From contig JANWIJ010000037.1 of the NCBI GenBank assembly GCA_025449935.1, positions 2,055-66,054 of the forward strand: DNA of 64,000 nt. The letters are read 5' to 3'. The translations under genes were made by a program, and so were the position numbers. Positions 1-64,000 of this stretch are shown piece by piece. The stretch's first letter is position 1, and every line of letters starts with the position of its first letter. The DNA is from Chitinophagaceae bacterium. Lineage in GTDB: Bacteria; Bacteroidota; Bacteroidia; Chitinophagales; Chitinophagaceae. Below the pieces are notes generated by a model, which saw only the letters and a program-made list of their open reading frames with translations, did no database searches and had not been told where the DNA came from.

Positions 1-2
1 TT

Positions 3-644
3 GGCTTGCCCATTTATAACTGGAAAAAACAGGACATCATTTTCAATGATATTAAAAACTGGGTTTCCGGTAACCAGGCCAACGGAAAAACATCCGTGAT
101 CACTGCCTATAGTCTCGGAAAAGCACAACGGGTACTTCAGGCGGTGGCGGAGCTCACGGAAACTATTTATGTTCACGGGGCTGTATGGAATACCCATAAC
201 GCGTTACGGGAAGCAGGTATCAATTTGCCGGGGGTAAAAAAGGTAACCCCGAATATTCCCAAACAAGCATACAAAAACGCGGTTATTATTGCTCCACCCA
301 GTTCTGACGGTACGCCCTGGATGAAACGGTTTCTTCCTTATAGTGTGGGTGTATGCAGCGGATGGATGCAGGTTCGGGGCAATCTGCGCAGAAGGAACGC
401 CGACGCAGGCTTTCCGCTCAGCGATCATGCAGACTGGAATGGCTTGCTGCAGGCGGTAAAAGCTACCGGGGCACAAAAGGTTTTTGTTACACATGGATTT
501 CAATCCGCGTTTAGCCGCTATTTAACTGAAAATGGAATAGAAGCGGCGGAAGTTAAAACTGAATATGGCAAAGAAGATGATGAAAAAATTCCTGATACAG
601 AAGAACCACCAGCTAAAGACACGGGAGGCCGTGCAATACCATGA
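3..644 (+). CDS. Ligase-associated DNA damage response exonuclease (MBL/beta-CASP type), 5'-truncated by the window edge
   Basis: Frame is open to the window start (..GLPIYNW). Motifs AYSLGKAQR, CSGWM and LSDHADW are present. It is the first gene of the exo-ligase-helicase-phosphoesterase cluster (TIGR04122-like, recognised by eye). Confidence 0.9.
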   Translation, partial: GLPIYNWKKQDIIFNDIKNWVSGNQANGKTSVITAYSLGKAQRVLQAVAELTETIYVHGAVWNTHNALREAGINLPGVKKVTPNIPKQAYKNAVIIAPPSSDGTPWMKRFLPYSVGVCSGWMQVRGNLRRRNADAGFPLSDHADWNGLLQAVKATGAQKVFVTHGFQSAFSRYLTENGIEAAEVKTEYGKEDDEKIPDTEEPPAKDTGGRAIP

Positions 645-2239
645 AAGCATTTGCGCAATTAATAACAACCCTTGGGACCAGCACAAAAACGAATGAAAAG
701 CTGGAATTGCTGGCACATTATTTTGCTACCGAAAATGATGCCGACAAGGTTTGGGTGATTGCCCTTTTTAGCGGAAGAAGACCCAGGAGAATTGTCAGTT
801 CCTCCCTGTTAAAATTATGGTGCCAGGAACTAACCGGTCTCCCGGAATGGTTATTCGAGGAATCATATCATACCGTGGGCGACCTCGCAGAAAGCATTGC
901 TTTAATGCTGCCGCCGGCGAGCGAAGAAAATTCCCACAGGTTTTCGTTAGCAGGAATTATCAGTCATCTACTGCAAATTGAAAAAAAAGACGAGGAGGAA
1001 AAAAAACAGTTCGTTACCCGGAGCTGGATGCAAATGAGCAAGGATGAACGCTTTGTTTTCAATAAACTCCTGACGGGGAATTTCAGGATAGGGGTGTCTC
1101 AAAAAATGATTGTGAATGCGCTGGCAAAAACCGTACAGCTCGAGGCAAATGTAATTGCTCATCGGATAAGCGGGAACTGGGACCCCGCTTCCACTTCCTT
1201 TGCCGCCCTGCTGAGCAACGAAGGTGGTTCAGCAGATCACTCAAAGCCTTATCCCTTTTACCTGGCCTATGGACTGGACGGCCCGGTTAGTGAGCTTGGC
1301 AAAGAAACAGAATGGCAGGCTGAATGGAAATGGGATGGGATCCGGGGGCAACTGATAAAACGTAATAATGAAATTTTTGTATGGAGCCGGGGTGAAGAAC
1401 TGATGACCGATAAATTCCCCGAATACCATTCGCTGGTGAATGTATTGCCTGATGGTATTGTGCTGGATGGGGAAATCATCCCCAGCATTGATGGCAAGCC
1501 ATTGCCATTCGCTTTGCTGCAAACGCGTATCGGCAGAAAAAATATTAGCCGGAAAAATTTACAGGAAGTCCCGATTTGCTTTTTTGTCTACGATATTTTA
1601 GAATATGAAGGCCGTGATATCCGGGAGCTCCCCTTAACCGAAAGGAGAAAGCTGCTCGAAGAGATCATCAACAGGAACAATCATCCCCCGGTTGTATTAT
1701 CGCCGGTAATTGATTTTGCTTCCTGGGGTGACCTGGCAGACCTTAGAATGCAATCAAGGGAAAATGGTGCAGAAGGCATGATGCTGAAAAGAAAGTCCTC
1801 CGCCTACCAGGTCGGGCGAAAAATTGGTGACTGGTGGAAATGGAAAATCGACCCCCTGGTCATTGATGCGGTCATGATCTATGCCCAAAAAGGTCATGGA
1901 AGAAGAAGCAACTTATACACGGATTACACATTTGCGGTGAAAGACGGCGATAAACTGGTCAGTTTTGCAAAAGCTTACTCAGGGCTTACGGATAAAGAGT
2001 TTGCGCGGGTAGATCATTTTGTGAAAAATAATTCCCTGGAAAAATTCGGACCGGTCAGAACCGTAAAACCGGAACTTGTTTTTGAAATTGCTTTTGAAGG
2101 GATCGCCGCCAGTAACCGTCACAAATCCGGTGTAGCTTTGCGCTTTCCGCGTATCAGCCGGTGGCGGGAGGACAAGACAGTGGATGAAATAAATACATTG
2201 GATGATTTGAAAAAAATGCTGGAGATTTTTGGAAAATGA
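641..2239 (+). CDS. ATP-dependent DNA ligase (damage-response type)
   Basis: Adenylation motif EWKWDGIRGQ, plus LDGEI, EGMMLK, WWKWK and C-terminal ALRFPRI. ATGA overlap with the upstream gene. Confidence 0.95.
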   Translation: MKAFAQLITTLGTSTKTNEKLELLAHYFATENDADKVWVIALFSGRRPRRIVSSSLLKLWCQELTGLPEWLFEESYHTVGDLAESIALMLPPASEENSHRFSLAGIISHLLQIEKKDEEEKKQFVTRSWMQMSKDERFVFNKLLTGNFRIGVSQKMIVNALAKTVQLEANVIAHRISGNWDPASTSFAALLSNEGGSADHSKPYPFYLAYGLDGPVSELGKETEWQAEWKWDGIRGQLIKRNNEIFVWSRGEELMTDKFPEYHSLVNVLPDGIVLDGEIIPSIDGKPLPFALLQTRIGRKNISRKNLQEVPICFFVYDILEYEGRDIRELPLTERRKLLEEIINRNNHPPVVLSPVIDFASWGDLADLRMQSRENGAEGMMLKRKSSAYQVGRKIGDWWKWKIDPLVIDAVMIYAQKGHGRRSNLYTDYTFAVKDGDKLVSFAKAYSGLTDKEFARVDHFVKNNSLEKFGPVRTVKPELVFEIAFEGIAASNRHKSGVALRFPRISRWREDKTVDEINTLDDLKKMLEIFGK

Positions 2240-4713
2240 AGGTGGAAGAAACAAAAGGATTCAGGGTGATCAATGAGTGGCTGGCCGCGAATGAGCGGCA
2301 TCCTTTTTTATTTCAGCTCCAGGCATGGCAGCATATTGTTAACCGGGAAAGTGGCCTTGTCAATGCACCAACCGGCTGTGGAAAAACCTACTCTGTTTTT
2401 TTGGGTGCAATAATCCAGTTCATCAACCAGCATCCCGGCTACTATCACAGTAAGAAGGATAGTGGTCTGCAGCTCCTCTGGATAACTCCCCTGCGGGCAT
2501 TGGCTAAAGATATTGGCCGGGCTATGGAAGAAGTGATTGCCGGGTTGGGCATGAGTTGGAAAGTAGGGATCAGGAACGGGGACACCCCGCTGGCCGAACG
2601 GGCTAAACAGAAACGGCAGATGCCCGAAGTCCTTATCATCACTCCCGAAAGCCTGCATTTGTTACTCGCACAAAAAGGATATGCTGAAGTTTTCCGGTCA
2701 CTCGAAATTATAGCCGTGGATGAATGGCATGAATTGCTTGGCAGTAAACGGGGCGTGCAGGTGGAACTCGCCATATCCAGGATCGTGAACAGCCAGGGTA
2801 AATTGACAAATGGGAAACCAGCCCTTTGGGGTATTTCGGCGACCATTGGAAACCTGGAGGAAGCCAAAGATGTGTTATTATCGCCGGTTAGGCAGACGGG
2901 GATTATTATTAAGGCTAATATTCAAAAGAAAATAGAAGTTGAATCGGTCATCCCCGATGAAATAGAAAAATACCCCTGGGCAGGACATTTGGGAATCCGG
3001 CTGGCCCATAAACTTATTCCCATTATTCTCCAAAGCAAAACAACACTCATCTTTATTAATACAAGAGGGATGAGTGAAACATGGTACCAGACCTTATTGA
3101 ATGTTTGTCCTGACCTTGCCGGATCTATTGCACTTCATCACGGCTCAATCGATATGGAACTGCGTGCCTGGATAGAAGACAACCTGCATACCGGGAACCT
3201 GAAAGCGGTTGTGTGCACCGCGAGCCTTGACCTGGGCGTTGATTTTCGTCCTGTTGAAACAGTCGTCCAGGTAGGGTCACCAAAAGGCGTAGCCCGGTTT
3301 TTACAACGTGCAGGCAGAAGCGGTCACAGCCCCGATGCTACGAGTAAAATATATTTTCTCCCAACCCACTCACTGGAGCTGATAGAAGCCGCAGCCTTAA
3401 AATCGGCCATGTCGGAAAATCTTATAGAAAGCCGACCACCCATGATGCTTTGCTATGATGTGTTGTTGCAATTCCTGAGCACACTGGCCATCTCGGATGG
3501 TTTTTCCCAGGAAGAAACATACGCGGAAGTTGTTTCTACTTTTTGCTACCAGCATTTAACGAAGGATGAATGGCAGCAGATACTCTACTTTGTTACTGAA
3601 GGGGGTCATGCCATGCACCAGTATGACGATTTTAAAAAAATAGAACTGGAAGATGGGTTATACAAAATAAAGAGCCGTAAAGTAGCGATGCGGCACCGTA
3701 TGCATATCGGAACCATTGTGAGTTCATCGATGATGAAAGTAAAATTCATTACAGGTGGTTATATAGGTGTAATAGAAGAGTTTTTCATATCAAGGCTCGA
3801 CCCCGGCGATGTATTTACACTGGCCGGAAGAAATCTTGAATTCCTGATGATAAAAGATATGACGGCGCTTGTAAAAAAGTCCGGCTCAAAAAAATCAATT
3901 ATACCCAGCTGGGATGGTGGCCGTATGCCCCTGAGTGCCAACCTTGGAAAGAAACTAAGGGAAACCCTGGACCGCTCAGCAACGGGGGCCCTGAAACCCG
4001 GAGAGAATGAGCTCAGGTCACTTCAACCTCTTTTCGAATTGCAGCAACTGCTTTCGCATGTCCCAAAACAGCATGAATTACTGATAGAGCAAATTGAAAC
4101 AAAAGACGGTTTTCACCTTTTTGTGTACCCGTTCGAAGGAAGGCTGGTCCACGAAGCCATGGCCGCGATCCTGGCATTCCGGATCAGCCTGATCCGTCCT
4201 ATCACTTTTTCATTTGCCATGAATGATTATGGATTTGAACTGCTGAGTGATCAACCCATCCCTGTTGATGATACGAACGTGTATGACCTGTTTTCACCGG
4301 CTGACCTGCTGAACGATATACAGCGAAGTGTGAACAGTACCGAAATGGCGAAAAGAAAATTCAGGGATGTGGCCGTGATCGGCGGGCTGATTTTCCAGGG
4401 TATGCCCGGAGAAAAGAAGAAAGCCCGCCATCTCCAGTCATCCGCCTCACTTCTTTTCAATGTGTTTGCAGAATATGATAAAGACAATCTCCTGCTTCGC
4501 CAGGCTTACCAGGAAGTGTTTGATCAGCAAATGGAGGAAGTGAGGCTGCGGGATATGCTGGAAAGAATTCAGCACTCCAAAATCGTTCTAACCTTCCCGG
4601 AACGGCTAACGCCTTTTTGTTTCCCGATAAAAGTGGATAGTATGCGGGAAGATCTTTCTTCAGAAAAACTGGAAGACCGGGTAAAAAAGATGCAACAGCA
4701 GCTGGAATTCTGA
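2236..4713 (+). CDS. Ligase-associated DEXH-box helicase (Lhr-core-like)
   Basis: Walker A APTGCGKT, DEWH box, SATIGN, HHGS and QRAGRSGH. ATGA overlap with the ligase gene. Confidence 0.95.
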   Translation: MKVEETKGFRVINEWLAANERHPFLFQLQAWQHIVNRESGLVNAPTGCGKTYSVFLGAIIQFINQHPGYYHSKKDSGLQLLWITPLRALAKDIGRAMEEVIAGLGMSWKVGIRNGDTPLAERAKQKRQMPEVLIITPESLHLLLAQKGYAEVFRSLEIIAVDEWHELLGSKRGVQVELAISRIVNSQGKLTNGKPALWGISATIGNLEEAKDVLLSPVRQTGIIIKANIQKKIEVESVIPDEIEKYPWAGHLGIRLAHKLIPIILQSKTTLIFINTRGMSETWYQTLLNVCPDLAGSIALHHGSIDMELRAWIEDNLHTGNLKAVVCTASLDLGVDFRPVETVVQVGSPKGVARFLQRAGRSGHSPDATSKIYFLPTHSLELIEAAALKSAMSENLIESRPPMMLCYDVLLQFLSTLAISDGFSQEETYAEVVSTFCYQHLTKDEWQQILYFVTEGGHAMHQYDDFKKIELEDGLYKIKSRKVAMRHRMHIGTIVSSSMMKVKFITGGYIGVIEEFFISRLDPGDVFTLAGRNLEFLMIKDMTALVKKSGSKKSIIPSWDGGRMPLSANLGKKLRETLDRSATGALKPGENELRSLQPLFELQQLLSHVPKQHELLIEQIETKDGFHLFVYPFEGRLVHEAMAAILAFRISLIRPITFSFAMNDYGFELLSDQPIPVDDTNVYDLFSPADLLNDIQRSVNSTEMAKRKFRDVAVIGGLIFQGMPGEKKKARHLQSSASLLFNVFAEYDKDNLLLRQAYQEVFDQQMEEVRLRDMLERIQHSKIVLTFPERLTPFCFPIKVDSMREDLSSEKLEDRVKKMQQQLEF

Positions 4714-4762
4714 CGGTGCCCTGTTTTCTAAGAACGGCGCGTTATATTTGTCCTCCCTTTGA

Positions 4763-5431
4763 ATGCAAAATCCTTTTCCACATATCATTTATAAAAATAC
4801 CTTTTGGGTTTCTTCTGAACGTTGTGTATGGTGGGAAGAAGAAAACACCCTGATTGTATCAGACCTTCACCTGGGAAAGACCGGTCATTTCCGGAAATCG
4901 GGTATTGGGGTACCCCAGGGTATTTACAAAGCCGACCTGCAACGCCTGATGGCCCAGCTTTATTTTTTTAAAGCTGACCGGCTGATCATCGTTGGCGACC
5001 TTACCCATAGTACAGAGAACAGGGAGCTGGATCATTTTAAAAAATGGAGAAAGGATTTTTCTTTATTACATATTGACCTGGTAAAGGGGAATCATGATAT
5101 ATTGACAGACACCTGGTATGATGACACCGGCATTGATGTCTCAGCCCATCACCTGGTAGTAAAGGATTTTTGTTTCCGTCATGACCTGAAGATTAAGCAC
5201 AAAGAAACGCTTCCGGATGGGATCGTTTATACGTTTGTGGGTCATGTGCATCCGGGTGTAACTGTGAAAGGTAAGGGCAGGCAAACACTTCGTTTTCCCT
5301 GTTTTTATTTTACAGCGGAGCATTGCATCCTTCCTGCCTTCAGTCGTTTTACCGGAACCTATTCAGTAGAAAGGCAAAAAAATGAAACGGTGTATGCAAT
5401 CGCCGGGAACCAGCTAATGCATATTTTGTAA
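4763..5431 (+). CDS. pdeM: Ligase-associated metallophosphoesterase/endonuclease PdeM
   Basis: Calcineurin-like motifs SDLHLGK, GDL, GNHD, GHVHP and LPAFS. Cluster position fits. TATATTTG promoter element at 4743-4750. Confidence 0.92.
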   Translation: MQNPFPHIIYKNTFWVSSERCVWWEEENTLIVSDLHLGKTGHFRKSGIGVPQGIYKADLQRLMAQLYFFKADRLIIVGDLTHSTENRELDHFKKWRKDFSLLHIDLVKGNHDILTDTWYDDTGIDVSAHHLVVKDFCFRHDLKIKHKETLPDGIVYTFVGHVHPGVTVKGKGRQTLRFPCFYFTAEHCILPAFSRFTGTYSVERQKNETVYAIAGNQLMHIL

Positions 5432-5521
5432 CCTGGTGAAAATATTCCGTATTCATCCCGCAAGAAAAACTCTCCACCGGAGTGAAGAGTTACAGATTAT
5501 CCTTATAAGTTATTAATCCTC

Positions 5522-6847
5522 TTATTCGCCCCAAATATTATCTTTCCCATCCAGCCAGAGTTTTACCAGGTCAGTAGTTACCGATTTTGGCCTTTCGAGC
5601 GGGAAGCCGAGCGCCCTGTCCCAGCAAAGACTCGCCAGTACACCAAGTGCACGGCTCACGGCAAAAAGTACCGTATAAAATTCATACTCTTTCATCCCGA
5701 AATGAACCAGCAGTGCCCCGCTGTGTGCATCCACGTTTGGCCAGGGGTTTTTTATTTTTCCCATTGATTGCAGGATGGGCGGTACGGTTTCATATATATT
5801 CCAGACCGTATTCACCAGCTTATCCTCGGGCATATGTTTTTTCCCAAATGCCATCTGCGCTTCAAACCTCGGATCTGTTTTGCGCAACACGGCATGACCG
5901 TAGCCCGGGACCACTTTCCCCTCACTCAATGTTTTCTTTACATATTCAGCTATTTGCTCTTTGCTGGGAGAATCCGTTTTCAGTTCCTCCTGCATTTCAA
6001 ATATCCATTTTATCACTTCCTGGTTAGCCAATCCATGCAAAGGACCGGCCAGCCCATTCATGCCGGATGCATAACTTAAATACGGGTCACTGAGCGCAGA
6101 ACCCACCAGGTGTGTCGTATGTGCAGAAACATTACCCCCTTCGTGATCGGCATGAATGGTCATATACAACCGCATCAGTTCCTTAAAACTTTCATCGCCG
6201 TATCCCATCATATGGGCAAAATTGCCCGCCCAGTCCAGTAAACCATTTGGCTGAATATGATCCCCTGATTTATATTTCCTGCGGTAGATATACGCTGCAA
6301 CCCTCGGCAACCTGGCGATCAGGTCCATCGAATCATCAAACACTGCTTCCCAGTAATCCTTTTTGTTCAGCCCTTCCGCGTATTTTTTTGCAAACTGGCT
6401 TTCTGTCTGCAGGGCCATTACCGCTACCACGAACTGTGTCATTGGATGCGTGTTGATGGGTAATGCCTCAATGGTTGCAAATACATGATTGGGTACATGA
6501 CTGCGGCGCTGCCACACCGAGCTGATATGATGCACATCATCTTCTTCCGGCAATTCTCCCACGAGCATCAAATAAAAAAGTCCTTCGGGCAGGGGTTCAG
6601 AACCCCCGGGTGATTTAGCGAGTTTTTGTTGTAATTCAGGGATCGAATATCCGCGGAAGCGTATGCCTTCCTGTGCATCCAGTAGTGAGGTTTCGGTTAC
6701 CAGTCCCGTCATGCCCCGCATACCCTGGTAGATCTGGGATAGCTGTACTTCTCCAATGACTTTAGTACCATGATCTTTCAACAGGTCTTTGATTTCTGCG
6801 GAAACTTTATCTGCCTTGATCTTAAACCGGTCTTTTATTATTCCCAT
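5522..6847 (-). CDS. gltA: Citrate (Si)-synthase, eukaryote-like type
   Basis: [30 protein letters not shown] and [11 protein letters not shown] motifs. Start moved to MGIIKDRF (6847), downstream of TAAATTTG at 6890-6897. Confidence 0.95.
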
Positions 6848-7020
6848 GACATCTTTTTTTCGGAGTTTGAAACAATCGTTTTGGGTGGTCAAATTTACGC
6901 AAAACCACCCTGCTACAAGAAGAATTATAAGAAAATTGAAATTTGTTATTGCTCGATGCAATACTTCAGAATAGTTGGGACCTGAAAATTTTAAGGGAAC
7001 CAGTAAGAAGTGAGAAGCAA

Positions 7021-8118
7021 CTATTTAGGTGTGCGGCGATACAACCAGTAAGCTACCCCTGAGAATGCAATATTGGGTAACCAGGCAGCGATGATCGGAG
7101 GAAAATTTCCTTTTGTCGCAAAAACGGTGGAGAAGCGGTCAGAAACAATAAAAAAAGCTGCTATGGCAATCCCCAAAGCCAGGTGCATTCCGCTTCCGCC
7201 ACGGCTCCGCCGGCTGGCAATGGTTGCCCCAATTATTGTGAGCAATAAAACAGCGGCGGGGGTAGCTGTTCTCCTGTACCTCTCCACTTTCAATGCCCTT
7301 AACCCTTCATTGCCCCTGAACTCTTCCTGCCTGATATACTGCACTAATTCCGGGGTGGTGAGTTTATCTTTCAGGTAATCATCCTTTCGCAGTTCCCCCG
7401 GCTTTAATGACAGGTTAATACTCATCGTGTCGTGGAAGGTCAGCCGTTCTCCCATACTGTCAATAAGCCGTTCTTCTGCATTATATAATTTCCAACTTTT
7501 CCGGGCGGTATCCCAGGTAATGGTCTCCGACCTTAAGTTGTATACAACTTTGTTGTCTTTGATCCTTTCCAGGAAGAAACCCCTGGCTGATTTACTGCTG
7601 GTATCAAAATCCCTGATACCCACATAGGTGTTGGAATCAGTTCTCCTGTAATAGCATCTGTCACAATTACCTGCAAAACGGTTCTTGGTCGGATCATTCT
7701 TGTCGATATAGGTACTTTGAAAATCACTCCGGATAATATTCGCTTTGGGAATCCAGTAGCGGTTACCCATCCATAAAGTGGCCGCCAGCAGCAAACCCCC
7801 GACAATATAGGGGCGCAGGAACCTGTTATAACTGGTACCGCTGGCCAGTATGGCAATGATCTCTGACCGGGTGGCCATCCGGCTGGTGAAGAAAATAACA
7901 GCGATAAAAACAAACAAAGGGAATAACAGGCTCCAGATGAAAGGAACAAAACCCAGGTAATATTTTGTAATGATCTGGGAGGTGGAAAGATTGGCCTTGA
8001 CAAAATCATCCGTCTTCTCACTGCTGTCAACAGCTACAGCAATAATGCTGAACAACAACATGCAAAATATAAACGTGACAATAAATTTCTTCAGTATATA
8101 CCAGTCAATTTTCCGCAT
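7021..8118 (-). CDS. LptF/LptG family LPS export permease
   Basis: Three N-terminal TM helices, [10 protein letters not shown] motif, periplasmic domain, three C-terminal TM helices ending AWLPN. Confidence 0.9.
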
Positions 8119-8165
8119 CGGTCCAAAAGTAACTGAAAAACTGTTGCTGGATTGTGAAAGCGCGA

Positions 8166-9305
8166 CTACAATTTAGTTTTGAGCAGTATGGACATTTCAG
8201 TCTTCCAGGTTGTAAAATCGTCTGCCTGTATATGTCTCCGGGCTTCTCCTACCAGCCAGCGATAAAAGGCAAGGTTATGAATGCTGGCAATGGTATACCC
8301 CAAAAATTCTTTCGCTTTCATCAAATGGCGGAGATAAGCTTTAGAATAAAAATGGCTGACTTCGCAGTCCAAACCATCATCAATGGCTGAAAAATCATGC
8401 TCCCATTTCTTATTATCAATATTGATTACACCGTTTGTTGTAAACAGCATGGCATTTCTGCCGTTCCGGGTGGGCATCACACAGTCAAACATATCAATAC
8501 CGTGACTGATGCATTCCAGTATATTCCATGGTGTGCCCACTCCCATCAGGTACCTGGGTTTTTCTTTTGGCAGGTGATCGCAGCACCAGTCGCATATTTC
8601 ATACATCACGGGTTCGGGCTCTCCTACGCTCAAACCCCCGATCGCGTTACCCGTCGCTTCCTTTGAAGAAATATATTCACAGGATTGTTTGCGGAGATCT
8701 TTGTAGGTGCCTCCCTGGACGATCGGGAAAAGATTCTGGGTATAGCCGTATTTATCTTTTGTACTGTTGAACTGTGAAAAACAACGGTCAAGCCAGCGGT
8801 GAGTAAGATCCAGCGAATCCTTTGCATACTTATATTCACACCCGCCGGGCGGGCATTCATCAAAAGCCATCATGATATCCCCCCCGATCACCCGCTGGAT
8901 ATCCATAACATTCTCCGGTGTAAACAAATGCCTTGATCCGTCGATATGCGATTGGAAAGTAACGCCCTCTTCGTTTATTTTTCTTGTCCCGGCCAGTGAG
9001 AAAACCTGGTATCCCCCGCTATCGGTAAGTATGGGTTTGTTCCAGCCGTTGAAACGATGTAATCCCCCGGCTTCTTCCAGTACCGACAAACCCGGCCGCA
9101 GGTACAAATGGTATGTATTTCCAAGAATGATCGGGGCCCTGACATCTTCCGCTAATTGCTGCTGTGTCACCGCTTTTACGCTCCCGGCTGTACCAACAGG
9201 CATAAAAACAGGGGTCAGTATTTCACCATGATCAGTTGTCATTTTGCCTGCCCGGGCCTTTGATCCCTTGTCCGTATGTTGTAATTGAAATTGTAATGCG
9301 GGCAT
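8166..9305 (-). CDS. tgt: tRNA-guanine transglycosylase
   Basis: TPVFMPVGT, NTYHL, TDSGGYQV, FDCVMPTRNGRN and a zinc-site region. Start set at MPALQF (9305). Confidence 0.97.
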   Translation of the reverse strand: MPALQFQLQHTDKGSKARAGKMTTDHGEILTPVFMPVGTAGSVKAVTQQQLAEDVRAPIILGNTYHLYLRPGLSVLEEAGGLHRFNGWNKPILTDSGGYQVFSLAGTRKINEEGVTFQSHIDGSRHLFTPENVMDIQRVIGGDIMMAFDECPPGGCEYKYAKDSLDLTHRWLDRCFSQFNSTKDKYGYTQNLFPIVQGGTYKDLRKQSCEYISSKEATGNAIGGLSVGEPEPVMYEICDWCCDHLPKEKPRYLMGVGTPWNILECISHGIDMFDCVMPTRNGRNAMLFTTNGVINIDNKKWEHDFSAIDDGLDCEVSHFYSKAYLRHLMKAKEFLGYTIASIHNLAFYRWLVGEARRHIQADDFTTWKTEMSILLKTKL

Positions 9306-9394
9306 AATGGGCACAAGATAAACCGAAACTGTTTTCCACAACCTGTGAAATATATGCGTGCCATCAACAGCAGCCAGGTATTATCTTCGCCGCA

Positions 9395-10516
9395 ATGCCA
9401 CCGATCAACTGGGGAGAGATTCTCTTTTATATTTTTGTCGCAGTAACTGCCGTCCAGGTTTTCTTTTATGCATTTTTTTTCAGCCGGGTTGCTTTCTTCC
9501 GGCCCAAAACAAAAACACAATCACAGCAGCATCCTGTTTCAGTCGTCATTTGTGCCCGGGATGAAGATGAGAACCTGGCCCGGAACCTGCCGGGTGTGCT
9601 GGTGCAGCAATACTCCAGCAGCAGTGAAGTAGTGGTCATCAACGATAATTCGGTGGATGATTCCAAATACATTTTACAGGAGCTGAAGAGAACATTCCGG
9701 TCATTGAATGTAGTGGAACTAACCCAGGAGGCTAAATTGATTTCCGGGAAAAAATATCCTTTATCCATCGGCATCCGGGAAGCGAAACATGAAGTGCTTT
9801 TATTGACTGATGCGGACTGCGTACCTTCCAGTGAGCACTGGATAGAAAAAATGCAGAATGGTTATGATAATGGTGTTGAAATTGTTCTTGGCTACGGCGC
9901 CTACCATAAAACAACAGGAATACTCAACAAACTTATCCGGTTCGAGACCTTCCATACGGCGTTGCAATATCTTTCTTATGCACTGGCGGGGATGCCGTAT
10001 ATGGGCGTTGGGAGAAACTTATCCTATAAAAAGGATTTGTTCCTGCGCAACAAAGGCTTTTCATCCATCAACCATATTCCCAGTGGAGACGATGACCTGT
10101 TTATAAATAAAGTAGCCAGCAAAAGCAATACGGCTGTGGTAATTGACCCCGACGCCGTCACCCGTTCCATTCCCAAAACTACCTGGGCCGGGTGGTTAAA
10201 GCAAAAAGCAAGACATTATACAACTGCGAAATTTTATAAACCGCGACACAAGTTTTTCCTTGGGTTATATTTCAGTACCCAGTTCCTCTATTACCCGTTA
10301 CTGGCGGCGGCTCTCCTGTTTTATGACTGGCGTTTTGTATTGCCGGTTTTTGGTATACGTCTTTTATGGCAGGCATTTATTTTACGTAAAGCCATGGTTA
10401 AAATGGGTGAAAAAGATCTCTGGCCCTGGTTTGTTTTCCTGGATATGTGGATGTTTTTTTATTATATCATCTTTGCCCCCGCACTCTGGAGACGACCAAG
10501 AAGAAGCTGGAATTGA
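9395..10516 (+). CDS. Membrane glycosyltransferase family 2
   Basis: N-terminal TM helix, VICARDE, TDADC (DxD), GDDDL, and QKARH at the QxxRW position, followed by C-terminal TM helices. Confidence 0.88.
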   Translation: MPPINWGEILFYIFVAVTAVQVFFYAFFFSRVAFFRPKTKTQSQQHPVSVVICARDEDENLARNLPGVLVQQYSSSSEVVVINDNSVDDSKYILQELKRTFRSLNVVELTQEAKLISGKKYPLSIGIREAKHEVLLLTDADCVPSSEHWIEKMQNGYDNGVEIVLGYGAYHKTTGILNKLIRFETFHTALQYLSYALAGMPYMGVGRNLSYKKDLFLRNKGFSSINHIPSGDDDLFINKVASKSNTAVVIDPDAVTRSIPKTTWAGWLKQKARHYTTAKFYKPRHKFFLGLYFSTQFLYYPLLAAALLFYDWRFVLPVFGIRLLWQAFILRKAMVKMGEKDLWPWFVFLDMWMFFYYIIFAPALWRRPRRSWN

Positions 10517-10546
10517 TAACAAAAAGGAAGGCCACCATTAGTAAGT

Positions 10547-11176
10547 ATGGAAATAATACTCAGGTACTTTTCTGATTTTACGCCCCGGCAGCTTGAACAG
10601 TTCAGGCTGCTGGAACCGCTATACAAAGAATGGAACGGAAAGATAAACGTGGTTTCGCGCAAGGACATTGATAGCTTGTATGAAAAACATGTGTTGCATT
10701 CCCTCAGTATAGCTGCTGCTTTTGAATTTGCCCGCAGCAGTGAAATCATTGACCTTGGTACAGGCGGAGGATTTCCCGGAATTCCCCTGGCCATTTTTTT
10801 TCCTGATGTGAAATTCCACCTGGTTGATAGTATAGCCAAAAAATTAAAAGTAGTGGAAGCCGTTGCCAGCGGTATTGGTTTAAAAAATGTAACCCTGGAA
10901 CACAGCCGCATTGAAGAAATTAGAAACAGGAAATTTGATTTTGTTGTGTCCAGAGCGGTTGCCCCTCTCAAAGATCTCTGGAAATGGAGTAAGCCTTTAT
11001 TAAAGAAAAAAATCCAGGACGATAAGAGCCAGTCGCCCGGGCTCATCTGCCTGAAAGGTGGAGACCTGGCCACAGAAATCCAGGAAAGCGGTACCCGGCC
11101 GCGGGTAATACAGCTTGGGGAGCTGTATGCTGAAGAGTTTTTCAAGGAAAAATCCCTGCTTTATATTCCCCGCTAA
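10547..11176 (+). CDS. rsmG: 16S rRNA m7G527 methyltransferase
   Basis: KHVLHSL, DLGTGGGFPGIPLAI, VVSRAV and LKGG motifs. Confidence 0.95.
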   Translation: MEIILRYFSDFTPRQLEQFRLLEPLYKEWNGKINVVSRKDIDSLYEKHVLHSLSIAAAFEFARSSEIIDLGTGGGFPGIPLAIFFPDVKFHLVDSIAKKLKVVEAVASGIGLKNVTLEHSRIEEIRNRKFDFVVSRAVAPLKDLWKWSKPLLKKKIQDDKSQSPGLICLKGGDLATEIQESGTRPRVIQLGELYAEEFFKEKSLLYIPR

Positions 11177-11177
11177 A

Positions 11178-11196
11178 ATTACCACTTTGGGGTATT
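11178..11196 (+). promoter_or_regulatory. Putative operator (TACCAC-N3-GGGGTA) over the -33 region of the response-regulator promoter
   Basis: Sequence ATTACCACTTTGGGGTATT resembles the palindrome at 11919-11938. Its right end lies 22 nt before a -7-like element (GACCTTTG, 11218-11225). Confidence 0.5.
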
Positions 11197-11230
11197 GGTA
11201 TAGTCTTTCTGAAGGCTGACCTTTGCACAA

Positions 11231-11875
11231 ATGAGGCAAATTTCTGTTTGTATCGTAGATGATAACCGCGAGCTGCGTAATGCACTGGAGGAGATTTTAA
11301 GCATGTCGGAAGGATATAAATGCATAGGTACCATTGGTACGGCCGAAGACGCCATGACCCAGATACCTATATTAAGACCAGACGTTGTATTGATGGATAT
11401 AAACCTGGGAAGTGAAGAAAGCGGGATTGACTGTGTGAGGGTTTTGAAGCCACGAGTCCCGGATACAAATTTTATGATGTGTACGGTTTACGAAGAGAAT
11501 GAAAAGATATTTGAAGCATTAAGTGCAGGAGCCAGTGGTTATATTTTAAAAAAAACGGACCCAACTCGGATGCTGGAAGCGATCCGGGAATTGTATGAAG
11601 GAGGCGCTCCCATGAGCAGCCAGATTGCCCGCAAGGTTGTAGCGGCTTTCCAGAACCAGCAGTCGCACAGCCATAATGGGGCGGAAGAAATTGATATGTT
11701 ATCAAACAGGGAAAAGGAAATACTTGAATTTCTTTCTAAAGGCCTCATGTATAAAGAAATTGCTTCCCAGCTTTTTTTAAGTCCCGAGACAGTTCGTAAA
11801 CACGTCTACCACATTTACGAGAAACTGCATGTAAACAACCGGGTTGCTGCTGTCAACAAGTTCTACGGACGTTGA
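11231..11875 (+). CDS. NarL/LuxR-family response regulator (REC-HTH), no adjacent kinase
   Basis: IVDDN, phosphoacceptor in VLMDINL, GASGYILK, and LuxR HTH LSNREKEILEFLSKGLMYKEIA..TVRKHV. Confidence 0.95.
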   Translation: MRQISVCIVDDNRELRNALEEILSMSEGYKCIGTIGTAEDAMTQIPILRPDVVLMDINLGSEESGIDCVRVLKPRVPDTNFMMCTVYEENEKIFEALSAGASGYILKKTDPTRMLEAIRELYEGGAPMSSQIARKVVAAFQNQQSHSHNGAEEIDMLSNREKEILEFLSKGLMYKEIASQLFLSPETVRKHVYHIYEKLHVNNRVAAVNKFYGR

Positions 11876-11918
11876 TTTTTGCGGATTTTTCGGACAAATT
11901 CCAGCTTTATTAGCAAAA

Positions 11919-11938
11919 AATACCACTTATGTGGTATT
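11919..11938 (+). promoter_or_regulatory. Perfect palindromic operator AATACCAC-TTAT-GTGGTATT
   Basis: 8-bp inverted repeat seen directly. It resembles a NarL 7-2-7 site and ends 22 nt before TATTTTTG (11960-11967). Confidence 0.65.
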
Positions 11939-11972
11939 GTACCGCTTCTGCGGTCTTCCTATTTTTGAAACA

Positions 11973-12097
11973 CTAATGTGTTTTCTTCTTTATAACTGTT
12001 AACCATTAACCTTTAACCTACGAGTGTAAGCAAAAGAGGGGTTCTTTCAAAAACCTTCAGAAAGCCCCTGCAGGTAAGCTGCAGGGGCTTTTCTTTT
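11973..12097 (+). ncRNA. Candidate small RNA (or micropeptide mRNA)
   Basis: Consensus TAnnTTTG at 11960-11967, then ~125 nt with no ORF longer than 8 codons, then a 13-bp terminator stem with a + strand U-tract. The 5' end is estimated from the promoter position. Confidence 0.45.
12061..12097 (+). terminator. Intrinsic terminator between convergent units
   Basis: AAAGCCCCTGCAG-GTAAG-CTGCAGGGGCTTT followed by TCTTTT. Confidence 0.9.
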
Positions 12098-12112
12098 AAT
12101 TTCCGCGGTCAA

Positions 12113-13951
12113 TTACCATTTTAATTCAAGCTTATTATTTTTCCTGTCCACATCTGCCATCCGGAGGGAGGGATCAATTTCAACAATGGAAAAATCACCG
12201 AGTTTCCTGTTTGTTTCTACGGTATAGGTACTGTGGGTCCATTTCCAGGCATCATATGTTTTCCGGGGAATGGCCGGGTCTTCTATTGGTTTGGCCCCGT
12301 ACATCAGGTCCAGCGGGATATAATGAAGTTCCTTGCTTCCATCCTTAAATGTAATCTGCAGGTCTACCGGCATGGGCATTAACCCGATCCGGTTCAACCG
12401 CACTTTTGTTTTCCCTCCTTCTTCCCATAAACTGTCAATATTGTAGTCAATTGTTTTTACAGAGTTGATCCAATATTCTTTATACCAGTCAAGCTTCATA
12501 TCACTTATTTTTTCCGCGATCCGGATAAAATCGCCCGCATTGGGATGTTTAAAGCTCCATTGCTTATAGTATTGCAGTAAGATCTTATCCCGCACGGGTG
12601 TGCCGGTAATATATCCAAGCTGTTCTAAAAAAACGGCCCCTTTAGAATACACGGCCGGGCCATAGGCGGCATTGGTATTAAAATGATCAGCATGCGTAGA
12701 CAATGGTTCTTCTTTGCCGCTTTTGGCCAGGGAAACATACCCGCTGTAATTTCCAGCGTGTGCAAAGCCGGTATCTTTTGCTAAATAGGCTTCGACCTTG
12801 TCTTCAGCATAAGTAGTAAATCCTTCATCCATCCAGCCATACAATGACTCATTATTACCCAGGACGCCATGATACCAGCTATGGAGCCATTCATGCAGCC
12901 AGGCACCAGGCCCGATGCACAAGGTCGCCATCGGATACTCCATTCCTCCATCCCCACCATGGATGAAAGAATACTGCCGGTAAGGGTAGACACCAAATTT
13001 TTTTTCGATAAAAGGAAGGGCCTTTTCTGCATTATCCAGCACTTCTTCCCACGCCGCGGCCGGCGCGTTGGTTGGTTTATATAATAAATGCAGGGTAACC
13101 GAATCCTTTACTTTCCTGGTCTTATGAATATATTCAGGATCCGCGGCCCACATAAAATCATGCACATTGGGAGCAACAAACCTCCAGGTTAATTTATTAC
13201 CGGCAGGTCTTGTTACGGTGGCCCCGGCACTCTCGTAGCCATAGCCAATCTGGTTGGGGTTTTGCAGGTAACCAGTACCTCCCAGTATGTATTTTTTATC
13301 AATCGTTATACTTACATCAAAATCTCCCCACACACCATAAAACTCACGGCCTACATATGGCGTAGGGTGCCAGCCTTCATAGTCATATTCACACAGTTTT
13401 GGATACCATTGACTCATCGAATAGCGGACCTTTGAAGTGGGATTATCCCGGCCGCTCCGGCGGACCTGCAAAGGCACCTGTGCTTCAAAGTCCATATCAA
13501 ATACCACTTTTGATCTCGGCGCTATTGGTTTGTCCAGTTTAACCTCCAGTATAGTTTCCAGTACTTTAAACGATTGCGGCCGGCCATTCATTTTCAATGA
13601 CAGGATTTTCTGGTAGCCGATCTCCCCGGGTTTCAAATTAATAATCCGGTCTTTTACCCGCTGGTCCCAGTCCTGGCCCCGGCCACTGGTGATGGTTCCC
13701 TGCCTCCTGCTCCGTGTATCCATCATGCTCCCGGGCTGAAAAGCATTAAAATATAAATGATAAAACACTTTTGTCAGTGTATCCGGGGAGTTATTCCAGT
13801 ATTCCAGTTTTTGCTTTCCTGTAAACCGGTTGGTTTGTTCATTCATATCTATTTTCATTACATACTTTACCCGTTGCTGCCAGCGGTCAGGCTGCGCATG
13901 AGACAAGATATGAATACCCATCACCAGAATTAATGACCCATATTTCTTCAT
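12113..13951 (-). CDS. Secreted M1-family metallopeptidase
   Basis: GGMEY exopeptidase motif, HEWLH (HExxH) plus downstream WMDEG, and a signal peptide from MKKYGSL (start moved to 13951). Confidence 0.92.
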   Translation of the reverse strand: MKKYGSLILVMGIHILSHAQPDRWQQRVKYVMKIDMNEQTNRFTGKQKLEYWNNSPDTLTKVFYHLYFNAFQPGSMMDTRSRRQGTITSGRGQDWDQRVKDRIINLKPGEIGYQKILSLKMNGRPQSFKVLETILEVKLDKPIAPRSKVVFDMDFEAQVPLQVRRSGRDNPTSKVRYSMSQWYPKLCEYDYEGWHPTPYVGREFYGVWGDFDVSITIDKKYILGGTGYLQNPNQIGYGYESAGATVTRPAGNKLTWRFVAPNVHDFMWAADPEYIHKTRKVKDSVTLHLLYKPTNAPAAAWEEVLDNAEKALPFIEKKFGVYPYRQYSFIHGGDGGMEYPMATLCIGPGAWLHEWLHSWYHGVLGNNESLYGWMDEGFTTYAEDKVEAYLAKDTGFAHAGNYSGYVSLAKSGKEEPLSTHADHFNTNAAYGPAVYSKGAVFLEQLGYITGTPVRDKILLQYYKQWSFKHPNAGDFIRIAEKISDMKLDWYKEYWINSVKTIDYNIDSLWEEGGKTKVRLNRIGLMPMPVDLQITFKDGSKELHYIPLDLMYGAKPIEDPAIPRKTYDAWKWTHSTYTVETNRKLGDFSIVEIDPSLRMADVDRKNNKLELKW

Positions 13952-14059
13952 AAACCTGTATTTAGCCGTTAAGATGATAAAATTCGGAAAAGGTGGGTTA
14001 CAAGAAAAACAAAATTGACCGGCGGCAGGCATCAGCCGGGCTCCATTCTGCTGAAATGA

Positions 14060-14728
14060 CTAGGTAGTCTTCCCGCCTACAACAATAACGATTTCGCCTT
14101 TTACTGTTTTTGCTTTGAAATAAGCTGTCACTTCTGCCAGCGTGCCTTGCTTGTTTTCTTCAAACATCTTGCTGAGTTCCCTGCTAACACTGCAGGGCCT
14201 GTCTCCGCCAAAAAAACTGATGAATTCTTCCAGTGTTTTTACGAGGCGCATAGGTGACTCATAAAAAATCAATGTCCGGTCTTCATCCGCCAGCCGTTTC
14301 AATAATGTTTGCCTGCCTTTCTTTAATGGCAAAAAACCTTCAAAACAAAACCGGTTCGCAGGTATACCACTATTGACAAGCGCCGGAACAAAAGCCGTGG
14401 CCCCGGGCAGGCATTCTACTTTTATGCCTACTTTAATACACTCCCGGGTCAGTAAAAAAGCCGGGTCAGAAATCCCGGGGGTTCCGGCATCAGTAACAAT
14501 GGCCATTTTTTTCCCTTCCAGCATCTGGCTGACCAGGTGCTGCAACACTTTGTGCTCGTTGTGCTGGTGATAGGGCGAAAGCTGCTTGGTAATTTGATAA
14601 TGATTGAGCAAATGTGAAGTGGTCCGGGTGTCTTCTGCTAATATAACATCTACTTCCTTCAATACCTCCAGCGCCCTGAGTGTAATGTCTTTCAGATTAC
14701 CAATAGGTGTGGGAACAAGATAAAGCAT
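14060..14728 (-). CDS. rsmI: 16S rRNA C1402 2'-O-methyltransferase
   Basis: VPTPIGNLKDIT, AEDTR, DAGTPGISDPA and FYESP motifs. Confidence 0.96.
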   Translation of the reverse strand: MLYLVPTPIGNLKDITLRALEVLKEVDVILAEDTRTTSHLLNHYQITKQLSPYHQHNEHKVLQHLVSQMLEGKKMAIVTDAGTPGISDPAFLLTRECIKVGIKVECLPGATAFVPALVNSGIPANRFCFEGFLPLKKGRQTLLKRLADEDRTLIFYESPMRLVKTLEEFISFFGGDRPCSVSRELSKMFEENKQGTLAEVTAYFKAKTVKGEIVIVVGGKTT

Positions 14729-14740
14729 GAAACTGGAGGG

Positions 14741-14820
14741 GGAATGTGAGAATGTTGGAATGTGGGAATGTGAAAATAAGTCGTTTCAATTCATGCCTGA
14801 TTTTCTATTCTCACACTTCC
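14741..14820. repeat. Degenerate 8-nt tandem (GGAATGTG) with a reverse-complement partner
   Basis: ggaatgtg-agaatgtt-ggaatgtg-ggaatgtg at 14741-14772. The sequence attctcacacttcc at 14807-14820 can pair with it. Confidence 0.7.
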
Positions 14821-14827
14821 AGGTTTT

Positions 14828-15073
14828 CTAATTTATTGATACTTCGAAATATTCCATCACCGGGTTAGCCAATAATCTTTTACTGGCTTCTTCTGCAATT
14901 TGTTTTGCTTTTTCCGTAGAATCCGCATTTATCCGCAGTGTAATGTTTTTACCAATTCTTACTTCTTCTACCCCCATTAAACCAAGGTTTTCCAGTCCTC
15001 CCATCACGGCTTTACCCTGCGGATCCAGCAATTCTTTCAACGGCATCACTTTTATCTGCACTGTATACGTCAT
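14828..15073 (-). CDS. purS: Phosphoribosylformylglycinamidine synthase subunit PurS
   Basis: LLDPQGKAV, VRIGK and LLANPVME motifs; 81 aa. Confidence 0.95.
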   Translation of the reverse strand: MTYTVQIKVMPLKELLDPQGKAVMGGLENLGLMGVEEVRIGKNITLRINADSTEKAKQIAEEASKRLLANPVMEYFEVSIN

Positions 15074-15834
15074 GCTATTTTGTTTTTAAACAACAAAGAT
15101 AAGAGAACATAGGCCAGTACTATCACAGGGGGGGCGAGCCATTTTAAGAATACGACAGCTGCAATGGCCACGAGGGCAAGAATATATTTTGGTAAATTAT
15201 TCTGCAGGCTGTAATCCTTGAACTTTAATGCCATCAAAGGCAGCCTTGAAACCATCAGCCATGAAAGGAGGACTGACAATGCATATAAGAACCATTTATT
15301 CAACAGCAGTTCCTGCACCCATGCGTCATTAACATTCCAATAGATTAAGGGGAGTGAAGCAACAAATATTCCCACCGCGGGTACCGGCATTCCTTTAAAA
15401 GAATAAGACTGGCTGGTATCCAGGTTAAACCTGGCCAGTCTCCAGGCTGCTGCACAAGGCACAATAAAAGCAGGAAGCATCCAGATAACAGATATATCCA
15501 GGGCGTTATTTTCTTTGGCAAGACTCAGCCGCAAAAACTGGTAGATGATCATTCCAGGGGCCACTCCAAAACTTACAACATCGGCCAGCGAATCCAGTTG
15601 TTTTCCCATTCCGGAAGTGGCATGGAAGAGACGGGCGACAAAACCATCTAAAAAATCAACTACAGCAGCAATCCCGATAAATAAGGAGGCCAGCCATATT
15701 TTTTCCGGTATATCAATCCAGGTTGCACCTTCCGCATCACCGGAAATGGTAATGCCGTTCTGTAAAATGTAAACAATAGCCAGGCAACCGAAAACAAGGT
15801 TGAGGAGGGTAAACAGGTTGGGAATTTGCTTCAT
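15070..15834 (-). CDS. CDP-alcohol phosphatidyltransferase (PssA-like)
   Basis: DFLDGFVAR..GKQLDSLADVVSFGVAPG signature, RLARFN and multiple TM helices. Confidence 0.9.
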   Translation of the reverse strand: MKQIPNLFTLLNLVFGCLAIVYILQNGITISGDAEGATWIDIPEKIWLASLFIGIAAVVDFLDGFVARLFHATSGMGKQLDSLADVVSFGVAPGMIIYQFLRLSLAKENNALDISVIWMLPAFIVPCAAAWRLARFNLDTSQSYSFKGMPVPAVGIFVASLPLIYWNVNDAWVQELLLNKWFLYALSVLLSWLMVSRLPLMALKFKDYSLQNNLPKYILALVAIAAVVFLKWLAPPVIVLAYVLLSLLFKNKIA

Positions 15835-15930
15835 GTTGTGGAGTTCATCGTGAATGGTACATTACAAGCGGAACATTACAAAGAAAAGTTTATCGCAATA
15901 ATAGGAAAATGCCATCAACTATGTGCAAAC

Positions 15931-17220
15931 TCATTTCTTCATCAGGGCTTCAATTTCTTCCGCGGTGATCGGAATATTCTTCATCAGGTCCCTGTTCCCG
16001 TTCCGGGTTATCCATAAATTATTCTCAATACGGATGCCCATTTGCTCCTCTTCTATGTAAATACCCGGTTCAACGGTGAAGACCATCCCGGCTTTGATGG
16101 GTGATGTTCTTGTTCCGAGGTCATGTACATCTACCCCAAGGTGATGCGAGATACCGTGATACAGGTACTTCCTGTAGGCCCTGTTCTCCGCGTCTTCATT
16201 TTTTACTTCGGATTTCCTGAGCAACCCGATTTTAAGAAACTGCTTCGTTGCTTCTTCTCCAACTTTATCAGTATAATCAACAATACTGATTCCCGGTTTC
16301 AATAAACTTTTTGCATAATCATGCAGGTGCAGGCAGGCATTGTAAACGGTTTTTTGTCTGCGCGTAAATTTTCCATTTACCGGGACGGTCCTTGTCAGGT
16401 CGGCACAATAGCCTCCGTATTCGGCCCCAAAATCCATTAAAATAAGTTCTCCATCCTTACATTCAGCGTTATTGCTCACATAATGCAGGGTTCTTGCCCG
16501 GTCACCGCTGGCCAGGATACTTCCGTAAGCCGGGCCCGTTGCCCGCTGGCTTAGAAAGGAATGATATATCTCCGCTTCGATTTCATGTTCCATCACCCCG
16601 GGCCTGATAAATTTCAACAGGCGCCGGAATGTTTTTTCAGTGATATCTATAGCCTGTTGCATCACTTCTATTTCAAGCGCCGTTTTAATTCCCCGCAACT
16701 CTTTCATGATCTTCGCGGCCCTCAGGTAATTGTGCAGGGGATAACGGCTCTTCATTTCGTCGATAAACCGGTAGTCCCTCGTTCTTACGAGGCTTGCCTT
16801 GCGGTCATTTTCATTACTGTCCAGGTAAATATTATCGGCCAGGTGCAGCCATGGCTGTAACAGCCCATCCAGGCTATCCAGCCACACAATTGTTTTAATG
16901 CCACTCATGGCCTGGGCCTCGCTTACCCGGAGTCTTTTACCGTCCCATTTTTCTTTTAACTCGTTGGGTCGTACAAGCACCAGCACTTCCCGGTATTTTA
17001 TATCAGGGTTATCAGGGAATAAAATAACCATGCTGTCCTCCTGGCTGATGCCGCTTAGCCAGAAAAGATCACTGTTTTGTTTAAAATGATACAACGCATC
17101 ACCATTCACCGGGACCTCATCGTTGCTTACAAAAATGGCAATGGAATTCTTTTGCATCTGGCGAACAAACCGATCCCGGTTTTGAACAAATATGTCCGGG
17201 TTCAGGGGTAAATATTTCAT
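15931..17220 (-). CDS. pepP: Xaa-Pro aminopeptidase (M24B)
   Basis: DFGAEYGGYCADLTRT, HGISHHLGVDVHD and TVEPG..IRIEN motifs. Confidence 0.9.
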   Translation of the reverse strand: MKYLPLNPDIFVQNRDRFVRQMQKNSIAIFVSNDEVPVNGDALYHFKQNSDLFWLSGISQEDSMVILFPDNPDIKYREVLVLVRPNELKEKWDGKRLRVSEAQAMSGIKTIVWLDSLDGLLQPWLHLADNIYLDSNENDRKASLVRTRDYRFIDEMKSRYPLHNYLRAAKIMKELRGIKTALEIEVMQQAIDITEKTFRRLLKFIRPGVMEHEIEAEIYHSFLSQRATGPAYGSILASGDRARTLHYVSNNAECKDGELILMDFGAEYGGYCADLTRTVPVNGKFTRRQKTVYNACLHLHDYAKSLLKPGISIVDYTDKVGEEATKQFLKIGLLRKSEVKNEDAENRAYRKYLYHGISHHLGVDVHDLGTRTSPIKAGMVFTVEPGIYIEEEQMGIRIENNLWITRNGNRDLMKNIPITAEEIEALMKK

Positions 17221-17487
17221 TGGATGGCAGGTTTTGCTGGTTATTATTAATAAGTGCTTTTCAGGTCGCTAAAGATAACAACCTAAGAGATGAGCGGGCT
17301 GGCTTTCATCACAAAAATGAAAAAAGACCTCAAAATTGGATGATTTTCAGCAAATAAGAACTGTCATTAAATTTCCTTCAATTATTATTTAACACACTAA
17401 ACATTAAATAATACCTCCAGTTGAGGCGTTAATATCTTTTCAATGTGTCGTACTAACACTTGTTTGTGCAAAAACCGTTTTGTAACT

Positions 17488-17495
17488 TACCTTTG
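17488..17495 (+). promoter_or_regulatory. Bacteroidota sigma-70 -7 element for pckA
   Basis: TACCTTTG matches TAnnTTTG and ends 27 nt before the ATG at 17523. Confidence 0.7.
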
Positions 17496-17522
17496 CACCA
17501 TCAACAAACCTGTTTGCCACTT

Positions 17523-19127
17523 ATGTCAGTTCCTACAAGCTCCGTCCCAACGAAAAATCTTGTAAAATTGGGATTTAAGTCTACCGAAAACATTCATTAT
17601 CAATTGTCCCCGGAAGAATTAGTGCAGGACACCCTCCGTACTGGTGAGGGTAAGTTAAATGATACCGGTGCCCTGGTGATCCTCACAGGTGAGTTTACCG
17701 GACGTTCTCCCAAAGACAAATTCACGGTGAAAGATGAGATCACAGCTGACTCGGTACACTGGAATGAGTTTAACATTCCGATTGAACCAAAATATTTCGA
17801 TATTATTTATAAAAAGGTCCTGGATTACCTGGAACAAATTCCTGAGTTATGGATCCGGGATTGTTATGCCTGCGCGGATCCCCGCTACCGGCTGAATGTA
17901 AGGGTCGTTAATGAAAAATCATGGAATAACCTGTTCGCCTATAATATGTTTTTGCGACCCACCGAAGAAGAATTGGAAACGTTTGAACCGGAGTGGCATG
18001 TTATTTCAGCGCCGGGTCTGAAACTGGACGCAAAAGAATGCGGCACCCGCCAGTCCAATGCCGCTATCGTTTCATTTAAGCATAAGATGATATTGATTGC
18101 CGGAACAGGTTATACCGGGGAAACAAAAAAAGGCATTTTCACTATACTTAACTATCTCTTACCCCAGGAAAAAAATGTACTCAGTATGCATTGCAGTGCC
18201 AATATGGGTGCTGACGGCGATACGGCCATTTTTTTTGGCCTCAGCGGGACAGGAAAAACGACGTTAAGTGCCGATCCAAACCGCAAACTGATCGGGGATG
18301 ATGAACATGGCTGGACCGATGATAATATCTTCAATTTTGAAGGGGGGTGCTATGCAAAAACGATCAACCTCACCGAAGAAAAAGAACCTGAGATCTTTCA
18401 TGCCATCAAGCCAGGCGCGCTGCTGGAGAACGTCCCTTTTTATCCCGGCACTAATCAAATCAACTTTGATGACGCCTCAATTACCGAAAATACAAGGGTT
18501 TCTTATCCCCTGAATTTTATCAGTAATTCACTGGAGCCCTCAATCGGCGGACTGCCAAAAAATATATTTTTCCTGACCTGTGATGCTTTTGGTGTATTGC
18601 CCCCGATTTCGAAGTTAACGCCGGGTCAGACCATGTACCAATTCATCTCCGGCTATACGGCGAAAGTTGCCGGAACTGAGGCCGGCGTGACGGAGCCAAA
18701 ACCTACTTTCAGCGCCTGTTTTGGCGCCCCCTTCCTCCCCCTGCATCCAGGTAAATATGCCCAGATGCTGGGAGATAAAATGCAAAAGCATAAAGTGAAC
18801 GTGTGGATGATCAATACCGGTTGGACAGGCGGGCCCCATGGTACCGGCAGCCGGATGAAATTAAAGTACACCCGTGCTATGATAACAGCCGCGCTGGAAG
18901 GAAAATTAAATACTGTTGAATTTGAAACACATCCCGTATTTGGTATGGCCATTCCCAGGGAATGTCCGAACGTACCTGCGCAAGTTTTAAATCCCCGGAA
19001 TACATGGGACGATAAAAGTGCATACGACGAAAAAGCCACCTACCTGGCCAGCCTCTTTGTAAAGAATTTTGAAAAATATGCGAGCGGAGTTTCTGCAGAA
19101 ATACTGGCAGCAGCCCCGAAAGCTTAA
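17523..19127 (+). CDS. pckA: Phosphoenolpyruvate carboxykinase (ATP)
   Basis: TGRSPKDK, MHCSAN, FGLSGTGKTTLS, LIGDDEHGW and NFEGGCYAK motifs. Start moved to MSVPTS. Confidence 0.97.
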   Translation: MSVPTSSVPTKNLVKLGFKSTENIHYQLSPEELVQDTLRTGEGKLNDTGALVILTGEFTGRSPKDKFTVKDEITADSVHWNEFNIPIEPKYFDIIYKKVLDYLEQIPELWIRDCYACADPRYRLNVRVVNEKSWNNLFAYNMFLRPTEEELETFEPEWHVISAPGLKLDAKECGTRQSNAAIVSFKHKMILIAGTGYTGETKKGIFTILNYLLPQEKNVLSMHCSANMGADGDTAIFFGLSGTGKTTLSADPNRKLIGDDEHGWTDDNIFNFEGGCYAKTINLTEEKEPEIFHAIKPGALLENVPFYPGTNQINFDDASITENTRVSYPLNFISNSLEPSIGGLPKNIFFLTCDAFGVLPPISKLTPGQTMYQFISGYTAKVAGTEAGVTEPKPTFSACFGAPFLPLHPGKYAQMLGDKMQKHKVNVWMINTGWTGGPHGTGSRMKLKYTRAMITAALEGKLNTVEFETHPVFGMAIPRECPNVPAQVLNPRNTWDDKSAYDEKATYLASLFVKNFEKYASGVSAEILAAAPKA

Positions 19128-19147
19128 GTTATAGATCTGGACGAAAT

Positions 19148-19180
19148 AACCCTGTCCCGCCCTGGCGTGACGGGGTTTTT
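19148..19180 (+). terminator. Intrinsic terminator after pckA, containing a CCTGTCCCG hairpin core
   Basis: AACCCTGTC-CCGCCCTGGCGT-GACGGGGTT followed by a T-tract. Confidence 0.8.
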
Positions 19181-19248
19181 CATTTTTTTAACGACCCCGC
19201 TTGCAGCATGTAAAATTTTAAAACCGACTTTACGTTGACAATTAGCCC

Positions 19249-19788
19249 ATGCAAAAACTGTTAAAATACCTGTTACTTTTTCTACTGATACCGGTGGGTG
19301 TGGAGGCCCAGGACAAAGATGAAGAGTTACTCAACTGGAATGCATCCCGCAAACTGAATTGGGCAGATTATAAAGCAAGTCCTGATCCCGGGAGCGATGC
19401 TGCAGCATCTACAACCACTTACCTGGGAATTGAATATAATATTACACCCAATAACTTCAGTTACAAGATCCAGTCAAGATTTTCCAGGACCCGGTCCTGG
19501 GGATTGCATAAAACAGCGTATATATTAAGCCACGAGCAGGGGCATTTTGACATTGCCGAAATATTTGCCCGTAAGCTGCATCAAAAAATGTCTGCGTATA
19601 AATTCAACAGCAAAACATTCCGCAAGGACCTCAAGAAAATTTATGAGGAAATAACAAAAGAAAAAGAAGACATGCAAAATGAATACGATAAAGAAACCCG
19701 CCACAGCATTCATAAAGGAAAGCAGGCGGAGTGGCTGAAGAATATTGAACAAATGCTGGAGGAATATGAACCATATAAAAACTATTGA
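19249..19788 (+). CDS. Secreted DUF922-like putative Zn metalloprotease
   Basis: Signal peptide, W..RKLNWADY and the HEQGHFDIAE motif. Confidence 0.8.
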   Translation: MQKLLKYLLLFLLIPVGVEAQDKDEELLNWNASRKLNWADYKASPDPGSDAAASTTTYLGIEYNITPNNFSYKIQSRFSRTRSWGLHKTAYILSHEQGHFDIAEIFARKLHQKMSAYKFNSKTFRKDLKKIYEEITKEKEDMQNEYDKETRHSIHKGKQAEWLKNIEQMLEEYEPYKNY

Positions 19789-22187
19789 TTGCACTCCTGC
19801 CGGAGGGCTTTCAGGGACTCCGGATACGCATACTTTTTACTGTATTTTTCCAGGCGGCGCAATAGTTCATGGATACCCTGTAGCGTAACACAGTCAATTA
19901 TCTTCTTCTTCAGAAGGTCCCGTATCATCCCGACCCCTTTCTCTTCATCCGTTCCTGAAATCAACAAATACATGCCTTCGTAATAATCAAGATCATACAA
20001 ATCTGGTTTGGTTAAAACCAGGCTATAGCGTGTCCTGATAAAATCAATATACTCATCCAGGGAGCCGCCTGCATCTACCAGTTTCAGGTTGGTTAACCGG
20101 CTCTTAATATACCCCAGCCTGAATTTTATATGTTCCTTCTCGGGTAATTCTTGCGTAACTTCTACGGCATATCCAAAATCATTAACTCCGCTTCCTGTGT
20201 TGTAATTATCTTTAAACAGGCCCATGGTGTACCTGAACAATCCCTGTGACAATCCACTGTCGTCCGGGGCTAACAATTTTTTTATTTCCTCCAGTCTTCT
20301 CTCTACATGTCCCTTACTCCATAATTTATTTTCAATAACTAGTTCCAGCGTTTCAAGTTTTTCCACGGCCGTTGAATCGAATCCCTCCATTTGGTTCAGC
20401 CAGAAATACACCTGTTTTTTTTCGCCCACGTCAATATAAGTTTCTATAAGCCCATAAATGCATCGTACATTATCCGGGTCAAGCGAAAGTGCCTTTTTAT
20501 AAATAATTTCGGCTTCCTTAAACCTTTCCGTCTCATTATATAAATCTCCCAACTCCTGGAAAAAACATACAGCGCATTCAAACGTTTGAAAGGCAGTATC
20601 CATTCTCAGTATTTGTTCGTACCAGTAAATGGCCGAATCTTTTTGACCAAGCGTTTGATAGACATGTCCTGACAATAATTTAGGAATAAGCCAGGTGGGG
20701 CTATAAGTGATTGCTTTATTAAAATAATAAAGCGCTGAATCCTCCTGGTTCTTTTCCGCATAGAAAAATAAAATTCCTTTTGCATTCAGCAGGTAAGAAG
20801 CGGTGGGCTCCCTGGCAATTGCTTCCTCCAGCAGGCTTGTAAGCTGATACTCTTTTGCGTAATTCCTTCTTTGGTCAGGATAAAACTGGGACAATTTATT
20901 GATCAGAAGATAACTCTTCAGATTACTGAGATGATCCGCGTATATTAATGCGGATTGCTTGTTGACATCCTGGATCCATTCTATTTTGCCCAGGGCGATA
21001 TCCAATTCATTAGCATCAACCAGACGCTGCCCCAATAAAGTTTGATTGACTGTTTGTTGCACATCATTCATCAGTGCAGCACTGAGCAGGTAGCGGGACT
21101 TACTCTTGTCACGTCCATCCGGGCATAACCTGACCGAATCATAAATTTGTTTGATTATCGTCCACCCGCCGGAGTCAATCAACTCCTTATCAAGGAGGCG
21201 TATAAGCTGATCATAAAAGCGACAATTGGTGGAAGAATCCCCTTCCATCCTGCCTTTGGTGGCTGGTTCATTTTTCTTATTGATGACAAGCACACTTACT
21301 TCCGAACCTGTTTTCCATTGACTGTAGCGGGCCATCCCGGATGTATCGGTCCGTGCAACCTGGCTGGAAAATTTGTTGGGACCTTCAAAAACCGGTTGTT
21401 GTTTGAATTTTGTTTCTTCGGCTACCTGTAAGCCCACGTACTGCTCCAGTTCAGCAAGTGTAATGGTTGAGTCTTTGTTGACATCAGCATATCCGTTCAG
21501 GCCTTTTAGAAGGAAAAAGGAAAATACACCCCTTCCGTCACCCCATTGTTTGCCTTCATAAGAAAGCTCATCCGGTTGGGCCGAAAGCACCTTGGTCTCA
21601 TTCCTCCACTGCGTGCTAAAAGCCTTTGCAGTTTGTTCAATCCCTTGTGCACCCCCCGCCAGGTGACCTGACCGGCAGGCATCCGTAACCAGGAATAATT
21701 TTACTCCCTTACCGATCAATAAATTAAAAGCTGATTGAAGAACAGTGATGCTGATGGCCCCCGTAGCATAATTGTTTCTCGGTGAATCATAAGCCAACAA
21801 AAATCCTTTACTGCTGTCTGCAATGGTTTCCACATCTCCATGACCTGAAAAATAAAAGACGACCTTATCACCCATCCTGGATGAATCAGTGAGCCATGAT
21901 AAAGCTGAAAGAATATCACCCGTCCTTGCATGCTGATTGGTCAGGAGTAAAATATTTTCCTTTGGAATGCTCCATGCATTGCCAGAAAGAAATGATGCAA
22001 ATTCTTCTGCATCCCTGTCAGCAAACTGAAGTGAATCGATCTGTTGGTATTTTGATATCCCTATGACAACGGCGCGGCTTTTACCGGGTGGTGAACTCGT
22101 TGTGCTGTTGACGATCAGTCCTTTTGGTGTTTGAGCGTAATTCGGGAGATAAACCAGGGAAAACAATATGAGTAAAAGAAGTTTCAC
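19782..22187 (-). CDS. Caspase-family (peptidase C14) protein with signal peptide and TPR repeats
   Basis: AVVIGISKY, YFSGHGD (catalytic His), TDACRSG (catalytic Cys), GVFSFFLLKGL.G.AD, then TPR-like helices (YFNKAITYSP, YKKALSLDP). GTG start. Confidence 0.88.
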   Translation of the reverse strand: MKLLLLILFSLVYLPNYAQTPKGLIVNSTTSSPPGKSRAVVIGISKYQQIDSLQFADRDAEEFASFLSGNAWSIPKENILLLTNQHARTGDILSALSWLTDSSRMGDKVVFYFSGHGDVETIADSSKGFLLAYDSPRNNYATGAISITVLQSAFNLLIGKGVKLFLVTDACRSGHLAGGAQGIEQTAKAFSTQWRNETKVLSAQPDELSYEGKQWGDGRGVFSFFLLKGLNGYADVNKDSTITLAELEQYVGLQVAEETKFKQQPVFEGPNKFSSQVARTDTSGMARYSQWKTGSEVSVLVINKKNEPATKGRMEGDSSTNCRFYDQLIRLLDKELIDSGGWTIIKQIYDSVRLCPDGRDKSKSRYLLSAALMNDVQQTVNQTLLGQRLVDANELDIALGKIEWIQDVNKQSALIYADHLSNLKSYLLINKLSQFYPDQRRNYAKEYQLTSLLEEAIAREPTASYLLNAKGILFFYAEKNQEDSALYYFNKAITYSPTWLIPKLLSGHVYQTLGQKDSAIYWYEQILRMDTAFQTFECAVCFFQELGDLYNETERFKEAEIIYKKALSLDPDNVRCIYGLIETYIDVGEKKQVYFWLNQMEGFDSTAVEKLETLELVIENKLWSKGHVERRLEEIKKLLAPDDSGLSQGLFRYTMGLFKDNYNTGSGVNDFGYAVEVTQELPEKEHIKFRLGYIKSRLTNLKLVDAGGSLDEYIDFIRTRYSLVLTKPDLYDLDYYEGMYLLISGTDEEKGVGMIRDLLKKKIIDCVTLQGIHELLRRLEKYSKKYAYPESLKALRQECNQ

Positions 22188-22192
22188 ACTAA

Positions 22193-22828
22193 TTAGAACA
22201 ACCCGTAAAGTTGCGCATCCACTTTACGAATGATTTCACCCAGGTCTTCATCTTTCTCGCCAAATTTGTTTTTATCGACATCTATGACAAGCAAGGGGCC
22301 TTCTTTATATTCGGCGATCCATTTATTATAGTACTCGTTCAGCTTTTTCAAATAATCCAGCCGGATATTTTCTTCATACTCCCGGCCTCTTTTTTGTATT
22401 TGTCCAACAAGGGTTGGTACAGAAGCGTTCAGGTATATCAGCAGGTCAGGTGGCTGCACCAGTGTTTTTAACGTCTGGAAAAAATGGAAGTAGTTATCAA
22501 AGTCTCTTTTGCTCATTAACCCCATCTCGTGCAGGTTGGGTGCAAAGATGTTCGCATCCTCGTAAATGGTCCTGTCCTGGATTACGGTTTCGGTGCCTTT
22601 CTGAATTTCTACTAATTGGCGCAGCCGGCTGTTCAGGAAGAAAATCTGGAGGTTGAAACTCCAGCGCGGCATATCCTCATAAAAATCCATGAGGTAAGGA
22701 TTGTGATCCACGTCTTCAAAATTGGGGATCCATTTATAATGTTTGCTCAGCAGCTCGGTCAGCGTCGTCTTTCCGGCACCGATGTTACCGGCCACCGCGA
22801 TATGTTTTGGTTTCTTTGCTTTTGCCAT
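22193..22828 (-). CDS. Deoxynucleoside kinase
   Basis: P-loop AGNIGAGKTT, QDRTIYED, PDLLIYL and RGREYE motifs. Confidence 0.93.
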   Translation of the reverse strand: MAKAKKPKHIAVAGNIGAGKTTLTELLSKHYKWIPNFEDVDHNPYLMDFYEDMPRWSFNLQIFFLNSRLRQLVEIQKGTETVIQDRTIYEDANIFAPNLHEMGLMSKRDFDNYFHFFQTLKTLVQPPDLLIYLNASVPTLVGQIQKRGREYEENIRLDYLKKLNEYYNKWIAEYKEGPLLVIDVDKNKFGEKDEDLGEIIRKVDAQLYGLF

Positions 22829-22917
22829 AATGATCCAGGTCAGGGGTCTGGTATATGAGGCCGGAAAGATAAATATAAAACTATCCTCATAATCCCCCCA
22901 AACCGATTTAATCGTTT

Positions 22918-23943
22918 CTAATAATAATTGAGTCCTATAGCCTGTCTTACCAGTTCCATGGTAGTTTTGGCGCTCTTACGGGCCTTTTCCGCTCCTTTTT
23001 CCATCACCTCCCGCAGGTATTTGTGATCATGCCGGATAGCGATTGCTTTCTCCCGGATAGGTGTGATGAATTTAACCATATCTTCTCCCAACTGCTTTTT
23101 CATATCGCCATACCGGATATTACATTTATTATAATCTGCTTCAAACTGGTTCACGGTTTCCGGGGTGCTTACCAGTTTCATCAGGAGGAATATGTTTTCA
23201 ATATAATCCGGTTTTACAGCATCCGCCGATGCGGGACCGGCGTCCGTTTTAGCTTTCATGACCTTTTTTCGAATGAGTTCATCATCATCCGAAAGATATA
23301 AAGTGGCAAACTGGTTTTCGCTTTTACTCATTTTTCCTGCTCCATCCAGGCTGGGAACCTTAACCAGCTCATTGCCGTAATTAAAAGCCTGCGGCTCCGG
23401 GAAAACTTCGCCATAACGATGATTAAACCGGTTGGCAAAATTGCGGGCCATCTCCAGGTGTTGTTCCTGGTCTTTTCCCACCGGCACATAGAAGGCGCGG
23501 TGTAAAATAATATCGGCTGTTTGTAAAACCGGGTAAGTTAGCAACCCGGCATTTACATTATCGGGATGCAGGCGGGCCTTCTCTTTGAATGTGACCGTTT
23601 TTTCCAATTCTCCCTTATAGGCCATCATATTAAGATAAAGGTATAACTCAGCAGTTTCGTGCACATGACTCTGGCAATACAAAGCTGCTTTATCAGGATC
23701 CAACCCGCAAGCAATATTTTCTGATAATACCCGGTGAACGTTTTCTTTGAGTTCTTTAGTATCCGGGTGTGTAGTGAGGGAATGCAAATCAGCCACCATG
23801 AAAAAACACTCAAACTCCTCCTGCATCCGTACATAATTTTTTACAGCACCAAAATAATTTCCCAGGTGCAGAAAACCGGTCGGCCTGATACCACTCATTA
23901 CTACCTGCCTGCCTGCAGGCAGGGTTTCCTTCGGTTTATCCAT
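22918..23943 (-). CDS. trpS: Tryptophan--tRNA ligase
   Basis: SGIRPTGFLHLGNY (HIGH-like), VPVGKDQEQH and KMSKS. Start set at MDKPKE (23943), 7 nt after TATCTTCG (23951-23958); this avoids overlap with gatC. Confidence 0.95.
   Translation of the reverse strand: MDKPKETLPAGRQVVMSGIRPTGFLHLGNYFGAVKNYVRMQEEFECFFMVADLHSLTTHPDTKELKENVHRVLSENIACGLDPDKAALYCQSHVHETAELYLYLNMMAYKGELEKTVTFKEKARLHPDNVNAGLLTYPVLQTADIILHRAFYVPVGKDQEQHLEMARNFANRFNHRYGEVFPEPQAFNYGNELVKVPSLDGAGKMSKSENQFATLYLSDDDELIRKKVMKAKTDAGPASADAVKPDYIENIFLLMKLVSTPETVNQFEADYNKCNIRYGDMKKQLGEDMVKFITPIREKAIAIRHDHKYLREVMEKGAEKARKSAKTTMELVRQAIGLNYY
23904..23923. repeat. Palindromic mini-repeat CCTGCCTGCAGGCAGG(CAGG) inside the trpS coding sequence
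   Basis: Perfect 16-bp palindrome at 23908-23923 plus an extra CCTG. Reads LPAGRQ in the trpS frame. Confidence 0.8.
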
Positions 23944-24054
23944 GAGGCGGCGAAGATAATAAAATAGTAATGAGTCATGAACAGGGTGCTTGTGCAGGTA
24001 CGGGGAAGACAGAAACTCCTGTATCCTGACTGATGACATCACTATATTTGCCTT

Positions 24055-24345
24055 ATGAAAGTGAATGATGCCCTGATAGAGAAACTGGCACACCTGTCGA
24101 GGCTGGAGTTTGATGAATCCGAAAAAGCCGGGATCAAAAATGATTTGCAACAGATGATTTCGTTCGTGGAAAAACTCGATGAATTAGACCTTGAGGGAGT
24201 GGAACCCCTGCTGCACATGAGTGAAGAGATCAATGTCCTTAGAAAAGATGAAGTAAAGGGTTCGATCAGCCGGGAGGAAGCATTAAAAAACGCACCCTTG
24301 CATGATGAACAATTTTTTAAAGTTCCCAAAGTGATAAAAAAATAA
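24055..24345 (+). CDS. gatC: Asp/Glu-tRNA amidotransferase subunit C
   Basis: [19 protein letters not shown] and [13 protein letters not shown] motifs. Confidence 0.95.
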
Positions 24346-24346
24346 T

Positions 24347-25060
24347 ATGGCCGGCGCAATTATTCACCTGGAAGAGATCAGGAAAAGTTATTTCATGGGC
24401 AAAAATGAACTGGAAGTGCTGAAAGGTATATCCCTGGATATCTTTAAAAATGAATATGTGGCCTTAATGGGGCCTTCGGGCTCGGGCAAAAGCACTTTGA
24501 TGAATATAATCGGTTGCCTGGATACCCCTTCTGCCGGGAAATATGTGCTGAACGACCATGATGTAAGTAAAATGGAAGACAATGACCTGGCGGAAATCAG
24601 GAATAAAGAGATTGGTTTTGTGTTTCAGCAATTTAATTTATTGCCTCGCCTTACTGCGGCAGAAAATGTGGCATTGCCACTTGTCTATGCAGGGATGGGA
24701 CGGAAACTACGTACCGAAAAAGCGATGCATGTACTGGAAATGGTAAGTCTTACCGACCGGAGCCACCATAAACCCAATGAACTATCGGGGGGACAGTGCC
24801 AGCGGGTAGCCATTGCAAGAGCCCTGGTTAATGACCCTTCAATAATACTGGCTGATGAGCCCACCGGGAACCTCGATTCAAGAACATCTTCTGAAATAAT
24901 GGATATTTTTGATGAAATCTATAAAAACGGCAATACGATTGTAGTAGTTACCCATGAAGAAGATATTGCGAATCATGCCAGGAGAGTGGTACGGTTAAGA
25001 GATGGTATCATCGAAAGCGACAGGAAAAATGCAGGCCTGGTCCATAGTCCATCTTTATAA
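24347..25060 (+). CDS. ABC transporter ATP-binding protein (MacB/LolD family)
   Basis: [34 protein letters not shown] and VVVTHE motifs. Confidence 0.93.
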
Positions 25061-25102
25061 GCTGACAGGTATCCATTGCCATTAACTCTGAATTTTATTA
25101 TT

Positions 25103-25663
25103 ATGGCTTTGAAAATTTATACAAAAACAGGTGATAAAGGGACTACCTTCCTGATCGGGGGAACCAAAGTTCCCAAATCCCATATACGTATTGAAGCGTA
25201 TGGAACAGTAGATGAGCTGAATTCCTGGATCGGCCTGTTGAATGACCAGCTCAGCACCAAACACGAAAATAAAACCCTGAAAGAAATACAGGACCGGTTA
25301 TTTACCATTGGCTCGTTGCTGGCCTCCGACGCCCAAAAAGAACCAAAATTCAAAATTCCGGATCTTGCTGAACTGGATATTATTCTCCTGGAAAAAGAAA
25401 TTGATAAAATGAACGGGAAACTGCCCGTCATGAAGTCTTTTATACTGCCCGGGGGTCACCCGGCTGTTTCGGCAGCCCATGTGGCCCGTTGTGTTTGCCG
25501 TCGTGCCGAACGACTTACCGTGGCCTTACAGCAAAGTAAAATGTTTGTTGACCCGCTGGTGATAAAATACCTTAACCGCCTCAGCGATTATTTATTTATG
25601 CTGGCCCGGTATATAGGAAAGCAAGTGAAGGCAAAAGAAATTCCCTGGAAACCGAGACTTTAA
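25103..25663 (+). CDS. PduO-type ATP:cob(I)alamin adenosyltransferase
   Basis: KIYTKTGDKG, EAYGTVDELNS, RCVCRRAER and LNRLSDYLF motifs. Start moved to MALKIY. Confidence 0.93.
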   Translation: MALKIYTKTGDKGTTFLIGGTKVPKSHIRIEAYGTVDELNSWIGLLNDQLSTKHENKTLKEIQDRLFTIGSLLASDAQKEPKFKIPDLAELDIILLEKEIDKMNGKLPVMKSFILPGGHPAVSAAHVARCVCRRAERLTVALQQSKMFVDPLVIKYLNRLSDYLFMLARYIGKQVKAKEIPWKPRL

Positions 25664-25746
25664 GGTGGAAAGAGGAGAATTTGAAAAGGTGAGCATAAAG
25701 CTGCCACCAAATAAGGGGATTTCACTTCCACACGCCGGATTTACCT

Positions 25747-26409
25747 TCAAACAATTTTCCCATCTTTCATATGAAGCACCCGGTCGCTGAGGTCTGCCAG
25801 TTCTTCATTGTGCGTTACCACCAGGAAAGTTTGATTAAACTGCCTCCGGAGATCAAAGAACAACTGGTGTAATTCTTTGGCATTGGCCGAATCCAGGTTG
25901 CCCGTTGGTTCATCTGCATAAATAATATCGGGCTGATTGATCAGGGCCCGGGCCACCGCCACTCTTTGCTGTTCTCCGCCGCTCATTTCATTGGGCTTAT
26001 TTTCCCGCCGGTGAGCAAGACCCAGCATTTTCAGTAACTCTTCCGCTCTTGTCTTCACCTCTGCTTTTTTTCTCCCCGCCAGCCAGCCGGGGATACAAAC
26101 ATTTTCCCAGGCGGTAAACTCGGGCAACAGGTGATGAAACTGGAAAACAAAACCCACATGCTTATTCCGGAAAGCAGCAACCTGCTTCCCGTTTAATAAA
26201 TTGACTTCTGTTTGATTCATAATAACTGTACCGGTATCCGCCTTGTCCAATGTTCCGAGGATATGCAACAGGGTGCTTTTCCCGGAACCGGAAGGGCCGA
26301 TTATGGAAACAATCTCTCCTTGCTGAATTTCCAGGTTAACACCCTTAAGAACTTCCACTGTCCCATACCGTTTATAAAGATCAATCCCCTTTATCATAGC
26401 GCCATTCAT
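25747..26409 (-). CDS. lolD: ABC transporter ATP-binding protein, LolD-like
   Basis: [31 protein letters not shown] and [14 protein letters not shown] motifs. Start at 26409 or 26397. Confidence 0.8.
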
Positions 26410-26626
26410 GCGTTTAATTATCCAAATATCCTTAAATAGAAGCCACCCGCAAAACCATGGATGCAGGTTCTTTCTCTTTTTTAAGAAAACCTTCAAAACC
26501 GGGTGTACAATTAAGGATTTGGAAAATTGGTTAATACAGCTACATTTGCGGAAAATTTGGGGGTCACATTTGCCGTATAAGGCCTGTAACCCATAAGACC
26601 TTATTCAAAAATTAAACCCTGAGAAG

Positions 26627-26848
26627 ATGTTTTGGACTTTAGAATTAGCTTCCTATCTCGAAGATGCCCCCTGGCCGGCGACCAAAGATGAACTGATAGA
26701 TTATTCGATCCGCAGCGGCGCACCCATCGAAGTGGTAGAGAACCTGCAGGAACTCGAAGATGAAGGCGATGTTTACGAAACGATTGAAGATATATGGCCC
26801 GACTATCCTACCCAGGACGATTTCCTGTTTAATGAGGACGAATATTAG
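26627..26848 (+). CDS. DUF2795-like small acidic protein
   Basis: MFWTLELASYLEDAPWPATKDELIDY matches the conserved Bacteroidota small protein as recalled. TACATTTG at 26541-26548 upstream. Confidence 0.85.
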   Translation: MFWTLELASYLEDAPWPATKDELIDYSIRSGAPIEVVENLQELEDEGDVYETIEDIWPDYPTQDDFLFNEDEY

Positions 26849-26872
26849 CTTTACATTGCAAGACCTATAAAT

Positions 26873-26900
26873 AAAAAGCCTCCGCTACGGGAGGCTTTTT
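26873..26900. terminator. Bidirectional intrinsic terminator
   Basis: AAAAAGCCTCC-GCTACG-GGAGGCTTTTT between convergent genes. Confidence 0.9.
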
Positions 26901-26928
26901 ATTTATTTAGCGGGCAAGGATCCAATGA

Positions 26929-27753
26929 CTATTCCGTAACGCCCAGTTTTTGCATGACTTCGTTACTTACACCCGTAGTGGAATATCCGCCATCATGAAA
27001 TAAATTCTGCATGGTCACCATCCTGGTAAGATCGGAGAATAAGGTAATGCAATAATTGGCACAATCTTCCGCAGTGGCATTTCCCAGGGGTGCAATCGAA
27101 TTGGCAAAATCGAAAAAATCACCAAATCCTTTGATACCTGTACCCGCCGTGGTTTTAGTAGGCGATTGTGAAACAGTGTTGATGCGGACTTTCTTCTCCA
27201 CACCATAATGATACCCAAAGCTCCGCGCAATGGACTCCAGCATAGCTTTAATATCAGCCATGTCTGTATAAAAAGGGTAAGTGCGCTGGGCGGCCATATA
27301 GGTCAGCGCTACTACGCTTCCCCATTCATTGATCGCATCCAGCTTCCTGGCAACGCTCAGCATTTTATGAAAAGACATGGCAGAAACATCAATGCCTTTC
27401 ATAAAATAATCATAGTTGGATTCGGTATAAGGAATTTTTTTCCTGATATTAACACTCATGCCAATGGAATGAAGCACGAAGTCTATTTTACCGCCCAGTA
27501 TTTCCTGCGATTTTGTAAAAAGGGTGGTCAGTTCCTCCACATTGGTGGCATCTGCGGGAATAATTTCTGCTTTGGTTTTTTCAGCTAATTTATTGATCTC
27601 CCCCATCCGCATGGCGATTGGGGCATTCGTCAGCACAATAGAAGCGCCCTCTTCGTAGGCTTTTTCCGCTACTTTCCATGCAATCGAATTTGCATCGAGT
27701 GCACCGGTAATGATGCCTCTTTTTCCTTTTAAGAGATTATAAGCCATAGCCAT
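26929..27753 (-). CDS. fabI: Enoyl-ACP reductase
   Basis: GALDANSIAW, VLHSIGMS, Y..M..IKA and NLFHDGGYS motifs. The start may be 27747. Confidence 0.93.
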   Translation of the reverse strand: MAMAYNLLKGKRGIITGALDANSIAWKVAEKAYEEGASIVLTNAPIAMRMGEINKLAEKTKAEIIPADATNVEELTTLFTKSQEILGGKIDFVLHSIGMSVNIRKKIPYTESNYDYFMKGIDVSAMSFHKMLSVARKLDAINEWGSVVALTYMAAQRTYPFYTDMADIKAMLESIARSFGYHYGVEKKVRINTVSQSPTKTTAGTGIKGFGDFFDFANSIAPLGNATAEDCANYCITLFSDLTRMVTMQNLFHDGGYSTTGVSNEVMQKLGVTE

Positions 27754-28082
27754 TGATTTTATGGCGGTAAAAATAGGAACTTATTCTAAGCTTCCGGAAA
27801 CAGCATTTTGATGATCCACACAATCAAAATAACCTATGCAGAAATGAAGGCAGGCAGCCATCCGGAAAAAACAAATCTTTATGGGGATGCCGGCAAAAAG
27901 AAACAAACGATCATAAATCATATTACTAAAAGAGCTTTCTCTTTTACCGGCAGCAATACGATTCTGCCTCTTTTAGATTCCCGTCCCCAGCGCTTTTAAA
28001 TTTAATCAGTTTCAAACAGCTGTTAGTGGTTTTCTAATTTACCTTTACAGGGGCCTGCCTTATTTATTAAAAACTGACAAGT

Positions 28083-29159
28083 ATGAGTGTAAAGACCGTG
28101 ATAACCGGGACCGGCTGTTATATCCCGGAAGTAATAAAAACAAACCGTGACTTTACCAGGCAGGATTTTTACGGGGAAGATAACCGGCTTATTGATACAG
28201 GGTCCCGGGAAATCATTGATAAATTCCAGGACATTACCGGGATTGAAGAACGCCGCTATGCCCGGGATGATATGAACTCGTCGGACATGGCCACCATCGC
28301 TGCCCGCCGGGCAATCGATGAAAGCGGTATTAACCGGGAGGAACTTGACCAGGTCATACTGGCGCAAAATTTTGGGAACGTAATAAAAAACACCATCCAG
28401 ACAGATGTGCTTCCTGCCCTGGCTTCAAGGGTTAAGCACGACCTCGGCATAAAAAATCCTAACTGTGTGGCGTATGATATTGTGTTTGGCTGCCCGGGTT
28501 GGCTGCAGGGTGTTATCCAGGCGGATACTTTTTTCAAAGCCGGCGTGGCGAAAAAAGCATTGGTAATTGGAACAGAAACGCTCAGCCGGGTACTGGATCC
28601 GTACGACCGGGACAGCATGATATTTTCTGATGGCGCCGGGGCCGCCGTGCTGGAAACCCGTTTACCGGGTGAAACAAGCAGTGGTATACTCTCCTGGAGT
28701 GTGCAAAGCCATTGTACTGAAGAAGCCTACTACCTGTATTTGGGTAAAAGTAATTTCCCCGATGCCGATTCCCGTATCCGCTATATTAAAATGAAAGGAA
28801 GAAAGGTTTATGAATATGCGATGGAGTATGTACCTGCCGCGATGAAAGATTGCCTCGACAAAGCCGCAATACCGATACAGGATGTAAAAAAAATTTTTAT
28901 TCACCAGGCAAATGAAAAAATGGATGAGGGGATTGTCCGCCGGTTATTTAAACTCTACGGTATAAAAGCAATACCGGAACATATCATGCCGATGAGCATT
29001 CATAAACTGGGGAATAGTTCCGTGGCTACCATACCCACCCTGTTTGATATGGTGAAAAAAGGACTGTGGGATAATCATGACCTTCAACCCGGCGACGTGA
29101 TCATGTTCGCTTCTGTTGGCGCAGGCATGAATATTAATGCCGTTGCGTACCGGATGTAA
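28083..29159 (+). CDS. fabH: 3-oxoacyl-ACP synthase III family protein
   Basis: Catalytic Cys (FGCPGW), His (HQAN) and Asn (GNSS); also FSDGAGA and SVGAGM. Confidence 0.85.
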   Translation: MSVKTVITGTGCYIPEVIKTNRDFTRQDFYGEDNRLIDTGSREIIDKFQDITGIEERRYARDDMNSSDMATIAARRAIDESGINREELDQVILAQNFGNVIKNTIQTDVLPALASRVKHDLGIKNPNCVAYDIVFGCPGWLQGVIQADTFFKAGVAKKALVIGTETLSRVLDPYDRDSMIFSDGAGAAVLETRLPGETSSGILSWSVQSHCTEEAYYLYLGKSNFPDADSRIRYIKMKGRKVYEYAMEYVPAAMKDCLDKAAIPIQDVKKIFIHQANEKMDEGIVRRLFKLYGIKAIPEHIMPMSIHKLGNSSVATIPTLFDMVKKGLWDNHDLQPGDVIMFASVGAGMNINAVAYRM

Positions 29160-29230
29160 CCCGGCGCAACCAGCCAGTCACTTCCCCCCTTTCCTTTATC
29201 TTCGCAGCTATTTAAAAGACGATACCGGAC

Positions 29231-31657
29231 ATGACGATTTCTTATAAATGGCTGAGTGAATACCTGCCCGTAACTGTTGACCCAGATAGATTGAGCCGCA
29301 TTCTTACTTCCATCGGCCTGGAAGTGGAAAACATGAATAAATACGAAGAGGTAACCGGAGGATTGGAGGGCCTGGTAATCGGTGAAGTGCTGAGTACGGA
29401 AAAACATCCTAACGCCGACAAACTGACCCTGACCAGGGTGAATATTGGCAAACCTGAACCTTTAAAAATTGTTTGCGGTGCACCGAATGTCGCTGCAGGT
29501 CAGAAAGTGATTGTTGCCCCGGTGGGCACTACCATTTACCCCATAACCGGCGAACCCCTTACGATGAAAGTGGCAAAGATCCGGAGCGAGGAAAGTCATG
29601 GGATGATTTGCGCTGAAGATGAAATCGGGCTGGGGGTATCTCATGCCGGAATCATTGTATTGCCCGCCAGTGCAAAAATTGGGCAGGCGGCCGCTAACTA
29701 TTTCCAGCCTTATGAAGATATTATTTTCGAAATCGGACTCACCCCCAACCGCATGGATGCCATGAGTCATTGGGGTGTGGCAAGAGATGTCTGTGCCTAT
29801 TTATCTCATCACGATAAAAAAGACATCAAACCTAAATTGCCAAATGGCAATGGATTTAAAATCGACAACAATTCACTGGTGATTGATGTACGTGTAGAGA
29901 ATGAAAATGCGTGCCCCCGTTATAGCGGGATCAGCATGGCCAATATTAGCATCGGGGAATCACCCAAATGGCTGCAACAGAAACTAAAAGCCATTGGCCT
30001 GCGGCCGATCAATAATATTGTAGATATTACCAACTTTATCCAGCACGAAACAGGACAGCCCATCCACGCATTTGATGCAGATATGATCGCTGATAAAAAA
30101 GTGGTAGTGAAAAATCTCCCCCCGGGAACCGTATTCATTACGCTGGATGAAAAGGAAAGAAAACTCAGCAACGAAGACCTCATGATCTGCGACGGAAAAG
30201 AAGGTATCTGTATCGCAGGTGTGTTTGGTGGGTTACGAAGTGGTGTAACAGGTACAACAAAAAATATTTTCCTCGAAAGTGCCTGTTTCGACAGCGTTGC
30301 TGTACGAAAAACATCTTTCCGTCATGGCCTGAGGACGGATGCAGCATCACGGTTTGAAAAAGGAACGGATATTTCGGCCACCGTTAATGTCCTGAAAAGA
30401 ACAGCCAACCTGATCAAAGAAGTCTGTGGCGGTGAGATTGCGTCAGATATCATAGACCTGTATCCAAACCCAAAGGCCAAAACTGAAGTAGCCATTAAAT
30501 GGCATTTTACCAAAAAACTCAGCGGCAAGAATTATCATCCTGATGCGATCATGAATATTTTAACCAGCCTTGGGTTTGAAATCATCAAAGAAGGGATTGA
30601 TGAACTAAGGGTGGCTGTTCCTTTTCATAAACCGGACATCAGTTTACCGGCCGACCTGGTAGAAGAAATAGTGAGGATTGACGGCCTGGATAATATCGAG
30701 ATCCCCGAGGCGATCACCATTACCCCGGCCGTGGAAGAGCATTATGCAAAAGAAGTATACCGCGAAAAAGTTTCCGGGAATCTCGTGGGCCTGGGTTTTA
30801 ATGAGATCATGACGAACTCCATTACGAATGCAGCTTATTTCTCAGAAGAGGAGCAACAGGGAATGGTAAGGATGACAAACAGCCTCAGCGCTGAGCTGAA
30901 TATTTTGAGAAATTCTCTTTTTGAAACTGCGCTAGAAGTGGTTGCCCGCAATCTTAACCACCGGAATAATTCGCTCCGCTTGTTTGAATTCGGTAAAGCC
31001 TATAGCGTACTGGGCCCGGGCAGGTATAACGAAACTGAAAAGCTCTGCGTGGTTATTACCGGGAACATACAGGAAGACAACTGGAAACAAAAAGCAAATC
31101 TTTCAGATTTCTATTACCTGAAAGGAGTAGTCAATACGGTTTTGCGTTCGTTAGGGATAAAAGCGGATACAGCGGAGCTTTTAGAAGTTCCGAAACTGGA
31201 TAATCATGTTGTGTTCAGGTTGAATGGCCAGGTCATTGCTGGCGCAGGAGAAGTAAAGAAAAAAGTATTGGATAGGTTTGGCATCAAACAACCCGTATTT
31301 TTTGCCGGGTTTGACTGGAGTGTTTTGCCTGAACTGGCTGCTAACCAAACAGCCGCCCTTCAGGAGGTACCGAGGTTCCCGGGCGTTCAACGGGATCTTG
31401 CCATGGTCATATCCAGGGAACTTGCCTGGGAAAAAGTCCGGCAAACTGTGCAAAACATTAAGTTGAATAACCTGCAGGACATAAAACTGTTTGATATATT
31501 CGAGAGTGAAAAATTAGGCAGTGGTAAAAAATCAATCGCCGTTAACTTTACGTTCCTGGATGAAAAAAAGACATTGACCGATAAAGAAATTGATGGTTGG
31601 ATGAGTAAAATAATAACCACCCTCGAAAAAGACCTGCAGGCGGAGATCAGAAAATGA
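29231..31657 (+). CDS. pheT: Phenylalanine--tRNA ligase beta subunit
   Basis: KHPNADKL, VCGAPNV, LTPNRMDAMS, NNIVDITN, RFEKG and a C-terminal FDX-ACB domain. Confidence 0.97.
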   Translation: MTISYKWLSEYLPVTVDPDRLSRILTSIGLEVENMNKYEEVTGGLEGLVIGEVLSTEKHPNADKLTLTRVNIGKPEPLKIVCGAPNVAAGQKVIVAPVGTTIYPITGEPLTMKVAKIRSEESHGMICAEDEIGLGVSHAGIIVLPASAKIGQAAANYFQPYEDIIFEIGLTPNRMDAMSHWGVARDVCAYLSHHDKKDIKPKLPNGNGFKIDNNSLVIDVRVENENACPRYSGISMANISIGESPKWLQQKLKAIGLRPINNIVDITNFIQHETGQPIHAFDADMIADKKVVVKNLPPGTVFITLDEKERKLSNEDLMICDGKEGICIAGVFGGLRSGVTGTTKNIFLESACFDSVAVRKTSFRHGLRTDAASRFEKGTDISATVNVLKRTANLIKEVCGGEIASDIIDLYPNPKAKTEVAIKWHFTKKLSGKNYHPDAIMNILTSLGFEIIKEGIDELRVAVPFHKPDISLPADLVEEIVRIDGLDNIEIPEAITITPAVEEHYAKEVYREKVSGNLVGLGFNEIMTNSITNAAYFSEEEQQGMVRMTNSLSAELNILRNSLFETALEVVARNLNHRNNSLRLFEFGKAYSVLGPGRYNETEKLCVVITGNIQEDNWKQKANLSDFYYLKGVVNTVLRSLGIKADTAELLEVPKLDNHVVFRLNGQVIAGAGEVKKKVLDRFGIKQPVFFAGFDWSVLPELAANQTAALQEVPRFPGVQRDLAMVISRELAWEKVRQTVQNIKLNNLQDIKLFDIFESEKLGSGKKSIAVNFTFLDEKKTLTDKEIDGWMSKIITTLEKDLQAEIRK

Positions 31658-31941
31658 GTACAACGGACCAACATCTGAAAAGAATACAGGAAAAACTTCA
31701 GCAATTGCTGAAGAATCATGCTGCCCTGGTAAAAGAAAATAACCGGTTAAAGGAACAACTGGATAAAACCAAACAGCAGACAGGACAGCACCAGAAAAAT
31801 ATCGATGAATTAAAGCAACAGGTAAATGTGCTTAAGATCGGTGCGGGAGACATGAATGAATCCGACAAAAAAGAATTCGAGAAAAGGATCAATGTTTACC
31901 TGAAGGAAATTGACAGGTGTATTGCCCTGCTGAGCGAGTAG
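31654..31941 (+). CDS. Coiled-coil protein, ZapB-like partner of ZapA
   Basis: Heptad pattern, C-terminal EIDRCIALL, ATGA coupling to pheT, position upstream of zapA. Confidence 0.75.
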   Translation: MSTTDQHLKRIQEKLQQLLKNHAALVKENNRLKEQLDKTKQQTGQHQKNIDELKQQVNVLKIGAGDMNESDKKEFEKRINVYLKEIDRCIALLSE

Positions 31942-31942
31942 G

Positions 31943-32197
31943 TCAGATACGCTTCACCAGGTTCATTCTCATCTCGTCCTGTCCATGCGAAAGTTCAAGG
32001 GTATATCTTCCGTAGGGCAATTCACTCAGTCCCGTCCAGATGAACAGTTCTTTTTCCGAATCGATGTCTTTTTCGATGGTACTGCAAATACTGCCCGTAT
32101 CATCTTTTAATACACCACGGAGGCAGTCTCCTTTGGGGGCATTTAACTGGAATTGCAACGCATCAATAAAAATTGATGACCTGATTGTAGCGAACAT
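31943..32197 (-). CDS. Hypothetical 84-aa beta-rich protein
   Basis: ATG-started ORF that fills the gap between the ZapB-like gene and zapA. Protein-like composition with an LPYGRYTLEL motif. Confidence 0.7.
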   Translation of the reverse strand: MFATIRSSIFIDALQFQLNAPKGDCLRGVLKDDTGSICSTIEKDIDSEKELFIWTGLSELPYGRYTLELSHGQDEMRMNLVKRI

Positions 32198-32258
32198 GTG
32201 ACAACTTTTTAGTTAGTTTTAGTTGTTTCGCGGGGTAAGTTTAGCCTGTTGATCTTTC

Positions 32259-32267
32259 TGTGGATAA
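32259..32267. promoter_or_regulatory. DnaA box upstream of zapA
   Basis: Perfect TGTGGATAA, with a near match GGTGGAAAA at 32270-32278. Confidence 0.5.
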
Positions 32268-32324
32268 CTGGTGGAAAAGATGGGAAATCTAAAATAATGA
32301 ATAGAAATTGAAAAATCCAACAAT

Positions 32325-32621
32325 ATGGACGAATTAATTGCAGTTTCGGCAGTAATCGCCGACCGGAGTTACCGGATCAAGATCACCCGGGAGGATGAGG
32401 AGGTCGTTAGAAAGACCCTGAAAACGATTAATGACAAGATCATTGAGTTCAAAACCCAGTTCGCCGGTAAAGACATGCAGGATTATATTGCCATGGTACT
32501 TATCTGGTATGCCACCGAGCAACATGCCGCTACCGCCGCGGATGTTGTGACTGAAAACCTTGCAGACAAACTGAATAATATCGAAAAGCTATTGGATAGC
32601 CAGCTTAATGAAAAAAGCTAA
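32325..32621 (+). CDS. zapA: Cell division protein ZapA
   Basis: IADRSYRIKI, EEVVRK and KDMQDYIAM motifs. pheT-zapA-rny synteny. Confidence 0.9.
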   Translation: MDELIAVSAVIADRSYRIKITREDEEVVRKTLKTINDKIIEFKTQFAGKDMQDYIAMVLIWYATEQHAATAADVVTENLADKLNNIEKLLDSQLNEKS

Positions 32622-32660
32622 ATAGCCTGACAAACAGCTCTTTATCGTAATATTATTTAC

Positions 32661-33821
32661 TTAAAAGGCTTTTTTGTTTTCAATAGCTTCCCCAACTTTT
32701 TGATCAAGTTCGTCGCCGCTGATGTTTTTGGCAATGATCTTCCCTTCGGGATCCAGCAGCAGGTTTTGAGGAATCGCCCTGATACCATATTGCTTCGCCA
32801 CTTCATTATCCCAGAATTTCAGGTCACTTACCTGGGTCCAGTCGAGCTTGTCATCATGAATGGCTTTTAACCACCTCTCCTTCTGTCCCGGCCTGTCCAG
32901 TGAAACGCCAATGATGTGAAAATTCCGGTCTTTATATTTATTGAAAACTTTCACCACGTTCGGATTTTCTGCCCGGCAGGGTCCGCACCAGCTGGCCCAA
33001 AAATCAACGAGTACATAGCGGCCTTTAAAGGAAGATAATTTAACCGGGTGATCCAGCGTATCGTTTTGGGTAAAATCCATAGCTATTTTGCCGATGCCGG
33101 TTTTTTTGGCAATAGCAAGGCTTTCTTCGAAACCGGCAGCAGATGGATACTGTTTATTTGCATCCGACAGGGATTCATAAAGCGGGGCTACTTTATCCGC
33201 GTCAATATCCCAGCCGGCATATTGCTGTATGGCGTACAACGCGATGGGTGATGAAGGATTATTGCGGACATATTCCCCATAAACTTTCTCTCCCCTTTCC
33301 TTTTCCACCATTTCGATTTCCTTCTCTATTCTTGCCTGGTTTTCCAGATCTTTTTCCTTAGCGTATGCCCTGTATTGGGTGATCAACACCTCTATCTGCC
33401 TGGCGAATGGTTTGGCTTGCTCATTCAATTTCGCGAATTCGATGTGTGATGCTGATCCTTCCACCTGCACATTGCTGAATGAATCTATTGAATTCACTTT
33501 TATTTTACCGGGTTCAAGGAATACCGATGTCATATCACGTGCCGCCACGGTGGGAATCTTATTACCGTCGCTCCCCGGTACATACTTCACTCTCAACCAT
33601 CCCCTCAATGGTTCCGCGATCATACCGGTGAATTCATATTTACCATCCTTTGGCTGCACACTGTCGGTTATCCACTCATCGCCTATCTTGTATTGCAGAT
33701 ATACCCAATCTACTTTTTTATCGAGCTTGTTGGCCTTCCCGGAGAGGGTGAAAGATTGGGACTTTTCTTGTCCAAGGAGGGTCACGGGCAGGAGAAAGAG
33801 AACAAAAAATAATTTATTCAT
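32661..33821 (-). CDS. Secreted TlpA-family thiol-disulfide oxidoreductase (N-terminal DUF4369-like domain)
   Basis: Signal peptide, VDFWASWCGPCRAENP and YGIRAIPQNLLLD motifs. Confidence 0.92.
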   Translation of the reverse strand: MNKLFFVLFLLPVTLLGQEKSQSFTLSGKANKLDKKVDWVYLQYKIGDEWITDSVQPKDGKYEFTGMIAEPLRGWLRVKYVPGSDGNKIPTVAARDMTSVFLEPGKIKVNSIDSFSNVQVEGSASHIEFAKLNEQAKPFARQIEVLITQYRAYAKEKDLENQARIEKEIEMVEKERGEKVYGEYVRNNPSSPIALYAIQQYAGWDIDADKVAPLYESLSDANKQYPSAAGFEESLAIAKKTGIGKIAMDFTQNDTLDHPVKLSSFKGRYVLVDFWASWCGPCRAENPNVVKVFNKYKDRNFHIIGVSLDRPGQKERWLKAIHDDKLDWTQVSDLKFWDNEVAKQYGIRAIPQNLLLDPEGKIIAKNISGDELDQKVGEAIENKKAF

Positions 33822-33865
33822 AGTTGTTTTTTCTGGCCGGTAAATTACGGAAATAGCATTCCCCC

Positions 33866-33997
33866 CTTCATTTATATGTGCCGAAGGCAGTAAATACGGG
33901 TATGAAAGGCAGCTATCCCCTAATTTAGGCCGTTCCCTTCGGGGTATAGGCTTCCTTTTGTATCTTCGCTGATTACATATACTTCCGCAATATGAAG
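33866..33997. other. Long irregular inverted repeat / possible structured RNA upstream of rny
   Basis: Nested pairings CTTCAT/ATGAAG, TATATGT/ACATATA, CGAAG/CTTCG, ATAC/GTAT, GAAAGG/CCTTTT and AGC-TAT-CCCC/GGGG-T-ATA-G-GCT. Confidence 0.35.
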
Positions 33998-34043
33998 TTT
34001 ATATTAAACAAAAGCATTGTGCCACAATTAAACAATAATATTC

Positions 34044-35609
34044 ATGGATCCGAATATACTTTCCATCATCATAGGTGCTGCCGCCCTCATTGCGGGCCTT
34101 ACAGCGGGTAAATTCCTGTTTGCCAAAAACACCCGGAAAAAAATTGAAGAAGCCGAATTCCAGTCTCAAAGTATCCTGAAAGAAGCCGAACTCAGGGCTG
34201 AAACCATCCGGAAAGAAAAGGAACTGGAGGCCAAGGAACGATTTGTACAGATGAAGTCCACCCACGATAAGGAGGTCTTCGAAAAAAATAAAAAGATAAA
34301 CGATACAGAGAACCGCGTCCGCCAGAAAGAACAATCCATCAACCAGAAGGAGGTCAGCATTGACAAACAGGTAAAGGAAAATGAAGTCATTAAAGAAAAC
34401 CTGAACCGGCAGATCGAGCTGGTGAATATTAAAAGAACAGAACTTGAAAAGCACCAGGAAGAACATATCCGGCGCTTAGAAAAAATTGCAGGCTTATCCG
34501 CGGAAGAAGCCAAAACCCAGCTGGTGGAAAGCCTGAAACATGAGGCGCAGACCCAGGCCCTGGGTATCCAGCAGGAGATCATTGATGACGCAAAGCAAAA
34601 AGCCAACAAGGAAGCACGGAAAATTATCATTCAAACCATACAGCGGACGGCCGCTGAACAGGCTATTGAAAACTCTATCACCGTTTTCAATCTGGAAAGT
34701 GATGAGATAAAAGGGCAGATCATTGGCCGGGAAGGCCGGAATATCCGGGCGATTGAGGCCGCCACAGGGGTTGACCTGATCGTAGACGACACCCCGGAAG
34801 CAATTTTGCTTTCTTCGTTCGATCCGCTTCGTCGTGAAATTGCCCGTTTGAGTTTACAGCGATTAGTGGCCGACGGACGGATACACCCTGCAAGAATTGA
34901 GGAAGTGGTGGAAAAGACCAAGAAACAGATCGAAGAACAGGTAATGGAAATTGGTGAAAGGACGGTGATTGAACTGGGTATTCATGGGCTCCATAAGGAA
35001 TTGGTAAGAATGGTTGGACGAATGCGTTTCCGTTCTTCCTATGGTCAAAACCTGCTGATGCACAGTCGCGAAACAGCCAATCTTTGCGCCACCATGGCCG
35101 CCGAATTAGGGTTAAACCCGAAACTGGCCAAAAGGGCTGGTCTGCTTCATGACATAGGAAAAGTGCCGGATGAAGAAAGTGAATTAAGCCACGCTTTGCT
35201 GGGCGCAAAACTGGCGGAGAAATATGGTGAAAACCCCGCAGTTGTTAATGCGATCGGTGCTCACCACGACGAAATGGAAATGCAGTATGTGATCTCCCCG
35301 ATCGTCCAGGCCTGTGATGCCATCAGTGGTGCCAGGCCGGGAGCACGCCGGGAAATCATGCAGCAATACCTGCAACGGATCAAAGACCTGGAAAACCTGG
35401 CCATGGCATATAATGGGGTAGAGAAAGCCTATGCTATCCAGGCCGGAAGAGAACTCCGTGTGATTGTAGAAGCCGATAAGGTTACTGACCAGGATTCAGA
35501 CAGGCTTTCGTTTGAGATAGCCCAGAAAATTCAAACGGAAATGACCTTTCCCGGCCAGATAAAAGTGACAGTGATCCGGGAAAAAAGAGCTGTAAATGTC
35601 GCGAGATAG
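34044..35609 (+). CDS. rny: Ribonuclease Y
   Basis: N-terminal TM helix, coiled coil, KH domain ([12 protein letters not shown]) and HD domain ([19 protein letters not shown]). Confidence 0.98.
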
Positions 35610-35690
35610 ATGTTTCAGGCTTAACGGGTTAAAAGGGTAAAGTTCTGTTTCAGAAAAAAGGCCGGGCTGCAGATGAAAAACATTCGGCCA

Positions 35691-35711
35691 TAAACTGTAA
35701 ACTGTAAACGG
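35691..35711. repeat. 7-nt tandem TAAACTG x3 just upstream of the rplS promoter
   Basis: taaactg-taaactg-taaacgg, followed by TACCTTTG at 35719-35726. Confidence 0.65.
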
Positions 35712-35747
35712 TTTCCCTTACCTTTGCCCTCCTTAAAAATCAGCATT

Positions 35748-36113
35748 ATGAACGCCATAGAATATGTACATGAGCAACTGACAGGTAAGAAAGAATTTCC
35801 CAAATTCAAAGCGGGAGATAACATTACTGTCAATTACAAGATTATTGAGGGTAACAAAGAGAGGATCCAGTCTTTCAAAGGCGATGTGATCAAAAAACAG
35901 GGTAATGGTGCTACTGCCAGTTTTACGGTCCGTAAGATTTCGGACGGTATTGGCGTAGAAAGGGTGTTCCCGTTCTTTTCACCGAATGTTGAATCAATTG
36001 TGCTGAATAAGGCGGGTAATGTTCGCCGTGCCAAATTGTTCTACCAGCGCTCCCGGAGTGGTAAGAGTGCCAGGATCCGTGAAAAGCGTATGGTTACTGA
36101 AGCTGCCGAGTAA
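35748..36113 (+). CDS. rplS: 50S ribosomal protein L19
   Basis: [33 protein letters not shown] and VRRAKLFY motifs. Start moved to MNAIEY. Confidence 0.98.
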
Positions 36114-36133
36114 TATTTCTAAAATAATTCCTG

Positions 36134-36162
36134 AAAACCCCGCTCATACCCGGGGTTTTTTA
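36134..36162 (+). terminator. Intrinsic terminator after rplS
   Basis: AAAACCCCG-CTCATACC-CGGGGTTTT followed by a T-tract. Confidence 0.88.
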
Positions 36163-36239
36163 TTGCCCGGTACCAACCGTCAACTATTTCTGTCAATTCA
36201 CTTAAGTACTTATTATCTTTGTCTCATAATTTTTTGATT

Positions 36240-36449
36240 ATGATTCACCCCACACTGCTAGGTATGCTGGGCACTAATGAAATCATCATTATACTTGTAA
36301 TCGTATTGCTTTTGTTTGGCGGCCGGAAAATCCCTGAACTGATGCGCGGTCTTGGAAAAGGCGTCAGGGAATTCAATGATGCAAAAAGCAATGTAAAAAG
36401 AGAGATCGAGGACAGTGCCAATGATGTGAAGAATTCTGTAAAAGAATAA
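36240..36449 (+). CDS. tatA: Twin-arginine translocase TatA/TatE subunit
   Basis: [23 protein letters not shown] motif. ATG at 36240 follows TATCTTTG (36214-36221). Confidence 0.95.
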
Positions 36450-36490
36450 TTCCACCCACAGATTTTCTTTAACCTGTAAAAGCCCGGATA

Positions 36491-37930
36491 TTGTTTGAGT
36501 TCACTTCCATTGAGCAGTATCATGCTCAATTACGGGAAGGAAAAACTACCTGCCTCCAGGGGGTGGAGCATTTCCTGGACCGCATAACCTCTGCCCTTCA
36601 CCTGAATGCCTTTACCGAAACTTTCACGGACGAGGCCCTCCAAAAAGCAAAACAACTTGACCAGAAAAGGAAAGATGGCGGCCCCTGCGGCAAATTGCAC
36701 GGAGTAGTGATCGGGCTAAAGGATGTTATTTGCTACAAAGACCATAAGGTAACCGCTGCCTCCAACATTCTGAAGAATTTTATTTCCGTTTATTCCTCTA
36801 CCGCGGTTGAAAGACTACTGGCCGAAGACGCAATTATTATCGGCAACCTGAATTGTGATGAATTTGCGATGGGCTCCAGCAATGAAAATTCCGCGTATGG
36901 AAAAGTTCTGAATGCCCTGGATGAGACCCGGGTTCCGGGCGGTTCATCAGGTGGGTCTGCCGTAGCTGTGCAGGCAGGTCTTTGTATGGTTTCCTTAGGC
37001 AGTGACACAGGCGGATCCGTTCGTCAGCCAGCTGATTTTTGTGGCATTGTTGGATTAAAACCCGGGTATGGAAGAATATCCCGTTATGGTTTAATCGCCT
37101 ATGCTTCTTCATTTGACCAGATCGGAATCTTTGGAAATAATATCGCTGATGTCGCCCTGATGCTGGAAGTGATGGCCGGGCCTGATGATTTTGACAGTAC
37201 AGTTTCACAAAAAGAAGTCCCATCCTATTCAACCCAGCTTAAAACCGGCAACAAAAAATTCCGTTTTGCTTATTTTGAAGAAGCGCTGAACCATCCAGGC
37301 CTTGATCCAGAAATTGCCTCTTCTATAAAAGAATTAGCGGGGCAGCTAAAGAGTGATGGTCATGAAGTAAATGCTGTTGAATTTGGTTTGCTTGATTATA
37401 TGGTTCCTGCTTATTATGTACTGACGACGGCAGAAGCCTCCTCTAATCTCTCCCGTTATGACGGTGTCAGGTATGGCTACAGAACTCCAAAACCGGGGCT
37501 GGAGTTAACGGATTTCTACAAAGCGACCCGGTCTGCCGGCTTTGGCCTGGAGGTAAAGCGAAGAATCATGCTGGGCACTTTTGTTTTAAGTGCAGGTTAT
37601 TATGATGCTTACTATACAAGGGCCCAAAAAGTCAGGAAGCTGCTTTTCGAAAGAACAGGTCAGATTTTTGAGAATTATGATTTTATTATCATGCCCGTTT
37701 CCCCTTTTACGGCCTTTAAAGCCGGGGAGAAGATAGGCGACCCTATTGCCATGTATCTGGCTGATATCTATACAGTAATGGCTAACCTGGCTGGGATTCC
37801 GGCTATTTCCCTGCCTCTTTTTACGCACTCCAATGGCCTGCCTTTTGGCCTCCAGGTGATGGCAAACCGTTTAAATGAGGTATCTTTGCTGCAAATTTCA
37901 AACCTTCTTTTACAGGAAAAAATTCTGTAA
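36491..37930 (+). CDS. gatA: Asp/Glu-tRNA amidotransferase subunit A
   Basis: KD, DEFAMGSS, PGGSSGGSA, GSDTGGSVRQPA and EVKRRIMLG motifs. TTG start. Confidence 0.96.
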   Translation: MFEFTSIEQYHAQLREGKTTCLQGVEHFLDRITSALHLNAFTETFTDEALQKAKQLDQKRKDGGPCGKLHGVVIGLKDVICYKDHKVTAASNILKNFISVYSSTAVERLLAEDAIIIGNLNCDEFAMGSSNENSAYGKVLNALDETRVPGGSSGGSAVAVQAGLCMVSLGSDTGGSVRQPADFCGIVGLKPGYGRISRYGLIAYASSFDQIGIFGNNIADVALMLEVMAGPDDFDSTVSQKEVPSYSTQLKTGNKKFRFAYFEEALNHPGLDPEIASSIKELAGQLKSDGHEVNAVEFGLLDYMVPAYYVLTTAEASSNLSRYDGVRYGYRTPKPGLELTDFYKATRSAGFGLEVKRRIMLGTFVLSAGYYDAYYTRAQKVRKLLFERTGQIFENYDFIIMPVSPFTAFKAGEKIGDPIAMYLADIYTVMANLAGIPAISLPLFTHSNGLPFGLQVMANRLNEVSLLQISNLLLQEKIL

Positions 37931-37950
37931 AATGTTTAAAATCAGCAGAT

Positions 37951-39024
37951 TTGAGAAAAATAAAACAGATAACGGTTTTGGTTACTCTCGGCTTTCTATT
38001 GCTGCAGGCAGCAAAGGCAAGTGGATTGCAGCAGGAATTTAAGATGTCACCAGTTGTTCTGGGAGACACTACCATTAAGAAAGAGATTTCCACCCTGAAT
38101 AATGTGGCGGTTAATGACCCCAAACTTGGTTTTAGAAACCTTTTTGCCACCGCTGTAACCGGCGATGGCATTAATGGAGCGAGGCTTAACCCGATGGCTA
38201 TCACGTTTGTCCAGAATTATATTTCCAGGAATGGCAAAGGTTTCCTCGCTATGAAAGACTGGGCGAAGGCCTATTTCAATATGATGGATGAAGTGCTTAC
38301 CCAGCATGGCATTCCAAAAGAATTAAAATACCTTGCGGTTATTGAATCCGGGCTGAAGTATAATGCCAAATCATGGACAGGCGCAGTAGGTCCCTGGGCA
38401 TTCATGCCGGCCGCTGCACAACAATATGGTCTCCGGATAACCAGGGGCAAAGATGAAAGGCTGGATTATTACAAAAGCACACATGCCGCCGCCCGGCTCC
38501 TGACCGACCTCTATGCCAGATATGGAGACTGGTTACTGGTGGTTGCCGCTTATAACAGCGGGCCAGGTAATGTGGATAAAGCTATACGCAAAACAGGTGG
38601 TAATAAAGATTTCTGGACCCTGCAGCACCATCTTCCGAATGAAACGATGAACCATGTAAAAAAATTCATCGGTACACATTATATTTTTGAAGGAGAAGGC
38701 GGTATTACCACGGTTACAAAGGCTGAAGCCAAAGATATACTCCTGAATAACCCGGCTGATCTTGCCAAAGAAGACATGGAAAATTCCACCGCGTATAAAA
38801 TTACCGGCCGGTTCAGTTCTGCCATTATCATTAAGTTCATTGAAATGGATATGGCAACATTCCTCCGCTATAATCCCGGCTTTGATAATGAAATTGCGGT
38901 CAATGGAAAATACGAGCTTCGTTTGCCAACACAAAAGATGAATATTTTTGTGGCAAAAAGATACGAGATACTGGATGAAAGCGTGCAATCCCTGCTGAAA
39001 GCCGCTAACGTAGGAGCCCGCTAA
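37951..39024 (+). CDS. Lytic murein transglycosylase (MltD-like SLT domain)
   Basis: Signal peptide, LAVIESG (catalytic Glu), AVGPWAFM, AAYNSGPG and ETMNHV motifs. TTG start. Confidence 0.9.
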   Translation: MRKIKQITVLVTLGFLLLQAAKASGLQQEFKMSPVVLGDTTIKKEISTLNNVAVNDPKLGFRNLFATAVTGDGINGARLNPMAITFVQNYISRNGKGFLAMKDWAKAYFNMMDEVLTQHGIPKELKYLAVIESGLKYNAKSWTGAVGPWAFMPAAAQQYGLRITRGKDERLDYYKSTHAAARLLTDLYARYGDWLLVVAAYNSGPGNVDKAIRKTGGNKDFWTLQHHLPNETMNHVKKFIGTHYIFEGEGGITTVTKAEAKDILLNNPADLAKEDMENSTAYKITGRFSSAIIIKFIEMDMATFLRYNPGFDNEIAVNGKYELRLPTQKMNIFVAKRYEILDESVQSLLKAANVGAR

Positions 39025-39035
39025 TTATCCATCTA

Positions 39036-40271
39036 TTACATCCTCAGCACCTTTATTATTGCTTCCGCCTTCAGTAGGCACTCCTCCCATTCCTGTTCCG
39101 GGTTGCTGTGAAAGGTAATGCCAGATCCTGCCTGGAAGGATAAATAACGGGAAGAACTGTTATACATAATGCTCCGGATCACCACATTGAAATCAAAATC
39201 ATTTCCGGGCGAGATATACCCTACGGCCCCGGAAAAAATTCCCCTTTTCGTTTGCTCATAGGCTTCAATAAGTTCCATTACCCTCTTTTTGGGGGCTCCG
39301 GTCATGGATCCCATCGGGAAAGTGGCCCGGATGATTTCCGTAAATGTGACTGGTTGCTTCAGGCTGCCGCTAACCGTGGAGATCATCTGGTGAACCTGCG
39401 GGAAAGAATAGATGCCATATAACTCATCCACCCTAATACTTCCTTCTTCACAAACCTTCGCCAGGTCATTCCTGACGAGGTCTACCACCATTACATTTTC
39501 GGAACGATCCTTGGCGCTAACGAGCAATTCTTTTTTACTCTGTTCGTCTTTTTCTTCATCACCGGCTACCCGCTTTGATGTTCCTTTAATGGGTTGAGAT
39601 AAAATTCTATTCCCCTGTTTCCTGAGAAATCTTTCGGGGCTGGCGCAGATCAACCAGGTATTTTCCAGCCGGTATAAAGCAGAAAAAGGATTGGGTGAGA
39701 TCCTGCCGAGTTCTTTATAAATACTCAACGGATCAACCCGGGCATTTTCAGCAAAAAATTCCTGGCAAAAATTGATCTCGTAACAATCCCCCCGGAGAAT
39801 ATGCTGCCGGAGTTGCTGGATAACTGAAATATACTCCTCCCGGGATAGCCTGCTCCTGATTTCCAATAACGGGGCGCCGCGGAACGCCGACAAATTTTCC
39901 TCCCCGATTTCCTGGAAAACGGTTTCCGGATCTCCGGCTTCAATCTTAATTTCTTTTTCAGATAATCTTATGATCACGGAGGGCTCAAAGAAATACAGAT
40001 CAGGAAACCCGACAGGATCAGGGTGAGAGGAAGAAAGCTGTTCAATCTCGTTTTTCAGGTCATAGCCCAGGTGTCCAAACAGCCAGCCATTCCCCTCCTT
40101 CATAAAAGTATCTAATTGTTGCAGAGCATCGCCGGCCGGGCAGGTAAGTTGTCTCCTGACACCCGCCCCCAGCAGGCACTCCATGGAATGAGTCTCAGAC
40201 TGGTACCGGTGATTGTCCAAAAAACAAAAAGTGTCGAACTTCTTTGTCCAGTTCAACACTTTTTCTTTCAC
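39036..40271 (-). CDS. pabB: Chorismate-binding enzyme (aminodeoxychorismate synthase component I / anthranilate synthase family)
   Basis: GDCYEIN, SPERFL, PIKGT, ENVMVVDLVRNDL, FPMGSMTGAPK and NVVIRS motifs. Confidence 0.85.
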   Translation of the reverse strand: MKEKVLNWTKKFDTFCFLDNHRYQSETHSMECLLGAGVRRQLTCPAGDALQQLDTFMKEGNGWLFGHLGYDLKNEIEQLSSSHPDPVGFPDLYFFEPSVIIRLSEKEIKIEAGDPETVFQEIGEENLSAFRGAPLLEIRSRLSREEYISVIQQLRQHILRGDCYEINFCQEFFAENARVDPLSIYKELGRISPNPFSALYRLENTWLICASPERFLRKQGNRILSQPIKGTSKRVAGDEEKDEQSKKELLVSAKDRSENVMVVDLVRNDLAKVCEEGSIRVDELYGIYSFPQVHQMISTVSGSLKQPVTFTEIIRATFPMGSMTGAPKKRVMELIEAYEQTKRGIFSGAVGYISPGNDFDFNVVIRSIMYNSSSRYLSFQAGSGITFHSNPEQEWEECLLKAEAIIKVLRM

Positions 40272-40346
40272 CTGTTCAAAATCACTGATACTAAATGTGC
40301 AGGTAGTAATGGCGCTGTTTTTATGATTTTATCGCGGTAGGTTTAT

Positions 40347-40793
40347 TTAATAATCTTCTTCTTCATCCTCGTCATAATCCTTTTCATTGAAAAGGTCTTT
40401 AAATTCGTCATCCTCGAATTTGAAATCGTCATCCTCACCCCCTTTCTTGGTAGTGCCCGCTGCTTTTTTACCGGTGGATTTTGGAATATCAAATTCATCA
40501 AAATCAGGATCCCACTCTTCTTCTTCCTCGGGCTTTTCCCAATCATCCGGTGCATCTTCGCCTTCTTCCTCTTCTTCATCATCATCTTTTCCTTTCTTAG
40601 ATGAAGGGGAAGCCTTTCCCGCTTTTTTAGGTACAGGAGTAGTTTCTGCATCATCATCCACGAGATCGTCCTCATCATCTTCTTCCCCGGGTTGCTTCCT
40701 GGGCTTAGAAGGTAATTTCTTATCCGCATCCTTGCCGGATTCCAGATTAGTTTTACCTGAGGGTTTTTTTTCCTTACCAGATTTAGATGTCAT
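40347..40793 (-). CDS. Low-complexity protein with alternating Lys-rich and Asp/Glu-rich blocks
   Basis: 148-aa ORF between purA and pabB in the same orientation. The other open frames here are explained by its repetitive codons. Confidence 0.8.
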   Translation of the reverse strand: MTSKSGKEKKPSGKTNLESGKDADKKLPSKPRKQPGEEDDEDDLVDDDAETTPVPKKAGKASPSSKKGKDDDEEEEEGEDAPDDWEKPEEEEEWDPDFDEFDIPKSTGKKAAGTTKKGGEDDDFKFEDDEFKDLFNEKDYDEDEEEDY

Positions 40794-40879
40794 AGTCTAA
40801 CAGGATTATGTCTGTAAAATTTCAGCGAAGTTTTTAATCCGCCAAATTTTTAAAATGTTTTTTTTGGTTAATAATTCGT

Positions 40880-42148
40880 TTATTGATCCACCTTTATAAT
40901 CTGGTCTCTTCCCGGGCCGTTCGAGATAAAATGGATGTTGACGCCCAGGTATTCATTGATAAAGTTAACATATGTCTTCATTGTTTCAGGAAGTTCTGCA
41001 TAAGATTTTACGGCGCTGGCATGCGTATTCCAGCCTTTAAAACTCCGGTATATGGGTTCGGGCTTCTGCCTGTCCATCTGGAAGGGGATTTCACTGGTTT
41101 CTTCCCCATTTACCTTATACCGGGTACAAACCTGCAATTCCTTAAACGCATCCAGCACATCAGCTTTTGTCATTACTATTTTGGTCACGCCGTTAATCAT
41201 ACAGGCAAACTGAAGTGCGACCAGGTCAATCCAGCCGCAGCGCCGCGGGCGCCCCGTAGTTGCCCCGAATTCGTTGCCGATCTTTCGTAGTTGTTCTCCT
41301 GTTTCATTCTCCAGCTCTGTTGGAAACGGCCCCCCGCCGACCCGGGTACAATAGGCTTTTGTTACCCCTATTACATCCCGGATTTGCTGGGGTGCTACAC
41401 CAAGACCGCTGCAGACCCCTGCCGAAATGGTATTGGATGAAGTAACATAGGGGAAAGTTCCAAAATCAATATCGAGCATACTCCCCTGTGCCCCTTCGGC
41501 AAGCACTTTTTTACCGGCTTTTATATGATCATTAATAAAATATTCCCCATTCACAATATTCAATTCTTTCAAGAATTCCAGCGCTTCAAAAAATTCCTCT
41601 TCCCAGGCAGATATCTCCTCCTGGAAATTAAAATTGTCCAGTAACCGCTGGTGTTTTAAACGCAGTTTGATATAGGCCGTAGTAAAATTCTTATCAAGCA
41701 GGTCTCCCACCCTCAACCCGTTCCGGCCCGTTTTATCCATATAGGTTGGAGCAATTCCTTTTAACGTGGAGCCAATCTTCTGGTTTCCTTTTGACAATTC
41801 AGCAGCCTTATCCAATGCCCGGTGTGTAGGAAGAATCAGGTGTGTACGTTTGGAGATAAAAAGATTTTTTTTCAGGTCTACCCCAAAAGAGACAACCGTA
41901 TCGCATTCTCTCTTTAAAGTAACCGGATCAAGCACAACCCCGTTCCCGATAAGATTGGTCACGCCAGCATGAAAAACTCCGGACGGGATCTGGTGAAGCA
42001 CTACTTTTTTATCCTGGACATATAAAGTGTGGCCCGCATTGGGTCCGCCCTGGAACCGGGCAATCAGGTCATAATCCTTAGCAAAAAAATCAACTATTTT
42101 TCCTTTTCCTTCATCGCCCCATTGGAGGCCTAGTATTACATCTACCAT
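40880..42148 (-). CDS. purA: Adenylosuccinate synthetase
   Basis: GLQWGDEGKGKIVD, GGPNAGHT, EGAQG, PYVTSS and TTGRPRRCGW motifs. Start moved to MVDVIL. Confidence 0.98.
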   Translation of the reverse strand: MVDVILGLQWGDEGKGKIVDFFAKDYDLIARFQGGPNAGHTLYVQDKKVVLHQIPSGVFHAGVTNLIGNGVVLDPVTLKRECDTVVSFGVDLKKNLFISKRTHLILPTHRALDKAAELSKGNQKIGSTLKGIAPTYMDKTGRNGLRVGDLLDKNFTTAYIKLRLKHQRLLDNFNFQEEISAWEEEFFEALEFLKELNIVNGEYFINDHIKAGKKVLAEGAQGSMLDIDFGTFPYVTSSNTISAGVCSGLGVAPQQIRDVIGVTKAYCTRVGGGPFPTELENETGEQLRKIGNEFGATTGRPRRCGWIDLVALQFACMINGVTKIVMTKADVLDAFKELQVCTRYKVNGEETSEIPFQMDRQKPEPIYRSFKGWNTHASAVKSYAELPETMKTYVNFINEYLGVNIHFISNGPGRDQIIKVDQ

Positions 42149-42197
42149 GATTCTGTTATCAGTTATTTTTTCTGCCTCTTTGTAACCGGCGGGCTTG

Positions 42198-42223
42198 CCT
42201 GTCCCGGCTTTAGCCAGGGCAGG
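42198..42223. repeat. REP-like hairpin CCTGTCCCGGCTTTAGCCAGGGCAGG in the purA 5' leader
   Basis: Imperfect palindrome right after a minus-strand TATTTTTG (42225-42232). Shares its TGTCCCG arm with the hairpins at 19151 and 57554. Confidence 0.55.
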
Positions 42224-42241
42224 GCAAAAATACGGGTTCAC

Positions 42242-42270
42242 AAAAAAGCCACCGAATTAAATCCGGTGGC
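42242..42270 (-). terminator. Intrinsic terminator for the T9SS cargo gene
   Basis: GCCACCG-N9-CGGTGGC with a minus-strand T6 tract. Confidence 0.8.
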
Positions 42271-42304
42271 CAATTGACTATTTTATACACTAAAAAAATA
42301 CTTA

Positions 42305-45277
42305 TTACCGTATCAGGGTGACTACCCCTTTCTTCGTGATTACTTTATTTTCATTCGTAATAACTTCCACGATCCAAACATAGGTGCCCGTTGACTGTTC
42401 TGCCCCCTGTATCTTTCCATCCCACCCGTCATGCAGGCGGGTTGTGGAAAAAATCATTTGCCCCCAGCGGTTAAAGACCCGGAAATAATTCATGGTTTTA
42501 ATACCCACGGGGAAAGGTGTGAGCCGGTCATTCTTTCCATCGTTATTGGGGGTGAACCCTGTCGGTACATAAATATCGGGGCCTTTATAAACTTTTACCG
42601 TTACATACCCGAAGCCTTTACAACCGGCAACTGTGGAAGTGGTCACCTGGTATTGCACCAGATCACCTACCGCCCCGGCAGTAACGATCGGGTTGGCAAC
42701 CCCCGGGTTACTCAGACCAATAGCGGGTGACCAGGAATAATTTATCACATCCGTATCAGACGGAATGGCCAGTAACTGGAACTGATCACCATTATAAGCC
42801 ACCGTATCAAAAGGGAATGTTTTTACCTTAATCGGCGGCGTTACATCCAGTTTCATATCGTCGGTGGTAAGAGAAGCACATCCGTTCAGATCAGAGAGAA
42901 TACTTAATGTATAAACCATATCTTTTGGCGCAGAAGATACAGCACCCGGTAACTGGGCATTGTCCAGGTAAGTGGAGGGCGACCAGGAATATTGCGTACC
43001 CCCGGAAGCCTGCAACTGGTAGGTTTGACCGTAACAAATAAAGCCATCAGGACCAGCATTGGGAACAGGGGCCGCATTTACATTTACAATAACAGTATCG
43101 TTGACACTGCAGCGGCCCAGTGTGGCAGTTACCACATATTGTGTAGTGACTGGTGGACTGGCAACAGGATTATAAATAGCTGCATTGCTTAACCCCGCAG
43201 CGGGGGTCCACGCATACACTGTTCCAGTAGAGGTTAACTGCAATTGCGTTGAAGTTCCTTCACAAATTGTGGGATCGGTTTGCGGTGTAAAAGAAAGATT
43301 ATTATTCAGGCCTACGGTGGTTGGGAACGAGGTGCTGCATCCGAGGTTATCTTTTACGGTGATGGTATAATTGCCCGGGCCCACATTGAATGTATTGGAA
43401 GCCTGGAACGTAACCCCATCTATTGAATATTGATAACCGGTATTTCCGCCACTGGCGGTAACCGTGATAATTCCGTCGTTCCCTCCATCACAACTGGCAT
43501 TGGTATTTGCTGAAAAAGCATTCAGGACTGCAGGTTCAGTTACGATAATTGTCTGTGTTGCAGGACAATTGTTCGCATCCCTTATAAAAATGGTATAGCT
43601 CCCGGCCGTAACGTTAAAAATATTGCTGCTTTGCCAGGTTATTCCATCGAGTGAGTATTGGTAAGCTGGTGTGCCCCCACCCGCTGTGACGGTAATGATG
43701 CCATTGCCCTGGCCATTACAAACTGCGGCTGTGGAGGAAACAGTGGCGGCAAGAACAGTTGGCTCATTGATGGTAATGGATTGTGATCCCTGGCACCCGT
43801 TACTTTCGCGGTAATAAGCGGTATAGGTACCGGCAGGCAAGCCGTTAAATACATTACTGCTTTGCCAGGTAATACCATCTAATGAGTATTCATAGGGAGC
43901 TGTTCCTGCAGAAGGTTGTGCAACCGTGATAGTACCCGTTGGCGTCCCGTTGCACAGTGCATCTGTTTTACTTACCGTGGTGGTTAGTGGAGGGCCAGCA
44001 ACAACCGTAACAGGTAAGGAAGGTGAAATACATCCAAAAGCATCGTAAACCACTACTGTATGTGGTCCCGCAGGCACATTTATAAATGTATAAGGAGCAG
44101 GTCCTGCAACAGCCGGAGCTCCATCGAGCGAATAAGTATAGGGAGCCGTACCGGTTAGCGGTGTTACCGTTATCGTGCCGTTGCTGGCGCCGTTACAGGT
44201 TGTTCCCGAAGCCGCCGCCGTGGCATCCATGGTGGTTAGGTTAATTGTAATGGTGTCTAAGCTGATAATTTGTAAGGCCGGGTTATCACAGGCAGTGTAG
44301 GTAGTTCTGACTACGAAATTTGTTGAACTCCCGGCAACACAAATATTCGGAAAATTCAAATCCAGCAAGCCCGGGGTTGTATTAGCCGAAGTTGCCGTGG
44401 CCACCGTTGCACCGGCCATGGTCAAAAGCTCTGACGACAGGAATCTTGACGGTCCTGCTGACGGTATGAATTTGTATCCTGTATTATTTTCACTCCAGAA
44501 CGTGTTGTTTTTTCCGGGGGCAGCGATGGCCTGGTCCCGGTTCCAGTTTTGTATTCCAAGGATGGCTCTTCCTGCATTGGTGGAGGAAGCACAGGCTTTT
44601 TGTTCAAAAAAAATCTCGATGATGCCGGTGGATTCATGAATGACCATTTGAAAGGTGTTAGCTGGTACCGGGCAACTGGCTCCGTACACACCCACCTGGT
44701 AATAACTGACGATAAACTTCCTGCAGGGCGCTGTACCTACCACTTCCCATTGAATTTTTCTTGAGGAAGGAGTATTACTGGGATCGAGATCTGAATAAGC
44801 TCCCATAATGGAAGCCCGCGGATAATAAGTCCCAAACTGCTGACAAATGGATCCGAGGGCATAAGGAATAACCTGGTCGATAGTATAGGCATTGGCGCAG
44901 GAAGCATTTGCCGGGTCAAACGTCATAATCCCGTTTGATCCCACCACTGCAGTTGTATAATTAGCCCCGTAAAAACAAAAAGTAAAAGGAAGGTTTACGA
45001 GGAAACTGTAACGGTCATCATTATATAAAAGGGGGTCTTGTGTGCCCGTTGGTGTATTGTAAGCATATGGCGTATAGGGCACCGAAATCAATGTATAATC
45101 AGAAGATGACCGGATGTCGGGGATCTGAACATTAATATCTGCACAAAGCTGGGTACAGGAGCGGTTAATTACAAGCCCGTTGAGGTTGGTGGGAATACAA
45201 TTCTGCGCATTAAGGGTGCCGGAAAAATTCAGAAAAAAGCCCGTTGCCACAATAAGCCCAAACAGTTTTAATCTCAT
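42305..45277 (-). CDS. T9SS type-B cargo surface protein with SprB-like repeats
   Basis: Signal peptide, four YS(L/I)DG repeats (three with W/FQ.SN.F), and C-terminal IYVPTGFTPNNDGKND..FNRWG..GTYVW (gliding-motility-associated CTD). Confidence 0.92.
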   Translation of the reverse strand: MRLKLFGLIVATGFFLNFSGTLNAQNCIPTNLNGLVINRSCTQLCADINVQIPDIRSSSDYTLISVPYTPYAYNTPTGTQDPLLYNDDRYSFLVNLPFTFCFYGANYTTAVVGSNGIMTFDPANASCANAYTIDQVIPYALGSICQQFGTYYPRASIMGAYSDLDPSNTPSSRKIQWEVVGTAPCRKFIVSYYQVGVYGASCPVPANTFQMVIHESTGIIEIFFEQKACASSTNAGRAILGIQNWNRDQAIAAPGKNNTFWSENNTGYKFIPSAGPSRFLSSELLTMAGATVATATSANTTPGLLDLNFPNICVAGSSTNFVVRTTYTACDNPALQIISLDTITINLTTMDATAAASGTTCNGASNGTITVTPLTGTAPYTYSLDGAPAVAGPAPYTFINVPAGPHTVVVYDAFGCISPSLPVTVVAGPPLTTTVSKTDALCNGTPTGTITVAQPSAGTAPYEYSLDGITWQSSNVFNGLPAGTYTAYYRESNGCQGSQSITINEPTVLAATVSSTAAVCNGQGNGIITVTAGGGTPAYQYSLDGITWQSSNIFNVTAGSYTIFIRDANNCPATQTIIVTEPAVLNAFSANTNASCDGGNDGIITVTASGGNTGYQYSIDGVTFQASNTFNVGPGNYTITVKDNLGCSTSFPTTVGLNNNLSFTPQTDPTICEGTSTQLQLTSTGTVYAWTPAAGLSNAAIYNPVASPPVTTQYVVTATLGRCSVNDTVIVNVNAAPVPNAGPDGFICYGQTYQLQASGGTQYSWSPSTYLDNAQLPGAVSSAPKDMVYTLSILSDLNGCASLTTDDMKLDVTPPIKVKTFPFDTVAYNGDQFQLLAIPSDTDVINYSWSPAIGLSNPGVANPIVTAGAVGDLVQYQVTTSTVAGCKGFGYVTVKVYKGPDIYVPTGFTPNNDGKNDRLTPFPVGIKTMNYFRVFNRWGQMIFSTTRLHDGWDGKIQGAEQSTGTYVWIVEVITNENKVITKKGVVTLIR

Positions 45278-45507
45278 ATAAAGTGTGCAGTTATAAAGCT
45301 AAAATCAGGTGCAAAACAGGGCAACAAGTTAAGTAAATTATTGCGTAAGCCTGCCTTTTCATGCCACTGATTTTAAGCCGAACCAGCTAACCTTATCGTA
45401 GTTTTTCGTTCGCCGTTCCCACACAGCTGCATCATTGTATAGCTGTAACCTGATATAACAAGACCTCCCGGTGGAGGAGGTCCTGTTGAATTGCATAACC
45501 CATTTTT

Positions 45508-46836
45508 CTATTCATTCGCCGGACGGGGAAACTCAGTCCATACATCATCTCCGGCACGGTCGATTGGTAAAGTATTCAGCCGGTTGTAACGGCGCATATC
45601 AATCCAGCGATGACCTTCGCCATACAGAGAATACCTTCTTTGCTTCAGCATTTCATCAATCAACGCTGCCTGTGTTACCAGGCCGGCATAATTGACCAGG
45701 CCGGCCGCATTTCGAATCTTATTGAGGGCCGTAATCGCGTCATTGAGGTTGCTGGCCCCTCCTAATTGAATTTTTGCTTCAGCATAAATCAGCAGCAATT
45801 CTTCATTGCGGATGATAGGTATCCGGGTTGTATTGGTCGGGTAAACAAAGAAATCGTAACTGCTGGTCAATCCATCCTGCGTGGTAGAGGAGGTTCGGGC
45901 CGGCGTTTTTGATAACCTGTTATCGCCTGCCTCAGCATTTGTGATAAAGGCAGGCTGCGCTACCCTGGTCTCCCCGCTTGAATTTTGCGGAAAGAACATC
46001 GGGTTAAGCTGATCACCTCCCGCTGTTGAATAAGTATAAAAGGCTCCGTTGGTCAGCGGACCATTGATATTAAAAAAAGAGTTGGTCAATGCCGTTAATG
46101 CCCCGTTCCAGTCTCCCTTATATACCGATACCCTGGCTGCCAGCGCCCGGTTAAACTGGGCAAAACTTCCTGCTGTATTGCCAAATAAAGTAGAAGTAAA
46201 CGGAAAGGATACTGCCGCGTTGGCGCTAAGGTCGGTGTAAGCGCTGTTCAATAACCCCAGGATCGCATCCAGGGATTGATCCTTTGATAAAAAAGGTCCT
46301 AATGCATCCGGGTTGGCTACATCTACGCGGATTCCATTGTTATATTGAAGGTTAAGTACCATCAGTAATTCATGTGCCTGGATAGTAGTTGCATAGGCTT
46401 TGCCAATCGTTTTCTGGGCCGCTGAAATGCTGGCGGAGGTATTGGTTAACCCGGCCAGCAGGATATTGGTATTTTTTACAACCCGGTATCTTGCCGCGAA
46501 AGGATTGGTCGTATAAAATGTATTGTTATCCAGCGTGGCTGTTCCTTTCCCAAGCAAATCAGAAGTGAACCTTGGATCTGAAGTTGAGAACCGGAAAAAC
46601 TCGCGCCCAATTACACCCACATCATCCCAGTAGAAAGCCATCGCGTCCCGCATAGCCGACTCAGTGCCGGTTACCAGGTTTTGTATCTCCCCCAGGGTGG
46701 GATTATCAGAAATAGGATCCAATCCCGGGTTATTGGGATCCTCGATGGGATCCACTTTACAGGATGCCCACAATAACAGCAATGGTAATATGCCCATTAC
46801 AGTTATCCAGCTTTTTATTTGATTAGTATATTTCAT
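45508..46836 (-). CDS. RagB/SusD-family outer-membrane lipoprotein
   Basis: Lipobox LWASC, IIRNEELLLIYAEA and QRRYSLYGEGHRWIDMRR motifs. Directly downstream of the SusC gene. Confidence 0.93.
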   Translation of the reverse strand: MKYTNQIKSWITVMGILPLLLLWASCKVDPIEDPNNPGLDPISDNPTLGEIQNLVTGTESAMRDAMAFYWDDVGVIGREFFRFSTSDPRFTSDLLGKGTATLDNNTFYTTNPFAARYRVVKNTNILLAGLTNTSASISAAQKTIGKAYATTIQAHELLMVLNLQYNNGIRVDVANPDALGPFLSKDQSLDAILGLLNSAYTDLSANAAVSFPFTSTLFGNTAGSFAQFNRALAARVSVYKGDWNGALTALTNSFFNINGPLTNGAFYTYSTAGGDQLNPMFFPQNSSGETRVAQPAFITNAEAGDNRLSKTPARTSSTTQDGLTSSYDFFVYPTNTTRIPIIRNEELLLIYAEAKIQLGGASNLNDAITALNKIRNAAGLVNYAGLVTQAALIDEMLKQRRYSLYGEGHRWIDMRRYNRLNTLPIDRAGDDVWTEFPRPANE

Positions 46837-46876
46837 AAATGTCTTTTTTATCGGATGAAGAATACTGAATTAATTA

Positions 46877-49834
46877 TTAAAAATTAACGGTGATCTCGAA
46901 GTTGAAACTCTTGGCCGAAGGAAAAGGTGTTACTTCCACGTTGCTGGAAATAGCATTGGAACCAAAGTTGCTGACTTCAGGATCATAACTGTTGTACTTG
47001 AACTTATTGATCAGGTTACGACCGGAAAAGGCCAGTTTAACATCGGCTACATTTTTGAACCAGGATTTGGGAAGACGATAGCTTAGTCCAATTTCCCGCA
47101 CCCTGAAATATCCGGCATCTTCAACCCAGGGTCTTGCTGTAGTTCCCAGTGCATTCAGGCGGAACGGCCCGTTTGCCATGGCGCCGGTGGGATCAATCGT
47201 TGTTTCATCATAATCGGGAGAAGTACCAAATATATCAGACAACAAAGTGGAAAGATTAATATTCTCACCGCCCTGTTTCCAATGCATCAATACAGAAAAC
47301 TCCCAGTTCTTATAAGTCAGGTTCTCCACGAATGACATTTGAAAATCCGGTTCCGCATCACCAAAAATGCCAAGCCCCGATTCTGCATCTGTTTTGTCCC
47401 CGGGACCGGGTATACCTACAATTTGTGTCGGGCTCTTCCCTTTCTGTATCCGGTAGGTGCCCAGGGTAGCGCCAAAAGCACCCGTGTTGAAAGCGGGCAC
47501 ATCGAGTTGTGTCACTTCGGCGTTGTTTTTCCAGAAGTTTACCTGTGAGGTCCATTTCCACTCCCTGTTCATCAGGGGAATTGCATTCAACCCGATTTCA
47601 ATTCCTTTATTCTGAATAGTGGCTACGTTTCTCCAGGCAGTAGTAAACCCGGAAGATGTTGGTATCTGAACATTCAATATCAGGTCTTCTACTTTTTTCC
47701 TGTAATAGGTAAATTCAAGATTAACCCGGCTCTTTAGAATACCCAGGTCCAGTCCGGTTTCGAGCTCACTTTGTTTTTCCGGGCTCAGTAATTCATTTCC
47801 CTGCACAAGACCGATGATGGATCCCGTGCTGCCATTGAATACGGCAGGTACCAGGGGTGTATATATGGCGCCAAAAGGAGCAAAATTACCTGACTGTCCA
47901 TAGGCGACTCTTAGTTTCAACTGGTTGATCATATCAGATTTCCAGGAGGATAACTGGTGAATGTTAAGTGCGGCAGATGCTTTGGGATAATAATATAATT
48001 TATTCGCATCGCCATTCCGGGATGATTTATCCCCTCGGATCCCGACAGTCGCTATAACAATATCACTATAATTAAATTCTTCCTGCGCAAAAAAACCGCG
48101 GTCTTTTTGCAAAGCCCTGGCCTGGTCTACCTGTACGGCGCCCGCCTGGTTAACATTGGTCTGCGTACCAATAAGCTGCGTAGCCGTGGTTAGTACGTTA
48201 TTGATATTGATGTTCTCTTCTGTAACACCGGCCTGTGTACGGAAATTCATCCTGTTATTGGGTATGAATTCATGCACAGCAAAAAAACTATAGTTGTTGT
48301 TCCGGGTAATGGTGGTGCCATAAATAGAAGCGCCATTGGTACCATTACCATCTTTTTCAAATTGAAGCTCCCGTGGAAAAATAGCAAGGGTATTGAGGGT
48401 GTAGTGATCGATACCCCCGCGGGCAATCAATTTCAGATCGTTTCGGGTATTTTGAAAAACTTTCCAGGTGGCTGTACCTCCCACGAGGGTGCGGTTCACT
48501 TTTTCCTTATTGGTGATCAGGTCGCGGGTTTGCACAAAATTGGAAGGTGCAAAAGGATTGTTTGGATAATTACCATTTGCGTCAGGATAAAGATTGGCCC
48601 AGGAAGGCGTGGAAACAAATGATACACCCAGGGTGGTGCTGGTATTATCATTATTAAAGTAACCCCGGTCGGCTTCTGACTCAATATAGTTGGCATTCAT
48701 TGATACGTCGAGGAATTTGGCCACTTTCTGGGTCAGGTTTAACCGGAATGATTTTTTCTGATAGCCGGTTCCTTTTACAATTCCTTCATCATCTTTACGG
48801 GTAAACCCGGCATAATAAGAAGTTTTGTCTGAACCGCCGCTCACACTGATCCTGGTGTTATTCATCAGGCCATCATTGCCATAAAGTTCCTCTTCATAAT
48901 CATATATTTTTTTCCCGTTTGCAATATAATAAGCAAGCCCGTTTGCCCCGAACGCAGCCTGCACTTTGGCATCGTCCCATTGGCGCTGGCCCAGTTTTCT
49001 CAATTGCTTCTGCACACCAATTGAATGGGAAAGTTCAACCCGGGGACTGCCGGTCCTTCCCTTCTTGGTAGTAATAATAACCACTCCCCCTGCAGCTCTC
49101 GATCCGTAAATGGCTGCAGCGGAAGCGCCTTTCAGGATTTCAACCCGCTCAATATCTTCGGGGTCAAGATCTGCGATACGATTGGATGGATTGTCCTGGT
49201 TGGAATTACTACCCTGTCCTGCCGCTTTGGAAATTGTATTTAATCCTCCCGCAATAGATGAGTTATCATAATAAACCCCATCCACGATAAACAGCGGTTG
49301 GGAGTTGGCGACCAGGGAAGTAATGCCCCTTAGCTTAACGGAAATACCTCCGCCTGGTGCCCCGGAATTGGCAGAAATATTGGCCCCCGTGAATTTTCCG
49401 TAAAGTGCCCCGTCAAGTGTTGACTGTTGTGCTGTTCCCACCAGGTCTTTCGCCGTAACTGAAGCAACCGCATTAGCCAGGTTGGCTCTTTTTAAAGAAC
49501 TCGCCAATCCGGTTACCACGACTTCAGTCAGTTTGGTATTATCGGCAACAAGGCTGATTACAATATTATTAACTGCATCCACTGTTTGCATCAGGTACCC
49601 TACAAAACTGACATCCAGTTTTGCATTGCTGCCACTGACAGAGATGGAAAACTTTCCATCCGCATCCGTAGCGGTGTTATTGGTAGTACCTCTTACAGAA
49701 ACAGTTGCTCCCTGTAACGGGTTGCCCGAACCGCTTTCTGTAACCCTGCCATTAATAACAGTTTGCGCCAGCATCCCCGCAGGTAATAATAGGATGGCCA
49801 GCATCACGACGATGTTACTGGATTTGGGTCTCAT
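46877..49834 (-). CDS. SusC/RagA-family TonB-dependent transporter
   Basis: N-terminal carboxypeptidase-like domain, QPLFIVDG, DLDPEDIERVEILKGASAAAIYGSRAAGGVVIITTKKG and C-terminal Phe. Confidence 0.96.
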   Translation of the reverse strand: MRPKSSNIVVMLAILLLPAGMLAQTVINGRVTESGSGNPLQGATVSVRGTTNNTATDADGKFSISVSGSNAKLDVSFVGYLMQTVDAVNNIVISLVADNTKLTEVVVTGLASSLKRANLANAVASVTAKDLVGTAQQSTLDGALYGKFTGANISANSGAPGGGISVKLRGITSLVANSQPLFIVDGVYYDNSSIAGGLNTISKAAGQGSNSNQDNPSNRIADLDPEDIERVEILKGASAAAIYGSRAAGGVVIITTKKGRTGSPRVELSHSIGVQKQLRKLGQRQWDDAKVQAAFGANGLAYYIANGKKIYDYEEELYGNDGLMNNTRISVSGGSDKTSYYAGFTRKDDEGIVKGTGYQKKSFRLNLTQKVAKFLDVSMNANYIESEADRGYFNNDNTSTTLGVSFVSTPSWANLYPDANGNYPNNPFAPSNFVQTRDLITNKEKVNRTLVGGTATWKVFQNTRNDLKLIARGGIDHYTLNTLAIFPRELQFEKDGNGTNGASIYGTTITRNNNYSFFAVHEFIPNNRMNFRTQAGVTEENININNVLTTATQLIGTQTNVNQAGAVQVDQARALQKDRGFFAQEEFNYSDIVIATVGIRGDKSSRNGDANKLYYYPKASAALNIHQLSSWKSDMINQLKLRVAYGQSGNFAPFGAIYTPLVPAVFNGSTGSIIGLVQGNELLSPEKQSELETGLDLGILKSRVNLEFTYYRKKVEDLILNVQIPTSSGFTTAWRNVATIQNKGIEIGLNAIPLMNREWKWTSQVNFWKNNAEVTQLDVPAFNTGAFGATLGTYRIQKGKSPTQIVGIPGPGDKTDAESGLGIFGDAEPDFQMSFVENLTYKNWEFSVLMHWKQGGENINLSTLLSDIFGTSPDYDETTIDPTGAMANGPFRLNALGTTARPWVEDAGYFRVREIGLSYRLPKSWFKNVADVKLAFSGRNLINKFKYNSYDPEVSNFGSNAISSNVEVTPFPSAKSFNFEITVNF

Positions 49835-50001
49835 GTTGTAATGTTTTAAAATTGAAGAAATCTCATGCCCGGTTTTCTTCAGGAACAGATCTGTTCGGTG
49901 TGGTGGCGGTACGGAAGGATTAAATTAAGCGAATAGTAAGTTAGAAATGTTTTTCAGGATAAAAGAATCAACCAACAAATATTTTTTTGGGATAATTCTT
50001 T

Positions 50002-50019
50002 CTGACAACCTCCTGACAA
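50002..50019 (-). promoter_or_regulatory. Direct repeat TTGTCAG-N4-TTGTCAG (Pho-box-like, 11-bp period) upstream of susC
   Basis: Two exact 7-mers separated by 4 nt, 18 nt upstream of AATATTTG (49976-49983, minus strand). Confidence 0.45.
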
Positions 50020-50041
50020 TTGGAAAGATGGCAAAGCTGCA

Positions 50042-52282
50042 TCAGGGAATATCTTCCATATCATAGCGTTCTACTGATTCAATGCCCGGGAGGGCCAGTA
50101 AACTTTGCACCAGGTTGTCCAGTTCCTCTTTATCATGTACGTACAGGCGGATATTTCCCTCGAAGAGCCCTTCTTTGGCTTCAATCGTCAGTGCGGCGAT
50201 ATTGATCTTCAGTTCGCCGGAAATTCGGTTAGTGATCTTGTTTACCACACCCACATCATCCATCCCGACGATTTTTACCCCGGTCAGGAAGGAGATCTCT
50301 TTATTTTTTGCCCATTTGGTTTTTACCACGCGGTGGCCGTAATTGGCCAGCAGTTTTGCGGCATTGGGACAGTTGGTCCGGTGAATTGTCAATCCTTTCC
50401 CCGTGGTAACAAATCCAAAAACGTCATCCCCGGGAATAGGTTTGCAGCAATTGGCAAGGTTATAAACAATCCGGTCGCTGCTTTCACCAAAAATGATCAG
50501 CTCGGCATCTTTTCTGACCGCTTGCTGGCCGGGAACATACTCAGGTTTATCCGGGAAGATTTTTACCGGTTTGGGTGATTCGATCCTGTCACCGCTCACT
50601 TTAAATTCCTTCAGATCCCTGAGATCAATATTTTTTACAGCTACCTGGTAAAAAAGATCAAGATTGGAAGGCAGTTTGTACCATTGCACCAGTTCATCAA
50701 TATTGTGCTGCGAAAAGTTAGCGCCTACTCCTTCCAGTTTGCGCTGCACGGTATATTTTCCTTCATCAGCCACTTTTCTTTTTTCCTCTTTCAAAGCATC
50801 CCGTATCCTTCCTTTGGCTTTGGAGGTAACAACAAATCCCAGCCAGTCTTCGGATGCCTTTTGTTTATTGCTGGTAATTATTTCTACCTGGTCACCGCTG
50901 TGGAGTTTATGACTGATGGGAACGAGTTTATGGTTCACCTTGGCGCCAATGGTCTTTACACCGATGGCACTGTGGATGGCAAAGGCAAAATCCAGCGCTG
51001 TAGAACCCACGGGCAACATTTTCACATCTCCTTTCGGCGTGTATACATAAATCTCTTCTGCGAGGAAACTGGTTTTGAAATCCTGCAAAAAATCAATACT
51101 GTCAGCTTCCTGGTTACCGATCACTTCCCGTATTTGCTGGAACCATTTGTCAAAACGGCTTTCGTCGCTGGAACCTTCTTTATATTTCCAGTGAGCCGCC
51201 AGTCCTTTTTCAGCGATCTCGTTCATCCGCTTGGTCCGTATCTGCACTTCCACCCATTTGCCCTGCGGGCCCATTACCGTGGTATGCAGTGCCTCATACC
51301 CGTTGCTTTTGGGATTACTTAACCAGTCCCGTAATCTTTCCGGTGACGGGTTGTATTCATCGGTAATGAGTGAATAAACCTTCCAGCAATCTTCTTTTTC
51401 TTTTTCAGGCGGTGAGTCGAGAATGGCCCGGATGGCAAACAGATCATAAACTTCTTCAAACTCCACTCCCTTTTTTTTCATTTTATTCCAGATCGAGTGA
51501 ATGCTCTTGGGCCGGCCATATATTTCCGCGTCGATTTTTGCTTTGCCTAATTTGTCCTTGATAGGTTTGATAAATTCATTGATGTACTTGGATCTTTCTT
51601 TTTTTGTTTCCGCGAGTTTCCGGGCAATTTCTTTATAGATATCCGGCTCCATGTATTTCATGGCCAGGTCCTCCATTTCCGTCTTTATATTATAGAGGCC
51701 CATCCGGTGGGCCAGGGGGGCATAGACATAAACGGTTTCGGAAGAAATCTTCAGTTGTTTTTCCCGCTTCATGCTGTCCAGTGTCCGCATGTTATGTATC
51801 CTGTCGGCAAGTTTGATCAGGATAACCCGGGGGTCGTCGGTGAGTGTGAGCAGTATTTTTTTGAAATTCTCTGCCTGCTGCGATGCATTCACATCGATAA
51901 CATTGGAAATTTTTGTCAGCCCGTCAACAATACGGGCAATCTCGTTCCCAAATTCCCTTTCCACATCTTCGAGAGAGATATCAGTGTCTTCCACGGTATC
52001 ATGCATCAATGCACAGATCGTGGAGCGAATACCCAACCCAATTTCTTCGACGCAGATTTTTGCTACCGCAATCGGGTGAAGAATATAGGGTTCGCCGCTT
52101 TTCCGGCGCATGGTTTTATGTGCATCGGCAGCCATTTCAAAAGCGGTGCGGATAAGATTCTTATCACCGGGTTTTAATTTGGTCTTCAGCACTTTCAGCA
52201 GGGAACGATATTCCCGCAGGATGAGTTTTTTCTCTTCCTCCTCGTTCAGGTGATATTTGGGGGTCTGCGCTACCGTTTCCAT
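50042..52282 (-). CDS. spoT: Long RelA/SpoT homolog, bifunctional (p)ppGpp synthetase/hydrolase
   Basis: HD hydrolase motifs (RRKSGEPYILHP, HDTVED), synthetase motifs (GRPKSIHSI, KSNGYEALH, EVQIRT), TGS domain and ACT domain. Confidence 0.95.
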   Translation of the reverse strand: METVAQTPKYHLNEEEEKKLILREYRSLLKVLKTKLKPGDKNLIRTAFEMAADAHKTMRRKSGEPYILHPIAVAKICVEEIGLGIRSTICALMHDTVEDTDISLEDVEREFGNEIARIVDGLTKISNVIDVNASQQAENFKKILLTLTDDPRVILIKLADRIHNMRTLDSMKREKQLKISSETVYVYAPLAHRMGLYNIKTEMEDLAMKYMEPDIYKEIARKLAETKKERSKYINEFIKPIKDKLGKAKIDAEIYGRPKSIHSIWNKMKKKGVEFEEVYDLFAIRAILDSPPEKEKEDCWKVYSLITDEYNPSPERLRDWLSNPKSNGYEALHTTVMGPQGKWVEVQIRTKRMNEIAEKGLAAHWKYKEGSSDESRFDKWFQQIREVIGNQEADSIDFLQDFKTSFLAEEIYVYTPKGDVKMLPVGSTALDFAFAIHSAIGVKTIGAKVNHKLVPISHKLHSGDQVEIITSNKQKASEDWLGFVVTSKAKGRIRDALKEEKRKVADEGKYTVQRKLEGVGANFSQHNIDELVQWYKLPSNLDLFYQVAVKNIDLRDLKEFKVSGDRIESPKPVKIFPDKPEYVPGQQAVRKDAELIIFGESSDRIVYNLANCCKPIPGDDVFGFVTTGKGLTIHRTNCPNAAKLLANYGHRVVKTKWAKNKEISFLTGVKIVGMDDVGVVNKITNRISGELKINIAALTIEAKEGLFEGNIRLYVHDKEELDNLVQSLLALPGIESVERYDMEDIP

Positions 52283-52432
52283 GGTCTACGAATTTACTGA
52301 AAAACAGCCATTTTCTTAGCTTAAAATCCTACATTTGCAGCCCGTTTTGAAAGCCACTATTTGTCAAACAGGTCAAAGCACCCACCCTATTTTCTGGGTA
52401 ACCAGTTTTGTTTGACTTTTCGGCTAAAAAAC

Positions 52433-52514
52433 CCGGATGTGGTGGAATTGGTAGACACGTCAGACTTAGGATCTGATGCCGCAAGGTGTGGGGGTTCGAG
52501 TCCCTCCATCCGGA
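52433..52514 (+). tRNA. tRNA-Leu (anticodon TAG)
   Basis: Acceptor CCGGATG/CATCCGG with discriminator A. D-loop AATTGGTAGA. Anticodon stem TCAGA/TCTGA with TAG at 52467-52469. Long variable arm and T-loop TTCGAGT. CCA not encoded. Confidence 0.97.
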
Positions 52515-52521
52515 CAGGAAT

Positions 52522-52599
52522 AGTTTAGGGTTTTGTGTTTAAGGAATAAACCCGGTTAATTAAGAGCCAGCTCTAAACTCTAAACCCTAAACTTTAAAC
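52522..52599. repeat. 7-nt tandem (CTAAACT) with reverse-complement partner between the tRNA and tig
   Basis: AGTTTAGGGTTT (52522-52533) is the exact reverse complement of AAACCCTAAACT (52582-52593), which lies inside ctctaaactctaaaccctaaactttaaac. Confidence 0.7.
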
Positions 52600-52608
52600 G
52601 CTCTCTAT

Positions 52609-54000
52609 ATGGCAACAATTACCAAAGAAAACATTGGTCTCCTGCATGAAAAGTTAACCGTGAAACTGGAGAAGACTGATTACCTGCCTTCTTTTGAAAA
52701 GGCTTTAAAAGAATACAGTAAGAAGGCCAATATCCCCGGTTTCAGAAAAGGCATGGTACCCACTGGCCTGATCAAAAAAATGTACGGGCCTTCTTTGTTT
52801 ACAGATGAAGTTCTCCGTTCGGTTGACCGGGAGCTTATTAATTATCTGCAGAATGATAAAGCAGATATTTTTGCGCAACCCCTCCCCCTGGAATCAGATA
52901 TCCGGCAGCTGGATGTCAACAACCCTGCGGATTATACATTTCATTTTGAAATAGGCATGAAGCCCGAATTTCAACTGCCTGACCTGGAAACCGCAAAAAC
53001 AACAAGATATGAGGTTACGGTAACTGATGAAATGATCGGTAATGAGATCACCCGCCTGCAAAACCGTTATGGCAATATGCAGGACCAGGATTCAGTCTCC
53101 ACGGATGAAAATGTATTGAATATCATTTTTACAGAAGCAGACGAAAATGGTAATTTGGTTGAAAACGGCATCCAGAAAGACAATTCGCTGCTGGTGAAAT
53201 ATTTTAAGGATGAGTTTCGCCCCAACCTGACGGGAAAGGTGATGAATGATTTTGTGGTCGTTCAATTAGACAAAGCCTTTGGCGAAAAAGAGCTTGATTT
53301 CATTTTAAGTGATCTTGGCCTTGACAAAAATGATCCTGCCGCCGCTCAAAAACATTTCAGGATACAGATTACAAAAATTGGTTTGCTGGACAAAAAAGAA
53401 CTGAACGAAGAATTCTTTAACCAGCTTTACCCGGGGCAGGAAGTAAAAACGGAAGCCGATTTCCGCAACAAAATAAAAGAAGAAATCCAGGCTTACTGGA
53501 ACGGGCAGGCCACCAACCAGATCCATGACCAGGTGTTTCATGAACTAGTTGACCATACGGATATTAAATTTCCAGAAGGTTTTCTGAAAAAATGGGTAAA
53601 GACACAAAGTGACCAGTCGAAGGACCCCTCACCCAAAACGGATGAAGAGGTTGAAAACGAATTTCCAAAATTCCTGAGCCAGTTGAAATGGACACTTATC
53701 TCCGATAAAATTGTTCAGGACAACAATATGCAGGTTGGTCCCGATGAAATCCGCCAGTTCGCCAAACAACAACTCTTCAGCTATATGGGTGGAGCAAACC
53801 TGGCCGATGACCAGCCCTGGGTAACAGACTATGTGGAAAAAATGATGAAGGACAGGAAATTCGTGGATGATGCTTATAACCGGATCCAGACACAGAAAAT
53901 ATTTGAATGGGCTGCGGCACAGGTCAAACCCGCCGGTAAAGCTATCAGTTCGGAAGAATTTACTAAAATGGTAGAGGCGCATCAGCACCACCACCATTAA
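52609..54000 (+). CDS. tig: Trigger factor
   Basis: Ribosome-binding signature IPGFRKGMVP and tRNA-tig-clpP-clpX synteny. Confidence 0.96.
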   Translation: MATITKENIGLLHEKLTVKLEKTDYLPSFEKALKEYSKKANIPGFRKGMVPTGLIKKMYGPSLFTDEVLRSVDRELINYLQNDKADIFAQPLPLESDIRQLDVNNPADYTFHFEIGMKPEFQLPDLETAKTTRYEVTVTDEMIGNEITRLQNRYGNMQDQDSVSTDENVLNIIFTEADENGNLVENGIQKDNSLLVKYFKDEFRPNLTGKVMNDFVVVQLDKAFGEKELDFILSDLGLDKNDPAAAQKHFRIQITKIGLLDKKELNEEFFNQLYPGQEVKTEADFRNKIKEEIQAYWNGQATNQIHDQVFHELVDHTDIKFPEGFLKKWVKTQSDQSKDPSPKTDEEVENEFPKFLSQLKWTLISDKIVQDNNMQVGPDEIRQFAKQQLFSYMGGANLADDQPWVTDYVEKMMKDRKFVDDAYNRIQTQKIFEWAAAQVKPAGKAISSEEFTKMVEAHQHHHH

Positions 54001-54221
54001 GTCATATAGACCTCAAGTCAGAAAGTCCGGAAGAATTATTCAAAAAAGAAATAATCTTCCGGGCTTTCCATTTTTACTGACTTCCGGGCTTCCCGCTTAA
54101 GCCAACTTGTCACCGATTTTGCCGTTTTACCATTTGGACGGATATTTGAGGAGTTCAACCGTTTAAGTGCAGGAATGCAAATCCCTGAAAAATTAAACCT
54201 AACATTTAAATTGTCTCTTAC

Positions 54222-54917
54222 ATGAGTTTTAATTCGGAATTTGAAAAATATGCGGTGAAACACCGTGGAATTTCCAGTAACACCCTCAACAGTTATGCCT
54301 CTCACCTGGTTACCGCGATGACGCCCAATATTATTGAGGAGCGTTCCCTGAACGTAGCCGTGATGGATGTGTACAGCCGGCTGATGATGGACCGGATTAT
54401 TTTCCTTGGCTATCCTATCAATGATGAAATAGCCAACATCGTTACAGCCCAGCTGTTATTTCTTGATTCTACTGACCGGTCAAGGGATATCAATATGTAC
54501 ATCAACAGTCCCGGTGGCAGTGTGTACTCCGGGCTTGGGGTTTATGATACTATGCAATATGTGAGCCCTGATATTGCCACCATTTGTATCGGGGTGGCCG
54601 CTTCCATGGCCTGTGTATTACTGGGTGCCGGAACAAAAGGGAAAAGGGCTGCCCTGAAACATTCCCGTATCATGATGCACCAGCCAAGCGGGGCCATCGG
54701 CGGGCAGGCAAGCGACATTGAGATCACGGTCAATGAAATCAGGAAACTGAAGAGAGAGTTATATGAAGTAGTGAATTTTCATACCGGTAAATCACTGGAA
54801 CAAATAGAAAAAGATTTTGACCGGGATAACTGGATGACCGCCGCCGAGGCAAAAGAATACGGGCTGGTAGACGAGGTCCTGATCACCAATCCCCGCAAAC
54901 AAAAGAAAGATAACTAG
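54222..54917 (+). CDS. clpP: ATP-dependent Clp protease proteolytic subunit (paralog 1)
   Basis: DVYSRLMMDRIIFLG, YINSPGG, and the catalytic triad in AASM, MMHQP and DRDNW. Confidence 0.97.
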   Translation: MSFNSEFEKYAVKHRGISSNTLNSYASHLVTAMTPNIIEERSLNVAVMDVYSRLMMDRIIFLGYPINDEIANIVTAQLLFLDSTDRSRDINMYINSPGGSVYSGLGVYDTMQYVSPDIATICIGVAASMACVLLGAGTKGKRAALKHSRIMMHQPSGAIGGQASDIEITVNEIRKLKRELYEVVNFHTGKSLEQIEKDFDRDNWMTAAEAKEYGLVDEVLITNPRKQKKDN

Positions 54918-54952
54918 ACCATAACATCAATTAAATATCAAATAATCCCGAT

Positions 54953-55582
54953 ATGAACCGTAAGCAATTTTTATATAACGACTGGAAAGCAGATGAGGAA
55001 GAAGAAAAAGAAGAGCAGCCAAAGAGTGACCTGATGATGTTCAGCAAAAAGCTGGAGAAATATTTTTTTGAAAAGAGGGCGGTCTATTTGTGGGGTGTGG
55101 TGGATGACAAAAGTGCTAAAGATATCGTGAGCAAATTGCTGCTGCTCGATGCTGATAAACCCGGAGAGGAAATAAAATTTTACATCAACAGTCCCGGCGG
55201 AGTGGTTACAAGCGGGATGGTGATGTATGACACGATGCAAATGATCAAAAGCCCCGTAAGCACCATCTGCATGGGTCTTGCTGCTTCCATGGGCAGTATC
55301 CTGCTGAGCGGCGGGGAAAAAGGTAAGCGGTATATCTTCCCGCATGGGGAGGTAATGATCCACCAACCCTCATTGGGTGGGTATATCCAGGGTGTCAGCG
55401 CTGACCTGGAGATCCAGGCCGAGCAGACGAAGCGGGTAAAAGAAATCGGGGCCGGCATCCTCGCCAAAAATTGCGGCAAAACCGTAGACCAAATCATGAA
55501 AGATTTCGACCGGGACCGCTGGATGAATGCCAAACAGGCCATTGAATATGGCATTGCAGATCAGTTGGTGGAAAAACTATAA
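54953..55582 (+). CDS. clpP: ATP-dependent Clp protease proteolytic subunit (divergent paralog 2)
   Basis: FYINSPGG, AASMG, MIHQP and DRDRW motifs. Acidic N-terminus. Confidence 0.93.
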   Translation: MNRKQFLYNDWKADEEEEKEEQPKSDLMMFSKKLEKYFFEKRAVYLWGVVDDKSAKDIVSKLLLLDADKPGEEIKFYINSPGGVVTSGMVMYDTMQMIKSPVSTICMGLAASMGSILLSGGEKGKRYIFPHGEVMIHQPSLGGYIQGVSADLEIQAEQTKRVKEIGAGILAKNCGKTVDQIMKDFDRDRWMNAKQAIEYGIADQLVEKL

Positions 55583-55620
55583 TTAGCTCAAAACTAGTCA
55601 GTTAAGTCTCCATTATAAAT

Positions 55621-55646
55621 AAAACCGCCCTTTTCACGGCGGTTTT
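55621..55646 (+). terminator. Terminator-like hairpin between the second clpP and clpX
   Basis: AAAACCGCC-CTTTTCAC-GGCGGTTTT. Confidence 0.75.
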
Positions 55647-55698
55647 ATAATTTTGTAGGTTACGAAGTTGGTGGTTCCCCGTTATACTTTAAGTTAAT

Positions 55699-56946
55699 AT
55701 GGCAAAAAATCCGTTGCATTGTTCGTTTTGTGGCCGCAGCCGCGATGAGGTGAAAATCCTTATTGCAGGCCAGGAAGGGCATATTTGTGAGAATTGCGTA
55801 GAGCATGCGCGTGAAATCATTGACCAGGAGTTAATGATTAAAGATGAAAAGATCTCTTCCTCCTTTAAACTGACTGTTAAGAAACCGGTTGAGGTTAAAA
55901 AATTCCTGGATGAATATGTGATTGGCCAGGATGAGGCCAAAAAAGTACTGGCCGTTGCGGTTTATAATCATTATAAAAGACTCCAGCAGAAAAATAATGA
56001 TCTTCCGGTAAGCACCAATGATGTGGAGATTGAAAAAAGTAACATTATCATGGTGGGTGAAACCGGCACGGGTAAGACTCTGCTGGCCAAAAGTATCGCC
56101 CGGATGCTGAATGTGCCGTTCACGATTGTGGATGCCACCGTATTTACAGAAGCAGGATATGTGGGGGAAGATGTGGAGAGCATTCTTACCCGGTTATTAC
56201 AGGTTTGCAATTACGACGTAGCTGCTGCGGAACGCGGCATTGTGTATATTGACGAAATAGACAAGATTGCCCGCAAAGGAGATAATCCATCCATTACCCG
56301 CGATGTTAGCGGTGAAGGGGTTCAGCAGGGAATGCTGAAGCTGCTGGAAGGTACGGATGTGCTGGTACCACCACAGGGTGGCAGGAAACATCCTGAGCAA
56401 AAACTCATTAAGATCAATACCCAGAATATTCTCTTTATTTGCGGTGGAGCTTTTGATGGCATCGATAAGATTATTGCACGCAGGGTGCAGACCAATACCA
56501 TTGGGTTTAACGTGGACAAAGAACTGCAGGAAAGCATGAAAAAGAACCTGCTTCGTTATGTAAATGCCACTGACCTCAAAGCTTTTGGACTTATTCCCGA
56601 ATTGCTGGGACGTTTACCTGTTGTCACACACCTCGACCCGCTGGATGCAGAGACATTAAGGGCTATCCTCACCGAACCCCGGAATGCGCTGGTTAAACAA
56701 TACAGGAAATTATTCGAATTGGAGAATATCCAGCTCAATATTGAAGAAGACGTTTTAGGCTTTATGGTAGAAAAGGCGATGGAATATAAACTCGGCGCCC
56801 GCGGTTTGCGCAGCATTTGTGAAGGAATCCTGACGGATGCCATGTACGAGCTGCCTTCCTCAAAAGAAACCCAGTTTACGCTTGACCTGGAATATGCCAA
56901 ACGTAAATTTGATAAGAGCAAACTCAGCTTGCTGAAAGTCGCTTAA
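55699..56946 (+). CDS. clpX: ATP-dependent Clp protease ATP-binding subunit ClpX
   Basis: C4 zinc finger (CSFCG..CENC), [31 protein letters not shown] and an IGF loop. Confidence 0.98.
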
Positions 56947-56971
56947 GCAACGGTTGGTCCTATAAATTATT

Positions 56972-57000
56972 AAATGCCGGAAGAAATTCCGGCATTTTTA
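56972..57000 (+). terminator. Intrinsic terminator after clpX
   Basis: AAATGCCGGAA-GAAA-TTCCGGCATTT followed by a T-tract. Confidence 0.9.
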
Positions 57001-57032
57001 TTTTATCCTAACTTCCCGGATAAATAATATTC

Positions 57033-57179
57033 ATGCAGGAACTGATTGATCAATTAAAAAAAGAAGCGGGGCTTACCGATGAGCAGGCCATAAAAGCAAT
57101 CACCACCATCAAAAACTTTGTGGTAGAAAAATTCCCGATGCTGGAAGGCGCCGTGAAAACTATATTTGGTGAAGGTTGA
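57033..57179 (+). CDS. Small 48-aa helical protein (absent from the ORF track)
   Basis: Hand translation MQELIDQLKKEAGLTDEQAIKAITTIKNFVVEKFPMLEGAVKTIFGEG*. Amphipathic helices; AT-rich leader after TAACTTCC (57009-57016). Confidence 0.8.
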   Translation: MQELIDQLKKEAGLTDEQAIKAITTIKNFVVEKFPMLEGAVKTIFGEG

Positions 57180-57184
57180 AAAGA

Positions 57185-57310
57185 CTATTTAATATCCCGG
57201 CATTTTTTCCCTCTTGGATTATTGGCAGCCTGGTAAGGACTTATCGCCCGGCTGCATGCCTGGAAAGCAATACTTGCAATGATCAGGAGGAGAATGATTC
57301 TGGCTTTCAT
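57185..57310 (-). CDS. Small lipoprotein, 41 aa
   Basis: Internal ATG of the 87-aa ORF gives MKARIILLLIIASIAFQA-CSRAISPYQAANNPRGKKCRDIK, a basic-hydrophobic signal peptide with a lipobox. Confidence 0.75.
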   Translation of the reverse strand: MKARIILLLIIASIAFQACSRAISPYQAANNPRGKKCRDIK

Positions 57311-57490
57311 AGTTACTTTATTTGTGCATAAAAGTAATACGGGAGGGCCGGAAAAAAGCAGGGAAATACGACTGAAATTCCCTTTTTTGCACCGAAAAAC
57401 TCCTGAGATAAACTTCTTGTTCCCGCTGATTATTTCGCTGGTGAACAATAGGCCAATTGATCCATTTTATAGATCCGCGTAAGCTATCAC

Positions 57491-57517
57491 AAAACATCCC
57501 GGCTGGTGACCGGGATG
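57491..57517 (-). terminator. Intrinsic terminator downstream of nrdJ
   Basis: CATCCCGG-N7-CCGGGATG with a minus-strand TTTT tract. Confidence 0.8.
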
Positions 57518-57590
57518 CTGAATTAATGGGTACTCTCTTTATTGGTTTTTCCTTGTCCCGGCCGTGAGCGCCGGGATCGTCCTTGGTTTG

Positions 57591-60500
57591 TTAACTGCAA
57601 CCGCCCTGGTTGCCACAATTCAGGCATTTATAACAGGTGCCGCTGCGCATCATAATATGTCCGCAAACATTACAGGCTGGTGCATCACTCTGCATACTCT
57701 TCGAGGCCGCATTTAATGCATCCAATCCATTTTCTGACTTTACGGTTTGAGCGGTCCGCTGGTTCTTTACCGGTTGCGGCGCAATCGTTCCTGACACCGG
57801 CGTAATCCTCACACTCGATAGTTCTGGTTCCTTGGCATACTCCAATGGATTAGAAGGCACTTCATCCCACTCATCGGCACCGGTATTCATCACTTCGGGT
57901 TTATCCAGCACATGAACCAGATCGGTACGGCCGAGATATTCATAACCCAGTACACGGAAGATAAAGTCCACCAACGAGGTAGTTGATTTGATATTGGGAT
58001 GTTCTACAAACCCGGAAGGATCAAATCGGGTAAAGGCAAATTTGTCAACAAACTCTTCCAACGGTACACCGTATTGCAGGCCTATTGAAATGGAAATGGC
58101 AAAGCAGTTCATCATGCTGCGCATGGTGGCGCCTTCCTTTGCCATATCAATGAAAATTTCGCCGAGTGTTCCATCTCCGTATTCACCGGTGCGCAGAAAG
58201 ATCGCCTGCCCGTTGATTTTTGCCTTTTGCGTGAATCCACGGCGTTTGGCGGGCAAGGCACGGCGTTCAACAATACTGGCCAATTTTCTTTTTAGTTTGG
58301 TATCCGGGGAGGCCTGGACCCTTTTCTGAACTTCCTCCAGCAACTCTTCTACCGTGAGTTTTCCTAAATCGACAATGTTGGATTCCGGTTGCTGTCTCGT
58401 TTCGGGTATAGCCGGTATTTCCTCTTTTTCTGCAATGGTCACTGTTTTCTTTTTCTTGTCGCTTTTGGTGCTAAGGGGTTGCGACAGTTTGGATCCATCA
58501 CGGTAAAGTGCATTTGCTTTCAATCCCAGCTTCCAGCTCAGGTAATAAGCATCCGCAATTTCTTCTACCGCGGCTTCATGGGGCAGGTTAATTGTTTTGG
58601 AGATAGCACCGCTGATGAATGGCTGTGTAGCTCCCATCATGCGAATATGCCCGTGGGCATGAATATAACGCTGGCCTTTCCGGCCACATTTGTTGGCGCA
58701 GTCAAAAACAGCCAGGTGCTCTTCCCGCAACAAAGGGGCGCCTTCCAGCATCATCGTGCCGCATACATAATCATTCGCAGCTTCGATTTGTTCATCAGTA
58801 AAGCCCAATGCTTCCAGCAGGTTCCATCCCAAATCATTGTATTGTTCCGGAGTAAACCCGAGACGCTGCAGGCATTCCTCACCAAGTGAATACTTATTAA
58901 ATACAAAACCGATCTCAAAGGCTGTGGCAGCGGCCGTTTCAAGTCTTTTTATTTCATCCGCGATAAAGCCTTTTTCACTTAATGTCTGGTGATTGATAAA
59001 AGGTGCTCCTGCAAAAGAAGCAGTACCAACGGCATATTTAATAATAGCAGAAATTTCTTTCTCTGAATACCCCAGGTTCTTCAGTGCTGCCGGTACTGAT
59101 TGGTTAATAATCCGGAAATAACCACCGCCTGACAATTTCTTAAACTTTACAAGTGCGAAATCAGGCTCCACGCCGGTTGTGTCACAATCCATCACCAGCC
59201 CGATTGTTCCGGTTGGTGCAATAACGGTTGCCTGTGCATTCCGGTAGCCAAATTCTTCTCCGAGTTCCACCGCATCATCCCAGGCCCTGCAAGCGGCTTT
59301 CAGCAGGTAATCAGGACAGTATTGAGATTTGATGCCCTGTGGTTTCAGGCTCAGTGCTTCATATTCATCCGCGTCGTAAGCAGCCAGCCGGTGATTACGC
59401 ATGACCCGACCCATATGGGCTTTATTCTCCTCGTACCGGGGGAAAGTACCCAATGCACGGGCCATCTCCGCCGATGTTTTGTAGGATATCCCGGTCATAA
59501 TTGCTGTGATCGCCCCGGCAATGGCCCTGGCTTCTTCGCTATCATAAGGAATTCCACTCACCATCAGCATGGTACCCAGGTTAGCGTACCCTAATCCCAG
59601 CGTCCTGTATTCATAGCTCAGTTGTGCCACCTCTTTAGAAGGGAACTGCGCCATCAGTACTGATACTTCCAGAACAACCGTCCAGAGCCGGCAGTTGTAT
59701 TCATACCCCTCCACATCAAAATGGTTGGTCTCTGTATCAAAGAATTTCATCAGGTTGGCAGAGGCCAGGTTACAAGCAGTATTATCCAGGAACATATACT
59801 CACTGCAGGGGTTGGAAGCCCTTATCTCACCTCCTTCAGGACAAGTATGCCATTCATTGATGGTAGTATTATACTGTGTGCCGGGGTCGGCACAACGCCA
59901 GGCGGCATAGGCAATATGGTTCCATAATTCCCGGGCAGGTATTCTTTTCATCACCCGGCCATCCATTCTACCCTTCAGTTCCCATTCGCCATCCTGATCC
60001 AAAATATTAAAAAATGAATTGGGAATACGTATGGAATTATTGGAGTTCTGCCCGCTAACAGTCCTGTATGCTTCGTCCTCATAACCGGAAGGATAACCGG
60101 CAGCAATGAGGGCGCCTACTTTTTTTTCTTCTTCTACCTTCCAGTTAATAAAGTCCACGATTTCCGGGTGATCCAGGTCCAGGCAGACCATTTTAGCCGC
60201 ACGGCGCGTAGTACCTCCACTCTTAATGGCACCGGCAGCCCGGTCCCCAATTTTCAGAAAACTCATCAATCCTGATGATGTCCCACCGCCGCTTAATTTT
60301 TCTCCTGCACCGCGGAGATTGGAATAATTTGTACCAACTCCCGAACCATATTTGAAAATTCTAGCTTCCCGGACCCAAAGATCCATAATTCCGCCTTCGT
60401 TTACCAGGTCATCCTCCACGCTCAGGATAAAACAGGCATGGGGCTGGGGACGTTCGTAAGCTGAAGTGGATTTCTTGAGTTCACCATCTGCTGGATCTAC

Positions 60501-60980
60501 ATAATAATGTCCCTGTGGCTTTCCTTTTATGTCATAGCTTTCATACAAACCGGTATTGAACCATTGCGGCGAATTGGGTACACACATCTGGTTTAATATG
60601 GAAAACACCAATTCCTCGTAGAATACCTGCGCGTCTTTTTCTGAAGCAAAATAATTATACTTTTCGCCCCATACCCGCCAGCAATTCGCCATTCGATGTG
60701 CAACCTCTTTAGCCGATGTTTCCCTGCCGAGACTTCCGTCCGGTTGGGGTACCCCGGCCTTTCGAAAATATTTTTGTGCTAAAATATCTGTGGCAATCTG
60801 GCTCCACTGTTTGGGGACTTCCACATTATTCATTTCAAACACCACTTCACCGGTAGGATTACGAATCACGGAGGTACGGTAATCATATTCAAACAAATCA
60901 AACACACTGGTATCCTCACGGGTGAAGCGACGACTAAACTGCAAACCGCTTTTGGCGGATGCCTGCTTCTTACTTGCCAT
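57591..60980 (-). CDS. nrdJ: Adenosylcobalamin-dependent (class II) ribonucleotide reductase
   Basis: PNSPQWFN, PHACFI, SNPCSEY, ACNLAS, IAPTGTI, ISKTIN, a TSCPD-like domain and a C-terminal Cys4 ribbon. No intein seen. Start moved to MASKKQ. Confidence 0.95.
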   Translation of the reverse strand: MASKKQASAKSGLQFSRRFTREDTSVFDLFEYDYRTSVIRNPTGEVVFEMNNVEVPKQWSQIATDILAQKYFRKAGVPQPDGSLGRETSAKEVAHRMANCWRVWGEKYNYFASEKDAQVFYEELVFSILNQMCVPNSPQWFNTGLYESYDIKGKPQGHYYVDPADGELKKSTSAYERPQPHACFILSVEDDLVNEGGIMDLWVREARIFKYGSGVGTNYSNLRGAGEKLSGGGTSSGLMSFLKIGDRAAGAIKSGGTTRRAAKMVCLDLDHPEIVDFINWKVEEEKKVGALIAAGYPSGYEDEAYRTVSGQNSNNSIRIPNSFFNILDQDGEWELKGRMDGRVMKRIPARELWNHIAYAAWRCADPGTQYNTTINEWHTCPEGGEIRASNPCSEYMFLDNTACNLASANLMKFFDTETNHFDVEGYEYNCRLWTVVLEVSVLMAQFPSKEVAQLSYEYRTLGLGYANLGTMLMVSGIPYDSEEARAIAGAITAIMTGISYKTSAEMARALGTFPRYEENKAHMGRVMRNHRLAAYDADEYEALSLKPQGIKSQYCPDYLLKAACRAWDDAVELGEEFGYRNAQATVIAPTGTIGLVMDCDTTGVEPDFALVKFKKLSGGGYFRIINQSVPAALKNLGYSEKEISAIIKYAVGTASFAGAPFINHQTLSEKGFIADEIKRLETAAATAFEIGFVFNKYSLGEECLQRLGFTPEQYNDLGWNLLEALGFTDEQIEAANDYVCGTMMLEGAPLLREEHLAVFDCANKCGRKGQRYIHAHGHIRMMGATQPFISGAISKTINLPHEAAVEEIADAYYLSWKLGLKANALYRDGSKLSQPLSTKSDKKKKTVTIAEKEEIPAIPETRQQPESNIVDLGKLTVEELLEEVQKRVQASPDTKLKRKLASIVERRALPAKRRGFTQKAKINGQAIFLRTGEYGDGTLGEIFIDMAKEGATMRSMMNCFAISISIGLQYGVPLEEFVDKFAFTRFDPSGFVEHPNIKSTTSLVDFIFRVLGYEYLGRTDLVHVLDKPEVMNTGADEWDEVPSNPLEYAKEPELSSVRITPVSGTIAPQPVKNQRTAQTVKSENGLDALNAASKSMQSDAPACNVCGHIMMRSGTCYKCLNCGNQGGCS

Positions 60981-61105
60981 AACTAAAAAGAATTTAACTG
61001 GGTTATTGGTCCTGGTTTCCATGCGACCACTCCAGGGGTATGGGGAGGTCGCTTACGAAAGTATTTTTTACCATGCTAAAATCAAACCTCCAGATATTAA
61101 CATTG

Positions 61106-61114
61106 TGTGGATAA
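61106..61114. promoter_or_regulatory. DnaA box upstream of the nrdJ promoter
   Basis: Perfect TGTGGATAA, ~45 bp upstream of a minus-strand TACTTTCG (61056-61063). Confidence 0.55.
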
Positions 61115-61782
61115 GGCACATTAAAAATCCTGAAGTGCTTTCCTGTGCTGACTTAGCGAATTTCTGCACAATAGCATATTGTTTTTATGGTAAATTTTTT
61201 TTGGAAATTTCAATACCATCTATTAAAAAAAATTCCCTCCCCTGCGCCTGACCTGAAAAGCAAAACAGGAAAGGGTTTCTAGCTTTCAATGCCCTGAAAC
61301 AGTTGCCCACCCTGCATTCTACAATCTTTATCATACCAAAGTCTTACCAGCAGCATAACACAGGGGTTATGCAATGATAAAAATTTAATAATATGATTAT
61401 TCCCTTTTTTTATGTAACCCAATCCAGCTATTTTTTTACAGTTATCCCGCGCTTTTCCCATCCTGGCTGCTAATGAATTTTTACGATGCTGTTTTTTAAT
61501 ACGTCACCAAAAGGATCACGAGTAAAGCAGGCGTTATGCGCTTTTTTTCTTTTCAGTTTGGTATCATTATACCCCGGAATAACTGGCCTTATAACCAGTT
61601 TATATTTTATCCGGGATAAAAAAATATAACGCGGATGGCGGTATGGCTTCAAAATTGAATCCCTGGTTACCGGGATATTCCCGTTTAATAAAAGAAGCAT
61701 TTAGGGCCGTAAACAACGGCTTTAATTACTTCGCTGAAAGCCGACATTTTTTTGCATTTTTGCATATATCAACCGGTACCGG

Positions 61783-62538
61783 ATGAAGTCAACTATCTAC
61801 AATGCATTGGCCGATAAGAAAAAGCAGGGCAAAAAGTCATTTGCCGTGTTGATTGATCCAGATAAAGTGAACAAACCATTACTGGATGACCTTATTGAAC
61901 TTTCTGTATCAGCCAGGGTCGACTACCTGCTTGTAGGCGGGAGCCTGGTCATTTCCAACCACCTGGACGATTGTGTTCAGCATATCAGGCAAAATTGCTC
62001 TATACCCGTTATCCTGTTTCCGGGCAGTCCTTCCCAGATCAGTAAATATGCGGATGCTTTATTATACCTGTCCCTTATTTCAGGCCGTAATCCTGAATTA
62101 CTCATAGGTCAGCATGTAGTATCAGCCCCTTTTGTCAAACAAAGCGGCCTGGAAATCATGCCCACCGGTTATATTGTCGTTGATGGAGGAGCCCCAACTA
62201 CCGTTTCATATATCAGCAACGCTACACCAGTCCCTGCCGATAAAAATGAAATCGCCATGTGCACTGCAATGGCCGGAGAAATGCTGGGAATGAAATTGAT
62301 TTATATGGATGCCGGGAGTGGTGCTAAACGTCCTATTACAGAAAGCATGATAAAAATCGTGGCAGACCATATTGAGGCCCCCCTTATTATTGGCGGGGGT
62401 ATTGTGGAACCTGAAAAAGCTTATCGCAACTGTAAAGCCGGGGCCGACGTAATCGTGGTGGGAAATGCCATTGAAAAAGACAATTCATTAATAAAGGAAA
62501 TGGCAGCCGCTGTCCATTCAGTTCCCGTAAAAGCCTAA
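61783..62538 (+). CDS. Geranylgeranylglyceryl phosphate synthase family (group II)
   Basis: LIDPDK, VGGS, LFPG, SLISGRNPELLIG, YMDAGSGA, IGGGI and VVGNAIE motifs. Confidence 0.92.
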   Translation: MKSTIYNALADKKKQGKKSFAVLIDPDKVNKPLLDDLIELSVSARVDYLLVGGSLVISNHLDDCVQHIRQNCSIPVILFPGSPSQISKYADALLYLSLISGRNPELLIGQHVVSAPFVKQSGLEIMPTGYIVVDGGAPTTVSYISNATPVPADKNEIAMCTAMAGEMLGMKLIYMDAGSGAKRPITESMIKIVADHIEAPLIIGGGIVEPEKAYRNCKAGADVIVVGNAIEKDNSLIKEMAAAVHSVPVKA

Positions 62539-63854
62539 CGGAGTTCTTCCACCTTCACTCTTGCAGGTGTTTCTTTCCCGGCAACAATACTTCTTGAACT
62601 CAGGGCGATGGCCTTAATGATCATGGTCATATTTTCCAGGTCCAGTGTTTCCACCTGGTCGGATAATTTATGGTAATGTGGCTCCCCGTCCATTTTGGCC
62701 GTGGAAATCGTATGCGCCGGCACCCCCAGCCTTGCCAGGGTAGCATTATCTGATCGGTAAAATAACTGCTGTGCGGGATAAGGATCCGGATAAAATGTAA
62801 ACCCGGTTCCCTCCAGGTTTTTTTGCAAGCCGGAACCCATATCTGTTTTTTCATACCCGGTTATGTAAGCTGAATTCTTTCCCCATTTACTCTCCGTACC
62901 GATCATTTCAATATTGAACATGGCCATTACTTTCTGCGGATCAAACTGGCGGGAAAAATATTGTGAACCAAAGCCACCCACTTCTTCTGCCGTAAATGCT
63001 GCAAATACAAGGGTCCTCTCGTTGTCAGCAAGTCGCTGAAAATACCTGGCCAGCATGATAACACCTGTTACCCCGGCGGCATCATCATTGGCACCGTTAT
63101 AAATCGAATCGCCGTTTACCGGCTTACCAACACCGAGGTGATCATAATGGCCGGAAAAAACAACATACTCATCTTTCCTGGATTTGCCGGGCAAAATGCC
63201 CACGACATTGGCCATTTTTTGTTCGGTTATTTCATGGACCGCCTCAATACTGTAAACGCCCGGGTCTGTATCTGCCAGGATAAAAACCACGCTGGTATTC
63301 GTCTTGAACATGGATGACTTTAACCTCGAGAGGTTGCCAAAACTGTTGGCAAAGCTTTTATCTACCAAGACGAGCTTATTCTTATTCCCCCGGACCATTT
63401 TCCTGGCTTCAGCCTGCAGGTTCTCCCCGGCTTTTATAAATGTTTTTTCAAATCCCGAACTCTGGTTAATGACCAGTTTCGGCTGGCAGGTAACAGCCAT
63501 TATATCTTTTTGCTCTATGCTTATTCCATCAAGTAAGGCTGACGCGCTGATAAATTTTGGACGAACCATAACAAATTCCTGCCGGAAAGACCCGGGGTTA
63601 GTCCAGGACTGCAACCCTGTGGCTTTAAATTCACCGGCGATAAAATCAGCTGCTTTATCAATGCCAGGGGTAAAAACTTTTCTTCCCATCATATCATCAG
63701 CCGCCAGCGTTCTTTCGATCCGCTCTACTTCTTTCACACTGATAACAGCATCCATCATGGCCGGGGCGCTCTTCTTTTGCGCGGAACAGGCACCGCCAAC
63801 CAATAAAAAAAAGGTTGCCGTTACCAACAACCCTGTTGGGGAATATTTCTTCAT
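62535..63854 (-). CDS. M28-family metallopeptidase, secreted or lipoprotein
   Basis: SGHYDHLG, NGANDDAAG, AEEVGGFGS, NIEMIG, RSDN and HYHKLSD motifs. Confidence 0.92.
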   Translation of the reverse strand: MKKYSPTGLLVTATFFLLVGGACSAQKKSAPAMMDAVISVKEVERIERTLAADDMMGRKVFTPGIDKAADFIAGEFKATGLQSWTNPGSFRQEFVMVRPKFISASALLDGISIEQKDIMAVTCQPKLVINQSSGFEKTFIKAGENLQAEARKMVRGNKNKLVLVDKSFANSFGNLSRLKSSMFKTNTSVVFILADTDPGVYSIEAVHEITEQKMANVVGILPGKSRKDEYVVFSGHYDHLGVGKPVNGDSIYNGANDDAAGVTGVIMLARYFQRLADNERTLVFAAFTAEEVGGFGSQYFSRQFDPQKVMAMFNIEMIGTESKWGKNSAYITGYEKTDMGSGLQKNLEGTGFTFYPDPYPAQQLFYRSDNATLARLGVPAHTISTAKMDGEPHYHKLSDQVETLDLENMTMIIKAIALSSRSIVAGKETPARVKVEELR

Positions 63855-63943
63855 AATTAATAATTCATGTTTAGGACCGGGTATTGAACCGGTTTAATAA
63901 CAAGTGCACAGGTGGAATATAGGGATGAAATTATTGCTGTCAA

Positions 63944-64000
63944 TTACAGACTCATCATCTCTTTAAACTTCACAGTCTGGCGGCGGCTGACCTCTATTTT
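63944..64000 (-). CDS. 3' end of a probable LytTR-family response regulator (runs off the window)
   Basis: Hand translation ..KIEVSRRQTVKFKEMMSL* resembles LytTR C-termini (VSRR motif). Only 18 codons are visible. Confidence 0.6.
   Translation of the reverse strand, partial: KIEVSRRQTVKFKEMMSL

What the first reader, a model, noticed from the sequence alone, without database searches (positions are those of the whole stretch)
11178..12097. Orphan NarL/LuxR regulator flanked by twin operators that drive itself and a ~125-nt non-coding unit
Seen: a perfect palindrome AATACCAC-TTAT-GTGGTATT (11919-11938) lies just downstream of the regulator, and a related site TACCAC-TTT-GGGGTATT (11180-11196) lies just upstream of it. 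In both, the GGTATT end sits exactly 22 nt before a Bacteroidota -7 element (TATTTTTG at 11960; GACCTTTG at 11218), so the right half-site overlaps the -33 TTG. The downstream promoter faces no gene: only ~125 nt with three TTAACC(A/T) repeats, then a 13-bp terminator. Known: NarL-type proteins bind TACYNMT heptamers in a 7-2-7 arrangement, which the downstream site nearly matches. Inference: an autoregulated response regulator whose main local output is an sRNA, comparable in logic to GacA-RsmY/Z or UvrY-CsrB, with the kinase encoded elsewhere. I cannot name a described Chitinophagaceae system with this layout.
Basis: partly seen in the sequence, partly recalled or inferred. Interest (0 to 1): 0.75.

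Follow-up and report, generated by a model that had tools for sequence, protein, structure and literature searches.

The report
Response regulator with conserved neighbouring small RNA
An orphan NarL-type response regulator of Chitinophagaceae and an undescribed ~125-nt non-coding RNA gene just downstream carry the same NarL-like palindromic site over their promoters in about 80 related genomes, which predicts a small two-component regulon whose RNA output has not yet been seen by experiment.

Summary
The layout is strongly conserved. In 80 syntenic Chitinophagaceae loci (regulator 70-87% identical), the regulator gene is preceded by TACC-N7-GGTATTG. The downstream unit is preceded by ATACCAC-N4-GTGGTATTG, a NarL-type 7-2-7 site. 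In both cases exactly 20 low-information bases follow, then a Bacteroidota -7 box.

The regulator's ATG lies 3-7 nt after its box, so its mRNA is predicted to be leaderless. The downstream unit is single-copy. It has no conserved reading frame and matches no Rfam family. Its conserved parts are a G-less core CCAUUAACCAUUAACCUU, a GGGGCCUUGAUC block, a moderately covarying long-range helix and a strongly covarying terminator.

A third promoter with the same site drives an outer-membrane beta-barrel gene in several genomes. A more distant lineage has the regulator and porin sites but no RNA.

Not shown: binding by this regulator, whether it activates or represses, the RNA 5' end, or any target. 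Metatranscriptome contigs cover the whole intergenic region and cannot resolve a start site.

Verdict: a real, new, family-wide small RNA gene in a predicted NarL-type regulon. It resembles GacA-Rsm in logic but is not a member of that system.

The parts
11180..11194 (.). Upstream operator TACC-N7-GGTA (7-1-7), centred about -43 from the predicted regulator start site. The promoter-proximal half GTGGTATTG is nearly invariant in relatives. The distal half is degenerate (TACCWS).
   Evidence: 78 of 80 loci; logo.
11195..11225 (+). Regulator promoter: -33 TTG (11195-11197), 20-nt spacer, non-canonical -7 box GACCTTTG (11218-11225). The predicted +1 is about 11230, one base before the ATG, so the mRNA is leaderless.
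   Evidence: the ATG lies 3-7 nt (mode 4) after the box in all 80 loci. The box spans -12 to -5 according to PMC9723704.
11231..11875 (+). Orphan NarL/FixJ-type response regulator, 214 aa: receiver domain plus GerE helix-turn-helix. The acidic pocket residues (IVDD) and the LMD site align with the corresponding residues of DevR and VraR.
11874..11894 (+). Direct repeat GATTTTTGCG x2.2 starting at the stop codon, about -98 to -78 from the RNA start. It is visible in many of the downstream regions of relatives but not all. Function unknown.
11919..11938 (.). Downstream operator AATACCAC-TTAT-GTGGTATT, a NarL-type 7-2-7 perfect palindrome centred at -43.5 from the predicted RNA start. It is preceded by a conserved A tract.
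   Evidence: (TACC-N8-GGTA in about 75 of 80 loci).
11937..11967 (+). RNA promoter: -33 TTG (11937-11939), 20-nt spacer (containing the window-specific hairpin 11940-11954), canonical -7 box TATTTTTG (11960-11967).
   Evidence: the distance from GGTAT to the box is 22 nt in nearly all loci..
11972..12097 (+). Predicted non-coding RNA of about 126 nt. The covariance model hit spans 11969-12098 at 65 bits. It is single-copy in the window.
   Evidence: No Rfam family matched.
11999..12019 (+). G-less heptad repeats TTAACCA-TTAACCT-TTAACCT. The first two form the family-wide core CCAUUAACCAUUAACCUU. The third is specific to this genome.
12038..12055 (+). Conserved 3' block: GGGGTTCTTTCAAAAACC here, GGGGCCUUGAUCAAAAACC in most relatives. 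It is the 3' strand of the long-range helix P1. In this genome the best partner is UUCUUCUU at about 11985-11992, and the pairing is weak.
12060..12097 (+). Intrinsic terminator: 13-14 bp stem, 5-nt loop and T run. Upstream A runs in many relatives make it plausibly bidirectional, so it may also end the convergent M1 peptidase mRNA.
   Evidence: 95% of cells paired, 11 of 11 pairs with compensatory changes.

Best explanation
This is a small two-component regulon with an undescribed small RNA gene as one output.

Shown: three promoter classes share one design. They are the regulator's own gene, the RNA gene immediately downstream and, in several genomes, a nearby outer-membrane beta-barrel gene. 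Each has an A tract, then a TACC...GGTA dyad whose proximal arm runs into the -33 TTG, then exactly 20 bases, then a sigma-A -7 box.

Inferred: after phosphorylation by a kinase encoded elsewhere, the orphan NarL-type regulator binds these dyads as a dimer centred at about -43 or -43.5. That position is the one from which NarL activates napF and yeaR. The RNA promoter has the perfect 7-2-7 palindrome and a canonical -7 box, so it is probably the high-affinity, strongly expressed target. The regulator and porin promoters have a 7-1-7 site with a degenerate distal arm and mostly non-canonical -7 boxes, so they probably respond at higher regulator levels. For the regulator's own leaderless mRNA this would give positive autoregulation.

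Inferred: the RNA starts near 11972 and ends at the terminator near 12097. A long-range helix closes a large loop that displays the G-less motif CCAUUAACCAUUAACCUU. The most likely action is base pairing of that motif with G/U-rich sites in mRNAs encoded elsewhere. No target has been identified. Read-through from the regulator gene probably also carries this sequence as a 3' UTR.
For: - **Conservation.** In 80 syntenic loci, 78 have the N7 site before the regulator and about 75 have the N8 site before the RNA.
- **Promoter-like information profile.** The dyad arms, the TTG and the -7 box are near-invariant, while the 20-nt spacer and the flanks carry almost no information. The spacing from GGTAT to the box is fixed at 22 nt.
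- **Leaderless geometry** is conserved and fits the -12 to -5 box position reported in PMC9723704.
- **A third, independent promoter** with the same design precedes an OMP_b-brl gene in L002, L005, L007, L011 and L066, and in the metagenome loci L085-L088, L091-L093, L095 and L096.
- **NarL parallel.** The site resembles NarL 7-2-7 sites, and NarL activates from the same position (PMC4549865). The regulator is a NarL/FixJ-type protein with an intact receiver.
- **The RNA.** It is single-copy, on the + strand only, with conserved blocks and no conserved reading frame. All 11 terminator pairs covary. Helix P1 is 77% paired, with a covariation score of 0.289 against 0.183 in shuffles (0 of 500 reached it) and 0.13-0.14 when partners are slid by one column. 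A cognate duplex test gave Wilcoxon p = 5e-7.
- **Transcription.** The region is present in at least 8 metatranscriptome assemblies.
Against: - No experiment or read-level data show a 5' end at about 11972. Metatranscriptome contigs run from the regulator's 3' end through the operator and promoter into the RNA body, at the same low depth (2-6) as the flanking genes. They have no direction and may include DNA.
- Synteny is invariant, so linkage of the RNA to the regulator rather than to the M1 peptidase rests only on the shared operator.
- Binding by this regulator, rather than another TACC-recognising protein, is inferred.
- The sign of regulation is unknown. The RNA promoter has near-consensus -33 and -7 elements, which is more typical of a repressed promoter than an activator-dependent one.
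- Helix P1 is weak or absent in some clades, including this window. The covariation counts come from an alignment fitted to the model.
- No significant pairing was found with the porin mRNA or with any leader in the window.
Confidence: 0.6

Rival explanations
1. There is no independent RNA gene. The 220 nt after the stop codon are simply the regulator mRNA's 3' UTR and terminator. The palindrome acts on that transcript, for example as a protein roadblock or an RNA hairpin, or it serves only the neighbouring genes.
For: There is no terminator between the regulator stop codon and the palindrome. Metatranscriptome contigs span the stop codon, the operator and the RNA body without a break, at the same depth as the flanks.
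Against: A complete sigma-A promoter lies in front of the RNA. Its canonical TAnnTTTG box sits at a fixed 20-nt spacing from a TTG and is as conserved as the operator, while the sequence between them is free to vary. The same operator-promoter design drives two protein genes. The palindrome loop and flanks do not behave like a conserved RNA hairpin. The half-sites are conserved as DNA words, with N7 or N8 spacing according to promoter class.
Confidence: 0.15
2. The regulon is real, but the regulator represses instead of activating. The dimer overlaps the -33 element and blocks RNA polymerase. The RNA, the regulator and the porin are expressed when the regulator is unphosphorylated.
For: The proximal arm physically overlaps the -33 TTG. 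The RNA promoter has near-consensus core elements, so it may not need an activator. NarL represses frdA from a 7-2-7 site (PMC4549865).
Against: The centre at -43 to -43.5 matches the NarL-activated napF and yeaR sites. The regulator promoters and most of the porin promoters lack the TA of the -7 box, as activator-dependent promoters often do.
Confidence: 0.25
3. The shared dyad is recognised by a different transcription factor encoded elsewhere. The adjacent regulator is just one of its targets.
For: No binding data exist. TACC/GGTA half-sites are used by many GerE-family proteins. Bacteroidota genomes encode many NarL-type regulators: 7755 hits at E <= 1e-30 among 8000 scored candidates.
Against: The dyad sits in front of this regulator's own gene in 78 of 80 genomes, and also in the 59%-identical ortholog L092. 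That is the usual signature of autoregulation. The site type fits this protein's family.
Confidence: 0.12
4. The RNA works as a decoy rather than by antisense pairing. Its two or three UUAACC heptads mimic the same-sense motif in mRNA leaders and titrate a factor, a protein or another RNA, that binds them. This would resemble CsrB/RsmZ or target-mimic sponge RNAs.
For: Leaders of the co-regulated porin gene carry same-sense near-copies of the core. For example, L002 has UUAACAAUUAAACCUAU against UUAACCAUUAACCUAU in the RNA. Cognate local-alignment p values were 0.002-0.004 in 3 of 5 lineages. The rsmI leaders of L017 and L043 read CCAATTAACCAATTAACCATG and similar.
Against: G-less tandem heptads or octads occur in several unrelated leaders and intergenic arrays in this family (L052, L026, window 14741-14777). 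The resemblance may therefore reflect a general leader composition. No binding factor is known. Only 5 lineages could be compared, and two of them gave no signal.
Confidence: 0.15

Closest known systems
NarL/NarP acting at 7-2-7 sites (E. coli napF, yeaR, frdA)
   Same: The protein architecture is the same (receiver + GerE helix-turn-helix). Both use inverted heptamers beginning with TACC, separated by 2 bp. The family consensus TACCACAAAAGTGGTA compares with the engineered NarL site TACCCCTAAAGGGGTA. The site centre near -43 or -44 overlaps the upstream promoter element, as at napF (-40 to -49) and yeaR (-38 to -47) (PMC4549865).
   Different: The protein is not a NarL ortholog (NCBIfam NarL model 124 bits against a cut-off of 250). 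There is no adjacent kinase and no nitrate-related gene. The promoter is of the Bacteroidota -33/-7 type. A systematic 7-1-7 variant is used at the regulator's own promoter and the porin promoter. One output is a non-coding RNA.
GacA/UvrY/VarA driving RsmY/Z, CsrB/C
   Same: A NarL-family response regulator is predicted to drive a small non-coding RNA through a palindromic upstream site. The RNA carries a short repeated single-stranded motif.
   Different: The regulator fails the UvrY/SirA/GacA model (110 bits against 280). The operator overlaps the -33 element, whereas from memory the GacA box lies further upstream. The repeat is UUAACC in 2-3 copies, not many GGA hairpin loops. The RNA gene lies immediately downstream of the regulator gene. 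Whether these genomes encode CsrA was not tested.
Envelope-linked regulator-to-sRNA circuits (OmpR-OmrA/B, CpxR-CpxQ, sigma-E-MicA/RybB) and VraR/LiaR-type regulators
   Same: A signalling regulator co-controls a small RNA and an outer-membrane protein gene. The closest solved relatives of the regulator include VraR. The RNA sits in or beyond the 3' UTR region of a regulatory gene.
   Different: No pairing between the RNA and the porin mRNA was detected. The stimulus is unknown. From general knowledge, Hfq, which those circuits depend on, is usually considered lacking in Bacteroidota. That was not tested here.
Described Bacteroidota small RNAs (for example Rfp18 of Flavobacterium psychrophilum, PMC9723704; GibS of Bacteroides, from memory)
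   Same: It is a stand-alone RNA of about 100-150 nt with a sigma-A -7 promoter, an intrinsic terminator and a single-stranded candidate seed. It is conserved within a family or genus.
   Different: There is no sequence or model similarity to any Rfam entry. It belongs to a different family (Chitinophagaceae). Here a specific transcriptional regulator and operator can be proposed from sequence alone.

Membership tests
NarL/FixJ (LuxR-type) response regulators | N-terminal receiver domain with the phospho-acceptor pocket, plus a C-terminal GerE/LuxR helix-turn-helix | tested here: met
   Pfam Response_reg 1.4e-22 and GerE 7.2e-19. The protein aligns over its full length to DevR, VraR and NarL structures, with the DD pair and the LMD aspartate matching the corresponding residues.
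NarL orthologs (nitrate/nitrite regulator) | Score above the curated equivalog cut-off | tested here: not met
   NF007935 scored 124.4 bits against a cut-off of 250. NarP scored 109.6 against 343.
NarL-type 7-2-7 operator | Two inverted heptamers beginning with TAC, separated by 2 bp | tested here: met
   The window site is TACCACT-TA-TGTGGTA. About 75 of 80 relatives have TACC-N8-GGTA at the RNA promoter. Compared with TACCCCTAAAGGGGTA (PMC4549865). The regulator's own site is 7-1-7, so it does not meet this feature.
NarL-type 7-2-7 operator | Bound by the phosphorylated regulator dimer | not testable with these tools
   This needs EMSA, footprinting or ChIP.
GacA/UvrY-Rsm/Csr system | Regulator belongs to the UvrY/SirA/GacA equivalog | tested here: not met
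   NF007018 scored 110 bits against a cut-off of 280.
GacA/UvrY-Rsm/Csr system | RNA carries many GGA motifs in hairpin loops and matches the CsrB/RsmY/RsmZ models | tested here: not met
   No Rfam match appeared even at E <= 10. The conserved repeat is the G-less UUAACC, in 2-3 copies.
GacA/UvrY-Rsm/Csr system | A CsrA/RsmA protein is present as the RNA's partner | not tested
   Only 64 kb of this genome was available. No CsrA search was made.
Stand-alone trans-acting small RNA | Own promoter, own terminator, no conserved reading frame, conservation independent of the flanking coding sequences | tested here: met
   The promoter logo and fixed spacing, the covarying terminator, the absence of a conserved ATG or frame in the alignment, and one copy per locus.
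Stand-alone trans-acting small RNA | A discrete primary transcript is observed | tested here: inconclusive
   Metatranscriptome contigs cover the region but also the promoter and the flanks, at depth 2-6 and without strand information.
Stand-alone trans-acting small RNA | An identified base-pairing target | tested here: inconclusive
   The best site in the window is the clpX leader at -22.1 kcal/mol, but the next best is -21.5. The porin mRNA gave no signal.
Bacteroidota sigma-A promoter | -33 TTG and -7 TAnnTTTG separated by about 19-21 nt | tested here: met
   TTG, then 20 nt, then TATTTTTG in the window. TA.tTTtG in 76 relatives. The consensus and its -12 to -5 position are taken from PMC9723704.

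The most novel reading that the evidence does not exclude
The RNA is a Csr/Rsm-like sponge built on a different code. Its tandem UUAACC heptads copy a leader motif found in front of the co-regulated porin gene and some other genes. It would titrate an unknown leader-binding factor, either an RNA-binding protein or part of the Shine-Dalgarno-independent initiation machinery. The regulator would then control translation of a set of mRNAs indirectly, in a phylum where Shine-Dalgarno pairing is not used (PMC6847099, abstract) and where, from general knowledge, CsrA and Hfq are usually considered lacking.
Probability: 0.12. Interest if true: 0.85.

Novelty: new member of a known kind. Interest (0 to 1): 0.6.

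Why it matters
Very few small RNAs of Bacteroidota have a known transcriptional regulator, and I found no described one in Chitinophagaceae, a family abundant in soil, freshwater and activated sludge. Sequence comparison alone gives here:
- a new RNA family, ready for a covariance model;
- its promoter;
- a candidate cognate regulator with a defined operator in two spacing variants;
- a second protein-coding target.

That makes a compact regulon that can be tested directly with EMSA, promoter fusions and a Northern blot in any cultured Terrimonas or relative. It would also give a foothold for finding the missing kinase and its signal, and for learning how small RNAs work in a phylum without Shine-Dalgarno-based initiation.

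Tried and rejected
- **Rfam.** I searched at gathering thresholds and at E <= 10, on the window and on 17 relatives. Only terminator-driven noise came back.
- **RNAalifold on plain MAFFT alignments.** It found nothing, or only the terminator, because indels misalign the 5' strand. I replaced it with a duplex test and a model-guided alignment.
- **RNA evidence.** There are no RNA runs for the window itself. Contigs from 12 RNA-labelled runs were uninformative about 5' ends.
- **Porin mRNA as an antisense target.** Rejected: z scores from -1.1 to +1.2 in 6 genomes.
- **clpX leader as a target.** It is the top site in the window but not an outlier, and it depends on the window-specific third repeat. 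I kept it only as a lead.
- **Searches for complements of the seed** in all loci gave nothing consistent.
- **Small peptide in the RNA.** The only ORF I read in the window's RNA is the 8-codon MCFLLYNC, and the relatives have no conserved ATG or frame.
- **A minus-strand gene.** Rejected: minus-strand model hits cover only the terminator palindrome.
- **Extra copies of the RNA or the operator** in the 64-kb window: none.
- **Homolog list for the regulator.** It returned only close orthologs, so it did not extend the phylogenetic range.
- **Literature searches** found no description of this system.
Full report
**1. Observation**

- the perfect palindrome AATACCAC-TTAT-GTGGTATT at 11919-11938;
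- the related site TACCAC-TTT-GGGGTATT at 11180-11196;
- the -7-type boxes TATTTTTG (11960-11967) and GACCTTTG (11218-11225), each starting 22 nt after the end of GGTATT;
- three TTAACC heptads at 11999-12019;
- a 13-14 bp terminator hairpin with a T run at 12060-12097.

The spacing puts a TTG at 11937-11939 and at 11195-11197, each followed by a 20-nt spacer. The palindrome core occurs once in the window, against 0.02 expected by chance. Only these two places in 64 kb combine both half-sites with the downstream promoter geometry.

The gene between the sites encodes a 214-aa Response_reg + GerE protein. It is flanked by rsmG and a convergent M1 peptidase.

- The upstream site has one base fewer between its arms (TACC-N7-GGTA) than the downstream site (TACC-N8-GGTA).
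- A second imperfect palindrome, TACCGCTTCTGCGGT, fills part of the RNA promoter spacer.

**2. Conservation**

A scan of one genome per species returned 80 loci whose regulator is 70-87% identical. All are Chitinophagaceae or unclassified Bacteroidota. All keep the gene order tgt(-), GT2, rsmG, regulator, M1 peptidase(-), rsmI(-). None has a kinase in the 4-kb flanks.

- In 78 of 80 loci, the regulator gene is preceded by TACC-N7-GGTATTG.
- In about 75 of 80 loci, the region after its stop codon holds ATACCAC-N4-G(T/G)GGTATTG.

I anchored the sequences on GGTAT and built information profiles. They look like promoters. An A tract, the two arms, the TTG and the -7 box are near-invariant, while the 20 bases between TTG and the box, and the sequence beyond, carry almost no information. 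The distance from GGTAT to the box is 22 nt in nearly every locus.

The two promoter classes differ consistently:
- The RNA promoter has an invariant distal arm (ATACCAC), a slightly variable proximal arm and a canonical TAnnTTTG box.
- The regulator promoter has an invariant proximal arm (GTGGTATTG), a degenerate distal arm (TACCWS) and a box without the TA (GAAcTTTg/a).

**3. Start sites**

In Flavobacterium the sigma-A box TAnnTTTG occupies -12 to -5 (PMC9723704). Applying that here:
- The RNA would start at about 11972.
- The regulator mRNA would start at about 11230, one base before the ATG at 11231.

No upstream in-frame start exists in the window. In all 80 loci the ATG lies 3-7 nt (mode 4) after the box. 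The regulator mRNA is therefore predicted to be leaderless. That class made up only 5.5% of mRNAs in F. psychrophilum.

The dyad centres fall at about -43 (regulator) and -43.5 (RNA).

**4. A third promoter**

Scanning the flanks for further dyads found the same design in front of a 235-238-aa signal-peptide protein of the OMP_b-brl family. The design is (A)ATACC-N7-GGTATTG, 20 nt, then a TTTG-ended -7-type box. The gene lies between the M1 peptidase and rsmI in L002, L005, L007, L011 and, with a degenerate left arm, L066.

A metagenome scan with these proteins added more cases with the site (L085, L086 half-site, L087, L088, L091, L092, L093, L095, L096). A few homologs lack it (L089, L090, L097, L098).

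This promoter is independent of the regulator-RNA pair. It therefore strengthens the reading of the dyad as an operator for a trans-acting factor.

L092 is a syntenic but more distant ortholog (regulator 59% identical). It has the site before the regulator and before the porin, but only a terminator after the regulator gene and no RNA unit. So the RNA is one output of the regulon, found in the lineages closer to the window, and not its defining part. The window has no porin gene at this position.

**5. Who binds?**

This step is inferred. Three things point to the adjacent regulator:
- The dyad sits in front of its own gene across the whole family and beyond.
- The protein is a NarL/FixJ-type regulator with an intact receiver. 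Its best solved relatives are DevR, VraR and NarL.
- NarL output domains prefer inverted heptamers 2 bp apart, the '7-2-7' arrangement. The engineered NarL site is TACCCCTAAAGGGGTA, and NarL activates napF and yeaR from 7-2-7 sites at -40 to -49 and -38 to -47 (PMC4549865).

The family consensus here is TACCACAAAAGTGGTA. It shares 13 of 16 bases with that NarL site and sits at the same position.

The protein is not an ortholog of NarL, NarP, GacA/UvrY or any other curated equivalog.

The sign of regulation is open. The position and the weak -7 boxes of the regulator promoters and most porin promoters suggest activation. The near-consensus RNA promoter and the overlap with the -33 element would also allow repression. 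NarL itself represses frdA from a 7-2-7 site.

**6. The RNA**

Alignment of 66 non-identical copies shows this order:
- a variable 5' part;
- the core ACCATTAACCATTAACCTT;
- a variable stretch, sometimes with an inserted hairpin;
- GCAAGCAAAC;
- GGGGCCTTGATCAAAAACCGTC;
- an A run;
- a terminator whose sequence changes freely while it stays a hairpin.

There is no conserved ATG or reading frame. A profile HMM and a covariance model each find one + strand copy per locus, and one in the window at 11969-12098 (65 bits). Minus-strand hits cover only the terminator palindrome. No Rfam family matches.

Structure:
- **Terminator.** It is 95% paired, and all 11 pairs show compensatory changes.
- **Long-range helix P1.** The 5' AAUCAAG...CCCC pairs with GGGG.CUUGAUU. 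It is 77% paired. Its covariation score is 0.289, against 0.183 in column shuffles (0 of 500 reached it) and 0.13-0.14 when partners are slid by one column. One example of a compensatory switch is AUCAAG/CUUGAU to GAUUAG/CUAAUC.
- **Caveat.** That alignment was fitted to the model.
- **Independent test.** Cognate 5'/3' duplexes were more stable than shuffled ones (mean z -1.07, 24 of 62 below -1.64, Wilcoxon p = 5e-7).
- **Exceptions.** The helix is weak or replaced by a local hairpin in some clades. In the window itself the best pairing is UUCUUCUU with AAGAGGGG.

P1 would close a large loop that displays the G-less core. The window RNA folds with z = -3.3, mostly because of the terminator.

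**7. Is it transcribed on its own?**

This is unresolved.
- No RNA run holds the window's own sequence.
- For two relatives, several wastewater, sludge and freshwater metatranscriptome assemblies contain the region.
- The contigs run from the last bases of the regulator gene through the operator and promoter into the RNA body. Examples on L029 are 4628-4795, 4658-4804 and 4639-4856, where the predicted start is about 4745.
- Their depth is 2-6, similar to contigs on the regulator and peptidase genes.
- Contigs have no direction, may contain DNA, and were selected for holding this stretch.

They show that read-through from the regulator gene is plausible, since there is no terminator in between. 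They neither confirm nor exclude an internal start. The case for an independent start rests on the conserved full promoter.

**8. What does the RNA do?**

No target was identified.
- Pairing with the co-regulated porin mRNA is no better than with shuffled sequence.
- The best site in the window is the clpX leader (55654-55677, -22.1 kcal/mol). The next best site scores -21.5, and the interaction relies on the window-specific third heptad.

One observation is unexplained. Porin leaders carry same-sense near-copies of the RNA core. For example, L002 has UUAACAAUUAAACCUAU against UUAACCAUUAACCUAU, and L007 and L011 have UUAACCUUAAA(A). Cognate alignment p values were 0.002-0.004 in three of five lineages. 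The rsmI leaders of L017 and L043 read ...CCAATTAACCAATTAACCATG.

This could mean that the RNA mimics a leader element and titrates whatever binds it. However, G-less tandem heptads or octads turn up in other leaders and intergenic arrays of this family (L052, L026; window 14741-14777 CACATTCY x4). The resemblance may therefore be compositional.

I rank the possibilities this way: antisense pairing through the exposed core is most likely, a decoy role is the interesting minority reading, and a purely cis 3' UTR role is the conservative rival.

**9. Comparison and novelty**

- **Wiring.** It resembles GacA/UvrY-Rsm/Csr and other regulator-to-sRNA circuits.
- **Operator.** It is closest to NarL 7-2-7 sites.
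- **Membership.** It belongs to neither system. The regulator fails the GacA/UvrY and NarL equivalog cut-offs. The RNA has no GGA motifs and no Rfam match.

It is best filed as a new member of a known kind: a two-component regulator with a small-RNA output. The RNA family itself is undescribed, and I found no paper on it.

Interest is moderate to good. The prediction is unusually complete for a little-studied family (operator variants, leaderless autoregulated gene, RNA, porin), and it can be tested directly. The principle is familiar, and expression and function remain unproven.

Noticed in passing
L002:6894-7680, L005:6894-7676, L007:6074-6865, L011:~6950-7749, L066:~7080-7857; metagenome loci L085-L096: An outer-membrane beta-barrel gene (PF13505) lies between the M1 peptidase and rsmI. 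It carries the same TACC-N7-GGTATTG, 20 nt, -7 box promoter, so it is a third regulon member. The gene is absent from this position in the window.
   Followed up: yes
L092:1018-1800: This more distant syntenic ortholog (regulator 59% identical) has the dyad before the regulator and before the porin gene. After the regulator there is only a terminator and no RNA unit. A GAGCAAGCACAAAC stretch there resembles one block of the RNA.
   Followed up: partly
window 11874-11894: A direct repeat GATTTTTGCG x2.2 starts at the regulator's stop codon, about 80-100 nt upstream of the RNA start. The pattern TTTTGCnGGTTTTTGCGGG is visible in many of the downstream regions of relatives and absent from others. 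It is not a hairpin in most. Its function is unknown.
   Followed up: partly
window 11940-11954: A second imperfect palindrome, TACCGCTTCTGCGGT, lies directly after the operator, inside the -33/-7 spacer. It resembles the operator. In the family-wide promoter logo this spacer carries almost no information.
   Followed up: partly
window 14741-14777 (minus strand leader of rsmI); L017:~7458, L043:~8122; L052:691-760, 1826-1950, 3796, 4872-4920; L026:2092: G-poor tandem heptad or octad arrays lie in leaders and intergenic regions. The window has CACATTCY x4 before rsmI. L017 has CCAATTAACCAATTAACC directly before the rsmI ATG. L052 has long TTAAACC-type arrays, often as inverted pairs. They may be a family-wide leader or repeat element related to the RNA's UUAACC core.
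   Followed up: partly
window 55654-55677: The leader of clpX (ATG at 55699, after two clpP paralogs and a terminator) can pair with the RNA's heptad region over about 22 bp (-22.1 kcal/mol). It is the best non-self site in the window but only marginally better than the next (-21.5). It partly depends on the window-specific third heptad.
   Followed up: partly
proteins P0003, P0004, P0009, P0018, P0092 (227-230 aa forms of the regulator): Many public gene calls give the regulator a 14-15-residue N-terminal extension. In L081 (P0092) the called gene starts at 1501, inside the operator. The receiver domain alignment and the conserved box-to-ATG spacing favour the 213-214-aa leaderless form.
   Followed up: partly
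L031:4651-5400: Here about 750 nt, including a run of N, separates the regulator from the RNA unit, which stays next to the M1 peptidase. In L035 the reverse happens: the RNA stays next to the regulator and the peptidase is 1.8 kb away.
   Followed up: no
window 52433-52514 and 52571-52599: The only Rfam hit in the window is a tRNA. A CTCTAAA x4 tandem repeat follows about 57 nt after it.
   Followed up: no
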